Shown here: one piece after another, positions 1 through 64,000 of the stretch
How positions within the stretch are numbered: the stretch's first letter is position 1
Layout of the letters: each line of letters begins with the position of its first letter
Source of the DNA: Escherichia coli
GTDB taxonomy: Bacteria > Pseudomonadota > Gammaproteobacteria > Enterobacterales > Enterobacteriaceae
DNA length: 64,000 bases
Direction: 5' to 3' (one strand)
Assembly (NCBI GenBank): GCA_031701365.1
Contig: GCA_031701365.1_4118.1
Position numbers and translations under genes: made by a program
Notes under the pieces: generated by a model
The model's database searches: none
Seen by the model: only the letters and a program-made list of their open reading frames with translations
Told to the model about the DNA's origin: nothing

Positions 1-108
1 GAGAAAAAAGGTAAATTGGAACGTGAACGTGCTAAACAGGAAATTGCACAACTTTCCTATGAACTGGAAGACACTCTTCGTGAAATTGCCGAAAAAGCTA
101 ACAAGTAA
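1..108 (+). CDS. 3' end of an upstream gene (partial; EKKGKLERERAKQEIAQLSYELEDTLREIAEKANK*)
   Basis: Open frame from window edge to TAA at 106-108; charged helical tail; followed by hairpin/promoter. Confidence 0.5.
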   Translation, partial: EKKGKLERERAKQEIAQLSYELEDTLREIAEKANK

Positions 109-111
109 TAG

Positions 112-140
112 TTGACATATGAGTGCGTTTTTAATATAAT
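112..140 (+). promoter_or_regulatory. sigma70-type promoter (TTGACA-17-TATAAT)
   Basis: TTGACA 112-117, 17-nt spacer, TATAAT 135-140; 45 nt upstream of ATG 188. Confidence 0.6.
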
Positions 141-163
141 CTTATTGAAAACGCACTCTTTTT
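121..163 (+). terminator. hairpin GAGTGCGTTTT/AAAACGCACTC + T-run, overlapping the promoter
   Basis: Inverted repeat 121-131/148-158 followed by TTTTTAA. Confidence 0.5.
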
Positions 164-187
164 AATGTACAGATAAGGAACTAACTT

Positions 188-877
188 ATGAAACGTCGTC
201 ATATTAGTGTTGATATTGAAGCTCTTGGAACACCTGAACTTTCCGGTTATGATATTATTATCCCAAATTACGCAGCAGTAGTAGTTCCAAGTAAACCTGA
301 AAATGACATTCGTCAGTTCTTATATATTAAATTACCATACCAGGATCAAGTTGCTACTGGTTTAAAATCAGACGCAGGTGCAATGGATTTTTGGATGAAT
401 ACATGTCAGAAAGAATACCCTAATGCATATGCTGAAGTTGCCAGTACTATGAAACTCAAAGCACCTGAACTGTATGGACCGAATGGTCAATCACGACGAT
501 TTTTTGCATACAGTAGTATTGTTGATTTCTGGAAAGAATTACGTTACAATGATTATGGTGAAGAAGTTCCTCATTCAGTCTGGGGCAACGGATGTAACTT
601 CGATTGTAGTATTTTACAAGCAAACCATTTAAAACTAATGAACGCTGGTGAGTTGTGGAAGTATGATGCACCTGAAAATGCACGCACATTGAAACGTTTA
701 TTGAATGAAGAAGCTCGTATTGAAATGGATGAAATCGTTTCGGTACAGTTGGATAAATTTATCACATATGCAAATACGTGTGGGATTAATGGGTTGGAGT
801 TACATCATCCACTATTTGATGCAGCACGTGAAGCAATCCAGATTTCATTCTGTCTAAACAAGCTTAAAATGGATTAA
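188..877 (+). CDS. DEDD-family 3'-5' exonuclease (DexA-like)
   Basis: 229 aa; N-terminal 'ISVDIEALGT' (Exo I D-x-E-like) and later H/D motifs; size matches phage DexA-type exonucleases; RBS AAGGA. Confidence 0.5.
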   Translation: MKRRHISVDIEALGTPELSGYDIIIPNYAAVVVPSKPENDIRQFLYIKLPYQDQVATGLKSDAGAMDFWMNTCQKEYPNAYAEVASTMKLKAPELYGPNGQSRRFFAYSSIVDFWKELRYNDYGEEVPHSVWGNGCNFDCSILQANHLKLMNAGELWKYDAPENARTLKRLLNEEARIEMDEIVSVQLDKFITYANTCGINGLELHHPLFDAAREAIQISFCLNKLKMD

Positions 878-880
878 TAC

Positions 881-1975
881 ATGAATTTCATTATTCTGTT
901 AATACCTGCTCTTATCGTTGTATTCGTTATGAAATACATGTACGATAAGCATATCAGTACTAAAGAACTATTGATTCATATTGGTTGTTGTCTGGTTGGT
1001 GCGGCTCTTGTTCTTGGTATTTCATACGCAATCAACTATAGCCAGCTTTATGATGTTGAGATTCTGAATGGTCAAGTAACTTCAAAATACAGCCACAAAG
1101 AATATTGCACACAATCTAGTTCATGTAAGCACTATACATGGCATGAGAAGTGCCATACGCGATATGATAGTAAAGGTAAATCACATCGTGAGTGTGAATC
1201 ATATAAGGTTTTTGATTACTCATATGAAGTTGATTGGTATGTGAAAAGTACAGTAGGTGAGTTTGAGATTGAACGTGTGAACCGTCAAGGTACAATGACA
1301 CCACCACGTTGGCAGCAAGTTATTATTGGTGACTATGCCGCAGCAGAGAGTTCATATATCAACTATCTATTTGCTGATAAGAACTCATTGTTTAGTCCTG
1401 AAGAACTACACAACATGTATGATGAAAAGTATCTTAGTACTATTCCAGAATACCCAAGTGTAGTTGATTATTACAAAACACATCACGTAATTAACACTAC
1501 AAATTACAACGTTGATGGTTACGATGAATACCTTCGTAATGAGCTAAAAACGATGGGTGCACGTAAGCAGGTAAACATCCAAGTACTAGTATATGATTAC
1601 AAAGATGTGGATTTTGTTGATGCTACCCTTGCATCGTGGCGTGGTGGTAAGAAGAATGATGTTATTATGTTCTTTGGTATTGACAATGATGGTAACGTTG
1701 TTAAATTCAACAGTACATCATTTGCACAAGGAATGAAGAATGAAGAGTTACATGCAAAGATGCGTATTGATGCATTAAATGAAAAATTAACTCTTGACTT
1801 ACTAGTTAAAGAAGTACATAATATTGACAAACATTTTGAGAGACTCTCTAATAAAGAGTTTGAGTACTTGTCAGTTAAAATGGAACCTAGAAAAGATGTT
1901 CTTATCGGTGCTTCCATTGTGTTGTTGATTCTGTCTATTTTTATTGGCCTTTATATGAGGGATAACGATTTATGA
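881..1975 (+). CDS. membrane protein, N- and C-terminal TM helices, Cys/His-rich segment
   Basis: 364 aa; hydrophobic N-terminus and C-terminus; 'CTQSSSCKHYTWHEKCHTRY...HRECESYK' cluster. Confidence 0.55.
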   Translation: MNFIILLIPALIVVFVMKYMYDKHISTKELLIHIGCCLVGAALVLGISYAINYSQLYDVEILNGQVTSKYSHKEYCTQSSSCKHYTWHEKCHTRYDSKGKSHRECESYKVFDYSYEVDWYVKSTVGEFEIERVNRQGTMTPPRWQQVIIGDYAAAESSYINYLFADKNSLFSPEELHNMYDEKYLSTIPEYPSVVDYYKTHHVINTTNYNVDGYDEYLRNELKTMGARKQVNIQVLVYDYKDVDFVDATLASWRGGKKNDVIMFFGIDNDGNVVKFNSTSFAQGMKNEELHAKMRIDALNEKLTLDLLVKEVHNIDKHFERLSNKEFEYLSVKMEPRKDVLIGASIVLLILSIFIGLYMRDNDL

Positions 1976-2526
1976 ATGGTAAACTCCTTGCGTTAATTGG
2001 TATTTTGGTAGTTATCGTACTAATGGTGTTTGGTTCTATTAGTATGTATGTTGGTGCACATGATCGTGCAGTTGAGTTTGAAGGAAACATTAAAAAGTAT
2101 TATGATGCATCAGAAAGTCAACTTAGCAATTATACTCTTACTATTCAAGATAAGGTTCAAGTAGCCGATAAGTATAAAGATGCGTTGAAAGAAACGATTG
2201 AATCATACTTTAAAGGGCGTGAAGGTGTTGACCAGAAGTTTGTAATGTCACAGATTCAACAACAGGTTCCAAATCTTGATCCTAAAATTTATCAGGAATT
2301 GATGGTGACAATTGAAACAGGACGTACAAAGTTCAACAATCTTCAGAAAATGAAAATTGACCAGTGTACTGATTATGCTAAGTTCCGCAAAGGCTTCTGG
2401 AATTCCAAAATTCTTGATTCGAATACGTTTCCAAGTGAAAATATTGAACACCTTTGTACAGTAGTATCTGATACACGTACCAAGAAAGCAATGGATACTG
2501 GTATTCAAGAATCAATTAAACTATAA
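1972..2526 (+). CDS. membrane-anchored protein (single N-terminal TM)
   Basis: 184 aa; ATGA overlap with upstream gene; hydrophobic N-terminus. Confidence 0.55.
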   Translation: MNGKLLALIGILVVIVLMVFGSISMYVGAHDRAVEFEGNIKKYYDASESQLSNYTLTIQDKVQVADKYKDALKETIESYFKGREGVDQKFVMSQIQQQVPNLDPKIYQELMVTIETGRTKFNNLQKMKIDQCTDYAKFRKGFWNSKILDSNTFPSENIEHLCTVVSDTRTKKAMDTGIQESIKL

Positions 2527-2535
2527 TTAAATGTT

Positions 2536-2560
2536 GGGAGTACTTTGTACTCCCCTTTTC
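2536..2560 (+). terminator. rho-independent terminator GGGAGTAC-TTT-GTACTCCC + TTTT
   Basis: Perfect 8-bp stem containing AGTACT half-sites, then T-run. Confidence 0.6.
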
Positions 2561-2573
2561 TATGGGGTGTACT

Positions 2574-3131
2574 ATGTTTTTAAAAAATACTTATGAATTA
2601 ATTAAAATGCTTCAAAATATGAATTCAGGTGGATTGTTTCCCTATTACTCTGAGGATGAAACTCATCGTTTAGTACTTAAATTGGATGAGACTGGACGTA
2701 TTATATCACTAAGAACAACAGTCCCCAGTATAGAACCAGTAATTACCAAATCGACTCAAAATTCAGGAACTGCTGTTCAAACACCACAAATGTACACGAT
2801 TAGCACTCCACCTATTAAACGAGTTGCTTGTATTGTGAATATAAAAGTATCTAAGGACTATCGTGACTTAATATCAGTAGAATGGTCAGAACTAACATCA
2901 TCATTGGCAGCTAATGGATTTGTAGTAACAAATCCAAGTCCAGCACAAAATGTGAAAGAAGGACAACAGATCATGAGTGCATTGTATCTTAGTAATGGTT
3001 GTGTTATCATCAATGGTAAGTTGTATAGCGATGCCGACCCCACTGCATTCACTGAAGATTTGATTAGTGATAAAGAATACAGCATTCTAGAAATTATGAA
3101 TTTGAAAAAGGTATATGAAAACCATGACTAG
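2574..3131 (+). CDS. hypothetical protein
   Basis: ORF track 2562..3131; ATG 2562 lies in the terminator T-run, so ATG 2574 with upstream GGGG is preferred. Confidence 0.5.
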   Translation: MFLKNTYELIKMLQNMNSGGLFPYYSEDETHRLVLKLDETGRIISLRTTVPSIEPVITKSTQNSGTAVQTPQMYTISTPPIKRVACIVNIKVSKDYRDLISVEWSELTSSLAANGFVVTNPSPAQNVKEGQQIMSALYLSNGCVIINGKLYSDADPTAFTEDLISDKEYSILEIMNLKKVYENHD

Positions 3132-3696
3132 ATTTCATCAAGATGATTTGCCATTTATCCAAGAACTAGAAGAACTGGTGATAAGTATTATGGATGAAAT
3201 TAGTACTTGGGATATAACAGTTTTTCGAAATGTATATGATAAAGTTGTGAATTTTAAAAATGTTAATATTGAAGTAAAACATAATAATTTTTACTTAACA
3301 AAACAATTCATTCTAACTCGACCAGGATCAAAGCCAGTTAAACGTAATTTATCATTCGGACACCTGATTGGTGCAGAAAATGTACATGATGAATGGGTTG
3401 ATTCAATCTATTCGTATACAAAAGAACTTATTCCTGATATTGAGAAAAGATATTATCTTAGTATCACATTAGATGAACAAGGAAAACTAAATGCGTATTC
3501 CATAAATTCATCAGCACACGTTCCATTACATTCAACGTCAATTGGTGATAAACAATTACTAATCGATTCATCAACATGGCACAATAGGGAAAGTTTCTCC
3601 GCTGAAACTTTTCAGTACTCGGTATCTGAACCAAAGTCTCCATTTGATTTTGTGTTTGTTAATAACATCCTTTTACGTTTTGGTGTAGGAGTCTAA
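3115..3696 (+). CDS. hypothetical protein (weak FFQ-like C-terminal motif 'AETFQYSVSE')
   Basis: 193 aa ORF, overlaps upstream stop. Confidence 0.5.
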   Translation: MKTMTRFHQDDLPFIQELEELVISIMDEISTWDITVFRNVYDKVVNFKNVNIEVKHNNFYLTKQFILTRPGSKPVKRNLSFGHLIGAENVHDEWVDSIYSYTKELIPDIEKRYYLSITLDEQGKLNAYSINSSAHVPLHSTSIGDKQLLIDSSTWHNRESFSAETFQYSVSEPKSPFDFVFVNNILLRFGVGV

Positions 3697-3698
3697 TT

Positions 3699-4052
3699 AT
3701 GCTAATTTATTTGAGTGTTCTTGTTATTTCATTACTGGTATCATTAGCAGTACTGAAAGCTGTTGCAATCGGTCGTAGTAAAATTGACAATACTGAAACG
3801 AGTTCCGTTCTAGATTTGATTATGGATCATCCTAAAGTCTGTGGTATTATTGTATTGTTTGTTATTCTGATTAATACGTATATTGTCAGGGATCATTTAT
3901 ATAATATGTATGATTGTAGTGTTAGATCTATATCACAAGGTGTTGAAACTGACTATAGCTGGTACTATGAGAAATGTAGATTTAAAAATCAGCATGGTAT
4001 TTGGGTTGATTTTGACAAACTACGTGGAACTCCTTCAGGAGAAGAAGAATAA
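3699..4052 (+). CDS. small membrane protein (two TM helices)
   Basis: 117 aa, hydrophobic N-terminal half. Confidence 0.5.
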   Translation: MLIYLSVLVISLLVSLAVLKAVAIGRSKIDNTETSSVLDLIMDHPKVCGIIVLFVILINTYIVRDHLYNMYDCSVRSISQGVETDYSWYYEKCRFKNQHGIWVDFDKLRGTPSGEEE

Positions 4053-4054
4053 TT

Positions 4055-4546
4055 ATGTTTGAGTTCCCAGAAGAGTCATTTGACTTTATTGACCCTACTG
4101 ATGATGGATACCGACACATTAACATTTATAGTAAAGCTAGAACTAAGTTAGGTAGAGATCTATCTAACTTTTCTTCGCATAGCTTCACACTTGAACCATA
4201 TGGTTGGTTCCCTTCAGTTGAAACATTTTACTTTTGGTTTTTAACTGGACAAAAACATGATGACCTTAGAAAAGTATCTGGTGCAGCAGCAAAAGCAGCC
4301 GCTAACAAATATATGCATGATCGAATTGAAATGACGGATGATTGTATTTCTATTATTCAAGATGCTATTTGTGCTAAGATAATTCAAAATCCAGAGTTAG
4401 CCGAAAGATTAAGAAAAAGCAAGTTACCTTTTTACCATTACTATGTATATGGTGGTAAAGTTGTAGATGTATCCGACGAACATGATTGGTTTGTTAAAAC
4501 ATTCGAATATATAAGAACGGTGTTAAAGGAAAACTATAATGGGTAA
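4055..4546 (+). CDS. hypothetical protein
   Basis: 163 aa ORF, tight spacing to neighbours. Confidence 0.5.
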   Translation: MFEFPEESFDFIDPTDDGYRHINIYSKARTKLGRDLSNFSSHSFTLEPYGWFPSVETFYFWFLTGQKHDDLRKVSGAAAKAAANKYMHDRIEMTDDCISIIQDAICAKIIQNPELAERLRKSKLPFYHYYVYGGKVVDVSDEHDWFVKTFEYIRTVLKENYNG

Positions 4547-4817
4547 ATGTTGGGTATGCTTCAAGGTGTTTGATGAAGAATATGAAATAATATTAGATGT
4601 ATTGCCACAGCAGTACATGGTGTGTAATGAAAAATACAAATTGGACACCTACCCGACCCCCAAGTACATGGGAATATGTCCTTTGTGTGATGCAAATGGC
4701 GTGTCCAATAGTGAGATTTCATTCACTAACCAAGCTACAACTAACTGTGTATCTGGGTATATAAGAGAGAATCGAGAATATTTTATTAGGAGATTATATG
4801 AACGACAAAATCTTTGA
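4539..4817 (+). CDS. small Cys-rich (zinc-ribbon-like) protein
   Basis: 92 aa; CxxC ... CxxC pairs (CWVC, CPLC). Confidence 0.45.
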   Translation: MGKCWVCFKVFDEEYEIILDVLPQQYMVCNEKYKLDTYPTPKYMGICPLCDANGVSNSEISFTNQATTNCVSGYIRENREYFIRRLYERQNL

Positions 4818-5028
4818 TACATATGACATCGATACTTTACTAACACCATCTGATAACAGTACTGTTAAAATGGACATGTACTGGATTGTCGTTGATAAAA
4901 AAGTATTTAGACATAAAATTACTAAAGTTTGGCAATGTAATAAAAACAAATCTATTGTTGAAGGATTGGCACAATGCATTCCTAATGCAGAGGTTTTATT
5001 TTTACCATACGCATATACAAAGGAATAA
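4798..5028 (+). CDS. hypothetical protein
   Basis: 76 aa ORF. Confidence 0.4.
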   Translation: MNDKIFDTYDIDTLLTPSDNSTVKMDMYWIVVDKKVFRHKITKVWQCNKNKSIVEGLAQCIPNAEVLFLPYAYTKE

Positions 5029-5029
5029 A

Positions 5030-5191
5030 ATGAAAAAAACTTGGAAAATATTCACAATACCTGCTATAATGTTGTTATTGGCACTTTTCACACCGCAGAG
5101 TCATGTATTGTCTCTTAATATTGTGGAAATAATTCTTCTTGTAATTCACTGTGTCGTGTGTTATAATTATGTAAAAGGTGATAAAGAATGA
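5030..5191 (+). CDS. small membrane protein
   Basis: ATG 5030 after AAGGA; 'MKKTWKIFTIPAIMLLLALF...'; track ORF 4886..5191 trimmed. Confidence 0.4.
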   Translation: MKKTWKIFTIPAIMLLLALFTPQSHVLSLNIVEIILLVIHCVVCYNYVKGDKE

Positions 5192-5610
5192 AGTTCTTTA
5201 AAATTCGAATTGGTGTAAGTTCTGGTTTATCTCATTGGGTATTTTATGATTTACCTGATAGTTATACTATTGATGATGTAATTGATTTATATACCGAAGA
5301 TCAACAATGGGTGTTAGATACCGAAACACATAGAATTGATTGTCAAGAGATTAGTGAAGAAGATTACAAGCACGGAAAGCAAGCCATGAAGTATTTTGAA
5401 ACAAATATCAAAATGCTGTCTGAAAACGTATTTCCTGTAAAAGAATGGGCAATTTTACTTGCTAATCCTAAAAAACCTGTTAGAATTGGTTATCCAAATT
5501 TTCATATGGTGTATCGTATGAATGATAAGCGAGAGCTTAACTATCAATACGATTACGATTCATCTAAGTTTGGAGTTCTTAAACAATTTTTAAAGGCTTA
5601 TCCAGTATGA
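5188..5610 (+). CDS. hypothetical protein
   Basis: 140 aa ORF, ATGA overlap. Confidence 0.5.
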   Translation: MKFFKIRIGVSSGLSHWVFYDLPDSYTIDDVIDLYTEDQQWVLDTETHRIDCQEISEEDYKHGKQAMKYFETNIKMLSENVFPVKEWAILLANPKKPVRIGYPNFHMVYRMNDKRELNYQYDYDSSKFGVLKQFLKAYPV

Positions 5611-5942
5611 GTGAAGATAGTAAAGAGTATATTTTACGTTGTTCTTGTGGCGATAAAATGGAGCATTGCGTTCACATTGCACAATTTGACTTGACAGAGG
5701 AATATGGAGATGATAAACTTGGTCAATGTCTGATAAGTATGCGTTTAAATCCTTTTTTAAAATGGTATAACCGTGTATGGGTTGCAGTAAAGTATGTTTT
5801 TGGTGTAAACGACTATCAATATGTAGAAGCAACAATTGATGTTGACATTCTAAAAGAAGTTGTGTTACAATTAGAAGATACTAGAACTGATGAGGTTAAA
5901 AAAGAACAAAGAGAAAAACGTACTGATGTGAAGGTTTTATGA
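5607..5942 (+). CDS. hypothetical protein (Cys/His cluster)
   Basis: 111 aa; 'CSCGDKMEHCVH'. Confidence 0.5.
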   Translation: MSEDSKEYILRCSCGDKMEHCVHIAQFDLTEEYGDDKLGQCLISMRLNPFLKWYNRVWVAVKYVFGVNDYQYVEATIDVDILKEVVLQLEDTRTDEVKKEQREKRTDVKVL

Positions 5943-6133
5943 GTACTGAACTTTATGAAAAAAAGTACTGTACAAATTGCTCAACTGAGTATACAATACA
6001 AGGTATGTTGATTTGTACAATATGTCAGTCAAAGAAATCAGCAACTTTCATCGTTGATGATAGATTTGGTGATTTGAAACAGTTTAAAGCAAACCGCAAT
6101 CTTCGTATTTTTAGCAATCTAAATAAGGAATAA
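5939..6133 (+). CDS. small zinc-ribbon-like protein
   Basis: 64 aa; CTNC ... CTIC. Confidence 0.45.
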   Translation: MSTELYEKKYCTNCSTEYTIQGMLICTICQSKKSATFIVDDRFGDLKQFKANRNLRIFSNLNKE

Positions 6134-6136
6134 TAT

Positions 6137-6565
6137 ATGAATATCGAACAAACTATCCGTGAACATTCTTTCTTCGCTCCAGAAACTGGTCGTGTTATTG
6201 AGAGCGTCAAAATCGAAGAACTAATGGTCAATGTTAAATACAAAGAACCAAATGATGAGATTAGCAGTACTTTTTGTGCTCTACGTGCACCATTCCGTAA
6301 TGAAAAAGCTAAGAAACCAGCATATGTTCTTGCCATTGCACTGGGTTGTGTTGTAAAACTTGCAGTTGATGAAAATCTTCTGAATATTAAAGTTGCACCA
6401 AGCAATGACGATGAAAACATTGATTTGAACTTTGATGGTTCTCTTGATGAAGATGTATTTTTCCAACAGTCACTTGTTTACGACTTCCGTACAGTGACAC
6501 ATTCTCACATCAAGTTCATTAATGAAATGGTTGAGATTGTTGCTGAATACGAAGAATCTCTCTAA
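6137..6565 (+). CDS. FFQ-motif family protein
   Basis: 142 aa; C-terminal 'DEDVFFQQSLVYDF'. Confidence 0.6.
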   Translation: MNIEQTIREHSFFAPETGRVIESVKIEELMVNVKYKEPNDEISSTFCALRAPFRNEKAKKPAYVLAIALGCVVKLAVDENLLNIKVAPSNDDENIDLNFDGSLDEDVFFQQSLVYDFRTVTHSHIKFINEMVEIVAEYEESL

Positions 6566-6576
6566 GTAAATACAAA

Positions 6577-6600
6577 AGCCTCCATCATGGAGGCTTTTAT
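6577..6600 (+). terminator. rho-independent terminator (AGCCTCCATG/CATGGAGGCT + TTTAT)
   Basis: Palindromic stem directly after stop at 6565. Confidence 0.6.
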
Positions 6601-6618
6601 CACATAAGGAAATGAAAT

Positions 6619-7170
6619 ATGATAGACCAAATTAAAATCCTTACAAAGCAAATCACTGATTTTCTTTCTGATAAAGATGGATTTAATACAGAAGTAAAAA
6701 TGCACGGTGTTAGTGTTGATGTAATTGCACCAAATGGTAATGTAACAAGTTACGACATGTATGAATTACTTCTTTATACTCTAGCAGTACGTAAACTAGG
6801 TAGTGATATTGAACTCAACATCAATACTGATGAAAGTGGAAATAAAATTTTTGCAATCAACACCAGTGCTAAATTCGATATCAGTACTGAAATTAAAAAA
6901 ATAAATGAAAGTTTTATTGGCTTTAAGCATGAATCAATTCAAAGTGTTTTTATTGGAAAGCAAACTTCTAATAGTGAATGCCCATATTGTGTAATGACTT
7001 TATATAAAGATGGAAACTGGATGCGTCAAGATTTAGTATTTGCTGAACTTCTGTATGCATTTACACATGAACTTAAAATCGAATTGGACGATAGTGTTTA
7101 TTGCTTTAAGAAAATTCGCAATATAACTAAAGATATACAAACCCAACTTAAAGAATTAAATGATAAATAA
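6619..7170 (+). CDS. hypothetical protein
   Basis: 183 aa ORF with RBS. Confidence 0.55.
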   Translation: MIDQIKILTKQITDFLSDKDGFNTEVKMHGVSVDVIAPNGNVTSYDMYELLLYTLAVRKLGSDIELNINTDESGNKIFAINTSAKFDISTEIKKINESFIGFKHESIQSVFIGKQTSNSECPYCVMTLYKDGNWMRQDLVFAELLYAFTHELKIELDDSVYCFKKIRNITKDIQTQLKELNDK

Positions 7171-7285
7171 ATATACCAGAAATGGTTAACATATCATGTT
7201 ACTTTCCTCCCTTACATAATAATGATGCGTTATTATATTTTCATTTTGTTCTTATTCCCCTTTTGGTACAAAATCATTTTAGTAC

Positions 7286-7310
7286 TGCCCCGTTCTTCGG
7301 GGCATTTTTA
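7286..7310 (+). terminator. rho-independent terminator (TGCCCCG-TTCTT-CGGGGCA + T-run)
   Basis: GC stem + TTTTTATT; lies inside track ORF 7182..7727, so that ORF start is trimmed. Confidence 0.6.
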
Positions 7311-7331
7311 TTATCTAAAATTCGAGTATAT

Positions 7332-7727
7332 ATGAAAAATAATATTGGAACTTCAATAATTAAACCACTTTCTTATTACCTTGAAAAATTTAGAAGCACA
7401 AATGGTAAAAAATTTAATAATATATTTCAGTTCTCTCACAAAGAATATATTACAATTGATCATTTTTCAAAGAAACTAATGTATGTAAATGATAATATTA
7501 ATATTATTAGATTATCTTTCGATATTGAGTTAGATAAATTAACATTTACTGAATACATTAATAAAAAAACTTCTTTTTTATGTCAATACAATAGGAAAGT
7601 ATATAGTAATATTTCTATGTATCTAAATGATGAATATCACTTTCAACAATCTACAATAGAAGAAGTATTATTCAGTACTGAAGAATTAAAAGAACTATAT
7701 TACTGGTATAATTATTTTACATCTTGA
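7332..7727 (+). CDS. FFQ-motif family protein
   Basis: ATG 7332 downstream of terminator; C-terminal 'DEYHFQQSTIEEV'. Confidence 0.55.
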   Translation: MKNNIGTSIIKPLSYYLEKFRSTNGKKFNNIFQFSHKEYITIDHFSKKLMYVNDNINIIRLSFDIELDKLTFTEYINKKTSFLCQYNRKVYSNISMYLNDEYHFQQSTIEEVLFSTEELKELYYWYNYFTS

Positions 7728-7782
7728 CATTATTGTGGGTTTATCCTACAATACATGATGATGCTGCATTGAGGATAAATTT

Positions 7783-8193
7783 ATGAGTTTAGATTTACAC
7801 AATGAAATAAAATATTTTTTAGATTTGAACATATCAGAATTGAACCACCACGTCAATCATATGACTAGTACTGTATGGTGGTCTAATGAACAAGACGACC
7901 CAATTATCCAACTAAGTGATGAATCGTCAATTATGCGATTTTATAAGATTAATTATAAAAAGAACATCAAGATCACATATGTACCATACAAAAACATACT
8001 ACTAGTCGAAACACTTAATCCAAGTTCTTTATTAAAAATCACCGATTTAGATACATTACAAACAAGTGAATCTTTATTCCAACGTTCATTAGTTGATGAT
8101 CTTGGTGGTATTACTTTTGAAGATATATTACAATTCAAGAAGATGTATAGTGAATTGTTAGAGATTAAAAACACTTTAGTAATGAGGAATTGA
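7783..8193 (+). CDS. FFQ-motif family protein
   Basis: 'SESLFQRSLVDDLGGITFEDILQF'. Confidence 0.6.
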   Translation: MSLDLHNEIKYFLDLNISELNHHVNHMTSTVWWSNEQDDPIIQLSDESSIMRFYKINYKKNIKITYVPYKNILLVETLNPSSLLKITDLDTLQTSESLFQRSLVDDLGGITFEDILQFKKMYSELLEIKNTLVMRN

Positions 8194-8194
8194 T

Positions 8195-8599
8195 ATGGTA
8201 AGTTTACTAGATATTGACAATACCAGTTTAGTGCTGGTGAAAAAAGGTTTAATTCCCAATTCTACAAAAATTGATTATGCTGTTATTGAAACAAATATGG
8301 GAAATATCTGGTATGATTCAGAAAGTGATATTGTGATTAGCTGTGTAGACAGTGATCGTTCTGAATGTTGTAGAGTCGGGCATGACGGACAATTTGTTTT
8401 TGAATTTCGTTATTGGAAGGACTCAAAATTTCACCAAGAACTGGTTGCATTGTCAAATGAACTGTATACAGAAGAAACTTTCTTCATGGAAAGTACTATT
8501 AATAATGTTGGTTCAGTAACGTATGAGCACTATAAAAAAGTATATGCACTATTCAGAGAAGTTATGAAAATTATCAGAACTGCTGAAGGTAAAGAATAA
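8195..8599 (+). CDS. FFQ-motif family protein
   Basis: 'TEETFFMESTINNVGSVTYEHY'. Confidence 0.6.
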   Translation: MVSLLDIDNTSLVLVKKGLIPNSTKIDYAVIETNMGNIWYDSESDIVISCVDSDRSECCRVGHDGQFVFEFRYWKDSKFHQELVALSNELYTEETFFMESTINNVGSVTYEHYKKVYALFREVMKIIRTAEGKE

Positions 8600-8600
8600 C

Positions 8601-8978
8601 ATGACTACTATATATGATATTTTGGGTGTTCTGAGTAAAAATATAGATGATGATTTTGTTATTGTTCAAGATACTAGAAATACATTTCAACTACCATTAG
8701 GTTCACCAGATAGGTTAATTTTTAATAGATACTCAAATGAACTAACTTACATCCATGATGGGATTGCAATTGTATCAGTTTCTATAAACGACTATACAAT
8801 ACGATATGTATATGACTTCAACGATTATTGTACAAGAATCCACAGTATTGATATTTCCGAAGAGGAACTATTCCAATTGTCAGTGATTGAGAAAAATGTA
8901 ATAGGAATTACAGAAATTGATATTATTAAAAAAGCATTAAACTATACAAATATAAGAATTAATGGTGGGTGCAGATGA
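8601..8978 (+). CDS. FFQ-motif family protein
   Basis: 'SEEELFQLSVIEKNVIGITEID'. Confidence 0.6.
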   Translation: MTTIYDILGVLSKNIDDDFVIVQDTRNTFQLPLGSPDRLIFNRYSNELTYIHDGIAIVSVSINDYTIRYVYDFNDYCTRIHSIDISEEELFQLSVIEKNVIGITEIDIIKKALNYTNIRINGGCR

Positions 8979-9430
8979 ATGTTGACGAAATAAAAAATCA
9001 TTTTGAAATTGCAATGTCATGTGAATTTGACACACAACGTGTTCATTACCCGAAAGAACATATACGCATTTGTTGTGAATTGTCAGATGATTGTAATATT
9101 TTTATTGGAAAAACCTATGACATGATCGATCTTTCATGTATAGATCCATTGGAAAGAAAAACAAAATATTTATATCTGTACAACACAACATCAGATACGA
9201 TTGCAATACAACTAATATCAACCACAACATCCCAAAGTTATTATAACATAACTGAGGTTAGTAGTTTAACGTTAACCGAAGAAGGATTCTTTCAACAATC
9301 GCTTATTCGTGAAATTGGTGTTAGTTATGATGAGTTAAATGTATTAGTAGATTGTTTTGAAAAATTGAGTACTTTTGTATTATCCCTTTTTAATATACAG
9401 TCGCAAAATCCAATGGTGGTGAAATGCTAA
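8969..9430 (+). CDS. FFQ-motif family protein
   Basis: 'TEEGFFQQSLIREIGVSYDELN'. Confidence 0.6.
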   Translation: MQMNVDEIKNHFEIAMSCEFDTQRVHYPKEHIRICCELSDDCNIFIGKTYDMIDLSCIDPLERKTKYLYLYNTTSDTIAIQLISTTTSQSYYNITEVSSLTLTEEGFFQQSLIREIGVSYDELNVLVDCFEKLSTFVLSLFNIQSQNPMVVKC

Positions 9431-9864
9431 ATCCAAGTAAATTTCTCCACTTACTTTCGATAACATCAATACCGGATCTTACCAGTGAAACTAATGAATA
9501 TCGTGAAGCTGGGGTGGTGTCTATGGAACTCGATACATTTGACCACAAATGCTATGTGACATATGACCCACCGCGTTATGGTAAAGAACATTCTTCTTTT
9601 ATTTTTGTATTCGTATACACTGTATATGATAATACAACACTTGATGATGTTTGTATTGACACTTACGAAATTTGTGATAATATCATAACTGATGACAACA
9701 ATAACTCATTTGATATGTCACTATATAACACAGAAGAATCGTTGTTTCAACTTAGTACTGTTATTGATGCACCATCATTAGAAGATATAAAACAATTTCA
9801 CGAACATCTTGACGCAGTTCGTGAGATGTTCTATAATCATTATCCAGAAGTAGAGTTCAATTAA
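9424..9864 (+). CDS. FFQ-motif family protein
   Basis: 'TEESLFQLSTVIDAPSLEDIKQF'. Confidence 0.6.
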   Translation: MLNPSKFLHLLSITSIPDLTSETNEYREAGVVSMELDTFDHKCYVTYDPPRYGKEHSSFIFVFVYTVYDNTTLDDVCIDTYEICDNIITDDNNNSFDMSLYNTEESLFQLSTVIDAPSLEDIKQFHEHLDAVREMFYNHYPEVEFN

Positions 9865-9878
9865 CTAAAGGTAATAAG

Positions 9879-10139
9879 ATGACTAAAGTAGTTCGTAAAC
9901 GCCACATGATGAACATGGATGAATTTCGCACATTTGACAAATATCGTACTATGTTTCGTATGCTTTCACAGGGCCGTCCAATCGTCATTGTAACAGAGAA
10001 TTACATGTCACCTGAGATTATGTTTGGTAATTATGAAAAGGTCTTCATGTTGTACGTGAAGCGTGGATTACTTACAATCAAGACATTAGCTGAAGCAACT
10101 GATGAAGATATGGATGGTGATAATACCTTTACCATGTGA
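9879..10139 (+). CDS. hypothetical protein
   Basis: 86 aa ORF with RBS. Confidence 0.5.
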   Translation: MTKVVRKRHMMNMDEFRTFDKYRTMFRMLSQGRPIVIVTENYMSPEIMFGNYEKVFMLYVKRGLLTIKTLAEATDEDMDGDNTFTM

Positions 10140-10178
10140 GGAAATATATGTCTGAAAAGCCAAAAGAACCATTAGATC

Positions 10179-10469
10179 GTGATGATGATTTTTATGACGA
10201 ACGATATGGAGATGATGATGAGTGAACATAGTGCTGTGCTTAAAAAGATTTTAAAGGATCTTGATGGTGAGTTTAATGTCACAGAAGAAGAATATCAGAA
10301 TTGGAAGAAAGGTTTTGAACAACTAACCGAGTACGATAAAGTGTTCAATATGATTGGCGTAATTAGCCAGTACTTACTCGGTGGAGGACGTGCAAGTGCT
10401 TCAATTCTGGCATCTGCAATCATCTGTACATCACGATGGTGTGATGAAAAAAGTTTGGAAGATTTCTAA
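10179..10469 (+). CDS. hypothetical protein (Met-rich N-terminus, start uncertain)
   Basis: 96 aa ORF; several candidate ATGs; a 25-aa acidic ORF 10148..10225 overlaps the start. Confidence 0.4.
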   Translation: MMMIFMTNDMEMMMSEHSAVLKKILKDLDGEFNVTEEEYQNWKKGFEQLTEYDKVFNMIGVISQYLLGGGRASASILASAIICTSRWCDEKSLEDF

Positions 10470-10521
10470 ATAAGATGCTATAATATATTATAGTACCTTA
10501 ACAATATAAAAAGGATTTTAT

Positions 10522-11382
10522 ATGAAACCTATCCGAGTACTTTCTCTTTTTAATGGAATGAGTGTGGGATATATGGCATTGCAAGATGCTGGTATCCCAG
10601 TTGAAAAATATTATTCATCCGAAATTGATAAGTACGCAATAGCTGAATCTCAATCTAACTTTCCTGATATTATCCAATTGGGTGATGTAACTAAGTGGAG
10701 AGAATGGGATATTGAGTGGGACAAAATAGATTTATTAATGGGTGGTTTCCCATGCCAAGCTTGGTCAGTTGCAGGTAAACAGGGTGGTTTAAATGATATA
10801 CGTGGGCAGTTATTTTTAGTAATGGTTGAAATTTTTGATCATATCAAAAGTCTCAATCCTAACTTGAAATTTCTGTTTGAAAATGTTAAAATGAAGGAAG
10901 ATTTCAAAGAATACATTAATAGTATTTTAGGAATCACGCCAGTACTGATAAACTCCCAGCATTATACGCCTCACTTCAGGCAGAGATATTACTGGTACAG
11001 TACTGATAAGCTTTTTATACCACCTGCATTATCCAATGCACCTAAACTTCAAGATATTATTGAAGATGGTTGGTACACTGACAGAACCGCTTCGTACTGT
11101 ATAGATGCTAACTATTTTAAAGGTGGTGATTGTAACCAGTACTTTAATAAATCCAGACGACAATTGGTGTTTCGTGACCCAGTGATCAGTCGTCAATATC
11201 TATTAGAGAATGGCAAAAGAAATATTGACTATAGACACTTAAGTGTAGTAGAATGTTGTAAATTACAGGGTGTTCCTGAAGATTTCTTTAAAGTGTCTAG
11301 TAAGACACAAGCATACAAAATGCTTGGGAATGGATGGACTATGCCAGTTATATCACATTTACTAAGAGAGATATTCTTTTGA
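10522..11382 (+). CDS. DNA (cytosine-5)-methyltransferase, orphan
   Basis: 286 aa; motif I-like 'LSLFNGMSVG', catalytic 'GGFPCQAWS' (PCQ), 'FENV' (ENV), C-terminal 'GNGWTMPV'. Confidence 0.75.
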   Translation: MKPIRVLSLFNGMSVGYMALQDAGIPVEKYYSSEIDKYAIAESQSNFPDIIQLGDVTKWREWDIEWDKIDLLMGGFPCQAWSVAGKQGGLNDIRGQLFLVMVEIFDHIKSLNPNLKFLFENVKMKEDFKEYINSILGITPVLINSQHYTPHFRQRYYWYSTDKLFIPPALSNAPKLQDIIEDGWYTDRTASYCIDANYFKGGDCNQYFNKSRRQLVFRDPVISRQYLLENGKRNIDYRHLSVVECCKLQGVPEDFFKVSSKTQAYKMLGNGWTMPVISHLLREIFF

Positions 11383-11864
11383 ACATAAACAAATACCAAA
11401 CTTATATAAAACGTACAGAAAGTTTCAAACGGCTGGCTGTAAAATCTGAATTAGAATTTAATTTGTATTATCCTAATATTGGTGATGAGGTATTTTATTG
11501 CTCTCATTCAAAGAATGGAACTTTACTTAAATCGGGTAAAGGAACTATTGTTGATATGACCGCAAATTTCAGAGGTAAACTTAATGTAATCTACAAAGTA
11601 CAAGATTCAAGTACTGAGTGTATTCATGAAGTGATGCATAACATACCTGCATATCCAAAAGATTTTGTTCAGCTAATATCTCGAAGGGAGAAACCTATGT
11701 TTTATTGTGGTTACGACAAATTAACCAAACAAATTATTCCTAATACTATGGGAAAATTTAAAAGTGATGTGAAATCTGAACTTGAAAAGAAATTTGGCAC
11801 GTCATGGGAAACTGAAAACGAGTTTATCGAAATTCGTTTAATTGAAATTACTATACTTGAATAA
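11334..11864 (+). CDS. hypothetical protein
   Basis: 176 aa ORF overlapping the methyltransferase 3' end by 49 nt; start uncertain. Confidence 0.45.
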   Translation: MDYASYITFTKRDILLNINKYQTYIKRTESFKRLAVKSELEFNLYYPNIGDEVFYCSHSKNGTLLKSGKGTIVDMTANFRGKLNVIYKVQDSSTECIHEVMHNIPAYPKDFVQLISRREKPMFYCGYDKLTKQIIPNTMGKFKSDVKSELEKKFGTSWETENEFIEIRLIEITILE

Positions 11865-11870
11865 TTACAA

Positions 11871-11894
11871 ATCCACGCAATGCGTGGATTTTTC
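11871..11894 (+). terminator. rho-independent terminator (ATCCACGC-AAT-GCGTGGAT + T-run)
   Basis: Perfect 8-bp stem then TTTTTC. Confidence 0.6.
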
Positions 11895-11906
11895 ATAGGT
11901 GCATAT

Positions 11907-12110
11907 ATGCCAAATCCTTATGTTAAAATTATTAATAATATTCTCGATTCATGGGAAGATGTTATTACTGGTAAAAAGAAACCATCACCAGTACATGCTT
12001 TATCTGGGAAACTTCAATTCAGAATGTCAAACCAAACTGAAACATTTAATAATCATGATATTTGCATTACATTAAAAACACCTATTAGTATTGTAATTAA
12101 AAAAAAATAA
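11907..12110 (+). CDS. hypothetical protein; possible N-terminal part of a frameshifted FFQ-family gene
   Basis: ATG 11907 after AGGTG; ends at TAA immediately after an A9 run (12099-12107). Confidence 0.4.
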   Translation: MPNPYVKIINNILDSWEDVITGKKKPSPVHALSGKLQFRMSNQTETFNNHDICITLKTPISIVIKKK

Positions 12111-12120
12111 AGATGATGAA

Positions 12121-12423
12121 TTGACATTATCTATTGGTCGTGATAAAATCATTTTAAGTAATTTGTCTGAAGAAGAATTCTTTCAAAGAAGTACTATTAT
12201 CGATATGAAAGATTTCACATATGAATCATTGGTTGAACTCAATACACGTTTTAACGATATTCAGGAACGATTGCGACCAATTCTTCGTATCGAAGAAGAA
12301 GCCTGGATTGAAAGTATTAGGAAGATGCAAGAAATGTTGAAAGAAAATATTAACAATCTGGGTAAAGCTACAATGGAATTTGGTAAAACTTTTAAACTGA
12401 ACTTTTTAAAGGATCGTAAATGA
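12121..12423 (+). CDS. FFQ-motif family protein fragment (TTG start in track; possibly fused to 11907..12110 by frameshift)
   Basis: 'SEEEFFQRSTIIDM' near N-terminus; frame open back to 12097 with no ATG. Confidence 0.4.
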   Translation: MTLSIGRDKIILSNLSEEEFFQRSTIIDMKDFTYESLVELNTRFNDIQERLRPILRIEEEAWIESIRKMQEMLKENINNLGKATMEFGKTFKLNFLKDRK

Positions 12424-12875
12424 AAATTGATAATTTGATTCATGTTTTAGGATCTTTACATAAAATATTATCACATCTACATGAGATAAAGAAACTGGGA
12501 TTTAACATCTCAAATTCAATTGAAACTACATTTAAATATCAATCAATTACTGGTGATGGTTATTACATAATCGAATATACTTATGAAACCGATCCAGACT
12601 TCTATCCTCTTACGTTGAGAATTTATCCAACAAATCCGAGAGGAATTCACGACATATCATCAATTTCACTTGATCCAGATGGTGAAACGAGTATTGAATA
12701 CAATAATGATTCAAAACCAGAATTTTACATTGATGATATTAAAATGATGTTCAACGATGAATATGTGTTCCAGCAAAGTACAGTGCATGATGTTGGAAGT
12801 ACTAATGGACAATTTTGGAATACATGTTATTATCATATGATTGAAATTTGTAAATTACTAAAAGGCGATGATTAA
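12420..12875 (+). CDS. FFQ-motif family protein
   Basis: 'DEYVFQQSTVHDVG'. Confidence 0.6.
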   Translation: MKIDNLIHVLGSLHKILSHLHEIKKLGFNISNSIETTFKYQSITGDGYYIIEYTYETDPDFYPLTLRIYPTNPRGIHDISSISLDPDGETSIEYNNDSKPEFYIDDIKMMFNDEYVFQQSTVHDVGSTNGQFWNTCYYHMIEICKLLKGDD

Positions 12876-13258
12876 TGAAATACAGCATTGAAGTACATTA
12901 CACTACAGGGGACACTGAAAATTGTTATGACGTTCTTAATACAATTGATATTCAATGGTCTTCTAAAGAGGAAGCAGTTGCTGCTTTACAGTGCCTAAAA
13001 GAGCATTGGGTGTTTTATATGAAGCAAGATAATTGCTATACTAAAGAACACGAAACTATCGTTGAAAATGCTAAACAAAAAGAGTGGTTTGACCCAATAT
13101 CACCAGAATATTCATTCTTGGTTAAAGTTGGCGATGTGACAGTTCCATTACGAACACCGTGGAACGGCTACTTTGAAACTCTTCATAATGCACGAGTTGT
13201 CGCTGTTGATAATCCTGAGCAAATCGATTTCGATTCATTGGACTGGAAAAAACTATGA
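12875..13258 (+). CDS. hypothetical protein
   Basis: 127 aa ORF. Confidence 0.5.
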   Translation: MKYSIEVHYTTGDTENCYDVLNTIDIQWSSKEEAVAALQCLKEHWVFYMKQDNCYTKEHETIVENAKQKEWFDPISPEYSFLVKVGDVTVPLRTPWNGYFETLHNARVVAVDNPEQIDFDSLDWKKL

Positions 13259-13698
13259 CAGTACTGCACCAATTGAAGAAGGTTAAGCATCCAGTTGTAT
13301 ACGAGGATTGGAAGCGACAAAAGACAATGGGTGATTTTTATTTCCCAAAATCTAAAGTTCTTGCGAATTCAAGATGTACATATGTCACACATAATGGTAA
13401 AGATACCGTATTTGTTGAAATGGGTTTCAATCCATCAAATACAATGTTCAGTACTAACCAGACATTTTACAAATTTCATATCAATAAAGATTCATTTTCA
13501 ATTATGATTATAAAATTTTTAGTTGAAGATCTGGTATACAGTGAAGAAAAAGTTCCTTTATCATTAGTGGATATTCCTTATGATAATTTAGAGGAAATGT
13601 ACTTCCAACAGTTGACAGTGCAAGAAAACTTCGGTATGATAGGACTTCAAGAGTTAGAGATGATTAAGCAAATTCGTGATATCTACTTTAAGGAGTAA
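13255..13698 (+). CDS. FFQ-motif family protein
   Basis: 'EEMYFQQLTVQENFG'. Confidence 0.6.
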   Translation: MTVLHQLKKVKHPVVYEDWKRQKTMGDFYFPKSKVLANSRCTYVTHNGKDTVFVEMGFNPSNTMFSTNQTFYKFHINKDSFSIMIIKFLVEDLVYSEEKVPLSLVDIPYDNLEEMYFQQLTVQENFGMIGLQELEMIKQIRDIYFKE

Positions 13699-13700
13699 CT

Positions 13701-13844
13701 ATGCCAGTACGTAACAGTACTTCACGCTTTACGCTTCAACAGAAAGCAGATCTTTTGAATATGGCTAACAAAGATTCTAATTTTTACTATCTAGTACTCG
13801 GTGGGTCAGTAGAAAAGATTGACCTACGTGAGTGTATGAAATAA
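13701..13844 (+). CDS. small protein (47 aa)
   Basis: ATG 13701 after AAGGAG; below track cutoff; hand-translated. Confidence 0.4.
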   Translation: MPVRNSTSRFTLQQKADLLNMANKDSNFYYLVLGGSVEKIDLRECMK

Positions 13845-13860
13845 CAAAAGGGGACTAAAA

Positions 13861-14031
13861 ATGAGTCTACGTGAATCATGGGAACAATTTAAAGAAGAGA
13901 TTGGTTATCGTGGTGTTAAGATTGAAAAAATCAATCGAACCGAAAGCATCAAAGCCAGTACTAATGGCACTACCTATGATCGTTATGATGAAAAGTATGG
14001 TTTGCATTCTAAACCGAAGGATACTGAATAA
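13861..14031 (+). CDS. small protein (56 aa)
   Basis: ATG with G-rich RBS; TAATG overlap with next ORF. Confidence 0.4.
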   Translation: MSLRESWEQFKEEIGYRGVKIEKINRTESIKASTNGTTYDRYDEKYGLHSKPKDTE

Positions 14032-14174
14032 TGGTATACACTAACATTTTTACTGGTATTATGCGTAAATTTATTAATGGTACTGGATACGTATCTAATG
14101 ACAACGGTAGTACATGGGTAAAAAATAATACGTCTGAATCTTTAGTAAAAAGTCTTCCGTATTATAAAGCTTGA
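14031..14174 (+). CDS. small protein (47 aa)
   Basis: Translationally coupled to previous ORF; stop TGA lies in next promoter -35. Confidence 0.35.
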   Translation: MVYTNIFTGIMRKFINGTGYVSNDNGSTWVKNNTSESLVKSLPYYKA

Positions 14175-14199
14175 CACATGAAAATGGAGTATATATAAT
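14171..14199 (+). promoter_or_regulatory. sigma70-type promoter (TTGACA-17-TATAAT)
   Basis: TTGACA 14171-76; TATAAT 14194-99. Confidence 0.6.
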
Positions 14200-14231
14200 A
14201 CTCCTATATTAATTAAACGAGGATATACGAA

Positions 14232-14804
14232 ATGGCTGGTGTTGATAAAATTTGTGAATTCAGTTCAGATTATGAAGGTTACGAGATGTACAAGTCCAAG
14301 CGTAATCACATTCAAGTACTGTCAAAGTACCGTAAAGAATTCCGAGGCCACAAAGCAACATTGTATGTTTTTGAGAATGGATATTCTGAAGTTTTCACAA
14401 GTGGTGGGTACAGTACAGCTAACATGGCACATATCAACCCAAACCCAACTGAAGATGATTGGAATAGTGGTAACGCTTTTCGTATTTCAATTTTGAATAA
14501 AATGAATCGTTACGACCGTTATTGTACATTCTTTGAAAATATTTCAGAATACAAGCAAGCATTAAAGAAATATAATCAACGCTTACTAATGAATTATGAT
14601 TACATTCTTCATGTGCCAACTGTTCCAGGTCAGGTTAATGGTCTGTATACGAATAGCACACATGATTTAACTGCGGTGAAGCGTCGCCTCAAACGTATGT
14701 TGGGTTGTCGTAATTTAACAATCAAGGTTATGCGTAATGAATCAATGTATAACTTTTTAGATGTACTACACTACACACTGAAGGATAATAATGGAAACAA
14801 TTAA
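14232..14804 (+). CDS. hypothetical protein
   Basis: 190 aa ORF downstream of promoter. Confidence 0.55.
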   Translation: MAGVDKICEFSSDYEGYEMYKSKRNHIQVLSKYRKEFRGHKATLYVFENGYSEVFTSGGYSTANMAHINPNPTEDDWNSGNAFRISILNKMNRYDRYCTFFENISEYKQALKKYNQRLLMNYDYILHVPTVPGQVNGLYTNSTHDLTAVKRRLKRMLGCRNLTIKVMRNESMYNFLDVLHYTLKDNNGNN

Positions 14805-14988
14805 GTTTATGTTTGAGGTGTTTGTTGCATTCATCTTATGTGCTGTGTCTATTACTATTTCTTTAATCCCAGTAATCGTTTACCAAGTTAATGGTGGGAC
14901 AGATCCAACAATTGATATTTTACTTCGTTGTTTCGGCTTTTTTATATGGTTGGCGATGTTTATGTACTACATGCATCTTGAGGATTGA
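14791..14988 (+). CDS. small membrane protein
   Basis: 65 aa, two hydrophobic helices. Confidence 0.5.
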   Translation: METIKFMFEVFVAFILCAVSITISLIPVIVYQVNGGTDPTIDILLRCFGFFIWLAMFMYYMHLED

Positions 14989-15821
14989 TTATGTCATTAG
15001 AAAAAATAATCATTTCTGAATTCCGAAAGTATATCATGGATTGTGATAGAGATGTGCAGCGTAAGTTCAATGAGTACCTTGACAAATATCCGTATTTGAT
15101 GTTTAATCCGTTTGAAACTGATGATGATTTATATCTTGGTTTTTACATAGGATTTACTCAACGAATTCTTCATAAAGATGAAATGAAACAATCTGAGATT
15201 TGGGTAGAAACTGACTCATCAGAGTCTAATGTTTTTTATCTTTATACATATTATGCCGAAATTGTTAGAGATACGACACCTGATGGTTGTCTATTTATAC
15301 AATCGTCTGATATTGAAAGAATATATATCGAACCTGTATCTTTAGATATGGTTGCCCAGCTTCCAACTATCCAACAGTTAGGTGCAGACGAATTAACTTA
15401 TTCTGTATTTGAATATCTAGGTAGAGATGATTTGACTCAAGAAATTGATAAAATGGTTTCTAAATATACTTCATCACTTATTTCAAATGGTAAACTTAAA
15501 TTAGAATTAATTTTTGAAGATACTAGTATTAATCCAGTAAGAGGGGTAACAATTGGAAAAGTTACCATACGTGTTGTTTACGATAATGAAGTATTAGGAT
15601 ATATTTCAAAACGTGGACATGATTTATGTATAATTAGTACATTCGTTGTTTCTCGTAAAAAATGGAATGATTTAATGCAAAAAATCGTGGACGGTAGTAA
15701 AATTCGTGATATAATATGTAATGACATGGTAATTATTAATCCTGATGTTGACTGTGATGTATATTTTCCAGTTCCTGGATTTACACGAGAAAACTTTAGT
15801 AAATTGAAGGATAAGAAATGA
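14985..15821 (+). CDS. hypothetical protein
   Basis: 278 aa ORF, ATGA overlap. Confidence 0.55.
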   Translation: MIMSLEKIIISEFRKYIMDCDRDVQRKFNEYLDKYPYLMFNPFETDDDLYLGFYIGFTQRILHKDEMKQSEIWVETDSSESNVFYLYTYYAEIVRDTTPDGCLFIQSSDIERIYIEPVSLDMVAQLPTIQQLGADELTYSVFEYLGRDDLTQEIDKMVSKYTSSLISNGKLKLELIFEDTSINPVRGVTIGKVTIRVVYDNEVLGYISKRGHDLCIISTFVVSRKKWNDLMQKIVDGSKIRDIICNDMVIINPDVDCDVYFPVPGFTRENFSKLKDKK

Positions 15822-16108
15822 AAATTTTAGAAGTCTTGCTAGAAAAAGATGCATCTGGTACTCTTTATGTTGGTAATGAGTTCAGTCCAGATCCAATTGA
15901 TATGTTACAGAGAATCCAAACACTGACTCAAAACATCTCGGTTAAAAAACCGTTTCAGAAAGAATTGGAAATCTTTTGTGATAAAGATATCGAACAGCAT
16001 GATAATGTGATTTCAGATATTAAAAGTCTATTGACAAAAAATGGTTATGTAGAGTATAATCCTCCTATCGTAATCGTTATTCCAGACTTCATGAAAGGAA
16101 CAATCTAA
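15818..16108 (+). CDS. hypothetical protein
   Basis: 96 aa ORF. Confidence 0.5.
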   Translation: MKILEVLLEKDASGTLYVGNEFSPDPIDMLQRIQTLTQNISVKKPFQKELEIFCDKDIEQHDNVISDIKSLLTKNGYVEYNPPIVIVIPDFMKGTI

Positions 16109-16377
16109 TGACTAAAGACGAAATGAAATCTCGCTTAAGCGAACTGAAGAAAGAACGTAAACTAGTACGTTTAGACTGGGATATCCTTAACAGGAAAGAT
16201 GAGCAATCATATGCTAACTGGAGTTCTGATAAAGTACGAAATGACCGTTCTAAAGAAGATGCAAAGCAATTCATGGCATTATCGAAGCGACTATCATCTT
16301 TGAACAGTGAAATTACTGGCCTTCAGAAAGAGATCATTTCCATTCTTAAAGCGGAGATTGAATCACTCTATGAATAA
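16108..16377 (+). CDS. hypothetical coiled-coil protein
   Basis: 89 aa, charged heptad-like sequence. Confidence 0.5.
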   Translation: MTKDEMKSRLSELKKERKLVRLDWDILNRKDEQSYANWSSDKVRNDRSKEDAKQFMALSKRLSSLNSEITGLQKEIISILKAEIESLYE

Positions 16378-16666
16378 ACATGAAGTAATTCATTTTGATG
16401 ATAAGATCTATATTCCAAATATTGATAGTACTGAAACATATTACCTAATCAATAAGATTATGGCTGAAACAAATACGTGTTGTCGTCAACAGCCAGGAAA
16501 ATATGAGTTCAGTCAGACTATTGGTTATTACCGATATGATATGTTAGAATCATTTACAATTGATAAGTCTAAAGTTATTGACATTCTTGTACAGAATGGA
16601 TATAATGAACAACGTGTAAATGATACGGATTTACCAGTTTCAAAAATTGTTCTTTCTAATAATTAA
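16370..16666 (+). CDS. hypothetical protein
   Basis: ATG 16370 overlapping previous stop by 8 nt (track ORF 16307 trimmed). Confidence 0.45.
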   Translation: MNKHEVIHFDDKIYIPNIDSTETYYLINKIMAETNTCCRQQPGKYEFSQTIGYYRYDMLESFTIDKSKVIDILVQNGYNEQRVNDTDLPVSKIVLSNN

Positions 16667-16669
16667 AAA

Positions 16670-16698
16670 TTGGACAAGAACAGATATTGTGATATAAT
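16670..16698 (+). promoter_or_regulatory. extended -10 promoter (TTGGAC-17-TGaTATAAT)
   Basis: TGTGATATAAT at 16688-98; same motif recurs at 36676-36687. Confidence 0.5.
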
Positions 16699-16781
16699 GT
16701 TTGTTATCGGCAGATATTAAAATGCAAACCATTCCTCAATGATGAGGGTTTTTCATAAAAAAGAAATAAAAGGGTATTAAA

Positions 16782-16991
16782 ATGGCTAAAGAAACTAACG
16801 CACAAGTACTAGATATCACCGACTTCGACCGCACTGTGAACTACATTCAATTCCAGATTCATCAAGCAGAAGAAGCTCTAGCAGTATTCCACGGTACTGG
16901 TGCAAGGCCAATCCGTTTTGCTCACTTGATTGCATGGAAGAAAAGTCTTCAAGAAGAACTATCTGAACTGCGTAAAGCAAATCGTAAGTAA
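16782..16991 (+). CDS. small protein flanked by hairpins
   Basis: 69 aa; terminator-like hairpins both sides (16728-16755, 17002-17032). Confidence 0.5.
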   Translation: MAKETNAQVLDITDFDRTVNYIQFQIHQAEEALAVFHGTGARPIRFAHLIAWKKSLQEELSELRKANRK

Positions 16992-17056
16992 TTTATCTTA
17001 CCGCCTCATCATTTTTGATGGGGCATTTTAATCATATAAAGTAAGAGGATTTATAA

Positions 17057-17563
17057 ATGAGTGTTGAATATTGGTTTTTGTTTGTGTGTATTGGTACACT
17101 TGCATTAATCACCATTGGATTGATTTTCAATACCATGATTAGTGGAAGTAAGTACTTTAAGACATTCCAACTTTTAATGTCTGCTATGCCATATAGTGCT
17201 GATGCCGAAAAAACAATTTCTCTAATTTTAGATAAGTTCGATGCAAATCTTTTGGTGGCTAAAATTTCAGCATGTGATACAAATATTTCATTTTACACTG
17301 TAGAGACAGAACAGAATGGGATTGATACACAATACTCAAATCCAGTAGTTGCTGAAATTTTCATTGGTTCAAAATATTATGCCTATGGATATGTAAGAAA
17401 ATATTATTCAGAAGCAAAAGCTGAGTTGACGAAGAAGCGACCATCAATAAAAACTTTAAAACGCATCATTGCGTTGGAAAAATCACTTCGTGGTCAAACA
17501 AGCGTTAATGAGCCACCATCAGTGATTAAATCCAAAAAAAGTAATGTTGTGGAGTTGGAGTAA
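17057..17563 (+). CDS. membrane-anchored protein
   Basis: 168 aa; N-terminal TM. Confidence 0.5.
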   Translation: MSVEYWFLFVCIGTLALITIGLIFNTMISGSKYFKTFQLLMSAMPYSADAEKTISLILDKFDANLLVAKISACDTNISFYTVETEQNGIDTQYSNPVVAEIFIGSKYYAYGYVRKYYSEAKAELTKKRPSIKTLKRIIALEKSLRGQTSVNEPPSVIKSKKSNVVELE

Positions 17564-17853
17564 TGGAACCAGAAAAATCAAGAAAAATTCTTATTGATGT
17601 CCAAACTAAATTACTAGATATTATGGAAATCATCAATGAGTTACCACAGGGTTATCAGTACAAAGTTCGTGAAATGTTATCTTGTGCCGAAACCGTTGTT
17701 TCTATGTACGATGATATTCAACATGGTATTATCCCTGATATTCTCAAAGATGACGTAAATATTAACACTGAGGTAAAAGAAACTAAATTAGAATCAGAAA
17801 CAGTATCTAATAAAAAAGTTCTAGACCTTAGTGGTATAAAAATTAATATCTAA
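17563..17853 (+). CDS. hypothetical protein
   Basis: 96 aa ORF. Confidence 0.5.
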   Translation: MEPEKSRKILIDVQTKLLDIMEIINELPQGYQYKVREMLSCAETVVSMYDDIQHGIIPDILKDDVNINTEVKETKLESETVSNKKVLDLSGIKINI

Positions 17854-17875
17854 AAAACATCCAATAGGAGAAGTA

Positions 17876-18025
17876 ATGAGTAATCAAAAAATCGACTTAG
17901 TAGTAAAACTTCAAGAGATTCAAGCACTAGCTAAAGACCTTGATAACACACGTGCATCAGTAGTTGATTCACTATGTGCAACAATCCTGACTGTTTTTAC
18001 AGATTACGAAAAGAAATCTGATTAA
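17876..18025 (+). CDS. small protein (49 aa)
   Basis: ATG after AGGAG; followed by terminator; hand-translated. Confidence 0.4.
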   Translation: MSNQKIDLVVKLQEIQALAKDLDNTRASVVDSLCATILTVFTDYEKKSD

Positions 18026-18041
18026 ACGTTACTTTGTAAAT

Positions 18042-18068
18042 ACCCAGTCAAGTACTGGGTATTTTTTT
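18042..18068 (+). terminator. rho-independent terminator (ACCCAGT-CAAGT-ACTGGGT + T7)
   Basis: Perfect stem and long T-run. Confidence 0.65.
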
Positions 18069-18079
18069 AAGGAAATAAA

Positions 18080-18472
18080 ATGACTGAATCAGAACTACAC
18101 GAAATGATAGATTTCATTTATGAAATGGTGCAAGATAAAAATAACATCAATACAATTACTACTGGACCAAGACAAATTGGTAACCAAATGACCTATTCGT
18201 TGTCTTTATGGTTACACCCTAACTTCAAGGTTGATTGTTTGTATTACCGTCCTGATATTGATGCCTATTATTTTATAAATCATGATGCATTAATGAAACC
18301 AAATAAGAAACCAGTTGATGATTCTTTTGTGACATATCCATTTTACCTTGCTCATTCAGATGAAGATGAATTTCAAAAATCTACAGTTTTAAACAAAGGT
18401 GAAATTTGCATCCCTTATGCACTTAAAGATAAAATGATTCACATCACCGAAGTTATGAAAACATGCTTGTAA
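18080..18472 (+). CDS. FFQ-motif family protein
   Basis: 'DEDEFQKSTVLNKGEI'. Confidence 0.55.
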   Translation: MTESELHEMIDFIYEMVQDKNNINTITTGPRQIGNQMTYSLSLWLHPNFKVDCLYYRPDIDAYYFINHDALMKPNKKPVDDSFVTYPFYLAHSDEDEFQKSTVLNKGEICIPYALKDKMIHITEVMKTCL

Positions 18473-18520
18473 GTGCAATGAATCTCTAGTATAATACTAT
18501 GACTTTTTTAAGGAGAACAT

Positions 18521-19090
18521 ATGAACTTTATTAAATTCAACACATCTGAGTTAGAAGCATACTTTAATACAAATAATAAATTCAATATTATTCTTAAAGA
18601 CGGAACAACTGTTATCGGAGTATCATTGCTTTCATTTGATGGCGAAAAACTCAAAACTGTTTATAAATTCACCAATCTTGATGGTGATTACTGGGATACA
18701 TCAGATGTATCTAAAATTTGTACACATTATGTATTTGAATCAATTGAAGTTGGTGATGGATGGGCATTGACCTGTAATGGTAATAAAGTATTTTCTGGTA
18801 ACATATTTGGGGTAATTTCAAGTAAAGAAATCGTAGACCATCATCTTCATGTTCTCAATAATAACGCCAACACTTATACACCTGATAATATCAAAATTCA
18901 CGATATTGTAACATATACTGATTATAATGGTTTCAGTCATAAAGCAATCGTAACTGAAGTTAAAAAACCAAAAAATTATTTCGACCACGGTTTAATTGAA
19001 GTATATATGGTAGGTGGCGACACACAATACTTTGAACATTTCACTTATACTGGTTGGGATAGATTTCTAACCGTTATTGAGGAATACTAA
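18521..19090 (+). CDS. hypothetical protein
   Basis: 189 aa ORF; promoter-like TTGTAA-17-TATAAT at 18467-18495. Confidence 0.55.
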   Translation: MNFIKFNTSELEAYFNTNNKFNIILKDGTTVIGVSLLSFDGEKLKTVYKFTNLDGDYWDTSDVSKICTHYVFESIEVGDGWALTCNGNKVFSGNIFGVISSKEIVDHHLHVLNNNANTYTPDNIKIHDIVTYTDYNGFSHKAIVTEVKKPKNYFDHGLIEVYMVGGDTQYFEHFTYTGWDRFLTVIEEY

Positions 19091-19091
19091 C

Positions 19092-19580
19092 ATGCCTATT
19101 CGTGGTGTACCAGAGCCATTAAATGAAGTATTAAAATATGTTAATATTGAACTGCGAGATGTAAATCTTCGAAGAAATAATATATATTACTTTAAATCAA
19201 CTGAAATGTGTTCAGTGCAAGTAATTATAGGTACATCTGTTAAGATAACTCGTGTACTTGATGGTAGTACAGATTTCGTCGAATACAACGTACTTACTAA
19301 CAAAGTAACACACACATATAAATGGAGTGGGTATAAAACTATTAAGTATGAGTTTGATGTTGCTAGAACTGAAGAAGAACGATTTATGTTAAGTACTATC
19401 AATCCAGCAAACTACCCTGAACTTGATACATTTTTGCTAATTTTAAAACTGTATAATGAAGCAAATGGGAAAGCTAAGGAGTATGATAGAATTATGTATG
19501 AACGCAAAAAAGAACGTGCTCAGAAAAGTTATGATCTTTATGATAACCCATATGTAAAATATAATAAGGGGAGAAAATGA
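19092..19580 (+). CDS. FFQ-motif family protein
   Basis: ATG 19092 after GAGGA; 'TEEERFMLSTINPANYPEL'. Confidence 0.55.
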   Translation: MPIRGVPEPLNEVLKYVNIELRDVNLRRNNIYYFKSTEMCSVQVIIGTSVKITRVLDGSTDFVEYNVLTNKVTHTYKWSGYKTIKYEFDVARTEEERFMLSTINPANYPELDTFLLILKLYNEANGKAKEYDRIMYERKKERAQKSYDLYDNPYVKYNKGRK

Positions 19581-19981
19581 ATAACGAAGTTGAAATTATC
19601 ATAACTCCACCTATACAAAGCCTTGATGTATCTATTAGTGATTTTTTAGAAAAATATTATGAATGGTTTAATGAAGATTCAGTAATTTATAACCATTCAT
19701 TACCTGATGGTTTCGTTGAGCTTATTGAATTAAATGCCAAATCACTATACTTCTGTGTTGAATACAATGATTATATGACAGATGAAGCATATCGTTTTCG
19801 TTGTACATTGTATCCTAACCATTTTTCCATTGGTTATAAAGACTATCAGTACTGCACCACTAACTACAGTGTAGAGGAAGAATTTCAGTACAATTTACTT
19901 TATCCAGATTTAGATTATACTATTGCAGTACTGTTATCTAAAATTATGGATTTTTATAAAGGTAAATACAGTGCAGCCTAA
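19577..19981 (+). CDS. FFQ-motif family protein (divergent)
   Basis: 'VEEEFQYNLLYPDL'. Confidence 0.5.
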   Translation: MNNEVEIIITPPIQSLDVSISDFLEKYYEWFNEDSVIYNHSLPDGFVELIELNAKSLYFCVEYNDYMTDEAYRFRCTLYPNHFSIGYKDYQYCTTNYSVEEEFQYNLLYPDLDYTIAVLLSKIMDFYKGKYSAA

Positions 19982-20152
19982 AACATTTGACGAGTGGTAT
20001 CAAATGCATTACAATATAAATGCAGGTGATGTATACTTCTTTAAGTTGGAGTTGTTTTTATTGTTAAATGATCCCGAATCGTACTATAACAATATCATTC
20101 ACTGTGATGATTTTAGTACATATTTTAGTATAGCCGTTATGGATATTAAGAG

Positions 20153-20329
20153 ATGACACATGAAGAATGGTTAGATGAACTAAAATTCAAACATAATCCT
20201 TTTGGTTTTGGTATACGCCAAGGTCATTATGATGTGTTAAAAGATAAACAACTTTTCAAATCATTTGTACTTGATGCGGATAGCAACCACTGGTTCATCT
20301 ATGAGCTTGCAATTAGAGACAAAAAATAG
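20153..20329 (+). CDS. MTHEEW-family mini-protein
   Basis: 58 aa starting MTHEEWL; hand-translated. Confidence 0.4.
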   Translation: MTHEEWLDELKFKHNPFGFGIRQGHYDVLKDKQLFKSFVLDADSNHWFIYELAIRDKK

Positions 20330-20334
20330 TAAGA

Positions 20335-20670
<336 letters not shown>

Positions 20671-20671
20671 A

Positions 20672-20854
20672 ATGACACACGAAGAATGGATGTCCAAACA
20701 GCATAAAGAACATGACTGCTTTGGGAATGGTATTCGTCAGGTACATTATGATATTCTCAAAGATATAAATTTATTCATAAAATATGTTTTGGATGAAAAT
20801 AAACATTGGTTTATATATGAGATTGCATATAGAAACTCAAATAAACAAAAATAA
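20672..20854 (+). CDS. MTHEEW-family mini-protein
   Basis: Starts MTHEEWM; ends 'HWFIYEIAYR' like the 20153 copy ('HWFIYELAIR'). Confidence 0.45.
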   Translation: MTHEEWMSKQHKEHDCFGNGIRQVHYDILKDINLFIKYVLDENKHWFIYEIAYRNSNKQK

Positions 20855-20868
20855 ATAAGGAATATATT

Positions 20869-21087
20869 ATGGAAACAACGTTATTTGAAGTTATTCAAGC
20901 ATTAAAAACTGGTGATGACATTCAAGTATTGCTACATGGTTATCGTTTAAAAGGCACTGTGGTTTTAGTTAATGACACAACGTTAGTTATTGCCGAAACA
21001 AATCCATATGATAGTAATCAAGTTGCTAATATCCATATTGATATTAAAAGCATTATTGGTGTAGGCGTAAATAAAAATCAAGAATAA
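20869..21087 (+). CDS. hypothetical protein
   Basis: 72 aa ORF. Confidence 0.45.
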   Translation: METTLFEVIQALKTGDDIQVLLHGYRLKGTVVLVNDTTLVIAETNPYDSNQVANIHIDIKSIIGVGVNKNQE

Positions 21088-21165
21088 CAAATGTTTTTGA
21101 AAAAACCAGAAAATGAATGATTTTTTTGGGACAACTCAAAAATATATGATATAATAATTAGTACA

Positions 21166-21255
<90 letters not shown>

Positions 21256-21259
21256 ATAT

Positions 21260-21361
<102 letters not shown>

Positions 21362-21364
21362 AAC

Positions 21365-21487
21365 CATGACGCATGAAGAATGGATGAATGACATTAATTT
21401 TAGATATGCAGGTTTCGGTAACTGGAGAAAGTATCATTGGGAAATCATGTCAGACCCAGCAGAATACGATAAACTTATAAACCATGA
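21365..21487 (+). CDS. MTHEEW-family mini-protein
   Basis: 40 aa starting MTHEEWM. Confidence 0.35.
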
Positions 21488-21526
21488 AGCGTATCCGTGG
21501 TTCTTTATTGAAATAATGGTACGAAC

Positions 21527-21692
<166 letters not shown>

Positions 21693-21700
21693 AAAAAAAG

Positions 21701-21733
<33 letters not shown>

Positions 21734-21734
21734 A

Positions 21735-22114
<380 letters not shown>

Positions 22115-22171
22115 CTAAATAATTCAGTACTGAGAATATTAATATGTTTAAAGATGAACGTCCAGATTTGT

Positions 22172-22209
<38 letters not shown>

Positions 22210-22214
22210 GAATT

Positions 22215-22557
22215 CCACAATCAGACGTATATGGTGTAAGTTACGTCGATGCTATCCAGAACAAGATCTCTGGTACTCTAGGAAGTGGTGAATGTTAACC
22301 TAGACGGGTTTGATAATTGGACGATAGGCAATTATTACTTGACTAGCAGGTTGAAACTAGAGGTGACAGTCCTTCACCAAACTGGAAAACCGGATGGACT
22401 TTTATTTAAAAGGGTAAGGCGTGGAAATATGTTTACAGAAGTTGCTTTTAGTAGCCTGTACGCACCACGTCAAGGTAGCCGAAAGGTAAGTTAAAACGGG
22501 TGGTTATAAAGCTGAATTAACAGCGGCGTTTAAAAGCGTCACCATCCATTTTTTTTT
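22215..22557 (+). ncRNA. candidate small stable RNA inside the tRNA cluster
   Basis: ~340 nt without a convincing ORF, higher GC, promoter directly upstream, ends in a T9 run (22549-22557). Confidence 0.3.
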
Positions 22558-22573
22558 AATTAAAGTTGGCAAT

Positions 22574-23067
<494 letters not shown>

Positions 23068-23070
23068 TAC

Positions 23071-23226
<156 letters not shown>

Positions 23227-23247
23227 CATAAACAATGAGAGGTATAA

Positions 23248-23765
<518 letters not shown>

Positions 23766-23805
23766 CAGGGGAGGTTGTGATTCCCGATTCAGTAGTTTTA
23801 AAGCT

Positions 23806-23914
<109 letters not shown>

Positions 23915-24075
23915 AGAGGTACTTAGAGTATACTCAGTTCACCTTTAGCTAAAATGGTCACGGTAGAATATTGTTGCAACAGTATTCAGTACTACTTTTT
24001 TAATTGACATAACTTTGAATGGAGTGTATTATGTTCCAAGAAGAAAACTGGGGTTTTTAACATAACGGGGAATGT

Positions 24076-24218
<143 letters not shown>

Positions 24219-24261
24219 AATGCGAAAGAGTATGGAGACTTGTTGGTTATCTTACTTCCTA

Positions 24262-24350
<89 letters not shown>

Positions 24351-24351
24351 T

Positions 24352-24813
<462 letters not shown>

Positions 24814-24821
<8 letters not shown>

Positions 24822-25179
24822 TCTAATAGTACGTATAATGCAAGATGTTTGTAATAACCTTTATACAGGCAATTTTGACGATCCGAACATAAAAATATTA
24901 TGTTATGATGGTTTTACAATGGTACATCCAGCCTATTCAAATAATATATACGTAGCATATACAAGTGAAAATCTATTGTATCAATTTGATATATATAGTA
25001 CAATGACAAAGATAATTTTGGATGCATCTAAACCAGCAATCTTTATTGCTTCTCATGATTACCATTATACTGAAGAATCACTATTTCAGTACTCAATGAT
25101 TAATGACATTGGTGGGTTGACATTGGATGAGGTTAATGCTATACTAGCTGTCTCACGTTTGGTTAAAACCCACAATTAG
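24814..25179 (+). CDS. FFQ-motif family protein
   Basis: 'TEESLFQYSMINDIGGLTLDEVNAIL'. Confidence 0.6.
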
Positions 25180-25188
25180 GAGATTCAT

Positions 25189-25380
25189 ATGTTCTGGAAT
25201 TTATTATGCTTGTTTGGTCGCACATTAGTACTTGCAATTATTCATACACCTGGCATTCGTAATTATGTTTCTTATGAATTTAAGAAAGATTATCACAACG
25301 GTACTGAAGTACGTGCCACTAAAATGTGCAAAGACTTCAATGTATCCGTTCCTCCATTTAAGAAGTACGAGGATGAATAA
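25189..25380 (+). CDS. small membrane-anchored protein
   Basis: 63 aa; hydrophobic N-terminus. Confidence 0.45.
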   Translation: MFWNLLCLFGRTLVLAIIHTPGIRNYVSYEFKKDYHNGTEVRATKMCKDFNVSVPPFKKYEDE

Positions 25381-25664
25381 TGGAATTCATTGTTGCACCT
25401 GATGAACTTAAAACATTCACGTTCAGAGATAATAATAATTATCCTTATACAAATCATTCATTGAATTCATTACATGTTATTTCAATCATTGCATCTGAAT
25501 ATAGAGATAATCCATGTATTGATTTTAAAACCACTGATGGTGAATATACATGGGTGATCCCAAAAGATAAATATAGTTATCAAGGGGCAGTAGATATTCG
25601 TGACTCGATTCTAAAACAAATCGAAGATGGAAATACTCATCCTAAACTAAAAACTCAGTACTGA
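25380..25664 (+). CDS. hypothetical protein
   Basis: 94 aa ORF, ATG overlaps previous stop. Confidence 0.5.
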   Translation: MEFIVAPDELKTFTFRDNNNYPYTNHSLNSLHVISIIASEYRDNPCIDFKTTDGEYTWVIPKDKYSYQGAVDIRDSILKQIEDGNTHPKLKTQY

Positions 25665-25819
25665 AATCGTTTAACCCGATAGCTTCTAGTCAGTACTGAT
25701 TCCTCCTTATGTATAGAAGCTATCACTTTTTACGTATAATGATATTACCCTCAAATTCATTATATTCGTTACCCTCTAACAGTATCTTTTTATTCCTCTT
25801 GGATGCTGTAATTTAGAAG

Positions 25820-25849
25820 TTGACATTTTAACTTCTTATATGTTATACT
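25820..25849 (+). promoter_or_regulatory. sigma70-type promoter (TTGACA-18-TATACT)
   Basis: TTGACA 25820-25; TATACT 25844-49. Confidence 0.45.
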
Positions 25850-25852
25850 TAA

Positions 25853-25879
25853 GGCTGATTCAATGAATCGGCCTTTTTT
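25853..25879 (+). terminator. hairpin GGCTGATTC-AAT-GAATCGGCC + T6 (leader terminator/attenuator-like)
   Basis: 9-bp stem with one G-U, then TTTTTT; between promoter and next start codon. Confidence 0.5.
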
Positions 25880-25897
25880 CTTATATAGGTGAATGCA

Positions 25898-26317
25898 ATG
25901 AGTTATTTGTTTACTTTAATTGATAAGTATGTTGACATTGTATACCGTCAAGTTTGTAGTGATACGTTTGAAACAAAAAACCCAATTAGAGATGGCATTT
26001 TTGATGTTGTCGTTGGATCATTTTTGAATGGGTACACCGAGTCATTATACAACAGTAATAATATTTTTATTTCAGTTCAATCAAGGCATACATCAGACTA
26101 TGCTGTTAGCATTGATATTTGGGAAAATAATATAGAAATAGACATAACGGAAAATACTAACATTTGTGTTGATGATACATTTAATCAATTAACTGAAGAA
26201 ATGTACTTGCAGTTGAATTTTGTACATGATCTTACAAATATCAGTTATGATACATTAAGGAAAATATGTTTTCTTAGTGGGGTGATTCGTAGTAATATGA
26301 GTAAGTATGGGAAGTGA
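25898..26317 (+). CDS. FFQ-motif family protein (divergent)
   Basis: ATG 25898 after AGGTG; 'TEEMYLQLNFVHDLTNISYDTL'. Confidence 0.5.
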   Translation: MSYLFTLIDKYVDIVYRQVCSDTFETKNPIRDGIFDVVVGSFLNGYTESLYNSNNIFISVQSRHTSDYAVSIDIWENNIEIDITENTNICVDDTFNQLTEEMYLQLNFVHDLTNISYDTLRKICFLSGVIRSNMSKYGK

Positions 26318-26735
26318 AATGTTAAAAATTCCACCTAAGTCGTTAACACATCTTATTGAATGTGGTGTAATATTTTCCGAAGGTGATACCTCATCATACA
26401 CATCGGTCGATGAACCTTATAATTTTTCATACCAATCTTATAAAAATAATTCTAAAATTTCTTGTAGAGAGGCTGAAAACATATTAATAGATGTTTCGTT
26501 ACATAATGTTCCGAAATTTTACATTGATATCTTTGGTGATTCTTTGACAATTCGAACATATGATTATTTTATTAACAAAGACCTCTTGAATCTTCCAATT
26601 GAACATGATAGTATAGATTCAGAACTTTTCTTTCAACTATCAACTGTTTATGATTTACAGGGTTTAACTGTTGAACAGTTGAATGGTATTTTTGAGATTT
26701 CACGAAACATACGAAGCAGGAACACAAATGTCTAA
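26307..26735 (+). CDS. FFQ-motif family protein
   Basis: 'DSELFFQLSTVYDLQGLTVEQLNGIF'. Confidence 0.6.
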   Translation: MGSEMLKIPPKSLTHLIECGVIFSEGDTSSYTSVDEPYNFSYQSYKNNSKISCREAENILIDVSLHNVPKFYIDIFGDSLTIRTYDYFINKDLLNLPIEHDSIDSELFFQLSTVYDLQGLTVEQLNGIFEISRNIRSRNTNV

Positions 26736-27138
26736 TATTTTAAATGAAAAAACAGTTGATGTGGCTATTGGCGTTCTTAACACTGCAACTTCATTTCAGA
26801 AGAAACACAGTGTTGTATACTTTGGTGAAGATTGTTGGCTGAGCTATACTAATAATTCGTTTATAATTCGTGTAGAGGCTGATGATATTGGATTAACCGT
26901 TCAGGTAGGATATACCAAAACTGGTAAACAAATCACTGTCATTGTCGATAAACTTACGTCTTCTTTTTATGATAGTATAAATGATTGTGAACACTATAGT
27001 TCAACATTTTATGATACCGAAGAAGAACATTTTATGGATAGTACTGTTAAAGAGTTAGCTATTCCATATAATCTAATGAAAGCCGTGAGTGATTTAATTT
27101 TAAAATATAAAAAAATAGGAGTTACTAATGCAATTTAA
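26728..27138 (+). CDS. FFQ-motif family protein
   Basis: ATG 26728 (AGGA upstream); 'TEEEHFMDSTVKELAIPYNL'. Confidence 0.5.
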   Translation: MSNILNEKTVDVAIGVLNTATSFQKKHSVVYFGEDCWLSYTNNSFIIRVEADDIGLTVQVGYTKTGKQITVIVDKLTSSFYDSINDCEHYSSTFYDTEEEHFMDSTVKELAIPYNLMKAVSDLILKYKKIGVTNAI

Positions 27139-27574
27139 TGGTAAAGTTTCCAAAGTAGGTTTGGTTTTTGAAAACTGTGAATTTGTTGATATTGATGTAA
27201 AGAATGTTTTATGGATGCATATTGCTGATGAGAAGACTCTTTGTAGCCGTTTTTCAAACGGACTGACAATTAGTACTGTAATCGGTGAGTTTGGTATTGC
27301 TTTACGAAGCAATACACCATCTGATTTCATGGATAACTCTACATTGTTGGAACGTTTGAAAATGCGTGACGTGACACACGTTTATCTTTATGATACTAAC
27401 GGTGTTATTCAACGTTATGTAGTCGAATGGGCTGATTACAACCTTAATGGGCAATATTCAGTTAACCAGCGTGTTCAACTAACGCCAGGTGGAAATATTG
27501 TGTTTGTTAGTTCAACTGGCAAATTAATCAGTGTAGATGATAAAAACATTGACCTATTCACAGCATATAACTAA
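27128..27574 (+). CDS. hypothetical protein
   Basis: 148 aa ORF. Confidence 0.5.
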   Translation: MQFNGKVSKVGLVFENCEFVDIDVKNVLWMHIADEKTLCSRFSNGLTISTVIGEFGIALRSNTPSDFMDNSTLLERLKMRDVTHVYLYDTNGVIQRYVVEWADYNLNGQYSVNQRVQLTPGGNIVFVSSTGKLISVDDKNIDLFTAYN

Positions 27575-27585
27575 TACGAGCTTCT

Positions 27586-28005
27586 ATGAAAACAATCAAA
27601 ATTCATTTCAAAGACACTTGGACAGAAGTAAGTACTGGTAATATTCAGGATATTTTATATAGTACTGAAACTATTCATGTTTATGATGAAGAAACTGCTG
27701 CCGAGCAGTTAAAAGTTTTGCATCGTAGTGTTGGTGAGCACACTGAATATGGAATTAAACATACTCGTGAATTACTTACTACTAATCACATTGAAACCCG
27801 TAAAGCAAACTTATCAAAAGAAGAAATGTTTGATTTCATCCTGAACCATAAAGTTCATATTGAACCTGATGGGTCGATATGGGAGAACACTGCTGGACAA
27901 AAAGTGCTGAAAAAATATCATGTTTCTATTGATAATGTAAAAATGTCAGGGTATGATTTGGAAGATGCAATTAATGAATATGTATCTAGGCAGAGGGCAA
28001 ATTGA
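27586..28005 (+). CDS. hypothetical protein
   Basis: 139 aa ORF. Confidence 0.5.
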   Translation: MKTIKIHFKDTWTEVSTGNIQDILYSTETIHVYDEETAAEQLKVLHRSVGEHTEYGIKHTRELLTTNHIETRKANLSKEEMFDFILNHKVHIEPDGSIWENTAGQKVLKKYHVSIDNVKMSGYDLEDAINEYVSRQRAN

Positions 28006-28376
28006 TGAGCTTGATAACATTTACAATTATTTGTTGCATTACTATTGTACTTTGTCGCCTGATTCATGTATACTCATATCATAAAGCGTTGCGAATCGAA
28101 CAAGAGATTTACAACGAAAACCGAGAACCAGAACCAGTCAAGAAGCCACCTTCCCCTTATGGGTTGAAACGTGAGATGCATTCTCAAAGTAAAAAGTGGG
28201 GTTATGCAATTACTAAAAATGGCTACATCTATACTGCAAGTAATGGTTATTTTCAAATTCACCACGAATTAGAAGTGGCAGTTCAAATTTTGTGGGAGAT
28301 GGAGGACATAGGTGGTTATGAGCGTACTAAGTTTGAATTCATATCAAATGATCCAGGAACTTCACGAGAAACATGA
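28002..28376 (+). CDS. membrane-anchored protein
   Basis: 124 aa; N-terminal TM. Confidence 0.5.
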   Translation: MMSLITFTIICCITIVLCRLIHVYSYHKALRIEQEIYNENREPEPVKKPPSPYGLKREMHSQSKKWGYAITKNGYIYTASNGYFQIHHELEVAVQILWEMEDIGGYERTKFEFISNDPGTSRET

Positions 28377-28521
28377 TATAATTGTTGATGTGGAGAAGAA
28401 GGAAGTCATTATGAAAAAGCAAGCATATAGAATTTTAGAAGACTTCCATCTAAAAGCATTTATAATGAAGTTCTGTACAGATGAACATCTTACCGGACGA
28501 GTAATACGTAAGGAGTTGTAA

Positions 28522-28863
28522 ATGAACTTAAGTTCAACAATTCAGTACTTGAGCAGTAACTTCGAGAAAATTATTTCTCGCGGTGGGATGATTGTACACC
28601 CAGAAACAGAGGAAATGTACATCATTGGATTTGATAAAAATTCTTATGATCAAGTACTTGTAATTTCCAAGTTAGAAAGTTATAATGAAGTTGTTCAGTT
28701 TTGCTGTACCGAATTTGGTATCTATATTAAAGACGCTGAAACAAATACAATTTCGCATTATTTTTATCACACATTGATGGGTACTAAAGATTTCGGTTTG
28801 AAGTTCGATGATTTAGTACAATGTCACTATATGTTTAAAACCTTCCCAGCTAGTGGGCACTAA
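28522..28863 (+). CDS. hypothetical protein
   Basis: 113 aa ORF. Confidence 0.5.
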   Translation: MNLSSTIQYLSSNFEKIISRGGMIVHPETEEMYIIGFDKNSYDQVLVISKLESYNEVVQFCCTEFGIYIKDAETNTISHYFYHTLMGTKDFGLKFDDLVQCHYMFKTFPASGH

Positions 28864-28876
28864 GGAGTATATCAAT

Positions 28877-29665
28877 ATGAGCAACATTTTCTTCAAAACT
28901 ATTTCTTTCAAAAAAGCATCTTACTCCTACGCCTACGTTGATGGTAAAGTGCTTAATATTGTACTGGATGGTGTTGATGTACCAGTTGAATTTAAAACAC
29001 ATGAAGAAGCAGTTGAAGGTGCTAAAGAATTGAATTCAATTCTTAATGGTGAAGTAAGTCAAAAACAAAATGTAAAATCTGATTTAGATGTACTTTTGGA
29101 AAAAATCAAAACTGGTGAAGTATTAGAAATTTTAGACAACTGTAATGAAAAACTTCGTAATGTAGTTAATAATGTTCGTGACCAGATTCAAGAAAAAGCA
29201 CTAGAGCAAGCATTCAAACATGTATCCAAGAATGCTGAATCTCGTATTGATGGTATGGTTAAAAATCTTGATGATGTACTATCCCATCTCTTTACTAAAG
29301 AATACGAACAAGAAGTTGAAGAAGAACCAGTAAAAGAAACCAAAAAAGAAAAACGTAGCTTTGGTTCAGGTGATGATGTGTTTGGCTTTACGAATGTCCG
29401 AACAAGTGCAGATGAACCAAAAGAAATTAGTGAGATGCTCATTGGTGACATGACAACTAAGCAGCTTCGTAATGAAATTGACAAGTTTGTAACTAGTTGT
29501 ATCAAATCAGAACGTGCACAAAGTATGTTTAAAAGCATTAGTGAGAACTTTGGTCCAGAAGCAACTGAGCAGGCACTAACTGCATTTAAAGAATTGATTT
29601 ATAATGTAGCCATTAGCAATCCAGATAAAACACTTGAAGAAGTTCTACGTGACAATTTCAAATAA
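28877..29665 (+). CDS. hypothetical charged/helical protein
   Basis: ATG 28877 after AAGGAG (track start 28853 is GTG); ~262 aa, E/K-rich. Confidence 0.55.
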   Translation: MSNIFFKTISFKKASYSYAYVDGKVLNIVLDGVDVPVEFKTHEEAVEGAKELNSILNGEVSQKQNVKSDLDVLLEKIKTGEVLEILDNCNEKLRNVVNNVRDQIQEKALEQAFKHVSKNAESRIDGMVKNLDDVLSHLFTKEYEQEVEEEPVKETKKEKRSFGSGDDVFGFTNVRTSADEPKEISEMLIGDMTTKQLRNEIDKFVTSCIKSERAQSMFKSISENFGPEATEQALTAFKELIYNVAISNPDKTLEEVLRDNFK

Positions 29666-29677
29666 TTAGATAAAATT

Positions 29678-29707
29678 AAAGCCACTACAATGTAGTGGCT
29701 TTTTTTA
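29678..29707. terminator. bidirectional rho-independent terminator
   Basis: Stem GCCACTA/TAGTGGC flanked by A-run and T-run; sits between convergent genes. Confidence 0.65.
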
Positions 29708-30862
29708 TTATGCGTTGTAACCAACTATTACGACTGAGCAGTCAAGCGGTTCTACTACTTTAAGAATTACATTATCATCTTCATCCACTTGTATTTCACT
29801 ATGAACTACATGATTGTCTGAAGAATATAATTGAACTTGTGGTAGTGCTTTACCATGTTCAGTTACTGGAACTGAGATAGAGTACATAGAGTCTTCACCG
29901 AGAACCCACTCACTTAAAGTATATTCTTTATGGAAAGGAGTAGTATGCAGTGTTTTTCCGATTATACTCAAAGAAACAGGTAAATTATCAGTTTGATACA
30001 CAGTAATATTACCTTCTGCGTCTACAGAAAGATCTACACCAACTTGATATAAGTCACCACTGTATGCTTGAAGTGCTAAGTACTGTCCACGATCATGAAC
30101 ATCAAATGGAACAACCGCAGAAAATACACCTTCCGAAACAGGTTCAAATTGGGATAGAAGAACTGATGTAACAAAATCAATATCCTCACCACTTTCAAGA
30201 ACATCAAATTCCACCACTTTAGTGTTATAATATGGAGAAGTGAGCGTAGCAGTACCTTTCCCTGATTGTGTGATAACATCAACTGGAATTGTAAATGCAT
30301 CATTAACAAATTGGGTAGTAAAGTATTCTGTTCCGTCTGGTAATACGATTGTTATTACCATACCATTAGTATCAATTTCTGAACCAGTATTGAATAATTT
30401 ACCACTAATTGAGTCATTACCAACAAATACTGGTGAAATGAGAATATTATCTATATCACGATCTATAATACCACATTCAGGTGTATACATATGATACAAG
30501 GTTTGTGAACTACCTAAAATTGTTTTATGTAGCATGAATTTATATACAAATCCAGTATCAGTTTCTTGTGGCTCTTCGGAATATCCACGAACAAAGAAAC
30601 AATTTTTATTAATTTCACTTAATAGTTGGTCATTAGTTTTATTGTAATTTAATAGATAACCTTTATTATCTTTAGTTGTTATTTGTACTTTACGATATAT
30701 TATATTAGTTCTGGGATCAACTAAATCATATAATCTATGGCTTCTTTGGCGATAGATTCTAATATTTTTTAGTCTAGTTCCATCGTTGAGGATTGCACCA
30801 TCAACAACATAACCACATTCACCAAACTTATAGCGTCCAGCCGCAGCAATTGACCTTGACAT
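29708..30862 (-). CDS. hypothetical protein, only complete minus-strand gene in the window
   Basis: 384 aa; strong SD (GGAGGG) before ATG; beta-rich, T/S/V/G-rich composition. Confidence 0.6.
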   Translation of the reverse strand: MSRSIAAAGRYKFGECGYVVDGAILNDGTRLKNIRIYRQRSHRLYDLVDPRTNIIYRKVQITTKDNKGYLLNYNKTNDQLLSEINKNCFFVRGYSEEPQETDTGFVYKFMLHKTILGSSQTLYHMYTPECGIIDRDIDNILISPVFVGNDSISGKLFNTGSEIDTNGMVITIVLPDGTEYFTTQFVNDAFTIPVDVITQSGKGTATLTSPYYNTKVVEFDVLESGEDIDFVTSVLLSQFEPVSEGVFSAVVPFDVHDRGQYLALQAYSGDLYQVGVDLSVDAEGNITVYQTDNLPVSLSIIGKTLHTTPFHKEYTLSEWVLGEDSMYSISVPVTEHGKALPQVQLYSSDNHVVHSEIQVDEDDNVILKVVEPLDCSVVIVGYNA

Positions 30863-30978
30863 TTATCCCTCCATTGGTATAATTATTATAACGTATTTAT
30901 TATGCATATCCAAAAAATGAGCTTGACGGGTGTATGATTTGGTGTTATCATGTAGTGAATGAATAATGAGGTGTTTTT

Positions 30979-31563
30979 ATGAATGTTATTGATAATAGAT
31001 TAGTACTGAAAAATGGAAAAATGACTGTTAAGTTATATAAAGATGAAGCTGATTCTTTCATGGCAAAAGCGATTGAAAAATCAGAACGATATAAACTTTT
31101 GGCTCCAGCCAGTAAATCGCCATATGGTTTTAATCATGCACATAGTCATTTTGTTGGTATGGTATGTGAGCACGCATCTTTAGTACTTTTTAATGAAATT
31201 GAAAACAATACTGGTATTAAACTTAATATCGATCCAGCATTCCAAAATGAAGCACGTGACGGTGAATGTGATATTAAGGTAAACAACCTTCGTATTGAAG
31301 TAAAAGGTATCAAGTATAAATCATGGACTGACTTTGGACCATGTGTTAGTACTCGACAGTTAAAAAATATCCAGAAAAAAGCTGACGTAATACTATGGGT
31401 ATTGTATAATGAGAAAAAACAAGAGTTCACGTTTGAGGGATTCAACTATGTAAAAGATATTAGTTCTATCCCAGTTATCCTCACTGGTGTACCAGGGCGA
31501 CCAATGATTGAAAATCACCCAGTACTCGGTATTATGAAACCACTACAGGAGTTACCATTGTGA
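30979..31563 (+). CDS. hypothetical protein
   Basis: 194 aa ORF; divergent from minus-strand gene. Confidence 0.55.
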   Translation: MNVIDNRLVLKNGKMTVKLYKDEADSFMAKAIEKSERYKLLAPASKSPYGFNHAHSHFVGMVCEHASLVLFNEIENNTGIKLNIDPAFQNEARDGECDIKVNNLRIEVKGIKYKSWTDFGPCVSTRQLKNIQKKADVILWVLYNEKKQEFTFEGFNYVKDISSIPVILTGVPGRPMIENHPVLGIMKPLQELPL

Positions 31564-31787
31564 TTACTGCAACTGTATATCAAGATATCAATGAAGAATT
31601 TCATTCTAAAATTGCGTTCTTATCATTTCCTGTACTCCCAGTAGTTGGGTCAACGTTGAATCTTACCATTTGTGGGTTTGAGAAATATTATAAAGTTCTA
31701 GATATTGAGTACTGTGCTGATGTGTATTCATGTAATAGTGAAATTGCAATTCCAGTATCAATCGATATTATTGTAAAAGAGGTTTGA
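31560..31787 (+). CDS. hypothetical protein
   Basis: 75 aa ORF. Confidence 0.45.
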   Translation: MITATVYQDINEEFHSKIAFLSFPVLPVVGSTLNLTICGFEKYYKVLDIEYCADVYSCNSEIAIPVSIDIIVKEV

Positions 31788-31789
31788 TT

Positions 31790-32245
31790 ATGTTTAAGAA
31801 TTTTATGGTTATCGTAGCAGTACTGTTTGGTACATCATGTTTTATTTCCCCAGTACACGCAGAAGAACAACGTCAAACTATTAAAACTATTGGGACTGGT
31901 AAAACTCCCCCTAAACGTACTGCTGACGAATACATGCCTGAAATGCGTGAACGTTATCGTCAGACATACAGGGAAAAACATGCTAATGATAAACCCATCA
32001 AGAAGCATAAATGGGAAGTTGTTAAATCTCCTTCATTTTGTGCTGGATATGCTAAAGTAAAGATTGAGCAGCACAAAAAACAGTACTATAAAGATATGTA
32101 TTCCTTCTATGACTCCAGAATTTCTGACACAGATATGATGGCAGGGAAGGTTGATAAAGAAGAATTTCTACAAGGCTATGATATGATGGACGATGACAAA
32201 ATCATGGAATGCGTTGAAGTGTATGAAAAATACAGAGGCTTCTGA
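31790..32245 (+). CDS. secreted protein (signal peptide)
   Basis: ATG 31790; 'MFKNFMVIVAVLFGTSCFISPVHA|EEQ'. Confidence 0.5.
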   Translation: MFKNFMVIVAVLFGTSCFISPVHAEEQRQTIKTIGTGKTPPKRTADEYMPEMRERYRQTYREKHANDKPIKKHKWEVVKSPSFCAGYAKVKIEQHKKQYYKDMYSFYDSRISDTDMMAGKVDKEEFLQGYDMMDDDKIMECVEVYEKYRGF

Positions 32246-32721
32246 TGTTAACAATAGTGTTGTTGGTTAGTCCATTTGTGTATTTTGTGCTGTATAATAT
32301 TTTTAGTAATGCTAATCATTTTAAATATGCACAAACAATTGCAAAACATGAAGGATTTTGGAATTTTTTCCCAGCGTTACTATGCTCATATCTATACCAT
32401 GAACGCTATTTCATTTTTCCTGAATATAAAAATTATGGTTATGATTCTAAAGTAAATGGTATAATTGAGTACTGTATAAGAAATTATATTAATAATAATG
32501 ATAACGTCCAAGTAAGAATAGGAAATGGTAATATATCAAGAATAGTTTTCATACCTGATATACAAGACCCAATATACTTATATCCATATGATTATAGTAT
32601 TAGTGTAGGTTGTTCGATACATGGTAGTAAATCTATGTACGATTATTTTATCTTACCACCAACACAAATTAGATTAATAGAAAAATATTTGAGGGAAAAG
32701 TTTGACAACAAAGATTCTTAG
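32245..32721 (+). CDS. membrane-anchored protein
   Basis: 158 aa; N-terminal TM. Confidence 0.5.
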   Translation: MLTIVLLVSPFVYFVLYNIFSNANHFKYAQTIAKHEGFWNFFPALLCSYLYHERYFIFPEYKNYGYDSKVNGIIEYCIRNYINNNDNVQVRIGNGNISRIVFIPDIQDPIYLYPYDYSISVGCSIHGSKSMYDYFILPPTQIRLIEKYLREKFDNKDS

Positions 32722-32762
32722 TATTATAATTAACACACCAAGTAACCCAAGGGGGATGGAAA

Positions 32763-33221
32763 ATGGATGTATTAGCTACAAATTTCAAACGTAATGTTGA
32801 AGAGCGTGAAGGTTATTTTAGTATTAGTGAAGTTGTCGATGACAATTTCAAACAATACATTTTTAATAGTGCAATTAAATTAAAATGCACAAAGGATTCA
32901 CCTGATCGTAGCTTTACTAAATGGATTGCATATTGGGAGGATTCACCAGTTGCAATTGAAATGACTGTGATTACAACAGTACTTGAAACTGGTTACATCA
33001 AAGCCATTATAGTTGATAAGAAAGTCCGTACTCTTGATGAAATTAATCCATATCCAGCCCGAAATTCTAAAGTTTTTGGTGTGTTGGTTGATGGTAAATT
33101 TATGATAGAAAAAGATGCAAAGGAATATGTAATTAATAAACTTCAAACTACATCAGAAAAAAAGGAAGTAGTGGACCAAAACTCTGTTGATGCAATCAAA
33201 AAAGCATGGGGACTAAAGTAA
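32763..33221 (+). CDS. hypothetical protein
   Basis: 152 aa ORF with RBS GGGGGATGG. Confidence 0.5.
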   Translation: MDVLATNFKRNVEEREGYFSISEVVDDNFKQYIFNSAIKLKCTKDSPDRSFTKWIAYWEDSPVAIEMTVITTVLETGYIKAIIVDKKVRTLDEINPYPARNSKVFGVLVDGKFMIEKDAKEYVINKLQTTSEKKEVVDQNSVDAIKKAWGLK

Positions 33222-33222
33222 T

Positions 33223-33645
33223 ATGTTCACACTAAGTAATGCAAAATATCTTTTTCTTATTAGTATTATTGGTTGGGTTATGGCTCCAGTGCTAAATGCA
33301 CTGGGGTTTTCCGATGAACATAAACTTTTAAATGTTTCAGGTTTAATTCAGGGTATTTCATGGTATACATTAATTACATTTTCAGTGTGCATCAATACAT
33401 TTGCCCGTGATTATCGACGTTTGTTATATCTGAAAGTATTTGGAACTACACGATATAGTTTTGTTTACACTTTCATTTTAGTACCGTGTATGTTATATGC
33501 ATTTGTATTTGATTACTATACATATCTATGGGTATGTGGAACTATGTTTGTTATGTTGGAATACATCAGAACTGTTCAAAACTCATATGCCGATGAGTTT
33601 CATGATCTAGAAGTTAAACGAAAATTAACGGAGCTAAACAAATGA
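33223..33645 (+). CDS. integral membrane protein (about 4 TM)
   Basis: 140 aa, multiple hydrophobic segments. Confidence 0.5.
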   Translation: MFTLSNAKYLFLISIIGWVMAPVLNALGFSDEHKLLNVSGLIQGISWYTLITFSVCINTFARDYRRLLYLKVFGTTRYSFVYTFILVPCMLYAFVFDYYTYLWVCGTMFVMLEYIRTVQNSYADEFHDLEVKRKLTELNK

Positions 33646-34067
33646 GAGGCTATAATAAGATTTGTATTTTTGTATTTTTAGTTTGTGCATTCAATTCGTT
33701 TGGTTACTACTGTACAGAAAATAATATTTCATATGGTTTAAATCCTTTGTGGTTTACAATTTCCAATGTAGCACAAATTGGTATTGCTCTTATGTCTGCA
33801 CTTATGTTCTGTCCAATTGTCACTATGGATACTGATCATGAAAGGCTTGGATTTCTCCGTGATACTGGAGACGAACCTTACAGTAGATTGATTGTGTTGT
33901 ATCCATTTATTGTTATTTTAGGTACTAACATCCAACTTGGGTCATTATCTAATAGTGTTACATCAGCAGCTATTGCTATATTTGCATTCACATTTTTTAT
34001 GGTACACAAATCAGTACTTAATTGGTATATCACAAAAATGGCAGAAGAAGGTACTAAAAATACTTGA
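33642..34067 (+). CDS. integral membrane protein (about 4 TM)
   Basis: 141 aa; stop TGA lies in downstream promoter -35. Confidence 0.5.
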   Translation: MRGYNKICIFVFLVCAFNSFGYYCTENNISYGLNPLWFTISNVAQIGIALMSALMFCPIVTMDTDHERLGFLRDTGDEPYSRLIVLYPFIVILGTNIQLGSLSNSVTSAAIAIFAFTFFMVHKSVLNWYITKMAEEGTKNT

Positions 34068-34092
34068 CATAATTTAGTATGTTATATATAAT
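34064..34092 (+). promoter_or_regulatory. sigma70-type promoter (TTGACA-17-TATAAT)
   Basis: TTGACA 34064-69; TATAAT 34087-92. Confidence 0.55.
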
Positions 34093-34126
34093 TATTTTGT
34101 TAAAAACAAATTAGAGTAAGGAACTT

Positions 34127-34378
34127 ATGAACATCGATAAGGTCAAAGAACTTAGTGCTGCACTAATTAAGAATGAAGAAGTTTGTGAAGAACTTCGCAG
34201 TACTATCAAAGTTGAGTACGCACGACTCCAAGGTATGCTTCAAGAATCAGAATGGGTAGTAACTAAATCTATCGAAGCAATCTATAAGGATATCGAATCC
34301 CTTTTCAACAAGAAAAGTAAGATTGAATCTGATTCATATAACAAACGTAAAGAGTTATCTACTGCACTTGGTATCTAA
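34127..34378 (+). CDS. small helical protein
   Basis: 83 aa. Confidence 0.5.
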   Translation: MNIDKVKELSAALIKNEEVCEELRSTIKVEYARLQGMLQESEWVVTKSIEAIYKDIESLFNKKSKIESDSYNKRKELSTALGI

Positions 34379-34384
34379 AAGTAT

Positions 34385-34413
34385 TTGACATAACAAATAA
34401 TATGGAGTACAAT
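34385..34413 (+). promoter_or_regulatory. sigma70-type promoter (TTGACA-17-TACAAT)
   Basis: TTGACA 34385-90; TACAAT 34408-13. Confidence 0.55.
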
Positions 34414-34452
34414 GTGCTCCTAATTTAATTATCAGCTAAAAAGGAAAACATT

Positions 34453-34713
34453 ATGAAATCTATTCTCGTTGCAGTTAACCTGGTTGCTTCCCCATCTTTC
34501 AACTTCAAACAAGTTGTTGCTGATAATCTGAAGAAGATCTGTCCAAACGCTGAATTGACTTTCTGTGTGTTTGATTCAGAAAAAGTAACTAAAGTTGATC
34601 TAAACTATCTTTTGAACGAAGTACAAAGCGTTTCTGGTGAAAGTAACTTAAAAGTTATTCATGAGATTGCAGAAGATTATGATGACACTCTAGTAATTTC
34701 GGAGAAATTCTAA
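34453..34713 (+). CDS. hypothetical protein
   Basis: 86 aa. Confidence 0.5.
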   Translation: MKSILVAVNLVASPSFNFKQVVADNLKKICPNAELTFCVFDSEKVTKVDLNYLLNEVQSVSGESNLKVIHEIAEDYDDTLVISEKF

Positions 34714-34718
34714 ATCAA

Positions 34719-35138
34719 ATGATTACATTCATTCAGTACTTAATCATTAAATTTTTTGGCTATTATACGATTGAGGGCAAAGCTACGCTTGCACATAAAA
34801 TCTTTGTAGCATTATGTACGGGTGATTATGACGTATTGAATAAGTACTGTAAATCTAAAGAATGTATTGATATAATGGCACTTCGTATCTATGAGTGCCG
34901 ATCCAATAGATACAATTTTTACCAGTACAGATTTGATAAAGAAGAATTTGATAGCATCAAAATGCTAAAGAATTTATGTAACAATAAAAAGAATATGCAT
35001 ATATCAGAATTTGTTGCTTTGTATTTTTATTTAAAAAGTTCATTGTATATGAACACGATGCAAAGATTCGATACTAGAATTAATGTATTCACCGATAAAG
35101 AATTTTATATATACGATAAATTCTTAGATAAGGTTTAA
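34719..35138 (+). CDS. hypothetical protein
   Basis: 139 aa. Confidence 0.5.
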   Translation: MITFIQYLIIKFFGYYTIEGKATLAHKIFVALCTGDYDVLNKYCKSKECIDIMALRIYECRSNRYNFYQYRFDKEEFDSIKMLKNLCNNKKNMHISEFVALYFYLKSSLYMNTMQRFDTRINVFTDKEFYIYDKFLDKV

Positions 35139-35139
35139 T

Positions 35140-35637
35140 ATGACAACTGTTTATATTGATAAACGATTAAATTTATTGATTACCGATTCTAGAGTTACGT
35201 CAACTATACCACGAAACTTATTTGGTTTTTTCCCACTAAGACCAAAATATCAATATGGAGTTGTTAATCAAAAAACTTTATATGTACATGACCGTTTATT
35301 CAGTGCTAGTGGGTCAGTAAGTGAAATTGATAAAGTACTGGATTGGTTAATTAATAAAGTACCAGTTATACCTGACAGAAAGTTAAGTTGCCATTGTGTG
35401 CTTCTTTCTAAAGATTATGTTATTCATATGATTTTAACTAAAGGAAAGTTTATTAAAAAACTTGAATATCTACATGAAGACTACACTTTCTTTATGGGAA
35501 GTGGTGGAGAATACATGCTAGATGCTGCTATTCATGAAGAACATACAACTTTATATGATAAAGTGTTTAGTACTTTCATGGATGTGCATAACCATGATTG
35601 CTTCACAGATGATAATATTAATGTATATCGATTTTGA
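35140..35637 (+). CDS. hypothetical protein immediately upstream of sigma factor
   Basis: 165 aa. Confidence 0.5.
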   Translation: MTTVYIDKRLNLLITDSRVTSTIPRNLFGFFPLRPKYQYGVVNQKTLYVHDRLFSASGSVSEIDKVLDWLINKVPVIPDRKLSCHCVLLSKDYVIHMILTKGKFIKKLEYLHEDYTFFMGSGGEYMLDAAIHEEHTTLYDKVFSTFMDVHNHDCFTDDNINVYRF

Positions 35638-35658
35638 TTTCGTCATTAGGAGATGTAA

Positions 35659-36624
35659 GTGAAAAAGCTTGATTTAAATACAATTGCCGAAGAAGTTCTG
35701 GATGAATGTTTTGCTAATGAAGAAGTCAACACACTAGAAGCCTTAGATTTCGTTGAAGATAAAGATGAAAATGAAGGTAAAGTACAAAGCAGTTTCAAAT
35801 ATAATATTACACTTAAGCGACCACCAAATGTTTCCAATGAAGATCTAATTCGTGATATTCAAGCTGGTATCAATGTAAAGAAAAACACTGAACTGTTAGT
35901 TCGTTACAATTATGGACTTATTATTGATGTAGCAAGTAAATGTACTTGTTATATCCCATTTGAAGATAAGATTTCATATGGTGTTGAGGGGTTCATGAGA
36001 GCACTAAAAACCTTTGATCTTAATAAGAATGTTAAGTTCATTACCTATGCTTCTTCTAGTATTTACATGACAGTTTATAACGAAAGTTCTGACGCTAACT
36101 ATATGGTACACTTCCCACGTTATATGAGTGTTCATAAGATCAAAGTAAAAAGATTCTGTCAGGAATATATGCGTAAACATGGTGTTCGCCCAACTCCTGA
36201 AATAATCTCAGAGGGTACTGGGATTGAGATTCAGCATGTTAATAACTGTTTGTTATTTCAAAGCGAATACACTTCTCTGGATGCACCATTAGACGGTGTT
36301 ACCGATGGTACACTAGGTGACATTATTCATTCACCTGCTTCTGATTTTAACCTCAATGTTGATAGTATCCGTGCACCTTTACGTTATGCTATCAATGAAC
36401 TGACCAACGAATTGAGTACTAAAGAACGTGAGATTATCCAGCGTGTTCATGGTCTAGGTGAATATGAACCTGAAACGCTTCGTGAGATTGCTGATAATGG
36501 TTTTGTTGATGATAATGGAAAATATGTTAAATCCCGTTCATCAATACACCGAAAGTACAGTGAAGCTATGCAAAAGCTTAAGAAGCTAGTACTTGCAAAA
36601 GGGTACGAATACGAAGATTTCTAA
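35659..36624 (+). CDS. sigma-70-family RNA polymerase sigma factor
   Basis: 321 aa, GTG start after AGGAG; region-2-like 'YGVEGFMRALKTFD...FITYASSSIYMTV', region-4-like 'LSTKEREIIQRVHGL...ETLREIA...SRSSIHRKYSEAMQKLKKL'. Confidence 0.6.
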   Translation: MKKLDLNTIAEEVLDECFANEEVNTLEALDFVEDKDENEGKVQSSFKYNITLKRPPNVSNEDLIRDIQAGINVKKNTELLVRYNYGLIIDVASKCTCYIPFEDKISYGVEGFMRALKTFDLNKNVKFITYASSSIYMTVYNESSDANYMVHFPRYMSVHKIKVKRFCQEYMRKHGVRPTPEIISEGTGIEIQHVNNCLLFQSEYTSLDAPLDGVTDGTLGDIIHSPASDFNLNVDSIRAPLRYAINELTNELSTKEREIIQRVHGLGEYEPETLREIADNGFVDDNGKYVKSRSSIHRKYSEAMQKLKKLVLAKGYEYEDF

Positions 36625-36630
36625 AGAAAA

Positions 36631-36657
36631 AAGGTTGGCTTATGCCAACCTTTTTTT
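36631..36657 (+). terminator. rho-independent terminator (AAGGTTGGC-TTAT-GCCAACCTT + T7)
   Basis: Perfect 9-bp stem and T-run after sigma gene stop. Confidence 0.7.
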
Positions 36658-36689
36658 ATGGGATGAAGTAAAAGTTTGTGATATAATTA

Positions 36690-37180
36690 TCTTGTACAAT
36701 TCTGTTGGCATGATATTCATGTACCTGATCCACTCGAAAACGTAGAGGGCAGTTGAGCAGTCCGACAGTGCGAACAGCAAAAGAAACCCGTTAGATGTGG
36801 GCATAGTTTGAACCCCTCACGGCAATGCGGCTGTATAAAGAACCACGTTAGGATAGCTGGTGGTTCCTTGATAGACATATAAGGATAACACCTTACGAAT
36901 TATCTAAGGGAGAGTTATCGAATTTTGTACAGGAAAGTTGCGTCCAAAATTTGAGTACTCACATTAAGTATTTGATTGCATAGATACTTAATGAAGATAC
37001 ACTATGTTTAAAAGTGTAGACCGTCATATGAAACTGAAGTAGAGAGAAACAGGATGACCCGCTTTCGCACTCGTTATGAGTAATCTTCAATGCAATAGCT
37101 CTGATACCATCAGCGTCAAATTTCCCTCCTTGTGGGGGGAAGAAAAATCCCTTCCTCAAATCCCGTCAATATTAAAAGTC
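36690..37180 (+). ncRNA. candidate structured non-coding RNA / non-coding island
   Basis: ~500 nt with stops in all plus frames, locally elevated GC, preceded by extended -10 (TGaTATAAT 36676-87), followed by promoter at 37182. Confidence 0.3.
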
Positions 37181-37274
37181 CTTGACAGTTATTAATCATT
37201 CGCGTAGAATACGTAGTATTAGAAGCGAACAGACATCTCGAAGAGATGGATGATTAACCATTAAGGAATATCCA

Positions 37275-37484
37275 ATGAATTCAGTAATCTTTTTAGTAGT
37301 CGCTTTCTCTGTTAATTCCGGTATACAAATAACCCCAATGAATTCCATGAATCAATGCATAGCAGTACGTGATAGTACATACGAACAAGTAAACAAAGAT
37401 ATTTGGATTACAGTTAATAAAGAACAAATGTGGTGTTACAATAGTAATACTAACACAAAGCTTATTGTAGGACAAACTCAATGA
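37275..37484 (+). CDS. small secreted/membrane protein
   Basis: 69 aa; hydrophobic N-terminus. Confidence 0.45.
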   Translation: MNSVIFLVVAFSVNSGIQITPMNSMNQCIAVRDSTYEQVNKDIWITVNKEQMWCYNSNTNTKLIVGQTQ

Positions 37485-37711
37485 GTTATGGTGTTCGTTT
37501 TGAGATTCGTTCTATTGTCATCGATGCAGAGAAACAAGTATCGTTAGATGGTGATATACGTGAAATTTATCTATCATGTATCCGTGCGAAATCTGAAGCA
37601 GATGCCTTAGTACAAATGTATAGTTTTAACTTTTCAAATGGATTCTATTTGGTACGAGTTGTTGAAGTTAAAAAAGTAATTCTTGGTTGTTGCATAGAAG
37701 GAATAATGTAA
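37481..37711 (+). CDS. hypothetical protein
   Basis: 76 aa ORF, ATGA overlap. Confidence 0.45.
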   Translation: MSYGVRFEIRSIVIDAEKQVSLDGDIREIYLSCIRAKSEADALVQMYSFNFSNGFYLVRVVEVKKVILGCCIEGIM

Positions 37712-38500
37712 ATGAGCACTATCGATGAACTGATTCAACGGAATTCAAAATATTACCAACCATCAGAAATTGTGGATAACATTACTAAATCTGAGTTTGG
37801 ACCGAACACACGCAAACTCATTCATGTAATGTCACGTGATGGCTTTAAATGTGATTGTTGTGGTGAATCAAATGTAGTATTCACTTTACACAAGCACAGT
37901 ACTAAAGAACGTTATAAATTCAGACCTTATGTACTTAAAGGGAAACGTCTTGTACGCATGACGTTAGACCATAACGTACTGGACTGTCTTCAGGGCGGTA
38001 ATGATAAAGAGAACATGACTGCATTGTGTGAAGATTGTAACGCATTACGTCAGCATAAGTTTGCTGAGTACAGTGAGTTTAAACACTGGTATCATAACGC
38101 GGATCGTTCAATCGAGCCTGACGTTAACTACTGCTTCATTGAGTACATTAAGAATGCAAAAGATACATACATTCTTAAATCAATGTCACCTATTACCGTG
38201 TTTCCTGAGAACCTATTCACTACATTAAAGAATAGTTTTATTGTAGGTGATATTGATGCATTCAAGTATTTTGACAAAGGTGCAAAACATTTTGAAATTC
38301 AATGTCTTAGTACTGCACTATGTGAACTCATTAAAATTTACATAAAAGAGTATTTGGGTATTGACAATGTACGTGTACCAGAGTATACTTTTTCTATTGA
38401 ATTCAATTGTGAATCAATCAAAGAGTTTGGAATTCTTTTCAATAAACAAATAGAACTTGCAATTCAAAACGAAATCAAGTACTATACTACTAACATTTAA
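37712..38500 (+). CDS. HNH endonuclease
   Basis: 262 aa; 'FKCDCCGES' (CxxC), 'TLDHNVLDCLQGGNDKENMTALCEDCNALRQHK' (DH...N...CxxC-N). Confidence 0.7.
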   Translation: MSTIDELIQRNSKYYQPSEIVDNITKSEFGPNTRKLIHVMSRDGFKCDCCGESNVVFTLHKHSTKERYKFRPYVLKGKRLVRMTLDHNVLDCLQGGNDKENMTALCEDCNALRQHKFAEYSEFKHWYHNADRSIEPDVNYCFIEYIKNAKDTYILKSMSPITVFPENLFTTLKNSFIVGDIDAFKYFDKGAKHFEIQCLSTALCELIKIYIKEYLGIDNVRVPEYTFSIEFNCESIKEFGILFNKQIELAIQNEIKYYTTNI

Positions 38501-38515
38501 TCAGAGGAAATTATC

Positions 38516-38698
38516 ATGCAAATCATCATTCTTATCGTTGGTATCATGTTGGGTGTTTATGGTCACTCATGGATGAACGAGAAGTTTCCTAATACGCGTC
38601 CTGAATATTGCAGTTCTAATGTATTCCAGAATGGTGAGAAACCAAAGGAAAGCATTGGTAAAAAGCTGGATAAAGTACTTGATGTGATCAATGAATAA
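38516..38698 (+). CDS. small membrane protein
   Basis: 60 aa; 'MQIIILIVGIMLGVYG'. Confidence 0.45.
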   Translation: MQIIILIVGIMLGVYGHSWMNEKFPNTRPEYCSSNVFQNGEKPKESIGKKLDKVLDVINE

Positions 38699-38708
38699 GG
38701 GCCATAAA

Positions 38709-38909
38709 ATGTTTAAACCGAATTCCAATGTTGGAAAGAAAGTTCAATTACTTGAGGATGTATCCACTCTGAGTGGGATTTTCCCAAGAGGTCACATCAT
38801 GACTATTATTGCCGAAACATCCCGTGGTTGGGACTTGGAAGATGCTGATGGTAATCGCATCCTTGAGGCTGGCTTCTATGGTCATCGTGAATATAAAATT
38901 ATCGATTAA
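38709..38909 (+). CDS. hypothetical protein
   Basis: ATG 38709 after AAGGG; track ORF 38691 trimmed. Confidence 0.45.
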   Translation: MFKPNSNVGKKVQLLEDVSTLSGIFPRGHIMTIIAETSRGWDLEDADGNRILEAGFYGHREYKIID

Positions 38910-39006
38910 GGATATAAAATGATGTTAGAGGCTATCGTTGGTATTGTTAGTTTTAGTCATCTGTGTTGCTTGCTTTGGGTATATGATGATTTTTGGTGAT
39001 TAATAC

Positions 39007-39034
39007 TTGACAGAAGATATCAGTACTGTATAAT
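39007..39034 (+). promoter_or_regulatory. CAGTACTG-class promoter (TTGACA-16-TATAAT)
   Basis: 'cttgacagaagatatcagtactgtataatgtttatatcaa'. Confidence 0.6.
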
Positions 39035-39079
39035 GTTTATATCAAACGAAATCCACTTTAACAAATGATAGGAAATATT

Positions 39080-39358
39080 ATGTCTTTTTCTAAAGAAGAA
39101 CGTGACCTTATTAAAAAAGCAATCTGGTTTTATGCTAATGAAGGGAAGTGCGATGAAGAAAAAGCACGTGAACTGTGTAATATCTTTGAGAAGAAACAAG
39201 ATCTAAAAGTGTATCGTATCCGTGATTTGGATGAAGGGGATCGTATTGTCCTAGCTGAAACAAAAGAAGAAGCAGAACAAATCTTCACTGATAAAAACGA
39301 AAATCCACATTGGATGGAAGAAGTCTGTGATGTTAAAAAAGGTACTTATATCGATTGA
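39080..39358 (+). CDS. hypothetical protein
   Basis: ATG 39080 with AGGA RBS; stop TGA embedded in next promoter -35. Confidence 0.5.
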   Translation: MSFSKEERDLIKKAIWFYANEGKCDEEKARELCNIFEKKQDLKVYRIRDLDEGDRIVLAETKEEAEQIFTDKNENPHWMEEVCDVKKGTYID

Positions 39359-39383
39359 CAGTACTGAATAATAGCAGTATAAT
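39355..39383 (+). promoter_or_regulatory. CAGTACTG-class promoter (TTGACA-17-TATAAT)
   Basis: 'ttgacagtactgaataatagcagtataatgtttatatcaa'. Confidence 0.6.
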
Positions 39384-39476
39384 GTTTATATCAAAGGGAA
39401 TGCAGTGAAAGGAAAGACAGCATAATCGTACTCGTCACTGCGTTTCCACCCTTTTAAATTAATTAAGGAATTAACT

Positions 39477-39785
39477 ATGTTTCAAACTAACACTCAAGGT
39501 TTTGTAATCATCGATTTGAATCAAAACAGCGGTTATTGGATGAAACCTACTGACGCATGTATGCAGTTTGATTTCTTAGGTTACAGAATTAGTGTAAGTA
39601 CTGGTGCTTCTGTACTGAGGGGTGGTTGTATCGTTGAACATCTGGTAACTGATCCAGAAGGTCGTGAGTATGAAATCGCAGGTTCAGTACAAGATGCCAT
39701 TATGTTTGTATGTCAGCGTGAAATGAATGGTTCGAACTCAAATGCACTGACTCATGCTCTTTCTCAAGAAGTGGAGGTTCGTTAA
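39477..39785 (+). CDS. hypothetical protein
   Basis: 102 aa; leader hairpin 39400-39440 upstream. Confidence 0.5.
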   Translation: MFQTNTQGFVIIDLNQNSGYWMKPTDACMQFDFLGYRISVSTGASVLRGGCIVEHLVTDPEGREYEIAGSVQDAIMFVCQREMNGSNSNALTHALSQEVEVR

Positions 39786-40036
39786 TGAAATACATTGTAG
39801 CAGTACTCGTCGCATTTTTACTCACTGCATGTGATGCTTCAACCAAAGAACGCACAAGTGATTTTGAACTCCCTACTGAATTAAAAGAAGCAGGATGTAA
39901 GATTTATCGTATGCAACAGGAAGGTGCTGGTGCAACGTTGTATACAGTTTATTGTCCTAATGCAAACACCAGTACTGGATACACTAGCGGAAAAACACGA
40001 ATCAACACTTCAGTGATTAATGGAGTACAACAATGA
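39785..40036 (+). CDS. putative lipoprotein
   Basis: 'MKYIVAVLVAFLLTAC|DAS' lipobox-like L-T-A-C. Confidence 0.55.
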   Translation: MKYIVAVLVAFLLTACDASTKERTSDFELPTELKEAGCKIYRMQQEGAGATLYTVYCPNANTSTGYTSGKTRINTSVINGVQQ

Positions 40037-40401
40037 GCCTTGATACAACCCGTGCAACAGATTTATTCACTCGTCTGAATGATGAAGAATATCTTGCTGA
40101 AATAAAGTACAAGCTTGAAAAACTGGCTCGAAGTGCTGAAGTAATTGAAGTTAAAGGTCATTTACCAATGGATCAATTCCATACGTTCAAAGAAGATATG
40201 GTTTATTATCCAAATGAAATTTGGATTGAGTGGGAACATTGGACTAACAAAACTCTACGCATTGAAGGTTATTGTGTGAATTATGAATCTGAACCTGGTG
40301 ATGTTACAAAAACTCTCTCCATTTGGTGTACAAAAACACATGAACTAGTTGAGGTGAATTTGAATTATATGAAAGGTTTCCGTTGGGGTGATATTCAATG
40401 A
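40033..40401 (+). CDS. hypothetical protein
   Basis: 122 aa. Confidence 0.5.
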   Translation: MSLDTTRATDLFTRLNDEEYLAEIKYKLEKLARSAEVIEVKGHLPMDQFHTFKEDMVYYPNEIWIEWEHWTNKTLRIEGYCVNYESEPGDVTKTLSIWCTKTHELVEVNLNYMKGFRWGDIQ

Positions 40402-40673
40402 TTAAAAAACTATTGACAGTTGTCTTTGTATTCTGTACAATGTTTCTTACAGCATGTAATGATGACGGCAGGTTTAGTGCAAAAGACTTAGTTCGTCAGG
40501 ATTGTAAATTCACAGGCAAGTCTTTTATTAACGAGTATGAAATATGTACACAATCAGGTCGTATCTGTGGTGGTTGGGAAAAACGTCAGGAGCGATTGTA
40601 TGTATATGAATGCCCTGGACATCACAACAAAGTACTAAGCACACACAAACTTGTTTATGATAAGGTTGAATAA
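40398..40673 (+). CDS. putative lipoprotein
   Basis: 'MIKKLLTVVFVFCTMFLTAC|NDD' lipobox-like. Confidence 0.55.
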   Translation: MIKKLLTVVFVFCTMFLTACNDDGRFSAKDLVRQDCKFTGKSFINEYEICTQSGRICGGWEKRQERLYVYECPGHHNKVLSTHKLVYDKVE

Positions 40674-40888
40674 TGACTACCAATGAAATGATGCAGGTTA
40701 TTTGGGATAAAGGTTGTGATATTAAAATCACTAGTACTGATGTTCGTGTATTCAAAACTGAATATATGGAGTACTTGGATCTTGATACTTATAATAATAT
40801 TGTATCAATTGAACACAAAGGTGCAGTACTGGAAACGATTGATGTAGTACTCAAGAAAGCTACCGACCTATTAGGAGTGGCAGTGTGA
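40673..40888 (+). CDS. hypothetical protein
   Basis: 71 aa. Confidence 0.45.
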   Translation: MTTNEMMQVIWDKGCDIKITSTDVRVFKTEYMEYLDLDTYNNIVSIEHKGAVLETIDVVLKKATDLLGVAV

Positions 40889-41039
40889 ATAACAAAGAGT
40901 GGGAAGATTACCGCAAGAAGTGCCGAGAGTTTGATAAAGAACTCACAGGTACAGTGAACGCGGTAATGTGGGTATCTGCAATTATTTCAGTACTTGGTTT
41001 GGGTGCTATTATTATTAATAAATTATTCTAAGGACTAAT

Positions 41040-41240
41040 ATGTTTACTTTATATCTTGCAGTAGTACTAACTAATGGTGAAATCACTCGCACCGTTGGTG
41101 AAGGTGTATATAAAACACCTGATCAGTGTTACTCTGCAACTCATTGGCCTCGTGATGCTGGTGATGAATCTCGCACTGAATACAAATGTATGAAGATTAA
41201 AGGTGACTTTGTAAATCTAAAGGTTATTGAGACTAAGTAA
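41040..41240 (+). CDS. small protein (hydrophobic N-terminus)
   Basis: 66 aa. Confidence 0.45.
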   Translation: MFTLYLAVVLTNGEITRTVGEGVYKTPDQCYSATHWPRDAGDESRTEYKCMKIKGDFVNLKVIETK

Positions 41241-41758
41241 TGGATATTAATGAGTTGTTGAAATTAGTGTTTAATCGTGAACGCCGCGATACAAGACCAA
41301 TTGAATATCAAGATGTGATACGCATTGAAACTGATTTCTGTTATGGTAAAACAACTCATGATCTTTTGAATCTCTCTGGAAAACGATATGCTGATATTTG
41401 TTTTTCAGAGAGAAGTGATGGTTCAGAAATAACAAGTACTGATATTGTTTGTTACGCACGCAGTGCTGATAAATCTTATGAAATAGAACTTATATATTCC
41501 CCTAGTTCTAAAACAAATCATCACCGCCATATTTTATATGATGTTTACACACCACCTGGTATTGCTGAATATTTTGTTATTGATTATAGTACTGAAGAAA
41601 ATGTGTTTCAACAAAGTTTGATTCATAACTTTGAGGTGAATGATCCATTAGTACCAAAGTTGTTCAAACTACTTGACACCATCGATGTTGACTTTGAATT
41701 TGTTATGTGCATTAGAACTTCTTTATTCAATGAATTCATGGAACTTTTTAATATATGA
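41240..41758 (+). CDS. FFQ-motif family protein
   Basis: 'TEENVFQQSLIHNFEV'. Confidence 0.55.
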   Translation: MDINELLKLVFNRERRDTRPIEYQDVIRIETDFCYGKTTHDLLNLSGKRYADICFSERSDGSEITSTDIVCYARSADKSYEIELIYSPSSKTNHHRHILYDVYTPPGIAEYFVIDYSTEENVFQQSLIHNFEVNDPLVPKLFKLLDTIDVDFEFVMCIRTSLFNEFMELFNI

Positions 41759-41976
41759 ATAGATACTATGTTGTGTATGAACACGTCTCTGAATTTAATA
41801 ACATACGCGGGTTTTCCAGAGTAGTCACCAAGATGGATGTATTCATTCGTGCTCTTAGTGAAGTAGATGCACTGTTTAAATTGTTTGATGAAATTACAAA
41901 GTATAACACACCTAAAACACACCGCTATGTGGAAACTGTACATTGCATTATGCTAACTGAAAGTGATGAGGAATGA
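41755..41976 (+). CDS. hypothetical protein
   Basis: 73 aa. Confidence 0.45.
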   Translation: MNRYYVVYEHVSEFNNIRGFSRVVTKMDVFIRALSEVDALFKLFDEITKYNTPKTHRYVETVHCIMLTESDEE

Positions 41977-41979
41977 TAA

Positions 41980-42198
41980 ATGAATTTATATCTAGTTGAA
42001 GGTTTAGTACAAGTCTATAAACCAGAAGGTGAAGGTCAACGTTTTTCACACGTAGAAGAATTTAAGTACGTTGTACAGGCTGATGGTCAGTACGATGCGG
42101 AAATTCAAGTAGATGAATCATTCCGTAAGAAAAATGAAATTGGTAAATTTCAATACCAGAACTTACAATACAAAGTATGGCCTAGCATAAATGACTAA
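41980..42198 (+). CDS. hypothetical protein
   Basis: 72 aa. Confidence 0.45.
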   Translation: MNLYLVEGLVQVYKPEGEGQRFSHVEEFKYVVQADGQYDAEIQVDESFRKKNEIGKFQYQNLQYKVWPSIND

Positions 42199-42406
42199 GA
42201 TGTGGTGGTGTCATGGTGTATATAACGTGTATGTAAATGGTAGATATAAAATGTCTAGTACCTATGCAAGACGTGTTAATGCGAACAACCAAGTTGATGC
42301 TGCCTGTGAGATCATTGAGTGGTATGCTGAGTTCAATGCACCTGACTATATGTACGAAATAGTTACAATAAATGTTGTACAAATCGATACATCTTTGATA
42401 CAATAA
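42191..42406 (+). CDS. hypothetical protein
   Basis: 71 aa. Confidence 0.45.
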   Translation: MTKMWWCHGVYNVYVNGRYKMSSTYARRVNANNQVDAACEIIEWYAEFNAPDYMYEIVTINVVQIDTSLIQ

Positions 42407-42437
42407 CCACATCAAAAAAATGCATATGAGGATACTT

Positions 42438-43100
42438 ATGTTAGTTAATCTTAATTTCATCACTTCACCTGACTGGGCATTACGTGGGGTTTCTTTAAAC
42501 TTCAAGGAAACTATGTTTGATTACATTGGTGAGTGTACATTGGTAAATGCAACTTTTGACCCAAATCATCCGTTCTGGGCTGAAATTCATGATCCAACTG
42601 TAAACAACAATACATCTGTTATGACTATTGTCCAGACTAAACATGCAGGTATCCTTGCAGGTTATCGACCTGGACATGCAATTGAACACTTCACTGATTA
42701 CGATGTAGTGGATGAATACCCAATGATCCATGAAGATGGAAGTCTATACACATCTGAAGACTTCCGTGCTATCTTTAATAGTACTGATGATATTCTACCA
42801 AGTGGACGTCCACGTCCTGAGTCTTATCTTATGCATTCATCTTATGGTGTAGCAGATACGCTTGAACAGATTATGAAGAAGTACAAGAACCTAATTGAAG
42901 GTCCAGAAGAAATTGTCCTGTGCTATCACCCAGTACTGAAGTCTGAACAACCAAAGGATGGTGGATGGCGTTGGCATAAGAATGGTGATTATATTGGTAC
43001 TAAACGAAGTAAAGAACGTTTTGAGTACTTGTATGATGAACCAGATGTTGATGTGGTTTTGTGTTATAATTTTATTAAGGTGAAAAAGAAATGTATCTAG
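42438..43100 (+). CDS. hypothetical protein
   Basis: ATG 42438 after GAGGA; ~220 aa. Confidence 0.5.
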   Translation: MLVNLNFITSPDWALRGVSLNFKETMFDYIGECTLVNATFDPNHPFWAEIHDPTVNNNTSVMTIVQTKHAGILAGYRPGHAIEHFTDYDVVDEYPMIHEDGSLYTSEDFRAIFNSTDDILPSGRPRPESYLMHSSYGVADTLEQIMKKYKNLIEGPEEIVLCYHPVLKSEQPKDGGWRWHKNGDYIGTKRSKERFEYLYDEPDVDVVLCYNFIKVKKKCI

Positions 43101-43330
43101 TACTAAGTTTTGTTGTTGCACTATTGTTTATGTTTTATCCTACACTAGTAGCATTAGCCACTAAACGACCGATTGTAGATATTACTACTGTATTCTTGCT
43201 AAACGTGGCATTAGTACTGGTTTCTATTATCATTCCCGTGAGCTTTACTGTTATTGATATTGTGTCGGTATTACTCTTCGTAATCAGTTATCTTATGCTT
43301 ATTGAAGAAAAACCAGTTGACAACCATTAG
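43091..43330 (+). CDS. small membrane protein
   Basis: 79 aa, two TM. Confidence 0.5.
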   Translation: MYLVLSFVVALLFMFYPTLVALATKRPIVDITTVFLLNVALVLVSIIIPVSFTVIDIVSVLLFVISYLMLIEEKPVDNH

Positions 43331-43344
43331 TAGTACTGTATAAT
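43317..43344 (+). promoter_or_regulatory. CAGTACTG-class promoter (TTGACA-16-TATAAT)
   Basis: 'ttgacaaccattagtagtactgtataatgg'. Confidence 0.55.
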
Positions 43345-43390
43345 GGTTCCTGTAGTCTGAAACTTAACACTTAAACTTGAGGTAAAAAAT

Positions 43391-43717
43391 ATGCTATCAG
43401 TACTAATTTCAATTCCGTCTTTAATTCTGATTTGGCTTCTGGTTTACGAATGCTTTATTACTGATGATAATGATAAAAAAGAGTTCTCTGAGTTGTTTAT
43501 GCTTGATTCACCAATTGTACGTATTTTCTATACAGTCGTTGTGGTTTCAGTAATTGTATGGGTTTTGAGTTTTATCTTTCCACTCGGTGCAGTAGTTAAA
43601 ACTTTGGATTTGGTTGAGAACTTTGTTGCAATTATGTGGCTAATCAAAGCACTATTTGCAGGAAATGTTAAAATTTGGATTGATATTATCAAATTCAAGT
43701 TCACGAATAAGATGTAA
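43391..43717 (+). CDS. integral membrane protein
   Basis: 108 aa, 3 hydrophobic helices. Confidence 0.5.
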   Translation: MLSVLISIPSLILIWLLVYECFITDDNDKKEFSELFMLDSPIVRIFYTVVVVSVIVWVLSFIFPLGAVVKTLDLVENFVAIMWLIKALFAGNVKIWIDIIKFKFTNKM

Positions 43718-43795
43718 CAGTCAAAATACCTCTATAGTATTAAATACTTCTGTACTATATATATGTACAGAAGTATTTCTCGTTAGAGGTTTGTT

Positions 43796-44155
43796 ATGAA
43801 AAGTTATATAAAATTAATAGCACTTGTGTGTGCATTATTTTCATGTTTTAGTTATGGTGCAGCAGCAGAAACATATTGTCGTAGTACTAAGGGAACGTGG
43901 CATGTATTGACTAACGACCCTAGAAATGGTAAAAATATAGTTGTTGATGGCGTGATTTATCGTTTTAAAGTAGAAAGTATTATTGGTAATAAAAAAATCT
44001 CGACTTATAGAGATGATTCTGGTACATTAGCAAACGTAATATTAATTGTAGACCCAAGAACTGGTAATGGTGATATCTATATAGTAATTTACTTGGACTC
44101 ATCGGTACGCCGTGACCTAGATATAGATAAATTGAACTTACACTGTGAAATATAG
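43796..44155 (+). CDS. secreted two-cysteine protein (family member 1)
   Basis: Signal peptide 'MKSYIKLIALVCALFSCFSYGAAA'; mature Cys near N- and C-termini; 'VVDGVIYRFKVESI'. Confidence 0.55.
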   Translation: MKSYIKLIALVCALFSCFSYGAAAETYCRSTKGTWHVLTNDPRNGKNIVVDGVIYRFKVESIIGNKKISTYRDDSGTLANVILIVDPRTGNGDIYIVIYLDSSVRRDLDIDKLNLHCEI

Positions 44156-44166
44156 GACTTAAAAAA

Positions 44167-44544
44167 ATGGTAAACACTATTTTACTTTTGTTGTTGAATA
44201 TTCCAATTATTCTGTCTTTTTTAATTTCTATTTTTATGGCAGGATATTGTTTAGTTGCAGTAATTCATTTTATTTTAACAAACAAATATGTCCTAATTTC
44301 TAAGCTTGATTCTATTTTTGCTTGCGATTCAATGGCTTATAACTTATGGTTAATTTGTTCTTGCATTATGGGAGTAACTTTCCTTCTGCATGTATTTGAT
44401 GTCCTTGACCAAAAGTTCGTATACATCAGTACTGGATTGGCACTTTATCCTGCTACGTGGTACTTGATTTACGTTGGTGATATATGGTATAGTACTTATA
44501 AAGAATATCAGCACAAGAAATCACTTAACGTTGGAGGAAAATAA
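44167..44544 (+). CDS. integral membrane protein
   Basis: 125 aa, multiple TM. Confidence 0.5.
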   Translation: MVNTILLLLLNIPIILSFLISIFMAGYCLVAVIHFILTNKYVLISKLDSIFACDSMAYNLWLICSCIMGVTFLLHVFDVLDQKFVYISTGLALYPATWYLIYVGDIWYSTYKEYQHKKSLNVGGK

Positions 44545-44546
44545 TC

Positions 44547-44897
44547 ATGAAAACTATTTTATTTTTTGTATGTATGTTAATGTGTGGGTTGTCATATGCT
44601 GAACCATTAGAAGGTTTAGTTTGTACAGATGGTAATATTAAACATATCTATCAAGGTGATAGTGACGATAGAGATATTGTATATATTGATGGACAATCAT
44701 ATACGTTTGTTAAAGAGCATACAGTAGGCGACATTAGCTTCACTGAGTTTTCCAACGATACAGACCCTAACTTCTTAGCGTTTATTGAAGTAGATGTGTA
44801 TGAAGATAGTAATGGTACACAATATGCTAAATTAGTTATGATGCGTCGTGGTGCTAAAGAAACTAGTTTTGGTGGCTTGTGTAAATATAAGGATTGA
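44547..44897 (+). CDS. secreted two-cysteine protein (family member 2)
   Basis: Signal peptide 'MKTILFFVCMLMCGLSYA'; 'YIDGQSYTFVKEHTV'; C-terminal Cys. Confidence 0.55.
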   Translation: MKTILFFVCMLMCGLSYAEPLEGLVCTDGNIKHIYQGDSDDRDIVYIDGQSYTFVKEHTVGDISFTEFSNDTDPNFLAFIEVDVYEDSNGTQYAKLVMMRRGAKETSFGGLCKYKD

Positions 44898-44901
44898 TAT
44901 T

Positions 44902-45093
44902 ATGTTGATTTATCAAGGTGATAATATTCGTGTTATGCAGCATCCCTACTTACAAATCTTTGATGTGCAGCAGTATATGGAAGGTGATGACCCAAGAACC
45001 TATGGTCGTAAGTATGATTACTTCACTGTAAAGCAGTGTAAAAATATTAACGAAGTACGACAATTAGTTCAAGAACTTCAAAACAAAGGTTGA
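44902..45093 (+). CDS. hypothetical protein
   Basis: ATG 44902; stop TGA inside the PeSL stem/-35. Confidence 0.45.
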   Translation: MLIYQGDNIRVMQHPYLQIFDVQQYMEGDDPRTYGRKYDYFTVKQCKNINEVRQLVQELQNKG

Positions 45094-45119
45094 CTTCGGT
45101 CAGCCTTTTTTGTTATAAT
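45086..45119 (+). promoter_or_regulatory. PeSL-like cassette: hairpin AAGGTTGAC-TTCG-GTCAGCCTT + T-run fused to promoter (TTGACT-18-TATAAT)
   Basis: Stem contains the -35; TATAAT 45114-19. Confidence 0.65.
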
Positions 45120-45147
45120 TCTATTAATAAATTAGAGGATTTTAATT

Positions 45148-45588
45148 ATGTATGTATATCGTTTTGAACTTAAATTTAGTTACATCGAACCTGACTTAAA
45201 ACCAGCCCTAACTGTTGGCCCGTTTGCACGGTATTCAGCCAGATACAGTACTAAAAATGGATTTGACCGTTTGCTCATGACTACACCTTCTCAATTCCAA
45301 CCTGAACCAACTGAGGATGGGATCTATTCAATCAAAAGTGGATGGGTATTTGGCTGTCAAAGTTTGAAAGATTTGTTCAGATTCTTCACTATGGACTTAG
45401 GTAAATTGCATCGTGCTGGGTTTGCTATATCTGTATATGAAGTTCCAGACCACCATGTAGACATTGGTCGTAATCAAGTTCAGTACTATTGCGGTAGTGC
45501 TAAATTAGTTCGTATCATGTCAGTTAAGGAAGCAAAGGATGAGTTCCGACAAAGTAAAAGAGAAACAAATGAGGTAATATATGGATAA
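45148..45588 (+). CDS. hypothetical protein
   Basis: 146 aa. Confidence 0.5.
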   Translation: MYVYRFELKFSYIEPDLKPALTVGPFARYSARYSTKNGFDRLLMTTPSQFQPEPTEDGIYSIKSGWVFGCQSLKDLFRFFTMDLGKLHRAGFAISVYEVPDHHVDIGRNQVQYYCGSAKLVRIMSVKEAKDEFRQSKRETNEVIYG

Positions 45589-45925
45589 AACTCAAATAGA
45601 ATTAAAGAAATTTGTTTCATTCTATCTTCCTGATGACCCACGTAATTCACAAAAAGATATTGAATATTATAATATCCTATCTAAACAGTTAATGAGAAAG
45701 TTTCAACAGTGTTTAACAATATTCAATACAGATGGAAGACGTAGATACCGAATCGTTTCAATGAATGATGAAAACGCAAATTTCTTTGATTACGATGTGG
45801 TTTTTAGAGCATATAATGATGATCGTATAAAATTAAATTATGATCAAATTATACTTGACCTGAATGTTATATGTGTTATAATCACTCACGTAGCCGAACT
45901 TAATGGTTTTAAAGAATGGTATTGA
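45581..45925 (+). CDS. hypothetical protein
   Basis: 114 aa. Confidence 0.5.
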   Translation: MDKTQIELKKFVSFYLPDDPRNSQKDIEYYNILSKQLMRKFQQCLTIFNTDGRRRYRIVSMNDENANFFDYDVVFRAYNDDRIKLNYDQIILDLNVICVIITHVAELNGFKEWY

Positions 45926-45939
45926 ATAGAGGATAACAT

Positions 45940-46206
45940 ATGAAGCTTAAATTACAATATAATGGATTTACTTTACGTAATGATACTGAATTTATTAATC
46001 GTTCTCCTGGTGCTGAACTGTTTTTACGAGAGATGAACATTCCTTTCATCATTACTACAGTGGGCGACCGTGAAGTTCTACAATACGCAGAGCATCCGAT
46101 CATTGATGTTCCTTGGTACTCTGAGCATATGTACATGGATATGGCACGTCGCTACAACTGTAAGTTCGTAGTTGAAGGTGATAAAATTACAGTCGAATTT
46201 AAATAA
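45940..46206 (+). CDS. hypothetical protein
   Basis: 88 aa. Confidence 0.5.
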   Translation: MKLKLQYNGFTLRNDTEFINRSPGAELFLREMNIPFIITTVGDREVLQYAEHPIIDVPWYSEHMYMDMARRYNCKFVVEGDKITVEFK

Positions 46207-46217
46207 GGTAAATTAAA

Positions 46218-46511
46218 ATGATCAGTACTTCAGTTAATGAAAGCATCGTCGCTGACGTAGAAATGGTTAAAGAATGTGCAGATGAAACTCTTCGTGATAT
46301 GTACATTAATGATTTAATTACTGAATACGGTAGTCGTGGTGTACACGAATTTATTCGTTTAAGTGGAGAGTTGATGAAAAATCGAATTCGTATGAAGCTT
46401 AACGTACATCCAAAAGCATGGGCATTTACATTAAAATACGCAGAAGATATTGTGAATTTGCGTCGAACTGAAGTATATGAACGTTTGCACAATGGTATGT
46501 TAGATAAATGA
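46218..46511 (+). CDS. hypothetical protein
   Basis: 97 aa. Confidence 0.5.
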   Translation: MISTSVNESIVADVEMVKECADETLRDMYINDLITEYGSRGVHEFIRLSGELMKNRIRMKLNVHPKAWAFTLKYAEDIVNLRRTEVYERLHNGMLDK

Positions 46512-46520
46512 TTGTAAAAT

Positions 46521-46550
46521 AGGAATTCTTAAATGAATTCCTTTTTGTTT
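46521..46550 (+). terminator. rho-independent terminator (AGGAATTC-loop-GAATTCCT + T-run)
   Basis: Perfect 8-bp stem then TTTTTGTTT. Confidence 0.65.
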
Positions 46551-46563
46551 ATAAGGTATAGTA

Positions 46564-46785
46564 ATGAAATATATAGTACTTGTACTGATATTATTCAGTA
46601 CTGTTGTAAGTGCTAAACAAAAAGAATATATTAAATGTATAAATTATGAAGAGAAATATGTTGAAACATATAAAAAAAGTATAATTAAAAACGTTTCGAT
46701 TACTAACAGAGCAACAATCATTGTACTTAAAAATGGGTTAATTATGCTATATAAACCACACGTTAAATGTGAAATTATTAATTGA
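46564..46785 (+). CDS. small secreted protein
   Basis: 'MKYIVLVLILFSTVVSA|KQ'. Confidence 0.5.
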   Translation: MKYIVLVLILFSTVVSAKQKEYIKCINYEEKYVETYKKSIIKNVSITNRATIIVLKNGLIMLYKPHVKCEIIN

Positions 46786-46792
46786 GGAAAAT

Positions 46793-47365
46793 ATGAATCG
46801 TAAAGGTCGTTTTAAAGTATCAAAAAAGAACAAAAGTTCTAGGTTTAAACCTATTGTTTTAACAGTTAAATCTAACAAAGAATTAACTGCACTTAGTAAA
46901 AAGATAATTTCATCTAAGATTGAAGTATCATACGTAAATTCATTAAAATATATGAATATAAAACCACTGGACAAACTCATTTCACTTATATTTCAGCGTA
47001 ATGATTTTGAGATATCAGTAGATGATTATAGAGCCTATAATGCTGGTTTCATTAATGTTACTTGTAATAAAAAGCTAACTGAGTTGGAAAACTTGTCATG
47101 TATAGTAAATCTAGATAAAGGTGTAGTGAAATACAATTTTGTACATTTTACTAATATTAATAATGGCATGGGTGTACAATCCAGACCTATAGTACCTACA
47201 TGTGATGTTACTAAATTAGCAAAGCTCAATGATGAAGAATATTTTCAAGAAAGTATTGTGACTGAGCATTTAGATGATATAATAGCTACTTACAAAGAGT
47301 GTATATGGGTTTTGAATGCTATAAAGCCTAAATTGTGTTTAATGAATATTGTTCGTGATTTATGA
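46793..47365 (+). CDS. FFQ-motif family protein
   Basis: ATG 46793 after GAGGA; 'DEEYFQESIVTEHLDDII'. Confidence 0.55.
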   Translation: MNRKGRFKVSKKNKSSRFKPIVLTVKSNKELTALSKKIISSKIEVSYVNSLKYMNIKPLDKLISLIFQRNDFEISVDDYRAYNAGFINVTCNKKLTELENLSCIVNLDKGVVKYNFVHFTNINNGMGVQSRPIVPTCDVTKLAKLNDEEYFQESIVTEHLDDIIATYKECIWVLNAIKPKLCLMNIVRDL

Positions 47366-47378
47366 ATGGGGAATCGTA

Positions 47379-47822
47379 ATGAGTTGGGTAAATGTTAATA
47401 GTATTGAACTTAACGAACAAGATATTTTTGCATTTGTAAATTTAACCAATAATACAGTACTAAAAGGGCGTTTGTTCAGTGCGAGTGATGGATATAAATG
47501 GATCTCTTTGATGGATGATAGTGGTGTGATTTATAATGTAATGCAATTACCCCAATGGGTATATAGTAACACTGCCGACGATGTTCTTGCCGCAGTTATG
47601 CGTGAGTTTGAAAAACTCCCAGGTGGTGATATCAAAAACAAAGTTTTTAATGCAGAACGTAAAAATTATACAGCACAGCAATTGGAATCCCTTGCCATTG
47701 CTGCTTATCAAGCTGCTATTAAGAAGCCAGAGTGCGTTATTCTTAAGTATGTACCAGACTTAAAACTTACGTTGGAAGACATGGATGCATTCATTTTTAC
47801 ATCTGAACTTGATCAGTACTAA
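47379..47822 (+). CDS. hypothetical protein
   Basis: ATG 47379 after GGGGA. Confidence 0.5.
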   Translation: MSWVNVNSIELNEQDIFAFVNLTNNTVLKGRLFSASDGYKWISLMDDSGVIYNVMQLPQWVYSNTADDVLAAVMREFEKLPGGDIKNKVFNAERKNYTAQQLESLAIAAYQAAIKKPECVILKYVPDLKLTLEDMDAFIFTSELDQY

Positions 47823-47937
47823 TTTAACTTTGGGACAACCATTCTTATTATGATATAATGTTTTATGTCATTCGATATAAATGACAACGGAACTATAAAT
47901 ATTATAGTAAAATTTATCTCTTATAGGAGTTATAAAA

Positions 47938-48321
47938 ATGGTTGATAAATGGAATAAGAAAGATCCATCACATGATGTTGATATTTCTGGTCTAGACAAT
48001 GCACATAAGCACAAGTATCTAGATTCACTAGGTCTTCTAAAACCAGACCAAAGTCTTGCACATGATCGTCCATCCCGTGAAAAAGCATTTAGCCTAGAAT
48101 CACTAGGTCATGAGCTTAATCGTGTGTTTGAGGATCACCCAATCTATGTACGTGATATTATCGAGAAACTTAAAGTAACTCCTAAAGAGCACTTTAAAGC
48201 AACAGTACACTCTGCATTCCGTGCATTGCATGATTCTCTCAAGAAAACTCACAATCTTCGTAAAATTCATGATGAAATCGTGAATGCAATCGAAAGTGAA
48301 AAACATAAGTTCAAGAAGTAA
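47938..48321 (+). CDS. basic charged protein, paralog of 48566..49843
   Basis: Shares 'Y(L/V)(D/N)SLGLL' and 'KEL(K/Q)..PKE..K' segments with the next gene. Confidence 0.5.
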   Translation: MVDKWNKKDPSHDVDISGLDNAHKHKYLDSLGLLKPDQSLAHDRPSREKAFSLESLGHELNRVFEDHPIYVRDIIEKLKVTPKEHFKATVHSAFRALHDSLKKTHNLRKIHDEIVNAIESEKHKFKK

Positions 48322-48327
48322 TAAAAA

Positions 48328-48361
48328 GGGGTTGACTAAGGTCAGCCCTTTGTTGTATCAT
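48328..48361 (+). promoter_or_regulatory. PeSL-like cassette (GGGGTTGAC-TAAG-GTCAGCCC; TTGACT-18-TATCAT)
   Basis: Variant loop TAAG; no strong T-run. Confidence 0.5.
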
Positions 48362-48390
48362 AACTTCTCAATATAACTGAGGTATCATAT

Positions 48391-48504
48391 ATGCAAGGTT
48401 TGAAATTTGTAGTTGCTGCACTCATCGCCGCAGTACTGGTTGGTGGTGTATTCTATGTAGTGGATCAAAAAGTAAATCCACCTGCACAAGAACAATCTAA
48501 GTAA
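48391..48504 (+). CDS. small membrane peptide (37 aa) between two PeSL cassettes
   Basis: 'MQGLKFVVAALIAAVLVGGVFYVV...'; hand-translated. Confidence 0.4.
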   Translation: MQGLKFVVAALIAAVLVGGVFYVVDQKVNPPAQEQSK

Positions 48505-48510
48505 CAAAAT

Positions 48511-48543
48511 AAGGTTGACTTCGGTCAGCCTTTTCTTTATACT
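48511..48543 (+). promoter_or_regulatory. PeSL-like cassette (AAGGTTGAC-TTCG-GTCAGCCTT; TTGACT-17-TATACT)
   Basis: Stem + T-run + -10 at 48538-43. Confidence 0.65.
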
Positions 48544-48565
48544 ATAAATATAGACATAGAGAAAA

Positions 48566-49843
48566 ATGAAATCTATGGAGAGAAATCAAATGCCAAGTAA
48601 TTTTACTGATAAAAATGGTGGTAACATGGCTGGTCACTCGGATAAATGGAGTGAACGCAACCGCCGACCAAATAGTTATCAAGCAGGTCAAGGTTCACGT
48701 GGATCACGTAACCAAGGAACTGGTCTAGCTGGTAAAGCAAACGCAGAAGCAGGTGAAGTTAAGAGTACTGAGAACATGACTGAGCTAGAAAAGCTACGTT
48801 ATGTTAATTCATTGGGACTTCTTAATGCTACACAAAAACAACGCCTAGCTGATATGGAACGTGAAGAAAAAGAAAAGTCTGCTCCTGCGAAAGAAGAACC
48901 AAAACAAGAAGCACCAAAGGCGGTTAACCCTGTCAAAGAATTGTCTGATAAGTTAGGTAAGATTTTTGCTAATAAACCACAACTTATCCAAGGTATTGTG
49001 AAAGAATTGCAATCTGTACCTAAAGAAGAATTAAAAGTCAAAGCACAAGCTGTACTTGATGCAATGAGTGGAAATACCAGTACTGAACCAACTGAAGTAT
49101 TCAGTACTATAATGCGTGCACTTGAAGGTACACCACAAGGTGATGTGCCTTCACAAGAGGAAGTAAGTCTTGAAAGCGTACTTAAAACATTTGATAGTAT
49201 TGGTAAAGAAGACCGTGCTAATGCTCAACAAGTTAAGAATGTACTAGCTAAGTTAGAAAACCGTCTGGAAGGTAAAGACGATAAGATTAAATTAGTATCT
49301 GATGCAGTTAACGATGCACTTAAATCTTATGTACAAGGTGAAAAGAGTCGTTTTGTAACTGCAATGGATGCTGCATTCAATACTATGAAAAAGTATGAAG
49401 CTGATCATGGTGAGAAGGTTACACGAGATGGTTATCTGATGCGTGATGATGAAGAAGGTGCAGTAGAACAGAACGATGTTCATTCAGACGAAGAAATTGA
49501 TGACATGGAAGCTGAACTGTCACAAGACCGCCAAATGACTGAAAAATCCCATAACGAACTACAGAAATTAATGCAATGGGTTGCAGATGTTGGTGAAAAA
49601 GCTGGTGCTGATAAGAAGAGTATAAATCGAAATCTTAGTTGGATTAAAGATAAAGTTGGTAACAACGCTCGTAAACTACAAAAAGCGTGGACTGATGTAG
49701 TGAATGGTGCTGTTGACATTGATGTTGAATCCGGTGAGGCATATGATTATGCATTGACTACACTTGATGACTCTTTCCGTGATTACGAAAATGGAAATGT
49801 AACTCCTTGGGAAAAGGACATCATGAGCAAATACGGTAAATGA
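48566..49843 (+). CDS. highly charged A/K/E-rich protein (internal-protein-like composition)
   Basis: 425 aa; low-complexity charged regions; paralogous segments with 47938..48321. Confidence 0.55.
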   Translation: MKSMERNQMPSNFTDKNGGNMAGHSDKWSERNRRPNSYQAGQGSRGSRNQGTGLAGKANAEAGEVKSTENMTELEKLRYVNSLGLLNATQKQRLADMEREEKEKSAPAKEEPKQEAPKAVNPVKELSDKLGKIFANKPQLIQGIVKELQSVPKEELKVKAQAVLDAMSGNTSTEPTEVFSTIMRALEGTPQGDVPSQEEVSLESVLKTFDSIGKEDRANAQQVKNVLAKLENRLEGKDDKIKLVSDAVNDALKSYVQGEKSRFVTAMDAAFNTMKKYEADHGEKVTRDGYLMRDDEEGAVEQNDVHSDEEIDDMEAELSQDRQMTEKSHNELQKLMQWVADVGEKAGADKKSINRNLSWIKDKVGNNARKLQKAWTDVVNGAVDIDVESGEAYDYALTTLDDSFRDYENGNVTPWEKDIMSKYGK

Positions 49844-49851
49844 TAAAACAA

Positions 49852-49885
49852 AAGGTTGACTTCGGTCAGCCTTTTTTTGTAAATA
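49852..49885 (+). promoter_or_regulatory. PeSL-like cassette (AAGGTTGAC-TTCG-GTCAGCCTT + T7; weak -10)
   Basis: Identical stem to other copies; -10 region degenerate. Confidence 0.55.
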
Positions 49886-49914
49886 CAAAAGAGGAATTAA
49901 GAAGAGGGATTACA

Positions 49915-50166
49915 ATGAAAAAATATATTATATTTGGAATTGTATTATTTTCCAGTACTGCTTATGGTGCAGATTATCATTGCTCCGTAGCAAGGCAGGA
50001 TTTCAGAAATGGGGAGTTCTATACTACCTCATACACAAAAGGAATAATACACGACACCGACAGAACTATTGGATTTAATGCGTTTGACAACAAAGATTCA
50101 TATACTTCAGGTATACTATCTGAGCGTAAGACTGATGTAATGGGAATAGAAAAAGAGTTCCGGTGA
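49915..50166 (+). CDS. small secreted protein
   Basis: ATG 49915; 'MKKYIIFGIVLFSSTAYG|ADYHC'. Confidence 0.5.
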   Translation: MKKYIIFGIVLFSSTAYGADYHCSVARQDFRNGEFYTTSYTKGIIHDTDRTIGFNAFDNKDSYTSGILSERKTDVMGIEKEFR

Positions 50167-50176
50167 TTCCGTAGCA

Positions 50177-50500
50177 ATGTGCAATGACATTGAAAGTACT
50201 AAAACAATTTATTATAATAATGAACGTAACTATCGTTTTCATAATTTAACCACAAATAAAAGTTTACTATTTTACAATTGTAAAGAAGTAATACTCCCAT
50301 CAGACAATAGCTGTACTCCAACTAATCAACCCCCAGCACAATGTAATACTCCCTCTGAACCTGATAAAAATAAAAAAGACAAAGATAAAGATAAAAAAGA
50401 AGACAAAAAACCTTTAAAAGATAAAAAGAAAGATAAAAAACCTAATCCGTTTAAAAATAATAAACCAGCACAACCCGATATGACGTGTAAAATAAAATAA
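50177..50500 (+). CDS. Lys/Asp-rich low-complexity protein
   Basis: 107 aa; 'KNKKDKDKDKKEDKKPLKDKKKDKKP'. Confidence 0.45.
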   Translation: MCNDIESTKTIYYNNERNYRFHNLTTNKSLLFYNCKEVILPSDNSCTPTNQPPAQCNTPSEPDKNKKDKDKDKKEDKKPLKDKKKDKKPNPFKNNKPAQPDMTCKIK

Positions 50501-50509
50501 GGATATATA

Positions 50510-50929
50510 ATGAAAAAGATTTTTTTAAGTATTATTTTAGTACTTTTTAGTTTTAATGTATATGCAACAGATGCTAAACAGGTTGCAAATACAGTAAAAG
50601 ATGTTATAGTAGATAATGCTCCTACATTAGAGGAAATTGGGGTAAAAACTTGTGATATAGTAATATATAATTTAGTTAATGATGAACGAGTTATGTTGAA
50701 TACGTATGAACAAGTAGTCCCATTGGTTGAATCTGGTGATGCTTTTAGCTTTACATATAAAGTTAAATTAACAGGAGGGGTTGAAGTTAATCTTGACATT
50801 GATACCGCTTCAGTACTAAAAGATAAACTAGGATATGTGTTCAATCGTATTCGTGAAGAAGGTCATCTTAAGTATGTTTATGAAAGTAAAATACTAAAAC
50901 GTGCAATAGTTATAGAAAACTGTAAATGA
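50510..50929 (+). CDS. secreted protein
   Basis: 'MKKIFLSIILVLFSFNVYA|TDA'. Confidence 0.5.
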   Translation: MKKIFLSIILVLFSFNVYATDAKQVANTVKDVIVDNAPTLEEIGVKTCDIVIYNLVNDERVMLNTYEQVVPLVESGDAFSFTYKVKLTGGVEVNLDIDTASVLKDKLGYVFNRIREEGHLKYVYESKILKRAIVIENCK

Positions 50930-50937
50930 TAATAAAA

Positions 50938-50970
50938 GGGTTGACTTCGGTCAGCCTTTTTTGTTATGAT
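50938..50970 (+). promoter_or_regulatory. PeSL-like cassette (GGGTTGAC-TTCG-GTCAGCC + T-run; TTGACT-18-TATGAT)
   Basis: Same stem-loop; -10 at 50965-70. Confidence 0.6.
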
Positions 50971-50998
50971 GTTGATATTAACTACAGAGGATAAAGTA

Positions 50999-51640
50999 AT
51001 GACTAAGCAAGAAATATTCAAAACTTTAATTGACATTTTGCGTCCATCAAAAACTCGTTGTGCGATGGAGTTTGATATTCCTTATGCTGAACGCGTAATC
51101 TTTCCACAAGTTAAAGCTGCTGGACTTACTTTGCTTGGAATGGGGATGTACTCTGTAGTAGTTGAACATAAAAACTATCCTGGGCGTGCATTTAAAGTAA
51201 CCACATCCCGTTGGGATGGTTTTCGTGCTTATGCAAAGTACTGCATTGAAAACGCAGGAACCAAGTTTCTTCCAGTGATCTACAGTGCAAACGAACAAGG
51301 AAACTTTGGATGGTATGAGATGGACAAGTACTATCCTATAATTAAACAAAAAAATAATTATGATGACTTTGTTAGTACTAAAATTGGAGATTTATATTCT
51401 TATGCACATGCTGGTCAGTACGCTACTTCAGTGAATGATATGCGTGGAAATTCTGAAGAGATTGCTATTGCGACGGTCGCTGCTAACATCATGAAAGAGT
51501 TTCACGGGCGTTTTGTACCAGACATTCATTCCAGTAATGTCATGATGGATAAAGATGGCAATGTATTCATTACTGATCCTCTTTCGTGTGATGTACGTAG
51601 AGAAATACCAGTTACTGAAGAAGATCCAGTTTTTTATTGA
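50999..51640 (+). CDS. protein-kinase-like fold protein (putative small kinase)
   Basis: Gly-loop-like 'LGMGMYSVVV', 'RAFKV' lysine, catalytic-loop-like 'DIHSSNVMMDKDGNVFITDP'. Confidence 0.45.
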   Translation: MTKQEIFKTLIDILRPSKTRCAMEFDIPYAERVIFPQVKAAGLTLLGMGMYSVVVEHKNYPGRAFKVTTSRWDGFRAYAKYCIENAGTKFLPVIYSANEQGNFGWYEMDKYYPIIKQKNNYDDFVSTKIGDLYSYAHAGQYATSVNDMRGNSEEIAIATVAANIMKEFHGRFVPDIHSSNVMMDKDGNVFITDPLSCDVRREIPVTEEDPVFY

Positions 51641-51701
51641 CAGAACTGATGTTCTGGTGTATTCTTAATAAACCATAAAAATTGCGGTAAAGGATAAAAT
51701 C

Positions 51702-51983
51702 ATGCGTTCATTTGAAAACTTAATAGGTAAGCATCTTTTATCTGAAATTGATGCAGACGTTAAAGAATTATCCAAATCAAAAAGTTACATTCATTTGGAT
51801 GAACTGTTTATTAAGTACGGTGAGATTGGTTTTAAGTCATTATTTGTTTTTACTATGAAAGTACATAGTTTAAAGTACTTCGATTTGAGTGCTAAAGATG
51901 GTGAACCGAATCTATATTACATGTATTACCTTAAGAACAAAGATGAAGCTAATACATTACTCTCTGAATATATATTGGGGTAA
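51702..51983 (+). CDS. hypothetical protein
   Basis: 93 aa. Confidence 0.5.
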   Translation: MRSFENLIGKHLLSEIDADVKELSKSKSYIHLDELFIKYGEIGFKSLFVFTMKVHSLKYFDLSAKDGEPNLYYMYYLKNKDEANTLLSEYILG

Positions 51984-51985
51984 AA

Positions 51986-52324
51986 ATGGAACAATATTTT
52001 GAATTAATAAACAAAGTATCATTTTATGTAGTATCTTTGGTTTGGGTGTATTATATGTTTTGCTACATTATTGCATTCTTCCGATACACTACTTTATATG
52101 AACGTATCTACTATGATGCCCCAATTTCATTCTTGATGTTTTGTGCATGTACGTGGGGAATATTAGAAGTACTGATATGTGGGTATAGTACTGATGAATT
52201 AAATCTGGTATCGGTCTTGACTGGGTTTTCATTTGTTGTTATGATAGCTGCCGTTCCAGTATGGTTGTTCTTTGGACTAGTTCATCGCATTGATATATGG
52301 CGTTCTAATATCCCTGAAAAGTAA
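51986..52324 (+). CDS. small 3-TM membrane protein family, member A
   Basis: 112 aa; basic patch after TM1; C-terminal 'RSNIPEK'. Confidence 0.6.
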   Translation: MEQYFELINKVSFYVVSLVWVYYMFCYIIAFFRYTTLYERIYYDAPISFLMFCACTWGILEVLICGYSTDELNLVSVLTGFSFVVMIAAVPVWLFFGLVHRIDIWRSNIPEK

Positions 52325-52333
52325 GGATTTGTA

Positions 52334-52675
52334 ATGATTTATTACACTAACATGTTTGCCTATGCTGTTGCTTGCATTTACATTGTTTACTTCTTATTCG
52401 GTGGAGTACTGTGCTTCTTTAAGTACAAAACGTTGTTCAACCGAATGTACCCAAATCATCCAATTGTAGTTGTACTTTTGATTCTTTCAGTTTCTCAAAT
52501 AATCGTTGAAACTACAATGGGTATCAGTAGTGTACATTATAGTTTTGGTACTATAGTAATTATTACTATGCTTATTGCATACATTTTAGTACTTGGATAT
52601 GGTATCTTTGGTAATATTGGTATGAAAATGTATCATCGAATTAAAACATTACGTGATAATCTACCGGAGCGTTGA
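52334..52675 (+). CDS. small 3-TM membrane protein family, member B
   Basis: 'FFKYKTLFNRMYP'; C-terminal 'RDNLPER'. Confidence 0.6.
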   Translation: MIYYTNMFAYAVACIYIVYFLFGGVLCFFKYKTLFNRMYPNHPIVVVLLILSVSQIIVETTMGISSVHYSFGTIVIITMLIAYILVLGYGIFGNIGMKMYHRIKTLRDNLPER

Positions 52676-52676
52676 T

Positions 52677-53021
52677 ATGTATAATTTGAACCTAATCTCA
52701 TATATTATAACAACACTGTTTACATTCTATGCCTTTGTTGGTATAATCCTACTGTACTTTAAATTTTATAAAGTGTTTAACCGTTTCTATCCTTCAATGG
52801 AGAATGAGTTTTTCTTTGTGTTGTACGTAGGTTACACATTAATGGCTACATGTTTCACTGTAGCCGATGGTGTCATCGGCATTAAAACTGATTCCCCAAA
52901 TGGTAGTACGCTGGTTGCATTTATTCTTACCGGATTCCTTGCAACTTATATTGCCTTCATTACAACATGGTCAGTGGTTGAATTTCTCTTGCGACTACGA
53001 AAGAATATGCCGAATCGATAG
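52677..53021 (+). CDS. small 3-TM membrane protein family, member C
   Basis: ATG 52677 after GGAG; 'YFKFYKVFNRFYP'; C-terminal 'RKNMPNR'. Confidence 0.6.
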   Translation: MYNLNLISYIITTLFTFYAFVGIILLYFKFYKVFNRFYPSMENEFFFVLYVGYTLMATCFTVADGVIGIKTDSPNGSTLVAFILTGFLATYIAFITTWSVVEFLLRLRKNMPNR

Positions 53022-53030
53022 GAGACATAT

Positions 53031-53285
53031 ATGTTTGCATTGCGTAACAAAAACACTAAAGAATTATTATGTATTGATACCGTATGGGATTGTGCGGGTT
53101 CAACTACAGTTCTTGAAGAAGGAACTGGATATTGCGTGTTTGTTGTACATGATAGGAATGAACTCGAATTATTACTTGCTGAGTTCAATGCTGGTGGTAA
53201 TCCTAACAGTACTGAATACCCTGAGATTATCAATCCAGCACCTCCAGGTTCATATGAAATCCTACCACTATGGGTGTTGAAATAA
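53031..53285 (+). CDS. hypothetical protein
   Basis: 84 aa. Confidence 0.5.
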   Translation: MFALRNKNTKELLCIDTVWDCAGSTTVLEEGTGYCVFVVHDRNELELLLAEFNAGGNPNSTEYPEIINPAPPGSYEILPLWVLK

Positions 53286-53665
53286 TGCGACAAATGTACA
53301 AAGTAACCGAGCTAAACAAGCGTCTGGTTAAACAATCTATGTTTGAGGATAAAGAGTCTTACTATAACTTTAAACGTGCTGTAGAGGCTGCTATCCACAT
53401 CCAGAAGCTTAAAGAACGTGGTTGTATTATTCTGGAAAATGGTTCGGAAGTTGTAACGGATGACTTTAGTGTAGCGTTTGATGTTTCACCTGATGGGACG
53501 CTATCAATGCCCCGCTTAGGAACTGGAAACATGACTGTTTGGGTTGGCTTCACTATGGGGAATGTACCTGGTACTGTGTACGTAGATGATGCGGAATTGA
53601 AAGACAGTTTCAAAAACTTATCTTATCTTGAACCACAATACGCACATGAAATGAATTTATTTTGA
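53285..53665 (+). CDS. hypothetical protein
   Basis: ATG 53285 (TAATG overlap). Confidence 0.5.
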   Translation: MRQMYKVTELNKRLVKQSMFEDKESYYNFKRAVEAAIHIQKLKERGCIILENGSEVVTDDFSVAFDVSPDGTLSMPRLGTGNMTVWVGFTMGNVPGTVYVDDAELKDSFKNLSYLEPQYAHEMNLF

Positions 53666-53666
53666 G

Positions 53667-53694
53667 TTGACAAACACATTCAGTACTGTATAAT
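53667..53694 (+). promoter_or_regulatory. CAGTACTG-class promoter (TTGACA-16-TATAAT)
   Basis: 'gttgacaaacacattcagtactgtataatgcttatcaa'. Confidence 0.6.
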
Positions 53695-53742
53695 GCTTAT
53701 CAAGGGGGATGAACTTCTCATCCCTACAATCGAGGAACTACC

Positions 53743-54297
53743 ATGATTACTTTTAAGAAAACTGCTAACCACATCCATGAAATCTACATTAACGGTCATA
53801 AAGCTGGCCTTCTTCGTTTACTCGCCCATCACCCTGATGCTACCGTATCTGATAATGAACCTAAAGATTGGCGTGTCTTTTTCTTTGGAAAGTACAGTGA
53901 TTTTCAAGTATCAAACCTGAAGAACATTCGTTCAGTATGCACGTTAACTGAAATTAAAGAAAAGTTAGCACAAGCATTGAAAACTAATCCAGATGGTGTT
54001 CTTCCACCTGATAACTTTGTAGAGAAAGGTTATGCCTTAGCTCATTTCAAAGATGGTACTATTCAATCTATCAGTACTGAATATGAATATCATTGGACTG
54101 AGTACTTCACTTATGGTTCGAGTAATACATTGATGGATTCACGTAGTAAATTGGAAGAAGTACTGACTCGTATGAATGAACGCGAGCGTCAGTTATATGA
54201 CAAACCAGAAATGTGGAGTTCAACTTACATTGACCGTATTGACTATGTTATTATGACTCCAATCTTTGACACTGCTTACTATGATTCTTTGAAATAA
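53743..54297 (+). CDS. hypothetical protein
   Basis: 184 aa. Confidence 0.55.
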   Translation: MITFKKTANHIHEIYINGHKAGLLRLLAHHPDATVSDNEPKDWRVFFFGKYSDFQVSNLKNIRSVCTLTEIKEKLAQALKTNPDGVLPPDNFVEKGYALAHFKDGTIQSISTEYEYHWTEYFTYGSSNTLMDSRSKLEEVLTRMNERERQLYDKPEMWSSTYIDRIDYVIMTPIFDTAYYDSLK

Positions 54298-54308
54298 GGA
54301 TAACTTAT

Positions 54309-54485
54309 ATGAAACTACGTACTCGTAATCGACTGATGGATGCACTGTACCATGAACAGCTTTCACTGAATGAAGTGAAGCGTCAGTTAATGTACACATA
54401 TCAGTTTCCCGCTCGCATTGCAAAACAACGTGCTAAAGAATTGCTGAAAGAAGCAATCGAGTACTGGGAATCTGATTCGTACTAA
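54309..54485 (+). CDS. small basic helical protein (58 aa)
   Basis: Hand-translated; below track cutoff. Confidence 0.35.
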   Translation: MKLRTRNRLMDALYHEQLSLNEVKRQLMYTYQFPARIAKQRAKELLKEAIEYWESDSY

Positions 54486-54513
54486 TTGTCACGTTAATTA
54501 AGTGAGGCGATAA

Positions 54514-54765
54514 ATGAAAATTTTATTAGTTCTAATACTACTAATTGTTTTACCATTTACGTTAGTATCCCCTGAACTTGCATGGAATGTGTTTGTGTAC
54601 TTACTATGTACTATGGTGGTAAATGGTATCTTGTTCTTAGTTCTATTCATAAATGGAATAGGACACGGTGGAGGATGGACCAGTACTGCTAATATTGTAC
54701 ATAAAACCACTATGTCTTTATTTGTAGTGTGGAATTTATTCTGGACTTGGTTTGTGTTCTTCTAA
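54514..54765 (+). CDS. small membrane protein
   Basis: 83 aa; 3 hydrophobic segments. Confidence 0.5.
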   Translation: MKILLVLILLIVLPFTLVSPELAWNVFVYLLCTMVVNGILFLVLFINGIGHGGGWTSTANIVHKTTMSLFVVWNLFWTWFVFF

Positions 54766-54773
54766 TTAAAAAT

Positions 54774-55145
54774 ATGAATATAGATTTGAAAGGTGCAACA
54801 CGAACTGTTATCCTCATTGGTGAATATGCTATCAAGATTCCAACCTTTAAAAGTTGGAAGCTATTCTTAACAGGGATGATAGCTAACCTCAATGAACGTT
54901 CGTGGATGCAGTACTCCAATCGTAGTGATACTGGTATCTGTCCTACTTTGTGGTCATCATGTACTGGACTAGTAACTGTACAGAAACGTTGTAAGCCAGT
55001 TCAACATAGGGGTTTATTTTGGGTGGAGTTGTGTGCTTTAGCATTGAATTCAGAGTTAAGTACTGACTTCTTTTATTCAGATGCGAAGCCAGAAAACTTT
55101 GGTTATCTGAATGGTAAGTTAGTTAAACTTGATTACGGAGATTAA
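54774..55145 (+). CDS. truncated protein-kinase-like ORF (N-lobe through DFG-like motif)
   Basis: 'GEYAIKIP' (beta3 Lys-like), 'SDAKPENFGYLNGKLVKLDYGD*' (D-x-K-P-x-N then DYG, stop directly after). Confidence 0.4.
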   Translation: MNIDLKGATRTVILIGEYAIKIPTFKSWKLFLTGMIANLNERSWMQYSNRSDTGICPTLWSSCTGLVTVQKRCKPVQHRGLFWVELCALALNSELSTDFFYSDAKPENFGYLNGKLVKLDYGD

Positions 55146-55227
55146 TATGTACGCGTGAAAGTCTAGTAGAAATTGAATACGACTAAGTAAACCAAGATTT
55201 TTTTGAAGTTACACAAAGGAACATAAC

Positions 55228-55422
55228 ATGTTATTAGTATATTCAAAGCGTTTCTGGATTTCATTTATTGTACTATCGCTAATCGGCTTCGGTGTGAGTA
55301 TACTCTTTTCGTGGGATGATTTGGATACATGGTATTATGAAGTTCCGTGGTACATGAAGATGGCTCCTTGTTACGCGGCATTGTTCGTGTCCTTCCTTAT
55401 TGTTGTCTTCAGTGAGGATTAG
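55228..55422 (+). CDS. small membrane protein
   Basis: 64 aa. Confidence 0.45.
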   Translation: MLLVYSKRFWISFIVLSLIGFGVSILFSWDDLDTWYYEVPWYMKMAPCYAALFVSFLIVVFSED

Positions 55423-55489
55423 TTGATGTAGTGGCAGTCAACTCGATGGGTATGAGATTGTTAAGTTGGGAATTATTGAGTAAAAGGTA

Positions 55490-55518
55490 TTGACACCGTT
55501 CCCATTTAACAGTATTAT
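55490..55518 (+). promoter_or_regulatory. sigma70-type promoter (TTGACA-17-TATTAT) with conserved leader
   Basis: Leader 'tgtacaccaagtaatgaggaat' nearly identical to 55859-55880. Confidence 0.5.
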
Positions 55519-55555
55519 GTATGTACACCAAGTAATGAGGAATAGGAGTGAAACA

Positions 55556-55816
55556 ATGTTAACACCTGAACAGCAAGAAGCCCAAATCGCTAAACACAGC
55601 CTTGACTTTCCTAACGGTATGACAGTTAAAGAACTGAAAGCACTCATTGCTGATTGGCCTGAAACTAACCAATACGGTGAAGATACTAAAGTACTGATCA
55701 GCACTCAAGATGGTATTGATTGCACAGTGCATTCATCTTGGTGCAGTGAAGTTCGTTTCAATGCAAACGATGAACTGGTATATGATCTTAGTTTGGATGT
55801 AGAAGACCGCAATTAA
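55556..55816 (+). CDS. hypothetical protein
   Basis: ATG 55556 after GAGGAATAGGAG. Confidence 0.5.
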   Translation: MLTPEQQEAQIAKHSLDFPNGMTVKELKALIADWPETNQYGEDTKVLISTQDGIDCTVHSSWCSEVRFNANDELVYDLSLDVEDRN

Positions 55817-55887
55817 GACAAATAAAAGGATTGACACTAGTTCTATAGTATTGTAACATGTGTACACCAAATAATGAGGAATCTGAA

Positions 55888-56247
55888 ATGGCATCTTTAA
55901 CTGAAATCACTGAACTGAATCCACTGGCAATTAGTACTGTTCAACGCACAAAGACGTTTTACTTTCGTCCAGTCGATGGTTGGAAGCGTGGTGAGAATGG
56001 CGACTATCGTGTTCTGGAAGATAATCTCGTTGAACGTGTGAATTCAGAACTTAATGTTTATGAAGGTGTTACGGTTGTACGTTCACATTCTCGTTATTTC
56101 GAATACTACATTGAGTCTTCATCGGTAAATGAAAACCGTTCATTTTCTGTTGACAATACTGATGCACTGCGTAATGCAGTATCTATTTTGTGCAATATTG
56201 CAGAAGAAATGGGTTTAACTATCGTAACGATTGGTGAGTTAGCATGA
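55888..56247 (+). CDS. hypothetical protein
   Basis: ATG 55888 after duplicated leader/RBS cassette. Confidence 0.5.
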   Translation: MASLTEITELNPLAISTVQRTKTFYFRPVDGWKRGENGDYRVLEDNLVERVNSELNVYEGVTVVRSHSRYFEYYIESSSVNENRSFSVDNTDALRNAVSILCNIAEEMGLTIVTIGELA

Positions 56248-56441
56248 TTAAAACTTTTATTCTTACAATGGTATTTGGTTCTTATGGTTATGGTGGTGGT
56301 GTGGCGACCGTTGAGTATCCAGTATACGAAGATTGCAAAGCTGCTGCTGAAGTGTTTGTAAAAACAACTAAAGATTTGGCTACCGTTACTGATGCCAAAG
56401 CGTGGTGTACAACTAAAAATACACCAGAAACTAAGAAGTAA
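56244..56441 (+). CDS. small secreted/membrane protein
   Basis: 65 aa; hydrophobic N-terminus then Gly-rich. Confidence 0.45.
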   Translation: MIKTFILTMVFGSYGYGGGVATVEYPVYEDCKAAAEVFVKTTKDLATVTDAKAWCTTKNTPETKK

Positions 56442-56448
56442 AAAATAA

Positions 56449-56482
56449 AGGGTTGACAGTAGTCATCCCTTTTTGCTATAAT
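56449..56482 (+). promoter_or_regulatory. PeSL-like cassette (AGGGTTGAC-AGTA-GTCATCCCT + T-run; TTGACA-18-TATAAT)
   Basis: Directly upstream of denV; shares 'ctttttgctataat(c/t)atttcatc' with copies 7 and 8. Confidence 0.65.
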
Positions 56483-56510
56483 CATTTCATCGAAACGAGA
56501 GGATGAAAAC

Positions 56511-56948
56511 ATGACACGCATTAACTTAGTACACGTTAAAGAACTTGCTGACCAACATCTGATGGCTGAATACCGTGAACTCCCACGTGTGTTTGGTGCT
56601 GTACAAAAACATGTTCAAGCAGGTAAACGAGTACGTGATTTCAAAATTAACAGTACTTATCTGTTAGGTTCAGGTCATGTAACATTCTTCTATAACAAGT
56701 TATTGTACTTACAGAAGCGTCATATTGATATTGTTAACGAATGTTTGCGTCGTGGTATGAAGATTCAAAACATTGAAGTAAACGACATTAGCAGCTTCCC
56801 TGCGGAGTTTTGCCAGGACTATGTGCCATCTGATTCAGAGATTAAAATGTCTCGTGACCGTTTGATTGAGAAGCTCCAGATGAAGCCTACGTGGTATAAG
56901 TTTACTGATGTTGAGTTACCTGAGTACTATACCGAGATGATTAAGTAA
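56511..56948 (+). CDS. denV: endonuclease V, pyrimidine-dimer DNA glycosylase (T4 DenV homolog)
   Basis: 145 aa; 'MTRINL...[33 protein letters not shown]...GHVTFFY' matches the T4 endonuclease V sequence as I recall it, including N-terminal Thr2 and catalytic-region residues. Confidence 0.9.
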
Positions 56949-56961
56949 ATAGAGATTAAAA

Positions 56962-57177
56962 ATGATACTTGACACTTCTAGATACAAGTTTTCAAACAAC
57001 CAGAACACAAATAGAACACACACCATGAAATGGTGGTTGAGACATCGTGATAAGGTTTTGAACACACACACCGTATCAGAACTTATCTCGGCAATTATAG
57101 AATTAAGCGATGATGATTGTGTTGAAAACAATATATATAATTTATGGAATGATTATATTAACATAACTAAGGGTTGA
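56962..57177 (+). CDS. hypothetical protein
   Basis: 71 aa. Confidence 0.45.
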   Translation: MILDTSRYKFSNNQNTNRTHTMKWWLRHRDKVLNTHTVSELISAIIELSDDDCVENNIYNLWNDYINITKG

Positions 57178-57203
57178 CTTCGGTCAGCCCTTTTTGCTAT
57201 AAT
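57171..57203 (+). promoter_or_regulatory. PeSL-like cassette (GGGTTGAC-TTCG-GTCAGCCC + T5; TTGACT-18-TATAAT)
   Basis: ~45-bp identical to copy at 59198. Confidence 0.7.
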
Positions 57204-57229
57204 TATTTCATCAACACAAGAGGTAACAA

Positions 57230-57466
57230 ATGAAACTATCTTTTATACGATTAGCTGAATTCTTCGGTACTGATATTATTACTTTACAACAAATTGCAGA
57301 CAATACTTCATTAAGTACACAAGAAGTACTTGACTTAGATGTAATTAAGTGTGATAATACTTCCATCGATTTCAAAGAAGGTCTTGTCGAAAAAGATAAG
57401 ATTCAGGCTAAGATTAATGGTGCTGGACGGGTTCAGTACTGGAAAGGAGTTTTGAGTAATGTATAA
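57230..57466 (+). CDS. hypothetical protein
   Basis: 78 aa. Confidence 0.5.
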   Translation: MKLSFIRLAEFFGTDIITLQQIADNTSLSTQEVLDLDVIKCDNTSIDFKEGLVEKDKIQAKINGAGRVQYWKGVLSNV

Positions 57467-58835
57467 CAATGAACATAAAAAATTAATTGAAAATTTTGAT
57501 GGTTATGTATATATAAAGTCAGAAAAACTTAATAACAACTGTTATATACATTATAATCATCCTGAACGTTATCTTCCAGTCAAAATTGAATTATCTGATC
57601 TTGTTAAAAGTGTTAAAAAAAATAAAAATCAACTAGCTCCACTACGAACAAAAGAAGAAATAGTTGAAATTGTTAGAAATAAATTTATTAATAAAAAACA
57701 ATATTCAATAAAAAAAATTGATTATAATAAAAGAAGTTCTGAGTGTATTGTTCATTATGATGACAATTCTGGAATTACATATACAGTTTCATTACAAACT
57801 TTAATATATAAAAATTGGGAACCAGAGACAGCTAAGCCAAGAAAGACATTGAATATGCATATTGAATATGCAAAGAAAAAATTACATGAATTAGGTCATG
57901 AATTTATAAAATTTAATAGTGATAAAATTGATAAAAAAACATATGTTATTTACAAACATAGCTCAAGAATATTACCATGTGAAATACAATATTACGAATT
58001 GCGTAGATGTGATGATAAATTAATACCTCATTTGACTATAGATGAAATAAAAGCAAAAGTTGAGCATGAAGCATCAATACAAAATGTAATAATAACAGAT
58101 ATTATAGAATGTATAAATTTATCATATTCTAATATAAAATATAAATTACCTGAAAATAATGATATAGGTGGTGAAGTACAATATATAAGTATGATTAAGG
58201 ATGGATTTTCGTTTAGACATAAAAATAATATCAAAACTGATAATTTTTATTATAATTATGGTGTGGAGTTTTGTAAAAAAAATGGTTTGGTATTCATAAA
58301 AGTGATTGAGTATAATAAAAAAATGACAAAATATCATTTTAAAATGCTAAATGGTGAAGATTGGAAACCAACTTATAGCTCTTTGGCACATAGTGGTTCT
58401 TTATGTAAAGGTGGATACCAAAATAATAATGCTGCCCGTGTATATGTGAATAATGACCATTGTGGTGAAGCTGACAATGCTGGGAAAACCATGCAAAAAA
58501 AATTCAATAATAGATTAACGGTTAGAAATAATTCATTTTATAAAAATTATGGTATTAAAAATTTTTGGAAAAATGAATTATTGATTTTATTTAATAATAA
58601 AAATGGTGGTAAATTAGCTACTGAATTGGAAAAAATAATTCATACAACTGCATTATGTGGAAGACCACATGGAAGAACCGGTTATTATGAAAAAGGCGAT
58701 GGGTGCACAGAAACATTCAACAACATCCATCGACCTAAAGTTAACGAAGCCATTAAAAAGTTCTTAGCAGAACATGAAGGTGAGTACATTATCGAACGTG
58801 ATATCAATGGTATTTTTGGTGAAGTAATTTTGTAA
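57459..58835 (+). CDS. AT-rich Lys/Asn/Tyr-rich protein with internal ~40-aa repeats (possible acquired/mobile gene; nuclease role unproven)
   Basis: 458 aa; four repeats of 'x-Y-x-I-K-...-Y-x-I-H-Y'-like module; Cys/His-containing C-terminal region; local composition markedly more AT-rich than flanks. Confidence 0.5.
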   Translation: MYNNEHKKLIENFDGYVYIKSEKLNNNCYIHYNHPERYLPVKIELSDLVKSVKKNKNQLAPLRTKEEIVEIVRNKFINKKQYSIKKIDYNKRSSECIVHYDDNSGITYTVSLQTLIYKNWEPETAKPRKTLNMHIEYAKKKLHELGHEFIKFNSDKIDKKTYVIYKHSSRILPCEIQYYELRRCDDKLIPHLTIDEIKAKVEHEASIQNVIITDIIECINLSYSNIKYKLPENNDIGGEVQYISMIKDGFSFRHKNNIKTDNFYYNYGVEFCKKNGLVFIKVIEYNKKMTKYHFKMLNGEDWKPTYSSLAHSGSLCKGGYQNNNAARVYVNNDHCGEADNAGKTMQKKFNNRLTVRNNSFYKNYGIKNFWKNELLILFNNKNGGKLATELEKIIHTTALCGRPHGRTGYYEKGDGCTETFNNIHRPKVNEAIKKFLAEHEGEYIIERDINGIFGEVIL

Positions 58836-58855
58836 AACAAAAGAGGTTAATTAAA

Positions 58856-59182
58856 ATGAAAAAGTTAATGTTAGTTATGTTAATGTGTTTATCAACAACA
58901 GTGAATGCAAAAACTGAAGCATCAACAACATGTAAATCCACAAAAACTGACACTATCTACAATTTGTATTTGGATGTAACAACACAAACAGCAAAAATAG
59001 ATGGAAAGAAGTTTATGTTTGAAAGTCAAGAAGTATTTAAAGATGGAAGTGGTTCGTATACTATTTTTTCAAATGATAAATTGAATCAAAAATTAAAAGT
59101 TTTTGTTATTAAACCTAATAAGATAAAATATATTATTACCTATAATGGTAAAAATATTGATATGGGTAATTGTGTGTATTAA
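58856..59182 (+). CDS. secreted two-cysteine protein (family member 3)
   Basis: 'MKKLMLVMLMCLSTTVNA|KTE'; 'KIDGKKFMFESQEV'; C-terminal 'GNCVY'. Confidence 0.55.
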   Translation: MKKLMLVMLMCLSTTVNAKTEASTTCKSTKTDTIYNLYLDVTTQTAKIDGKKFMFESQEVFKDGSGSYTIFSNDKLNQKLKVFVIKPNKIKYIITYNGKNIDMGNCVY

Positions 59183-59197
59183 ATATGTTTATAAAAA

Positions 59198-59230
59198 GGG
59201 TTGACTTCGGTCAGCCCTTTTTGCTATAAT
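59198..59230 (+). promoter_or_regulatory. PeSL-like cassette (GGGTTGAC-TTCG-GTCAGCCC + T5; TTGACT-18-TATAAT)
   Basis: Identical to 57171 copy through 'gctataattatttcatcaac'. Confidence 0.7.
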
Positions 59231-59258
59231 TATTTCATCAACTGATGAGGATAACGAA

Positions 59259-60029
59259 ATGACCAGAGAAGCACGCAGCATTCAAATCCAGAAAAACTTC
59301 AACTCCATGATGGTTGCTCTTGAGTGTTTGCTCGATGATAGCAGTACTGTAAAAAGTATGGTTGTCAGTGGTGCTCCTGGTGTTGGTAAGACTTACACCT
59401 TGTCCCAACGTCTCCAGAAGGCTCATGACGCAGCAGAATGGAACGTAGCTACTATCAGTGGTAAGATGACTACACTGGCTCTGTACGAAGTTCTGTACAA
59501 GAATCGTCACAGCACCAACGTATTAGTACTTGATGATATGGATAGCATCTTTGAATCAGAAGATGGTATGAACCTACTCAAAGCTGTTTTGGATAGTGGT
59601 AAGCGTACTGTATCTTATATGACTAGCTCTAAGTACTTGAGCACTAACGGCATTCCTAATAGCTTTGATTTTAATGGTCGCATCGTATTCATTACTAACA
59701 AAGATTTAGCGTTAGATGCTAAAGCTAAAACTAAAATGTCTGCTCATTATGCTGCTCTTATGTCTCGTTCTGTGTACGTGGATTTACAGATTCAGACTAA
59801 AAGTGATATCATGATTCATATTGAAAATGTAATGACTAAGACTAATATCCTTGCATCTAAAGGTGTTAACAGTAACGGTAGTAAAGCAATTCTGAACTGG
59901 ATGTTAAAACATGAAGATAATCTTCGTGCACCATCCCTGCGTATGCCTTTGTTGATTTCAGCAGTATATAACAACAATCCGTATGATTGGGAAGAACAAT
60001 GTGAAAACTTGTTCCTTGAGAAAATCTAA
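59259..60029 (+). CDS. P-loop NTPase (AAA-like ATPase)
   Basis: Walker A 'SGAPGVGKT', Walker B 'VLVLDDMD'. Confidence 0.65.
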   Translation: MTREARSIQIQKNFNSMMVALECLLDDSSTVKSMVVSGAPGVGKTYTLSQRLQKAHDAAEWNVATISGKMTTLALYEVLYKNRHSTNVLVLDDMDSIFESEDGMNLLKAVLDSGKRTVSYMTSSKYLSTNGIPNSFDFNGRIVFITNKDLALDAKAKTKMSAHYAALMSRSVYVDLQIQTKSDIMIHIENVMTKTNILASKGVNSNGSKAILNWMLKHEDNLRAPSLRMPLLISAVYNNNPYDWEEQCENLFLEKI

Positions 60030-60038
60030 TTACATATG

Positions 60039-60070
60039 TTGACAGTACTACCATCGTGTAGTACTATAAT
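60039..60070 (+). promoter_or_regulatory. AGTACT-containing promoter (TTGACA ... TACTATAAT)
   Basis: 'gttgacagtactaccatcgtgtagtactataatggg'; exact -10 ambiguous. Confidence 0.45.
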
Positions 60071-60096
60071 GGGAGTATAATCTGCGGAGAAGAAAT

Positions 60097-60438
60097 ATGC
60101 TTGAGTTTTTTAATTCAGATACAATGCTTGGTATCACGCTAATTTACATGTTTGTATTTTTGTGTTATCATTCAATTGTAATTAGTCTGTGGTATTTTAA
60201 AAGGAAAATTGTTTTTAAATTGTATTCGGATGATAATGTAGTCTTAGTTTTATATAGTATTATCCAAGGTGGGTTTATTTTATTTGGTGTGATGACATAT
60301 GCGATTTACATGTTACAAATTGATAATACACCACACATTACACAATATCTTGTGTTTTCAGGTCTAATCGTGTGGTTATTGGTGTGTACTATGTATTTTA
60401 TTATTAAAGCTCGTGATAACTTTAAATGGGGATTCTAA
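60097..60438 (+). CDS. small 3-TM membrane protein family, member D
   Basis: 'MLEFFNSDTMLGITLIYMFVFLCYH...WYFKRKIVFKLY'. Confidence 0.6.
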   Translation: MLEFFNSDTMLGITLIYMFVFLCYHSIVISLWYFKRKIVFKLYSDDNVVLVLYSIIQGGFILFGVMTYAIYMLQIDNTPHITQYLVFSGLIVWLLVCTMYFIIKARDNFKWGF

Positions 60439-60776
60439 TGTTAGAATTTTTTAAATCAGATACAATGATTAGTATTACTTTGATTTATCTTTTTGGTTTT
60501 TTCTTTTATCATGCACTGGTTGTAGTACTATGGTATTTTAAAAAGAAAATTGTTTTTAAACTGTATCCAGTGAGGAATTCATCACTAGTTCTTTACACAC
60601 TTGTTCAAGGTTTGTTTGCAATTGTTGGTCTTATGGCACACTTAATTTATTGTGCTAATCCTCACTTGAACTCAATCTCACAATATATTGTATTCTTTGG
60701 GTTGTTCATTTGGTTAGTTGTATACTTAATCCATCTCATTATTCATGGTAGAGATAAAATTCGCGGAGACTTCTAA
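60438..60776 (+). CDS. small 3-TM membrane protein family, member E
   Basis: 'MLEFFKSDTMISITLIYLFGFFFYH...WYFKKKIVFKLY'; close paralog of D. Confidence 0.6.
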   Translation: MLEFFKSDTMISITLIYLFGFFFYHALVVVLWYFKKKIVFKLYPVRNSSLVLYTLVQGLFAIVGLMAHLIYCANPHLNSISQYIVFFGLFIWLVVYLIHLIIHGRDKIRGDF

Positions 60777-61123
60777 TGTTTGAAGCTTATCTTGAGTTTT
60801 TAAGGAGTAGTCCAGTTGCACATTCACTTGCAGGGATTATTCTAACAACTTATGTATCATTTTGGGTAGTTATGTTTCTAGGATGGTATTTTAAACGACA
60901 ATTCTATAAACGTAATGGTGAAGATTTTATGAATTCTGCCATTAATCAATCGTTGTTTGCATCAACATTGATTGCATGTATTGTAGCAACACTCACAGGA
61001 AAGGTACTACCAGCTTTTTCCGCAGTTTACGGCACACTTGGGATGATATGTTTAACTTTTATATTGACCATTAAAATTTGTTGTGTTATGATTGAACTTC
61101 GAAATAAGATACCGGAGGAATGA
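60776..61123 (+). CDS. small 3-TM membrane protein family, member F
   Basis: 'WYFKRQFYKRN'; C-terminal 'RNKIPEE'. Confidence 0.6.
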   Translation: MFEAYLEFLRSSPVAHSLAGIILTTYVSFWVVMFLGWYFKRQFYKRNGEDFMNSAINQSLFASTLIACIVATLTGKVLPAFSAVYGTLGMICLTFILTIKICCVMIELRNKIPEE

Positions 61124-61458
61124 TGGAGTACTTTATTGATTTACTTCCGTGGTATATGAAAGTTAGTACCATGTACTATATTATTAGTGCTGGATTCTAC
61201 TTTCTGATGTGGTTCTTTAAACGACCAATTTCAGTATTCATCGCTGATAACATGCTGCAATTAAAATTACATGTATGGTTCTTGGCTTCTATGATTATGC
61301 CAACTATTCACTACTCGCTAATTAGTAGAGGGTTTCGTTCTAATGGTGAACCTGTAGTGCTTGTATTCTATTGGGTTTCAACTATAGTATATATTGGACT
61401 TTTTTTGTTGCCAGTGGTTCATAAATTACGTTCTAAAGTTCCTGATGCGAGGTACTAA
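61120..61458 (+). CDS. small 3-TM membrane protein family, member G
   Basis: 'WFFKRPISVF'; C-terminal 'RSKVPDARY'. Confidence 0.6.
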   Translation: MMEYFIDLLPWYMKVSTMYYIISAGFYFLMWFFKRPISVFIADNMLQLKLHVWFLASMIMPTIHYSLISRGFRSNGEPVVLVFYWVSTIVYIGLFLLPVVHKLRSKVPDARY

Positions 61459-61772
61459 TGGATATAGTAACATTGATTTACACGTTGTATTCATTCTATT
61501 TCATTATGTGTTGGGTTGGATTTTTATTTGTACTCAAGATGTTTGATTATGTTGAAAAACAGATAAAAGAATTTTGTATTCCTTTTATCGGTTCAACCAT
61601 TATTAGTGTTTCTTGTGTGTATTTTTTGGTTTTTGATCCACCAGATAACACTGCAATGATTGACTTGATGTTACTACCAACAACTGTTACTTTTTTATGT
61701 AGTCTGATGCCGCCGATTAGCCGTGGACTAACAGAATTTAGACGCAATCAAAAGCGTAAACGAGGGATGTAA
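61458..61772 (+). CDS. small membrane protein family, member H
   Basis: 104 aa; basic C-terminal tail. Confidence 0.55.
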   Translation: MDIVTLIYTLYSFYFIMCWVGFLFVLKMFDYVEKQIKEFCIPFIGSTIISVSCVYFLVFDPPDNTAMIDLMLLPTTVTFLCSLMPPISRGLTEFRRNQKRKRGM

Positions 61773-62140
61773 TGGAAATTGCTCTTATTATCTTAACTGC
61801 TATGTTGTTTATTAGTACTGTGGTTATAATTGGTAAATTCTTTTGTGTATCATTTTTAGAAACGGTATACGATGAAATTGCTGATGATTATGAACTACAA
61901 GCCGGATTTTTCATTACGTATTGGCTTAGTTTATTTTGTCTAGTCATTGCTTGGATTTTACATATCTTTAAATGGGGTATGGTAGACGGTGATCCTATTA
62001 TGGCAATTATTGTTCTAGTGTTTGGTATCCTTGGTGGTGCAGTGCATAATCTAATGGTTATCTGGCAAACTGTTCAATATGTTTTGGTTCCCTATTTCGA
62101 AAAGATGCACAGTACAATTAAAAAACGTAAACGAGGTTAG
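61772..62140 (+). CDS. small membrane protein family, member I
   Basis: 122 aa; basic tail 'KKRKRG'. Confidence 0.55.
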   Translation: MEIALIILTAMLFISTVVIIGKFFCVSFLETVYDEIADDYELQAGFFITYWLSLFCLVIAWILHIFKWGMVDGDPIMAIIVLVFGILGGAVHNLMVIWQTVQYVLVPYFEKMHSTIKKRKRG

Positions 62141-62141
62141 T

Positions 62142-62504
62142 ATGAACGGGATAGAATTATCTTTCGTTGGTCAATTACTAGTAATGGCGTATACATTTAT
62201 ATTCTCACTGAATGCATTCGTGTGCATTGGGAAGTACTTCCATAAGCGACCATTATCAAATATATATGATGTAATCCAAAAGAGATATAGTCCAGCATAT
62301 ACTGTGTTGGGTACAGTATTCAATTTTGGTTTTATTGTATTAATAATTGGACTGTTCACATCATCTTTGAATACAATAACCTTCGGTCTTATGATATGTT
62401 CATTGGTATTAGCAGTAATTATATGTTGTTTAGTACTGCACCTTGTGGTACTATTGTATATAAAGATCTCTGAAATCCACCAACGTTTGGGTATGAGGAA
62501 ATAA
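62142..62504 (+). CDS. small membrane protein family, member J
   Basis: ATG 62142; 'GKYFHKRP' after TM1. Confidence 0.55.
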   Translation: MNGIELSFVGQLLVMAYTFIFSLNAFVCIGKYFHKRPLSNIYDVIQKRYSPAYTVLGTVFNFGFIVLIIGLFTSSLNTITFGLMICSLVLAVIICCLVLHLVVLLYIKISEIHQRLGMRK

Positions 62505-62505
62505 T

Positions 62506-62877
62506 ATGAGTTACCGTGAGATATTTTCCATTATTTCAATTATTATGTTCAGTACTGGAACACTGGTATGGTTATTATACTTCTTCTGTATTAATCCAGT
62601 GTATAATATGTTATGTAATATTAAATCAAGTGCCGGATATATCACTTTTATGGTCTTTATGGGATATTATTGTCTAAGCATTTTAGGTGTTGTTTTGGTT
62701 GTTATATTTGATGTGGGACCAAATAGTGATGGTATGGAAATACATGAATTAATAACCATGTTTGGATGTATGATACCAACAGCACTACTGTTTGTAGCTA
62801 CTGGTAGTGGATTGATAAAATTATATAATTATTTAAAATCCATTCATAATTCCATTCATAATAAGCGTATGTCATAA
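62506..62877 (+). CDS. small membrane protein family, member K
   Basis: 123 aa; 3 TM; basic tail. Confidence 0.55.
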   Translation: MSYREIFSIISIIMFSTGTLVWLLYFFCINPVYNMLCNIKSSAGYITFMVFMGYYCLSILGVVLVVIFDVGPNSDGMEIHELITMFGCMIPTALLFVATGSGLIKLYNYLKSIHNSIHNKRMS

Positions 62878-62918
62878 TAAAAATCCAGTACTATTAAGTA
62901 CTGGATGTATAAGGAGTT

Positions 62919-63581
62919 ATGATGAAATCAAAATTAGGTTTGTTTTATAAAAACTATTTTGTTAAACAACGTAAATTTATAAAAAAATATTTCTCTGGCG
63001 AGAAGTCTAGTCCTATAATCTTTAAAAGACCAAGTTATAATACTTACTTAGCTGGTGCTAAACAGTCTAAGAAATTTATTACTCTTTTACATAAAAACAA
63101 AATTAAAGCTTCTTATGTTGAAACGAGAAGAAACTCATCAATAACTCCTGGTGATTTTATTGAGTACGGATGTTTCAATATTAAGTACAATGATAATACA
63201 TACTTTATGGATATTGATTGTAATACATCCAATCTTTTTAACATTGTAGTAAATCCATTAAAACAATATAATGTTTATGGTGATTCTATTATCAAATTAA
63301 TCAAAAACAAAGATAGCTTTGATTTTGAAATAAATGTTTTAGATGATAATTTTGACGAAGTACCAGTAAACCCTGAAATCTGTGATATTTTAAACAGTTT
63401 AAAAGGTAGTACCTACAATATATCATCTGATTTAATGTTTCAGTACTCATTAATCCATAAAGATATTGAAAAGTATATTGAATGCTCCAAAATTTTGAAT
63501 TATCTTTACGATGAATTTAAAAAGAGTTCTAAAATAACCGCATACACTTTGTACAATATTCCTAAAATGGTGAATCTTTGA
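62919..63581 (+). CDS. hypothetical protein (AT-rich)
   Basis: 220 aa; preceded by AGTACT palindromic hairpin 62883-62910. Confidence 0.5.
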   Translation: MMKSKLGLFYKNYFVKQRKFIKKYFSGEKSSPIIFKRPSYNTYLAGAKQSKKFITLLHKNKIKASYVETRRNSSITPGDFIEYGCFNIKYNDNTYFMDIDCNTSNLFNIVVNPLKQYNVYGDSIIKLIKNKDSFDFEINVLDDNFDEVPVNPEICDILNSLKGSTYNISSDLMFQYSLIHKDIEKYIECSKILNYLYDEFKKSSKITAYTLYNIPKMVNL

Positions 63582-64000
63582 CAAATACAGTACTGGCAAC
63601 TCCACCGTCTGTAATATATTGTCCAGTACTGTAAATTTGTATACCATCGGTTAAGTAAGTTCTGTATAAAGTTGCTGTAACATATACGTTATTCATATTC
63701 ATCTCTATTGGTAGTACACATTTGGTATAGGCTGAGACATCTGTTTGTGTACCTATACCTAATTGACCTGCGTTATCGCCTGTGTTATAACCAGTTGCGT
63801 AAACACCTAATGAAGTTATAATATGATTAGAAAAATATGAATAACCCACACTGCTTCTTATTATATCACCTGGTGCTTGTGTTGTTTGTCTTAACGAAAT
63901 ATATGTTTGTGATGTAGAACCATTTGCTAACTGACCAAAGTATTGTCCACCACCATGATATGCAAATAATTTATTAGTACTATTATTATTTGCTATAGCA
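63562..64000 (-). CDS. tail-fibre/adhesin-like late protein, C-terminal part (partial; 5' end beyond window)
   Basis: Minus-strand frame open from 63562 to the window edge; G/Y/T/S-rich ('GGGQYFGQLANGSTSQTYISL...GYNTGDNAGQLGIGTQTD'); convergent with plus-strand genes. Confidence 0.5.
   Translation of the reverse strand, partial: AIANNNSTNKLFAYHGGGQYFGQLANGSTSQTYISLRQTTQAPGDIIRSSVGYSYFSNHIITSLGVYATGYNTGDNAGQLGIGTQTDVSAYTKCVLPIEMNMNNVYVTATLYRTYLTDGIQIYSTGQYITDGGVASTVFVKDSPF

Follow-up and report, generated by a model that had tools for sequence, protein, structure and literature searches.

A short PHROG 4301 protein with a predicted kinase fold, and a T7K-type kinase, among the accessory genes of an Asteriusvirus jumbo phage

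The stretch of DNA analysed (the window, 64,000 nucleotides from an Escherichia coli assembly) is that of a 121Q/PBECO4-like jumbo coliphage (Asteriusvirus). Two open reading frames with protein kinase-like motifs, termed here ORF1 and ORF2, are found ~3 kb apart. The features of the locus are as follows.

50937..50975, + strand: hairpin GGGTTGAC-TTCG-GTCAGCC and T-run, directly upstream of ORF1, with an embedded sigma70-like promoter
50941-50946 and 50965-50970, + strand: sigma70-like -35 TTGACT and -10 TATGAT, spacer 18, inside the hairpin 5' of ORF1
50999..51640, + strand: ORF1, T7K (gp0.7)-type protein kinase of 213 aa from the jumbophage clade; no shut-off domain; 121Q gp205 and Sharanji WNN14432.1 are homologs
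51134..51196, + strand: ORF1 Gly-rich loop LGMGMYSVVV (residues 46-55) through the beta3-type lysine K66 (51194-51196; in RAFKV)
51521..51580, + strand: ORF1 catalytic loop D175-I-H-S-S-N180 through the DFG-equivalent I-T-D193-P
53667..53694, + strand: perfect sigma70 consensus TTGACA-16-TATAAT, a consensus match only
54774..55145, + strand: ORF2, putative mini-kinase of 123 aa in PHROG 4301, limited to Hanks subdomains I-VII; 121Q gp215 and Sharanji WNN14422.1 are homologs
54792..54803, + strand: ORF2 G7-A-T-R10, beta1-beta2 turn at the glycine-rich-loop position; G7 and R10 invariant family-wide
54834..54836, + strand: ORF2 K21 (AIKIP, strand beta3), invariant; PKA K72 in alignment
54894..54896, + strand: ORF2 E41, alphaC-type Glu in a long helix (28-43), invariant; PKA E91 in alignment
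55080..55097, + strand: ORF2 catalytic loop D103-A-K105-P-E-N108; PKA D166, K168 and N171 in alignment
55131..55145, + strand: ORF2 D120-Y-G122 (DFG equivalent; PKA D184-F-G in alignment), D123 and stop TAA

An earlier note on this DNA described two protein kinase-like ORFs; both are present at these coordinates with the motifs it named, and each has a predicted protein-kinase-like fold. The best explanation is that these are two unrelated kinase-fold genes, both situated within an accessory-gene cluster of the phage. A paralogous relationship was considered and rejected, as it is not detectable (hhalign probability 1%).

The longest reading frame of ORF1 spans positions 50966-51640. The ATG at 50999 is the likely start, because the hairpin/sigma70-like element and a GAGGA sequence are found just upstream, and homologs are 213 aa in length and start with MTKQ/N. 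Residues 175-194 are DIHSSNVMMDKDGNVFITDP, and the DP-type motif reads I-T-D193-P-L. Across 20 homologs with 40-65% identity, residues G47, G49, K66, D175, H177, N180 and D193 do not vary. ORF1 matches the HMMs of PHROG 15752 (E=1e-91) and PHROG 2828 (E=7.8e-17), its homologs carry PF27024, and the Sharanji ortholog has been named a T7K homolog. PHROG 2828, the family that holds T7 gp0.7, encompasses T7K, and a 'DP' variant replacing DFG has been reported for T7K homologues, the Val of DP(V) not being conserved in those of jumbophages (T7K-homologue paper). Only 19 residues follow the DP motif of ORF1, and the C-terminal shut-off (SO)/DNA-binding domain is absent. The jumbophage T7K clade, including Escherichia phage G17, has been reported to have this same architecture, i.e. 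the DP variant and no shut-off domain, and therefore the missing SO domain does not exclude ORF1 from the T7K kinase-domain family. By sequence, ORF1 is a member of the T7K/gp0.7 kinase family, an ordinary, known T7K homologue; it is a Ser/Thr kinase domain and, by homology, presumably phosphorylates host proteins.

ORF2 is of a different type. It has ~90 residues fewer than ORF1 and displays an ePK-like DxKPxN...DYG, in contrast to the DxHxxN...DP of ORF1. The sequence GEYAIKIP represents residues 16-23. Residues 102-123 are SDAKPENFGYLNGKLVKLDYGD, directly followed by the TAA stop at 55143-55145. The protein ends one residue past D-Y-G, and subdomains VIII-XI (activation segment/APE, alphaF and alphaG-alphaI) are absent. 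The analogy with T7 gp0.7 drawn in the earlier note holds for ORF1, on the basis of the HMM matches and the DP motif, but does not extend to ORF2, for which no homology is detectable: hhalign against the T7K family gives a probability of 1%, and the PHROG match is to 4301 only, with none to 2828 or 15752. Likeness to gp0.7 and its jumbophage homologues (PHROG 2828/15752; PF27024) is limited to the phage-encoded kinase fold without canonical regulation. A Sharanji protein labelled 'another protein kinase' (WNN14351.1) was rejected as the ORF2 homolog, which is WNN14422.1.

The match of ORF2 to the PHROG 4301 HMM has E=1.1e-43. This PHROG, annotated "unknown function", numbers 1,213 cluster representatives at E<=0.001; the best 160 have a median length of 123 aa. 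RP12 ORF186, Kc263, JS10 and a Salmonella prophage copy likewise match PHROG 4301 only. The family is found in phages, in a prophage and in unclassified metagenomic contigs, at accessory-gene positions; 120 cultured-phage records hold a match, and nearly all label the protein "hypothetical". The ORF2 family has no significant match in NCBIfam or PADLOC, and the literature on minimal, truncated or pseudo-kinases in phages yielded nothing on PHROG 4301; two apparent 'pseudokinase' leads proved to be mentions in reference lists. Two narrow pattern scans of genome contigs found no relatives, which is a weak negative.

The AF2 model of ORF2, built from 15 sequences, has a pLDDT of 90 and a pTM of 0.80, with elements in the order beta1-3, alphaC, beta4-5, helix, loop, beta-beta. 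In a BFVD Foldseek search with ORF2, phage relatives rank first and giant-virus Ser/Thr kinases next. The model displays an N-lobe beta-sheet with alphaC, a catalytic/Mg-loop core and similarity to solved kinases, and ORF2 as modelled belongs to the protein-kinase-like (PKL) fold. Searches by sequence gave no significant match of the family to the PDB or, with 60 members, to Pfam, and none of these 60 matched a Pfam kinase model; a weak ABC1-kinase Pfam match falls on the RP12 relative's catalytic loop. Sequence-only hhalign of the family against validated PKA places K21, E41, D103, K105, N108 and D120 on K72, E91, D166, K168, N171 and D184, an alignment that is not significant alone (P=0.06).

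Conservation of the putative active site is high. Residues G7, R10, K21, E41, G110 and D120 occupy every ungapped cell in the alignment of 161 diverse family members. Position 103 is D in 103 of these and E in 49, and position 108 is N in 108 and S in 45. The two positions co-vary (D-N 101, E-S 41, mixed 7), which suggests that the geometry of the reactive centre has been preserved. K105 is present in 135 of the 161 and missing from some divergent members. In about 30% to a third of the family, Glu and Ser replace the catalytic Asp and Asn, and this replacement, as well as the loss of K105, is unusual for active protein kinases. The conserved beta3 Lys, alphaC Glu, catalytic-loop pair and Mg-binding Asp of DFG that define PKL proteins are all found in the aligned ORF2 sequences, and on this sequence evidence the motifs are far beyond chance.

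We lean towards the view that ORF2 acts early in infection as a minimal, ATP-dependent phosphotransferase that is constitutively open, with a putative activity and target. From sequence and model we infer ATP binding, phosphotransfer, a protein substrate, early timing and a biological role. The architecture would consist of a five-stranded N-lobe with alphaC, a single connecting helix, then the catalytic loop and, where the protein ends, the Mg-binding DxG. ATP-Mg would be bound via K21-E41, D/E103, N/S108 and D120, and the phosphate then transferred. As ORF2 lacks the activation segment, the P+1 loop and helices alphaF to alphaI, its catalytic cleft would stay open at all times and be subject to no regulation. 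A substrate might be picked by direct docking on the exposed face; alternatively, a host protein could stabilise the core, comparable to E2~ubiquitin with OspG. The targets would most likely be host proteins, modified in takeover or counter-defence. To our knowledge a kinase core without alphaF is unprecedented, and such a core may not be stable or active alone.

The earlier note regarded ORF2 as truncated after a DFG-like motif and perhaps a pseudogene. Nothing is indeed found past DYG, but ORF2 has not been truncated: the ~120-aa form is native and conserved in a very large family. A remnant of a full-length kinase cut after DFG might be suspected in that ORF2 covers only positions 40-167 of the 225-position PHROG 4301 profile, and a few relatives are 205-267 aa in length (Kc263, 267 aa; RP12, 209 aa; also P0153 and P0177). 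However, the surplus of profile positions is due to a minority of members, whose N- or C-terminal tails are unrelated and contain neither a kinase C-lobe nor a Pfam domain; the four longer relatives named were rejected as carriers of a true C-lobe, as their tails are without a domain and not conserved. The stop position is the same in homologs from 98% down to 45% identity, all 15 of which are 118-127 aa and end with KLD[YFA]G plus one residue, and 133 of the 156 best representatives (85%) end within two residues of the profile end and of D-Y-G. Purifying selection is shown by dN/dS values of 0.07-0.20 within the genus (dS up to 0.57). This conservation and selection already refute a pseudogene, which is extremely improbable, and show ORF2 to be a native, self-contained protein of ~14 kDa encoded by an intact conserved gene. 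That ORF2 represents one half of a split kinase and obtains its C-lobe from an adjacent product is also very improbable. The candidates are 121Q gp216, which in 121Q and phAPEC6 starts 1 nt past the ORF2 stop (TAATATG), and ORF 55228-55422, the completing partner considered in the earlier note; in two metagenomic phages an ORF of 69-73 aa is found directly 3' of the ORF2 homolog. Yet gp216 is a separate PHROG (8563) and is deleted in the window, where ORF2 is still intact, and the downstream ORFs at other loci show no relation to gp216 or to one another. ORF 55228-55422 encodes a 64-aa protein with two hydrophobic segments; its homolog is gp218 of 121Q, located past denV in that phage. No downstream gene or other neighbour is conserved across 21 dereplicated locus groups, no neighbour family being common to as many as three, and in Salmonella prophages the ORF2 homolog occupies a moron slot by itself, with flanking gaps of ~270 bp and ~400 bp. 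An adjacent C-lobe partner is thus already refuted; a non-adjacent phage or host partner is possible.

Two other interpretations accept the fold and differ on function. ORF2 may be a non-catalytic nucleotide binder, i.e. a pseudokinase-like scaffold, decoy, host-factor binder or ligand sequesterer. The lack of any C-lobe substrate-binding element, the Glu/Ser pair and K105 losses, and the accessory or anti-defence-like neighbourhoods, e.g. a Tad2-like gene adjoining in L005, are in keeping with this. We consider it unlikely, as the full catalytic set is kept, invariant or compensated, across the 161 diverse members, and the D-N/E-S co-variation speaks for an intact reactive centre; pure nucleotide binders usually lose some catalytic residues. 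Somewhat less likely still is a kinase-fold enzyme with a substrate other than protein (small molecule, nucleotide signal, RNA/DNA end, or 2'-OH as in archaeal ArkI) or with other chemistry (AMPylation, glutamylation, capping). The idea of a link to nucleic-acid repair arose from the adjacency of denV in 121Q and PaMx25 and of rnlB in JS10. Of the 21 locus groups, two have denV and one has rnlB as a neighbour, too few for a general rule, and a family-wide link was dropped. D-x-K-P-x-N with Lys at +2 marks Ser/Thr protein kinases rather than the APH, choline-kinase or RIO types, and also argues against a non-protein substrate.

The nearest precedents for ORF2 are the type III effector 'minimal kinases' OspG and NleH1/2, which lack subdomains VIII-XI and yet are active. 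These are much larger (the solved OspG chain has 169 residues vs. 123 in ORF2), work inside eukaryotic cells and are E2~ubiquitin binders; the ORF2 family is found in phages of Proteobacteria. OspG keeps helices after the DFG region, and ORF2 has none there. OspG scores no better than generic kinases, and thus a specific kinship with ORF2 is not shown. Solved chains of HopBF1, the archaeal RNA kinase ArkI/Ark1, Bud32 and RIO have at least 170 residues, and no sequence relationship of ORF2 to them was detected in PDB and Pfam searches. All of these retain C-lobe helices past the Mg-binding Asp. Compared with canonical, PF00069-like Hanks Ser/Thr kinases such as PKA and PknB, the G-loop of ORF2 is G-x-[TS]-R and not GxGxxG, and the alphaD helix, activation segment, APE motif and alphaF-alphaI are missing. 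If the core reading holds, ORF2 would be the smallest kinase-like protein that we found described.

Perhaps PHROG 4301 comprises the smallest autonomous kinase-fold enzymes known (~120 residues, subdomains I-VII), a widespread phage toolkit of open phosphotransferases that act solo or with a host surrogate C-lobe and represent the minimal catalytic unit of the fold; this is a plausible but tentative proposal. The C-lobe, above all helix alphaF, is regarded as the framework around which the catalytic machinery is built. An abundant, conserved family that stops at DFG with all ATP and phosphotransfer residues would, if the proposal is true, put this view to the test, and it would define a minimal kinase core useful in protein engineering. 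The T7K paradigm of host takeover and anti-defence by phosphorylation would also gain a second kinase type, unrelated to T7K and far more widespread. The proposal would offer a testable function for a protein that is "hypothetical" in nearly all of the cultured-phage records with a match.

With respect to transcription, the perfect consensus at 53667..53694 is a candidate promoter of a four-gene run (53743-55145), of which ORF2 is the last gene. The accessory cluster that holds ORF1 and ORF2 is probably expressed early, on the basis of promoter-consensus matches only, whose overall count is not above that of shuffles. The hairpin/promoter element upstream of ORF1 is repeated and has seven copies within the window.

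Window positions 50900–55500 have 98.5% identity to Escherichia phage 121Q and further jumbo phages of the genus Asteriusvirus (G17, Sharanji, phAPEC6 and PBECO4). All genes are on the + strand, and the GC content is ∼0.32. Both kinase-like open reading frames reported in the earlier note, and every motif quoted from them, are found where they had been placed. Neither family has a second copy within the window. Features of the region are as follows.

50999–51640, +, ORF1, T7 protein kinase (gp0.7)-type, homolog of 121Q gp205
53667–53694, +, perfect sigma70 consensus; ORF2 is the fourth gene after it
54774–55145, +, ORF2, homolog of 121Q gp215
55148–55485, remnant of 121Q gp216; the first 8 nt (ATGTACGC) and last ∼40 nt (55447–55485) are kept, the interior is replaced
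55228–55422, +, 64-aa open reading frame with two hydrophobic segments, homolog of 121Q gp218; fills the gp216 interior
55490–55816, 55858–56247 and 56244–56441, +, open reading frames between ORF2 and denV, from the ORF layout
56511–56948, +, denV pyrimidine-dimer glycosylase, open reading frame with a family match

ORF1 is of a known kind and has already been described. The PHROG families it matches are 15752 ("protein kinase...", E=1e-91) and 2828 (Ser/Thr kinase, E=8e-17), and T7 gp0.7 belongs to the latter (PMC13645617, methods). Its homologs carry the precomputed Pfam tag PF27024, and its ortholog WNN14432.1 is named a T7-kinase homolog in the Sharanji genome paper. Residues G47, G49, K66, D175, H177, N180 and D193 are invariant across 20 homologs of 40–65% identity, and dN/dS within the genus is 0.03–0.04. 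In jumbophage homologues of the T7 kinase, including that of Escherichia phage G17, the shut-off domain is gone and DFG is replaced by a DP(V) motif in which Val is not conserved (PMC13645617). The DFG equivalent in ORF1 is I-T-D-P-L, and the protein ends 19 residues later.

The mechanical open reading frame of ORF1 opens at ATG 50966. The start at 50999 is nevertheless retained, as in the earlier note, because ATG 50966 falls within the −10 hexamer region of a combined hairpin and promoter, and the homologs are 213 aa in length and begin MTKQ/N. On the + strand this element reads GGTTGACTTCGGTCAGCC, then TATGAT; GAGGA and ATG 50999 come after it (sequence scan). As ORF1 is preceded by its own hairpin-promoter, it may be expressed early; the sigma70 consensus match likewise suggests early expression of ORF2. 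The 18-nt GGTTGACTTCGGTCAGCC has seven copies in the window, versus 0.01 expected by chance, and these were located by sequence scan.

45088, 48330, 48513, 49854, 50939, 57172 and 59199, all +, copies of GGTTGACTTCGGTCAGCC

The repeat is a hairpin rich in GC, with TTCG as its loop and a T-run; a −35 TTGACT is in the stem and a −10-like hexamer follows ∼18 nt on. It is also found upstream of denV in 121Q and phAPEC6. It resembles an intrinsic terminator joined to an early promoter, set between gene cassettes.

Between the two kinase genes are three tandem diverged paralogs of ∼112–114 aa (51986–52324, 52334–52675 and 52677–53021), counterparts of 121Q gp207–209. They are multi-pass hydrophobic proteins that align collinearly over their full length at 21–25% identity, and all three have a C-terminal R-x-N-[IL M]-P-[EN]-[KR] motif.

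ORF2 runs from ATG 54774 to TAA 55143–55145, with the stop directly after D120-Y-G-D. Its sole match is PHROG 4301 ("unknown function", E=1e-43), and truncation was first suspected because the match covers only profile positions 40–167 of 225. The surplus positions stem from a minority of members that are extended at the N-terminus or bear unrelated tails at the C-terminus, e.g. RP12 ORF186 (209 aa) and a Kc263 protein (267 aa); tails of the long members show no Pfam domain and no recognizable C-lobe. The same stop codon and 123-aa length are found in 121Q, phAPEC6, ph0011 and UE-S1, and 15 homologs (45–98% identity) are all 118–127 aa and terminate in KLD[YFA]G plus one residue. An exhaustive profile search at E<=0.001 yielded 1,213 cluster representatives, of which 644 reach E<=1e-10. 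The best 160 of the 1,213 have a median length of 123 aa, and of representatives with a complete C-terminal match, 133/156 (85%) end <=2 residues from the profile end. dN/dS of ORF2 is 0.07–0.20 (dS up to 0.57). The suggestion that ORF2 is a truncated gene or pseudogene does not hold.

It had also been asked whether 55228–55422 could supply the missing kinase elements. Its 121Q homolog, gp218, sits beyond denV. There, gp216 begins one nt past the stop of the ORF2 homolog and belongs to a separate family, PHROG 8563. No neighbouring protein family recurs in at least 3 of 21 dereplicated groups of ORF2-homolog loci, which speaks against a conserved neighbouring partner; the gene just downstream differs among these groups, being absent in some, up to 531 aa long in others and on either strand. 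Salmonella lambdoid prophages have the homolog by itself, with the lysis cassette on one side and terminase Nu1 on the other. ORF2 is thus neither truncated, split nor dead, and the split-gene and pseudogene readings, taken jointly, are very improbable.

The AF2 model of ORF2, built from a 15-sequence alignment, is confident (pLDDT 90.1, pTM 0.80) and predicts these elements.

N-terminal half: beta 2–4, beta 10–15, beta 18–23, helix 28–43, beta 58–61, beta 68–71
C-terminal half: helix 79–92, short helix 97–101, beta 109–112, beta 115–118

On this model ORF2 has a predicted kinase core. A Foldseek search of BFVD places phage relatives at the top, including an RP12 relative named "Protein kinase domain-containing protein", followed by giant-virus and poxvirus Ser/Thr kinases. 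Everything past Hanks subdomain VII is missing (activation segment, APE motif, alphaF and alphaG–I), as is helix alphaD, with only ∼7 residues from beta5 to the next helix in the model. Searches of Pfam, NCBIfam, PADLOC and PDB sequences gave no significant match for the family; the only hint was a sub-threshold ABC1-kinase match over the RP12 ORF186 catalytic loop (E=0.025). Aligned by hhalign, from sequence only, to PKA (its extent confirmed identical to 1ATP_E), a 60-member profile gave a single collinear alignment of 114 columns, not significant alone (P=0.06, probability 0.9%). K21/E41/D103/K105/N108/D120/G122 are paired with PKA K72/E91/D166/K168/N171/D184/G186, which is taken as agreement of register only.

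Among 161 diverse family members, all ungapped cells at G7, R10, K21, E41, G110 and D120 carry that residue, and K105 occurs in 135; the glycine loop reads G-x-[TS]-R, in which the Arg is invariant. Position 103 is D in 103 members and E in 49, and position 108 is N in 108 and S in 45. The two co-vary, with 101 D..N and 41 E..S pairs versus 7 mixed (Fisher p∼1e-28, a value inflated by phylogenetic non-independence). In ∼30% of the family, catalytic-loop Asp...Asn is thus replaced by strictly coupled Glu...Ser (window 55080–55097), apparently an unusual compensated active-site variant.

Conservation is concentrated in the N-lobe (1–71) and the catalytic and Mg loops (99–123), and the connecting helix region is variable. 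By established knowledge, the D-x-K-P-x-N form, in which Lys is at +2, would suggest the chemistry of Ser/Thr protein kinases. The simplest reading is that ORF2 would be an ATP-Mg-dependent phosphotransferase with a permanently open cleft. We lean towards an active phosphotransferase, probably of proteins; a non-catalytic binder seems unlikely, and action on another substrate or by other chemistry even less likely. OspG and NleH are active although they lack subdomains VIII–XI, and a bound host protein activates OspG (PMC12756638). ORF2 lacks the same subdomains. No name, domain model or paper was found for its family in a literature of incomplete coverage, and on the predicted structure it appears to be a new, more extreme form among minimal protein-kinase-like enzymes.

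By tblastn the family is found in 120 cultured-phage records, nearly always as "hypothetical protein"; in a 5.8-billion-protein set, all 90 matches to the ORF2 profile are unnamed and without Pfam domains. Among the carriers are Asteriusvirus and further jumbo phages (OBP, RP12, Miami, Kc263), T4-like and Aeromonas phages, a 68-kb coliphage, and Pseudomonas and Xanthomonas phages of ∼58 kb. T4-like genomes carry it in two plastic regions that differ: JS10 has it upstream of rnlB, and G10400 between gene 1/nuclease inhibitor and the tRNA cluster. A general link to denV (121Q-type and PaMx25, 2/21 groups) or rnlB (1/21) was rejected.

Three separate places in Aeromonas phage PS1 match the family, so paralogs can coexist in one genome. 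In the phAPEC6 record (locus L002, 6585–7249) the homolog and the preceding gp214 homolog are both unannotated. In a 64-kb metagenomic phage contig (L005) the gene (2159–2524) comes five genes after a Tad2-like (anti-Thoeris) gene. Genes for ASCH, DUF4326 and HD-domain proteins belong to the same run, a hint of an accessory or anti-defence island. The Sharanji paper lists one more "protein kinase" of unknown function, WNN14351.1, ∼70 genes from the ORF2 homolog; it is a different gene. Asteriusvirus genomes may thus encode three kinase-like proteins.

In Asteriusvirus the ORF2–denV interval (54700–57000) is a hotspot of mosaicism. No phage record covers at least 80% of it; the best are vB_Ec-M-J (77%) and JNE01 (75%, in five pieces). 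Several relatives have HNH endonuclease insertions in this interval, and ORF2 is retained throughout.

What the first reader, a model, noticed from the sequence alone, without database searches (positions are those of the whole stretch)
57459..58835. Compositionally distinct AT-rich gene with internal repeats inserted between denV and the ATPase gene
The 458-aa ORF is markedly more A/T- and Lys/Asn/Tyr-rich than its neighbours and contains four ~40-aa repeats (Y-x-Y-I-K...Y-I-H-Y-like) plus a Cys/His-bearing C-terminal region. It is bracketed by two identical PeSL-like cassettes (57171, 59198). This pattern fits a horizontally acquired or mobile gene, such as a free-standing homing-endonuclease-like or DNA-binding protein. 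I could not identify a definitive catalytic motif by eye.
Basis: inference. Interest (0 to 1): 0.45.

Follow-up and report, generated by a model that had tools for sequence, protein, structure and literature searches.

The report
Divergent T5orf172-type homing endonuclease gene
The AT-rich 458-codon gene is a free-standing, selfish "homing endonuclease"-type gene of a jumbo E. coli phage: a very divergent GIY-YIG/T5orf172 nuclease domain fused to an unclassified array of repeats, in a slot that holds a different nuclease gene, or none, in each related phage. It is an ordinary kind of element in an unusually diverged form.

Summary
The ORF is real: 57459-58835, + strand, 458 aa. It is compositionally aberrant, with GC 25% and GC3 14%, against 39% and 37-39% in denV and the ATPase gene. 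The window comes from an Asteriusvirus (PBECO4/121Q-like) jumbo coliphage, not a T4-like phage.

- **N-terminal half.** It holds three statistically supported ~65-aa cysteine-free repeats, not four ~40-aa ones. They are unrelated to the zinc fingers usual in this class.
- **Locus.** Related phages carry nothing here, orf78 alone, or orf78 plus one of at least five different endonuclease genes. All but 121Q's start at or within 1 nt of the same ATG.
- **Flanking cassettes.** The identical cassettes are terminator/promoter units. They are common in this genome and bracket three genes.

Verdict: a new variant of a known kind. Nuclease activity and homing are inferred, not shown.

The parts
57459..58835 (+). 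458-aa free-standing homing-endonuclease-like gene: N-terminal repeat array plus a C-terminal T5orf172-like GIY-YIG domain.
   Evidence: ORF. phrog_681 'endonuclease', E 2e-12. A 99% identical copy lies on two metagenome contigs.
57459..57656 (+). Repeat R1 (aa 1-66).
   Evidence: R1 against R3: local score 69, z=7.7, 0 of 300 shuffles reach it.
57657..57848 (+). Repeat R2 (aa 67-130).
   Evidence: An HMM built without R2 finds it over the full model length, iE 2.5e-6. An HMM of the SHEFM2K repeats hits aa 74-122, iE 5.8e-5.
57855..58043 (+). Repeat R3 (aa 133-195).
58044..58397 (+). aa 196-313: linker, or two degenerate repeat-like units.
   Evidence: Not significant with either repeat HMM (iE 0.2-0.8; 0.17). 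No similarity to DUF723-type fingers.
58398..58832 (+). C-terminal T5orf172/MUG113-like GIY-YIG nuclease domain (aa 314-458). Family-invariant residues: Y329, G342, R352, N357, E391, H395, D414-G415, E418-T419.
57463..58559 (+). Lineage-specific AT-rich segment (GC ~23%), absent from PBECO4 and 121Q. It starts directly after the shared ATG and ends inside the nuclease domain.
   Evidence: Left junction alignment. Sliding identity to PBECO4: ~48% up to 58559, then 63-90%, then ~100% from 58739.
57230..57466 (+). orf78 (phrog_34150, function unknown). Its last codons carry the GGAG and the ATG used by the endonuclease gene (8-nt overlap).
   Evidence: It is ~94-97% conserved in relatives whatever gene follows.
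58856..59182 (+). orf108, an AT-rich small ORF with a signal-peptide-like N-terminus. It is cargo of the same transcription unit.
   Evidence: The DNA is ~100% identical in PBECO4 and L012.
57169..57215 (+). Upstream PeSL-like cassette: a 10-bp stem with a UUCG loop and a T-run, overlapping a sigma-70-type promoter (TTGACT, 18 nt, TG-n-TATAAT).
   Evidence: dG -15.7, z -4.7.
59196..59242 (+). Downstream PeSL-like cassette, identical over 47 nt. It is the predicted terminator of the orf78/endonuclease/orf108 unit and the promoter of the ATPase gene.
   Evidence: dG -19.5, z -6.0.
56511..56948 (+). denV (pyrimidine-dimer glycosylase), the conserved left neighbour.
   Evidence: Pfam PF03013, E 7e-15. 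phrog_1183.
59259..60029 (+). AAA-type ATPase gene (phrog_1250), the conserved right neighbour.

Best explanation
The gene encodes a free-standing homing-endonuclease-type protein of the T5orf172 branch of the GIY-YIG nucleases. It sits in a recombination hotspot of an Asteriusvirus jumbo coliphage.

Proposed mechanism (steps marked shown or inferred):
1. A sigma-70-type early promoter inside the cassette at 57174-57203 transcribes orf78, the endonuclease gene and orf108 as one unit, ending at the stem-loop at 59196-59222. The signals are shown in the sequence; their use is inferred.
2. The endonuclease ATG overlaps the orf78 stop codon, and its GGAG lies inside orf78. Translation is therefore probably coupled to orf78 and kept low. 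The overlap is shown; the coupling is inferred.
3. The N-terminal array of at least three ~65-aa Lys-rich repeats reads an extended DNA target in 'beads-on-a-string' fashion (inferred by analogy).
4. The C-terminal GIY-YIG-like domain, with Y329, R352 and E391, cuts the DNA. Homology and fold are shown; activity is inferred.
5. In mixed infections with a relative lacking the gene, the cut is made at or near the empty allele ...GGAGTTTTAAGTAA^AAAAAGGGTTGAC.... Repair from the endonuclease-carrying genome copies the gene and its flanks (inferred).
6. Recombination among paralogous endonuclease genes and among the repeated cassettes has swapped modules. In this lineage the DNA-binding array and the first half of the nuclease domain were replaced by an AT-rich segment from an unknown donor. 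The mosaic is shown; its history is inferred.
For: Nuclease domain:
- A model of aa 300-458 built with 8 homologs has pLDDT 74.7 and pTM 0.72, with beta-beta-alpha-beta-alpha order.
- The top Foldseek PDB hit is Slx1, probability 0.98.
- BFVD gives 48 hits at E<=1e-3. They include 'T5 Orf172' proteins, CapR-domain proteins, a phage UB homing endonuclease and ICP1 ORF88.
- ICP1 ORF88 is Odn, a purified T5orf172 nuclease whose E180A mutant is inactive (PMC8263062).
- Profile-profile comparison of the family with the phAPEC6-type domain: 80%, E 1.4e-5. A member of that type passes Pfam's cutoffs for MUG113 (26.2 bits) and T5orf172 (21.8 bits).
- Against six T5orf172-type endonuclease C-termini (ICP1 gp130, phi92 gp222, T5.141, CBB, Vibrio 1.066, Phi1): 97.1%, E 7.7e-11. 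With the phAPEC6-type sequences added: 98.1%, E 9.6e-14.
- Y329, R352 and E391 are invariant in all 8 family members.

Architecture:
- The nearest relatives carry CapR or DUF723/DUF4379 fingers in front of the same C-terminal domain.
- That is the published architecture of T5orf172 homing endonuclease genes (PMC10448857).

Mobility:
- Flanks are 90-98% identical, but the slot differs among relatives.
- EC.P1 and SP27 lack both orf78 and the endonuclease gene.
- Salmonella phage SD-2_S15 has orf78 followed directly by the cassette.
- PBECO4, 121Q, phAPEC6, SHEFM2K, JP4/G17 and Turkey5 each carry a different endonuclease gene.
- In E9.1 the gene is split into 449 + 193 aa.
- Homology stops at or within 1 nt of the shared ATG, except in 121Q. 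There is an identity gradient on the 3' side.
- No intron or Rfam family is present.
- GC3 of 14% marks foreign or fast-evolving DNA.
Against: - No Pfam, NCBIfam or PDB sequence hit for this protein itself. The assignment rests on profile-profile and predicted-structure comparison.
- The MSA behind the model has only 8 sequences. The loop at aa 402-415 is of low confidence.
- The conserved Lys of the 'D-K-x-G' strand, equivalent to L-K-x-G in T5orf172 proteins, is Asn340 here and in the Turkey5 homolog. A Lys follows the Gly in just these two, which may or may not compensate.
- DNA binding by the repeats is pure analogy. They have no detectable similarity to CapR/DUF723 fingers, and the full-length single-sequence model was useless (pLDDT 37).
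- No cleavage site, target or super-Mendelian transmission has been shown.
- Presence/absence could also arise from cassette-mediated recombination alone.
Confidence: 0.65

Rival explanations
1. A co-opted T5orf172 nuclease or DNA-binding protein used in conflicts, rather than for its own spread. It could be an Odn-like nuclease aimed at a satellite or a competing phage, or a CapR-like repressor derived from a homing endonuclease.
For: The T5orf172 class has documented co-opted members: Odn cleaves the PLE origin and CapR represses capsid genes (PMC8263062; PMC10448857). The model matches ICP1 ORF88/Odn. The gene lies in an early, sigma-70-promoted unit together with a small secreted-looking ORF.
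Against: The N-terminus is not a RepA_N or other recognisable satellite-derived domain. The slot shows the turnover, decay (the split gene in E9.1) and empty alleles typical of selfish homing genes. Arg and Glu are retained, so a pure repressor is less likely.
Confidence: 0.15
2. A catalytically dead or decaying endonuclease remnant that no longer homes. Its patchy distribution results only from homologous recombination between the repeated terminator/promoter cassettes and between paralogous genes.
For: Lys to Asn at the beta-2 strand motif. The domain is too divergent for Pfam. Identical 47-nt cassettes flank the unit, and a single cassette remains in SP27 and EC.P1, as described for PeSL-mediated shuffling in T4-like phages (PMC2839356 and PMC4122927, found). 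Between the two known copies, 4 of 6 differing codons are non-synonymous.
Against: The ORF is intact over 458 codons in an AT-rich sequence where stop codons arise easily. The same intact ORF occurs on independent contigs. Tyr, Arg, Glu and the DG-x-TET motif are invariant. The orf78-only allele lacks exactly the endonuclease gene plus orf108, and that deletion is not bounded by two cassettes.
Confidence: 0.15
3. Not a nuclease at all: a lineage-specific accessory protein whose resemblance to GIY-YIG proteins is a modelling or alignment artefact.
Against: Three independent methods converge on the same family. The hhalign E-values of 1e-11 to 1e-13 are far beyond chance. The relatives have the canonical finger-plus-T5orf172 architecture.
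Confidence: 0.05

Closest known systems
T5orf172-family putative homing endonuclease genes of phages (ICP1 gp130/tcgB, gp165, gp174; phi92 gp222; T5.141), as described by Barth, Dunham & Seed 2023 (PMC10448857)
   Same: A C-terminal T5orf172-type GIY-YIG domain (hhalign 97-98%). An N-terminal array of repeated small modules. Free-standing, next to conserved genes. Variable presence among isolates. Domain swapping between paralogs.
   Different: The domain is below every Pfam threshold. Only six 50%-identity clusters exist among 1.84 billion proteins. The repeats are cysteine-free ~65-aa units, not CapR/DUF723/DUF4379 zinc fingers. Asn replaces the strand-2 Lys.
ICP1 Odn (Gp88), an origin-directed T5orf172 nuclease (PMC8263062)
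   Same: The predicted fold matches (BFVD hit F1D1B0, E 5e-4). Catalytic Arg and Glu are retained. It is a chimera of a swapped DNA-binding part and a T5orf172 domain.
   Different: Odn uses a RepA_N domain stolen from its satellite target and acts as anti-satellite defence. Here the binding part is an unclassified repeat array and the target is unknown.
PBECO4 gp306 and 121Q gp221 (phrog_681 'endonuclease'), at the same locus in sister phages
   Same: Same position after orf78. The same C-terminal domain (53-64% aa identity), with a last ~40-aa tail that is nearly identical in PBECO4. The same downstream small ORF and cassette.
   Different: Their N-termini are DUF723/DUF4379 or CapR zinc fingers. 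The window's first ~365 codons are unrelated AT-rich sequence.
T4 Seg proteins and I-TevI (classical GIY-YIG homing endonucleases)
   Same: GIY-YIG superfamily fold. Free-standing or mobile. Modular structure of nuclease plus DNA-binding region. Intronless homing with co-conversion of flanks is the proposed mode.
PeSL cassettes of T4-like phages (Arbiol et al. 2010, PMC2839356; Comeau et al. 2014, PMC4122927)
   Same: A composite stem-loop terminator overlapping an early sigma-70 promoter. Many near-identical copies. They bracket segments that are present or absent between close relatives.
   Different: Found here in an Asteriusvirus jumbo phage, not a T4-like phage. The endonuclease insertion itself is bounded by orf78 on the left, not by a cassette.

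Membership tests
T5orf172 (PF10544) / MUG113 (PF13455), GIY-YIG superfamily | Match to the Pfam family HMM at or above the gathering score | tested here: not met
   No GIY-YIG-clan family was reported even at E<=10, for the protein or for any of the 8 family members.
T5orf172 (PF10544) / MUG113 (PF13455), GIY-YIG superfamily | Profile-level homology to domains of accepted members | tested here: met
   hhalign against six T5orf172-type endonuclease C-termini gives 97.1%, E 7.7e-11, and 98.1%, E 9.6e-14 with the phAPEC6-type sequences added. Three of those proteins, or their relative P0011, pass Pfam cutoffs for T5orf172 or MUG113.
T5orf172 (PF10544) / MUG113 (PF13455), GIY-YIG superfamily | GIY-YIG core fold (three-stranded sheet with flanking helices, beta-beta-alpha-beta-alpha) | tested here: met
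T5orf172 (PF10544) / MUG113 (PF13455), GIY-YIG superfamily | Catalytic Arg (helix 1) and Glu (helix after strand 3) conserved | tested here: met
   R352 and E391 are invariant in 8 of 8 family members. They align with the conserved R and E columns of T5orf172 domains. Equivalence to Odn E180 is inferred from the alignment.
T5orf172 (PF10544) / MUG113 (PF13455), GIY-YIG superfamily | Strand-2 'K-x-G' motif (the counterpart of the YIG tyrosine) | tested here: not met
   The window has D-N340-A-G-K-T, where 6 of 8 relatives have D-K-x-G and T5orf172 proteins have L-K-x-G.
T5orf172 (PF10544) / MUG113 (PF13455), GIY-YIG superfamily | Metal-dependent DNA cleavage | not testable with these tools
   Needs purified protein. 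Shown only for ICP1 Odn (PMC8263062).
Free-standing homing endonuclease gene | Presence/absence polymorphism at one locus among close relatives, with empty alleles | tested here: met
   EC.P1 and SP27 are empty. SD-2_S15 has orf78 only. At least five other occupants are seen.
Free-standing homing endonuclease gene | Not within an intron or intein; own ORF between conserved genes | tested here: met
   No intron family within 55500-61000. The ORF lies between orf78/denV and the ATPase gene.
Free-standing homing endonuclease gene | Cleaves the gene-less allele and is inherited above the input ratio in crosses | not testable with these tools
   Requires nuclease assays and mixed infections.
T5orf172 homing endonucleases with CapR/DUF723/DUF4379 zinc-finger arrays | At least one CapR, DUF723 or DUF4379 treble-clef finger (87% of the class, PMC10448857) | tested here: not met
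   No such Pfam hit in the window protein. There is no CxxC pair. hhalign and HMM against DUF723-type repeats give E 0.1-0.5. The feature is met in PBECO4 and 121Q.
PeSL (promoter-early stem-loop) cassettes | Stem-loop terminator overlapping a sigma-70-like promoter, in many near-identical copies | tested here: met
   (13 matches, 0 expected).
PeSL (promoter-early stem-loop) cassettes | Occurrence in T4-like myoviruses, where the family was defined | tested here: not met
   The window matches Asteriusvirus genomes. Hence 'PeSL-like', working the same way but in another lineage.
HNH / His-Cys box / zinc-finger nuclease (suggested by the 'Cys/His-bearing' C-terminus) | beta-beta-alpha-metal motif, or a Cys/His metal cluster | tested here: not met
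   No HNH-type Pfam hit. The fold and profile matches are GIY-YIG. Only one Cys and one His are invariant.

The most novel reading that the evidence does not exclude
Two linked readings are not excluded.

1. The ~65-aa cysteine-free repeats may be a previously undescribed, exchangeable DNA-recognition module. They occur in 3-5 copies here, 5 in the Turkey5 homolog, and there are weakly related copies in the SHEFM2K protein, which has a non-homologous nuclease domain. Phage nucleases of different catalytic families would then draw on this module.

2. The 3' end of orf78 (GGAG-N9-ATG) may act as a universal docking and expression platform. At least five different endonuclease genes, with at least two unrelated C-terminal domain types, have been spliced onto it at or within 1 nt of the same start codon. 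orf78 would then be a dedicated landing pad or partner for selfish nucleases.
Probability: 0.25. Interest if true: 0.55.

Novelty: new variant of a known kind. Interest (0 to 1): 0.35.

Why it matters
The finding gives a function to a family of orphan genes in jumbo coliphages used for phage therapy. These genes are annotated 'hypothetical' or just 'endonuclease'.

- **Reach of the T5orf172 class.** The class extends well below current Pfam sensitivity. Counts of selfish nucleases in phage genomes are therefore underestimates.
- **A natural series of alleles.** The locus occurs empty, with orf78 only, with several different nucleases, and with a split gene. That makes it a convenient system for testing homing, marker exclusion and domain swapping in a jumbo phage.
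- **The repeat array.** If it really reads DNA, it would be a new modular recognition unit.

None of this overturns current understanding. It fits the picture drawn for ICP1 and T4.

Tried and rejected
- **Direct sequence searches of the protein.** Pfam, NCBIfam and PDB phmmer/hmmsearch gave only noise.
- **Full-length single-sequence AF2 model.** pLDDT 37, unusable.
- **Word-indexed homolog search with the C-terminal profile.** It returned only one known relative.
- **Exhaustive representative search.** Only 6 clusters, so the family cannot be enlarged.
- **tblastn with divergent members.** It found the same 9 phage records.
- **afdb50 fold library.** Not available.
- **hhalign against I-TevI alone.** Not significant (E 0.12). 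Membership in classical GIY-YIG by sequence is therefore not claimed.
- **Repeats as degenerate DUF723/DUF4379/CapR fingers.** Not supported.
- **Zinc-finger or HNH reading of the C-terminal Cys/His.** Rejected on fold and profile evidence.
- **Intron-encoded endonuclease.** Rejected.
- **orf78 as an obligatory partner of this protein type.** Rejected. The full-length relative in Turkey5 has no orf78 upstream, and orf78 occurs alone in SD-2_S15.
- **JP4/SHEFM2K C-terminal domain.** By eye it looks like a Vsr/DUF559-type PD-(D/E)xK domain (E-Y-D-G-x2-H). That could not be confirmed, so it is reported only as 'non-homologous, phrog_9084 homing endonuclease'.
- **Selection analysis.** Impossible with only 6 differing codons.
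Full report
**What is there**

The ORF at 57459-58835 (+) exists and encodes 458 aa. Its GC content is 25.4% and its GC3 is 14.4%. The flanking denV (56511-56948) and AAA-type ATPase gene (59259-60029) have 38.8% GC and 37-39% GC3. Among 111 long ORFs of the window (mean GC 0.329, sd 0.036) it has the second-lowest GC3.

The AT-rich part does not cover the whole ORF. The last 185 nt have 37% GC.

The window is not from a T4-like phage. The flanks match Asteriusvirus jumbo coliphages (PBECO4, 121Q, JP4, G17, phAPEC6 and others) at 90-98% identity. No record covers more than 49% of 56400-60100.

**Cassettes**

The sequence AAGGGTTGACTTCGGTCAGCCCTTTTTGCTATAATTATTTCATCAAC occurs identically at 57169-57215 and 59196-59242. 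It has three features:
- It folds into a 10-14-bp stem with a UUCG loop followed by a U-run (dG -15.7 and -19.5 kcal/mol; z -4.7 and -6.0).
- It contains TTGACT, an 18-nt spacer, and a TG-extended TATAAT.
- Variants occur at 9 plus-strand sites between 45 and 59 kb, where none is expected by chance.

It therefore works like the PeSL terminator/promoter cassettes of T4-like phages (PMC2839356 and PMC4122927, found), but in another phage lineage. The two copies bracket a three-gene unit of orf78, the 458-aa gene and orf108, not the 458-aa gene alone.

**N-terminal half**

- R1 (aa 1-66) and R3 (aa 133-195) align with a score of 69 against a shuffle mean of 27 (z 7.7).
- An HMM built from R1, R3 and five repeats of the Turkey5 homolog finds R2 (aa 67-130) over the full model length, iE 2.5e-6.
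- The unit is about 63-66 aa: a helix followed by strands, with the pattern [FY]-x-H-P-x-R-x-L-P.
- It has no CxxC pairs and no similarity to DUF723-type fingers.
- A weak but in-register similarity exists to five repeats of the SHEFM2K protein at the same locus (hhalign E 1.9e-4, reversed control 0.66; SHEFM2K-repeat HMM on window aa 74-122, iE 5.8e-5).

**C-terminal domain**

Direct searches fail. PHROGs places the protein in phrog_681 'endonuclease', E 2e-12, and the C-terminal 159 aa alone at E 5e-11. Homologs of aa 300-458 are very rare: six 50%-identity clusters among 1.84 billion proteins. All phage hits are Asteriusviruses.

The relatives carry CapR (PF21817) or DUF723/DUF4379 fingers in front of the same domain. 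An eight-sequence alignment shows these invariant residues: Y329, G342, R352, N357, S359, E391, H395, C400-G401, D414-G415, E418-T419.

Three independent lines assign the domain.

1. *Predicted fold.* The AF2 model from that alignment (pLDDT 74.7, pTM 0.72) has strand-strand-helix-strand-helix order.
   - Foldseek agrees, with Slx1 at probability 0.98.
2. *Profile homology.* The endonuclease at the same locus in phAPEC6/E9.1 has a C-terminal domain that aligns with this family at hhalign 80%, E 1.4e-5.
   - Its relative P0011 passes Pfam's own cutoffs for MUG113 (26.2 against 22.3 bits) and T5orf172 (21.8 against 20).
   - P0011 is in turn 36% identical to ICP1 tcgB/gp130 and similar to phi92 gp222 and T5.141. 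ICP1 gp130 and phi92 gp222 score as CapR plus T5orf172 in Pfam; T5.141 scores only CapR and DUF4379.
   - The window family aligned against the C-termini of six such endonucleases gives 97.1%, E 7.7e-11, and 98.1%, E 9.6e-14 with the phAPEC6-type sequences added.
3. *Viral structure library.* Foldseek against BFVD gives 48 hits at E<=1e-3. They include 'T5 Orf172' proteins, CapR-domain proteins, a phage UB homing endonuclease and ICP1 ORF88.

ICP1 ORF88 is Odn, a T5orf172 protein shown to cleave DNA in vitro. Its E180A mutant is inactive (PMC8263062). T5orf172 is treated as a GIY-YIG subfamily, and its phage members as putative homing endonucleases with repeated N-terminal finger domains ('beads on a string'), in PMC10448857.

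One caveat applies. The Lys of the strand-2 motif (D-K-x-G here, L-K-x-G in T5orf172 proteins) is Asn340 in the window and in the Turkey5 homolog. In these two proteins only, a Lys follows the Gly.

**The locus in relatives**

| Phage or contig | Content of the slot |
|---|---|
| EC.P1 | denV, cassette, ATPase; nothing in between |
| SP27 | denV, two small genes, cassette, ATPase; no orf78 and no endonuclease gene |
| Salmonella phage SD-2_S15 | orf78 followed at once by the cassette...GGAGTTTTAAGTAA\|AAAAAGGGTTGAC... |
| PBECO4 | orf78 + 379-aa protein (DUF723/DUF4379 fingers + this domain) + small ORF |
| 121Q | orf78 + 487-aa protein (CapR + this domain) |
| phAPEC6 | orf78 + 628-aa protein (three DUF723-like fingers + MUG113-like domain) |
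| E9.1 | the phAPEC6 gene broken into 449 + 193 aa |
| JP4, G17, SHEFM2K | orf78 + 372- or 474-aa proteins with a non-homologous C-terminal domain (phrog_9084 'homing endonuclease') |
| Turkey5 | no orf78; a 527-aa protein, 26% identical over the full length, with five repeats |
| Metagenome contig L012 | the same orf78/458/108 unit (98.6% nt identity over the unit) behind a different upstream gene set |

*Junctions.*
- Homology among PBECO4, JP4, phAPEC6, E9.1, SHEFM2K and the window runs through orf78 and stops at or within 1 nt of the ATG that overlaps the orf78 stop codon. 121Q diverges earlier and starts its gene further downstream.
- On the 3' side, identity to PBECO4 is about 48% up to 58559, 63-90% up to 58739, and about 100% from there to 59262.
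- The lineage-specific AT-rich segment is therefore 57463 to about 58559. It comprises the repeat array and the first half of the nuclease domain.
- No intron or other Rfam family is present.

**Interpretation**

*Shown.* Gene structure, composition, the repeats, the fold prediction and homology of the nuclease domain, the polymorphic and mosaic locus, and the regulatory signals.

*Inferred.*
- The protein binds DNA through the repeat array.
- It cuts DNA with Y329, R352 and E391.
- The cut falls in or near gene-less alleles, and repair copies the gene (intronless homing).
- The cassettes and the paralogous genes provide the homology for module exchange.
- Expression is early and translationally coupled to orf78.

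I put about 0.9 on the domain assignment and about 0.6 on an active, homing nuclease. That gives 0.65 overall for the best explanation. The rivals are:

| Rival | Confidence |
|---|---|
| Co-opted conflict nuclease or repressor (Odn/CapR-like) | 0.15 |
| Inactive remnant moved only by cassette recombination | 0.15 |
| Artefactual resemblance | 0.05 |

**Comparison and novelty**

The closest known kind is the T5orf172 homing-endonuclease class of ICP1, T5, phi92 and related phages. The window protein works like these and shares their fold and profile-level homology. It fails three membership features: the Pfam thresholds, the zinc-finger array, and the strand-2 Lys. I therefore file it as a new variant of a known kind.

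Its description of the repeats and of the role of the cassettes needed correction. Interest is moderate to low (0.35): the class and its behaviour are published. What is new is the extreme divergence, the unclassified repeat module, and the start-codon-precise swapping of different nuclease genes behind orf78.

Noticed in passing
window 57440-57466; L001, L003, L006, L007, L008 at the orf78 3' end: At least five different endonuclease genes in sister phages start at or within 1 nt of the same ATG, which overlaps the orf78 stop codon, and they use the same GGAG inside orf78 (121Q's gene starts further downstream). orf78 (phrog_34150, no known domain, HTH-like by eye) acts as a fixed 5' junction. 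It occurs alone in Salmonella phage SD-2_S15, where it reads on into the cassette (88 aa).
   Followed up: partly
L008 2382-3731 and 3764-4345 (Escherichia phage E9.1): The phAPEC6-type 628-aa endonuclease gene is split into 449-aa and 193-aa ORFs. It looks like a decaying homing endonuclease gene.
   Followed up: partly
window 58836-59195: orf108 (58856-59182, GC 25%) starts with a signal-peptide-like MKKLMLVMLMCLSTTVNA. The spacer TAAAACAAAAGAGGTTAA after the endonuclease stop codon resembles the first bases of a cassette (TAAAACAAAAGGGTTGAC in JP4/G17). orf108 may therefore be a secondary insertion into a cassette.
   Followed up: partly
window 58805-58835 vs L003, L007, L009 endonuclease 3' ends: Endonucleases with non-homologous nuclease domains end with the same tail, ...(F/Y)GEV(I/Q)(L/I): DNA TGGTGAAGTA...TAAAACAAAAG. 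This is either a 3' recombination junction inside the last codons or a shared functional peptide.
   Followed up: no
L001 1799-1900 vs L003 3244-3345: PBECO4 gp306 (T5orf172-like C-terminus) and JP4 gp203 (a different C-terminal domain) share their first ~30 residues (MFEQYY-NEDGEKVYF-EE...). The mosaicism therefore extends to the extreme N-terminus.
   Followed up: no
window 56931-57151 (71-aa ORF 56962-57177): The segment between denV and the first flanking cassette has no match in any of the sister loci compared. It is a second lineage-specific insert, with no family hit.
   Followed up: partly
L017 283-1257 (Pectobacterium phage CBB): In the distantly related jumbo phage CBB, a DUF4379-finger protein annotated 'endonuclease', with a P0011-like (T5orf172-type) C-terminus by tblastn (no T5orf172 Pfam hit), also lies just upstream of denV. 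The denV neighbourhood may be a recurrent landing zone.
   Followed up: no
window 60097-62877: A tandem array of eight paralogous ~104-141-aa ORFs encoding predicted multi-pass membrane proteins lies directly downstream of the ATPase gene. The copy number differs among relatives.
   Followed up: no
window 62919-63581 and 7182-7727: Two further strongly AT-rich ORFs: 220 aa in a region of GC ~0.26, and 181 aa with GC 0.233. They might be other acquired genes. Neither was analysed.
   Followed up: no
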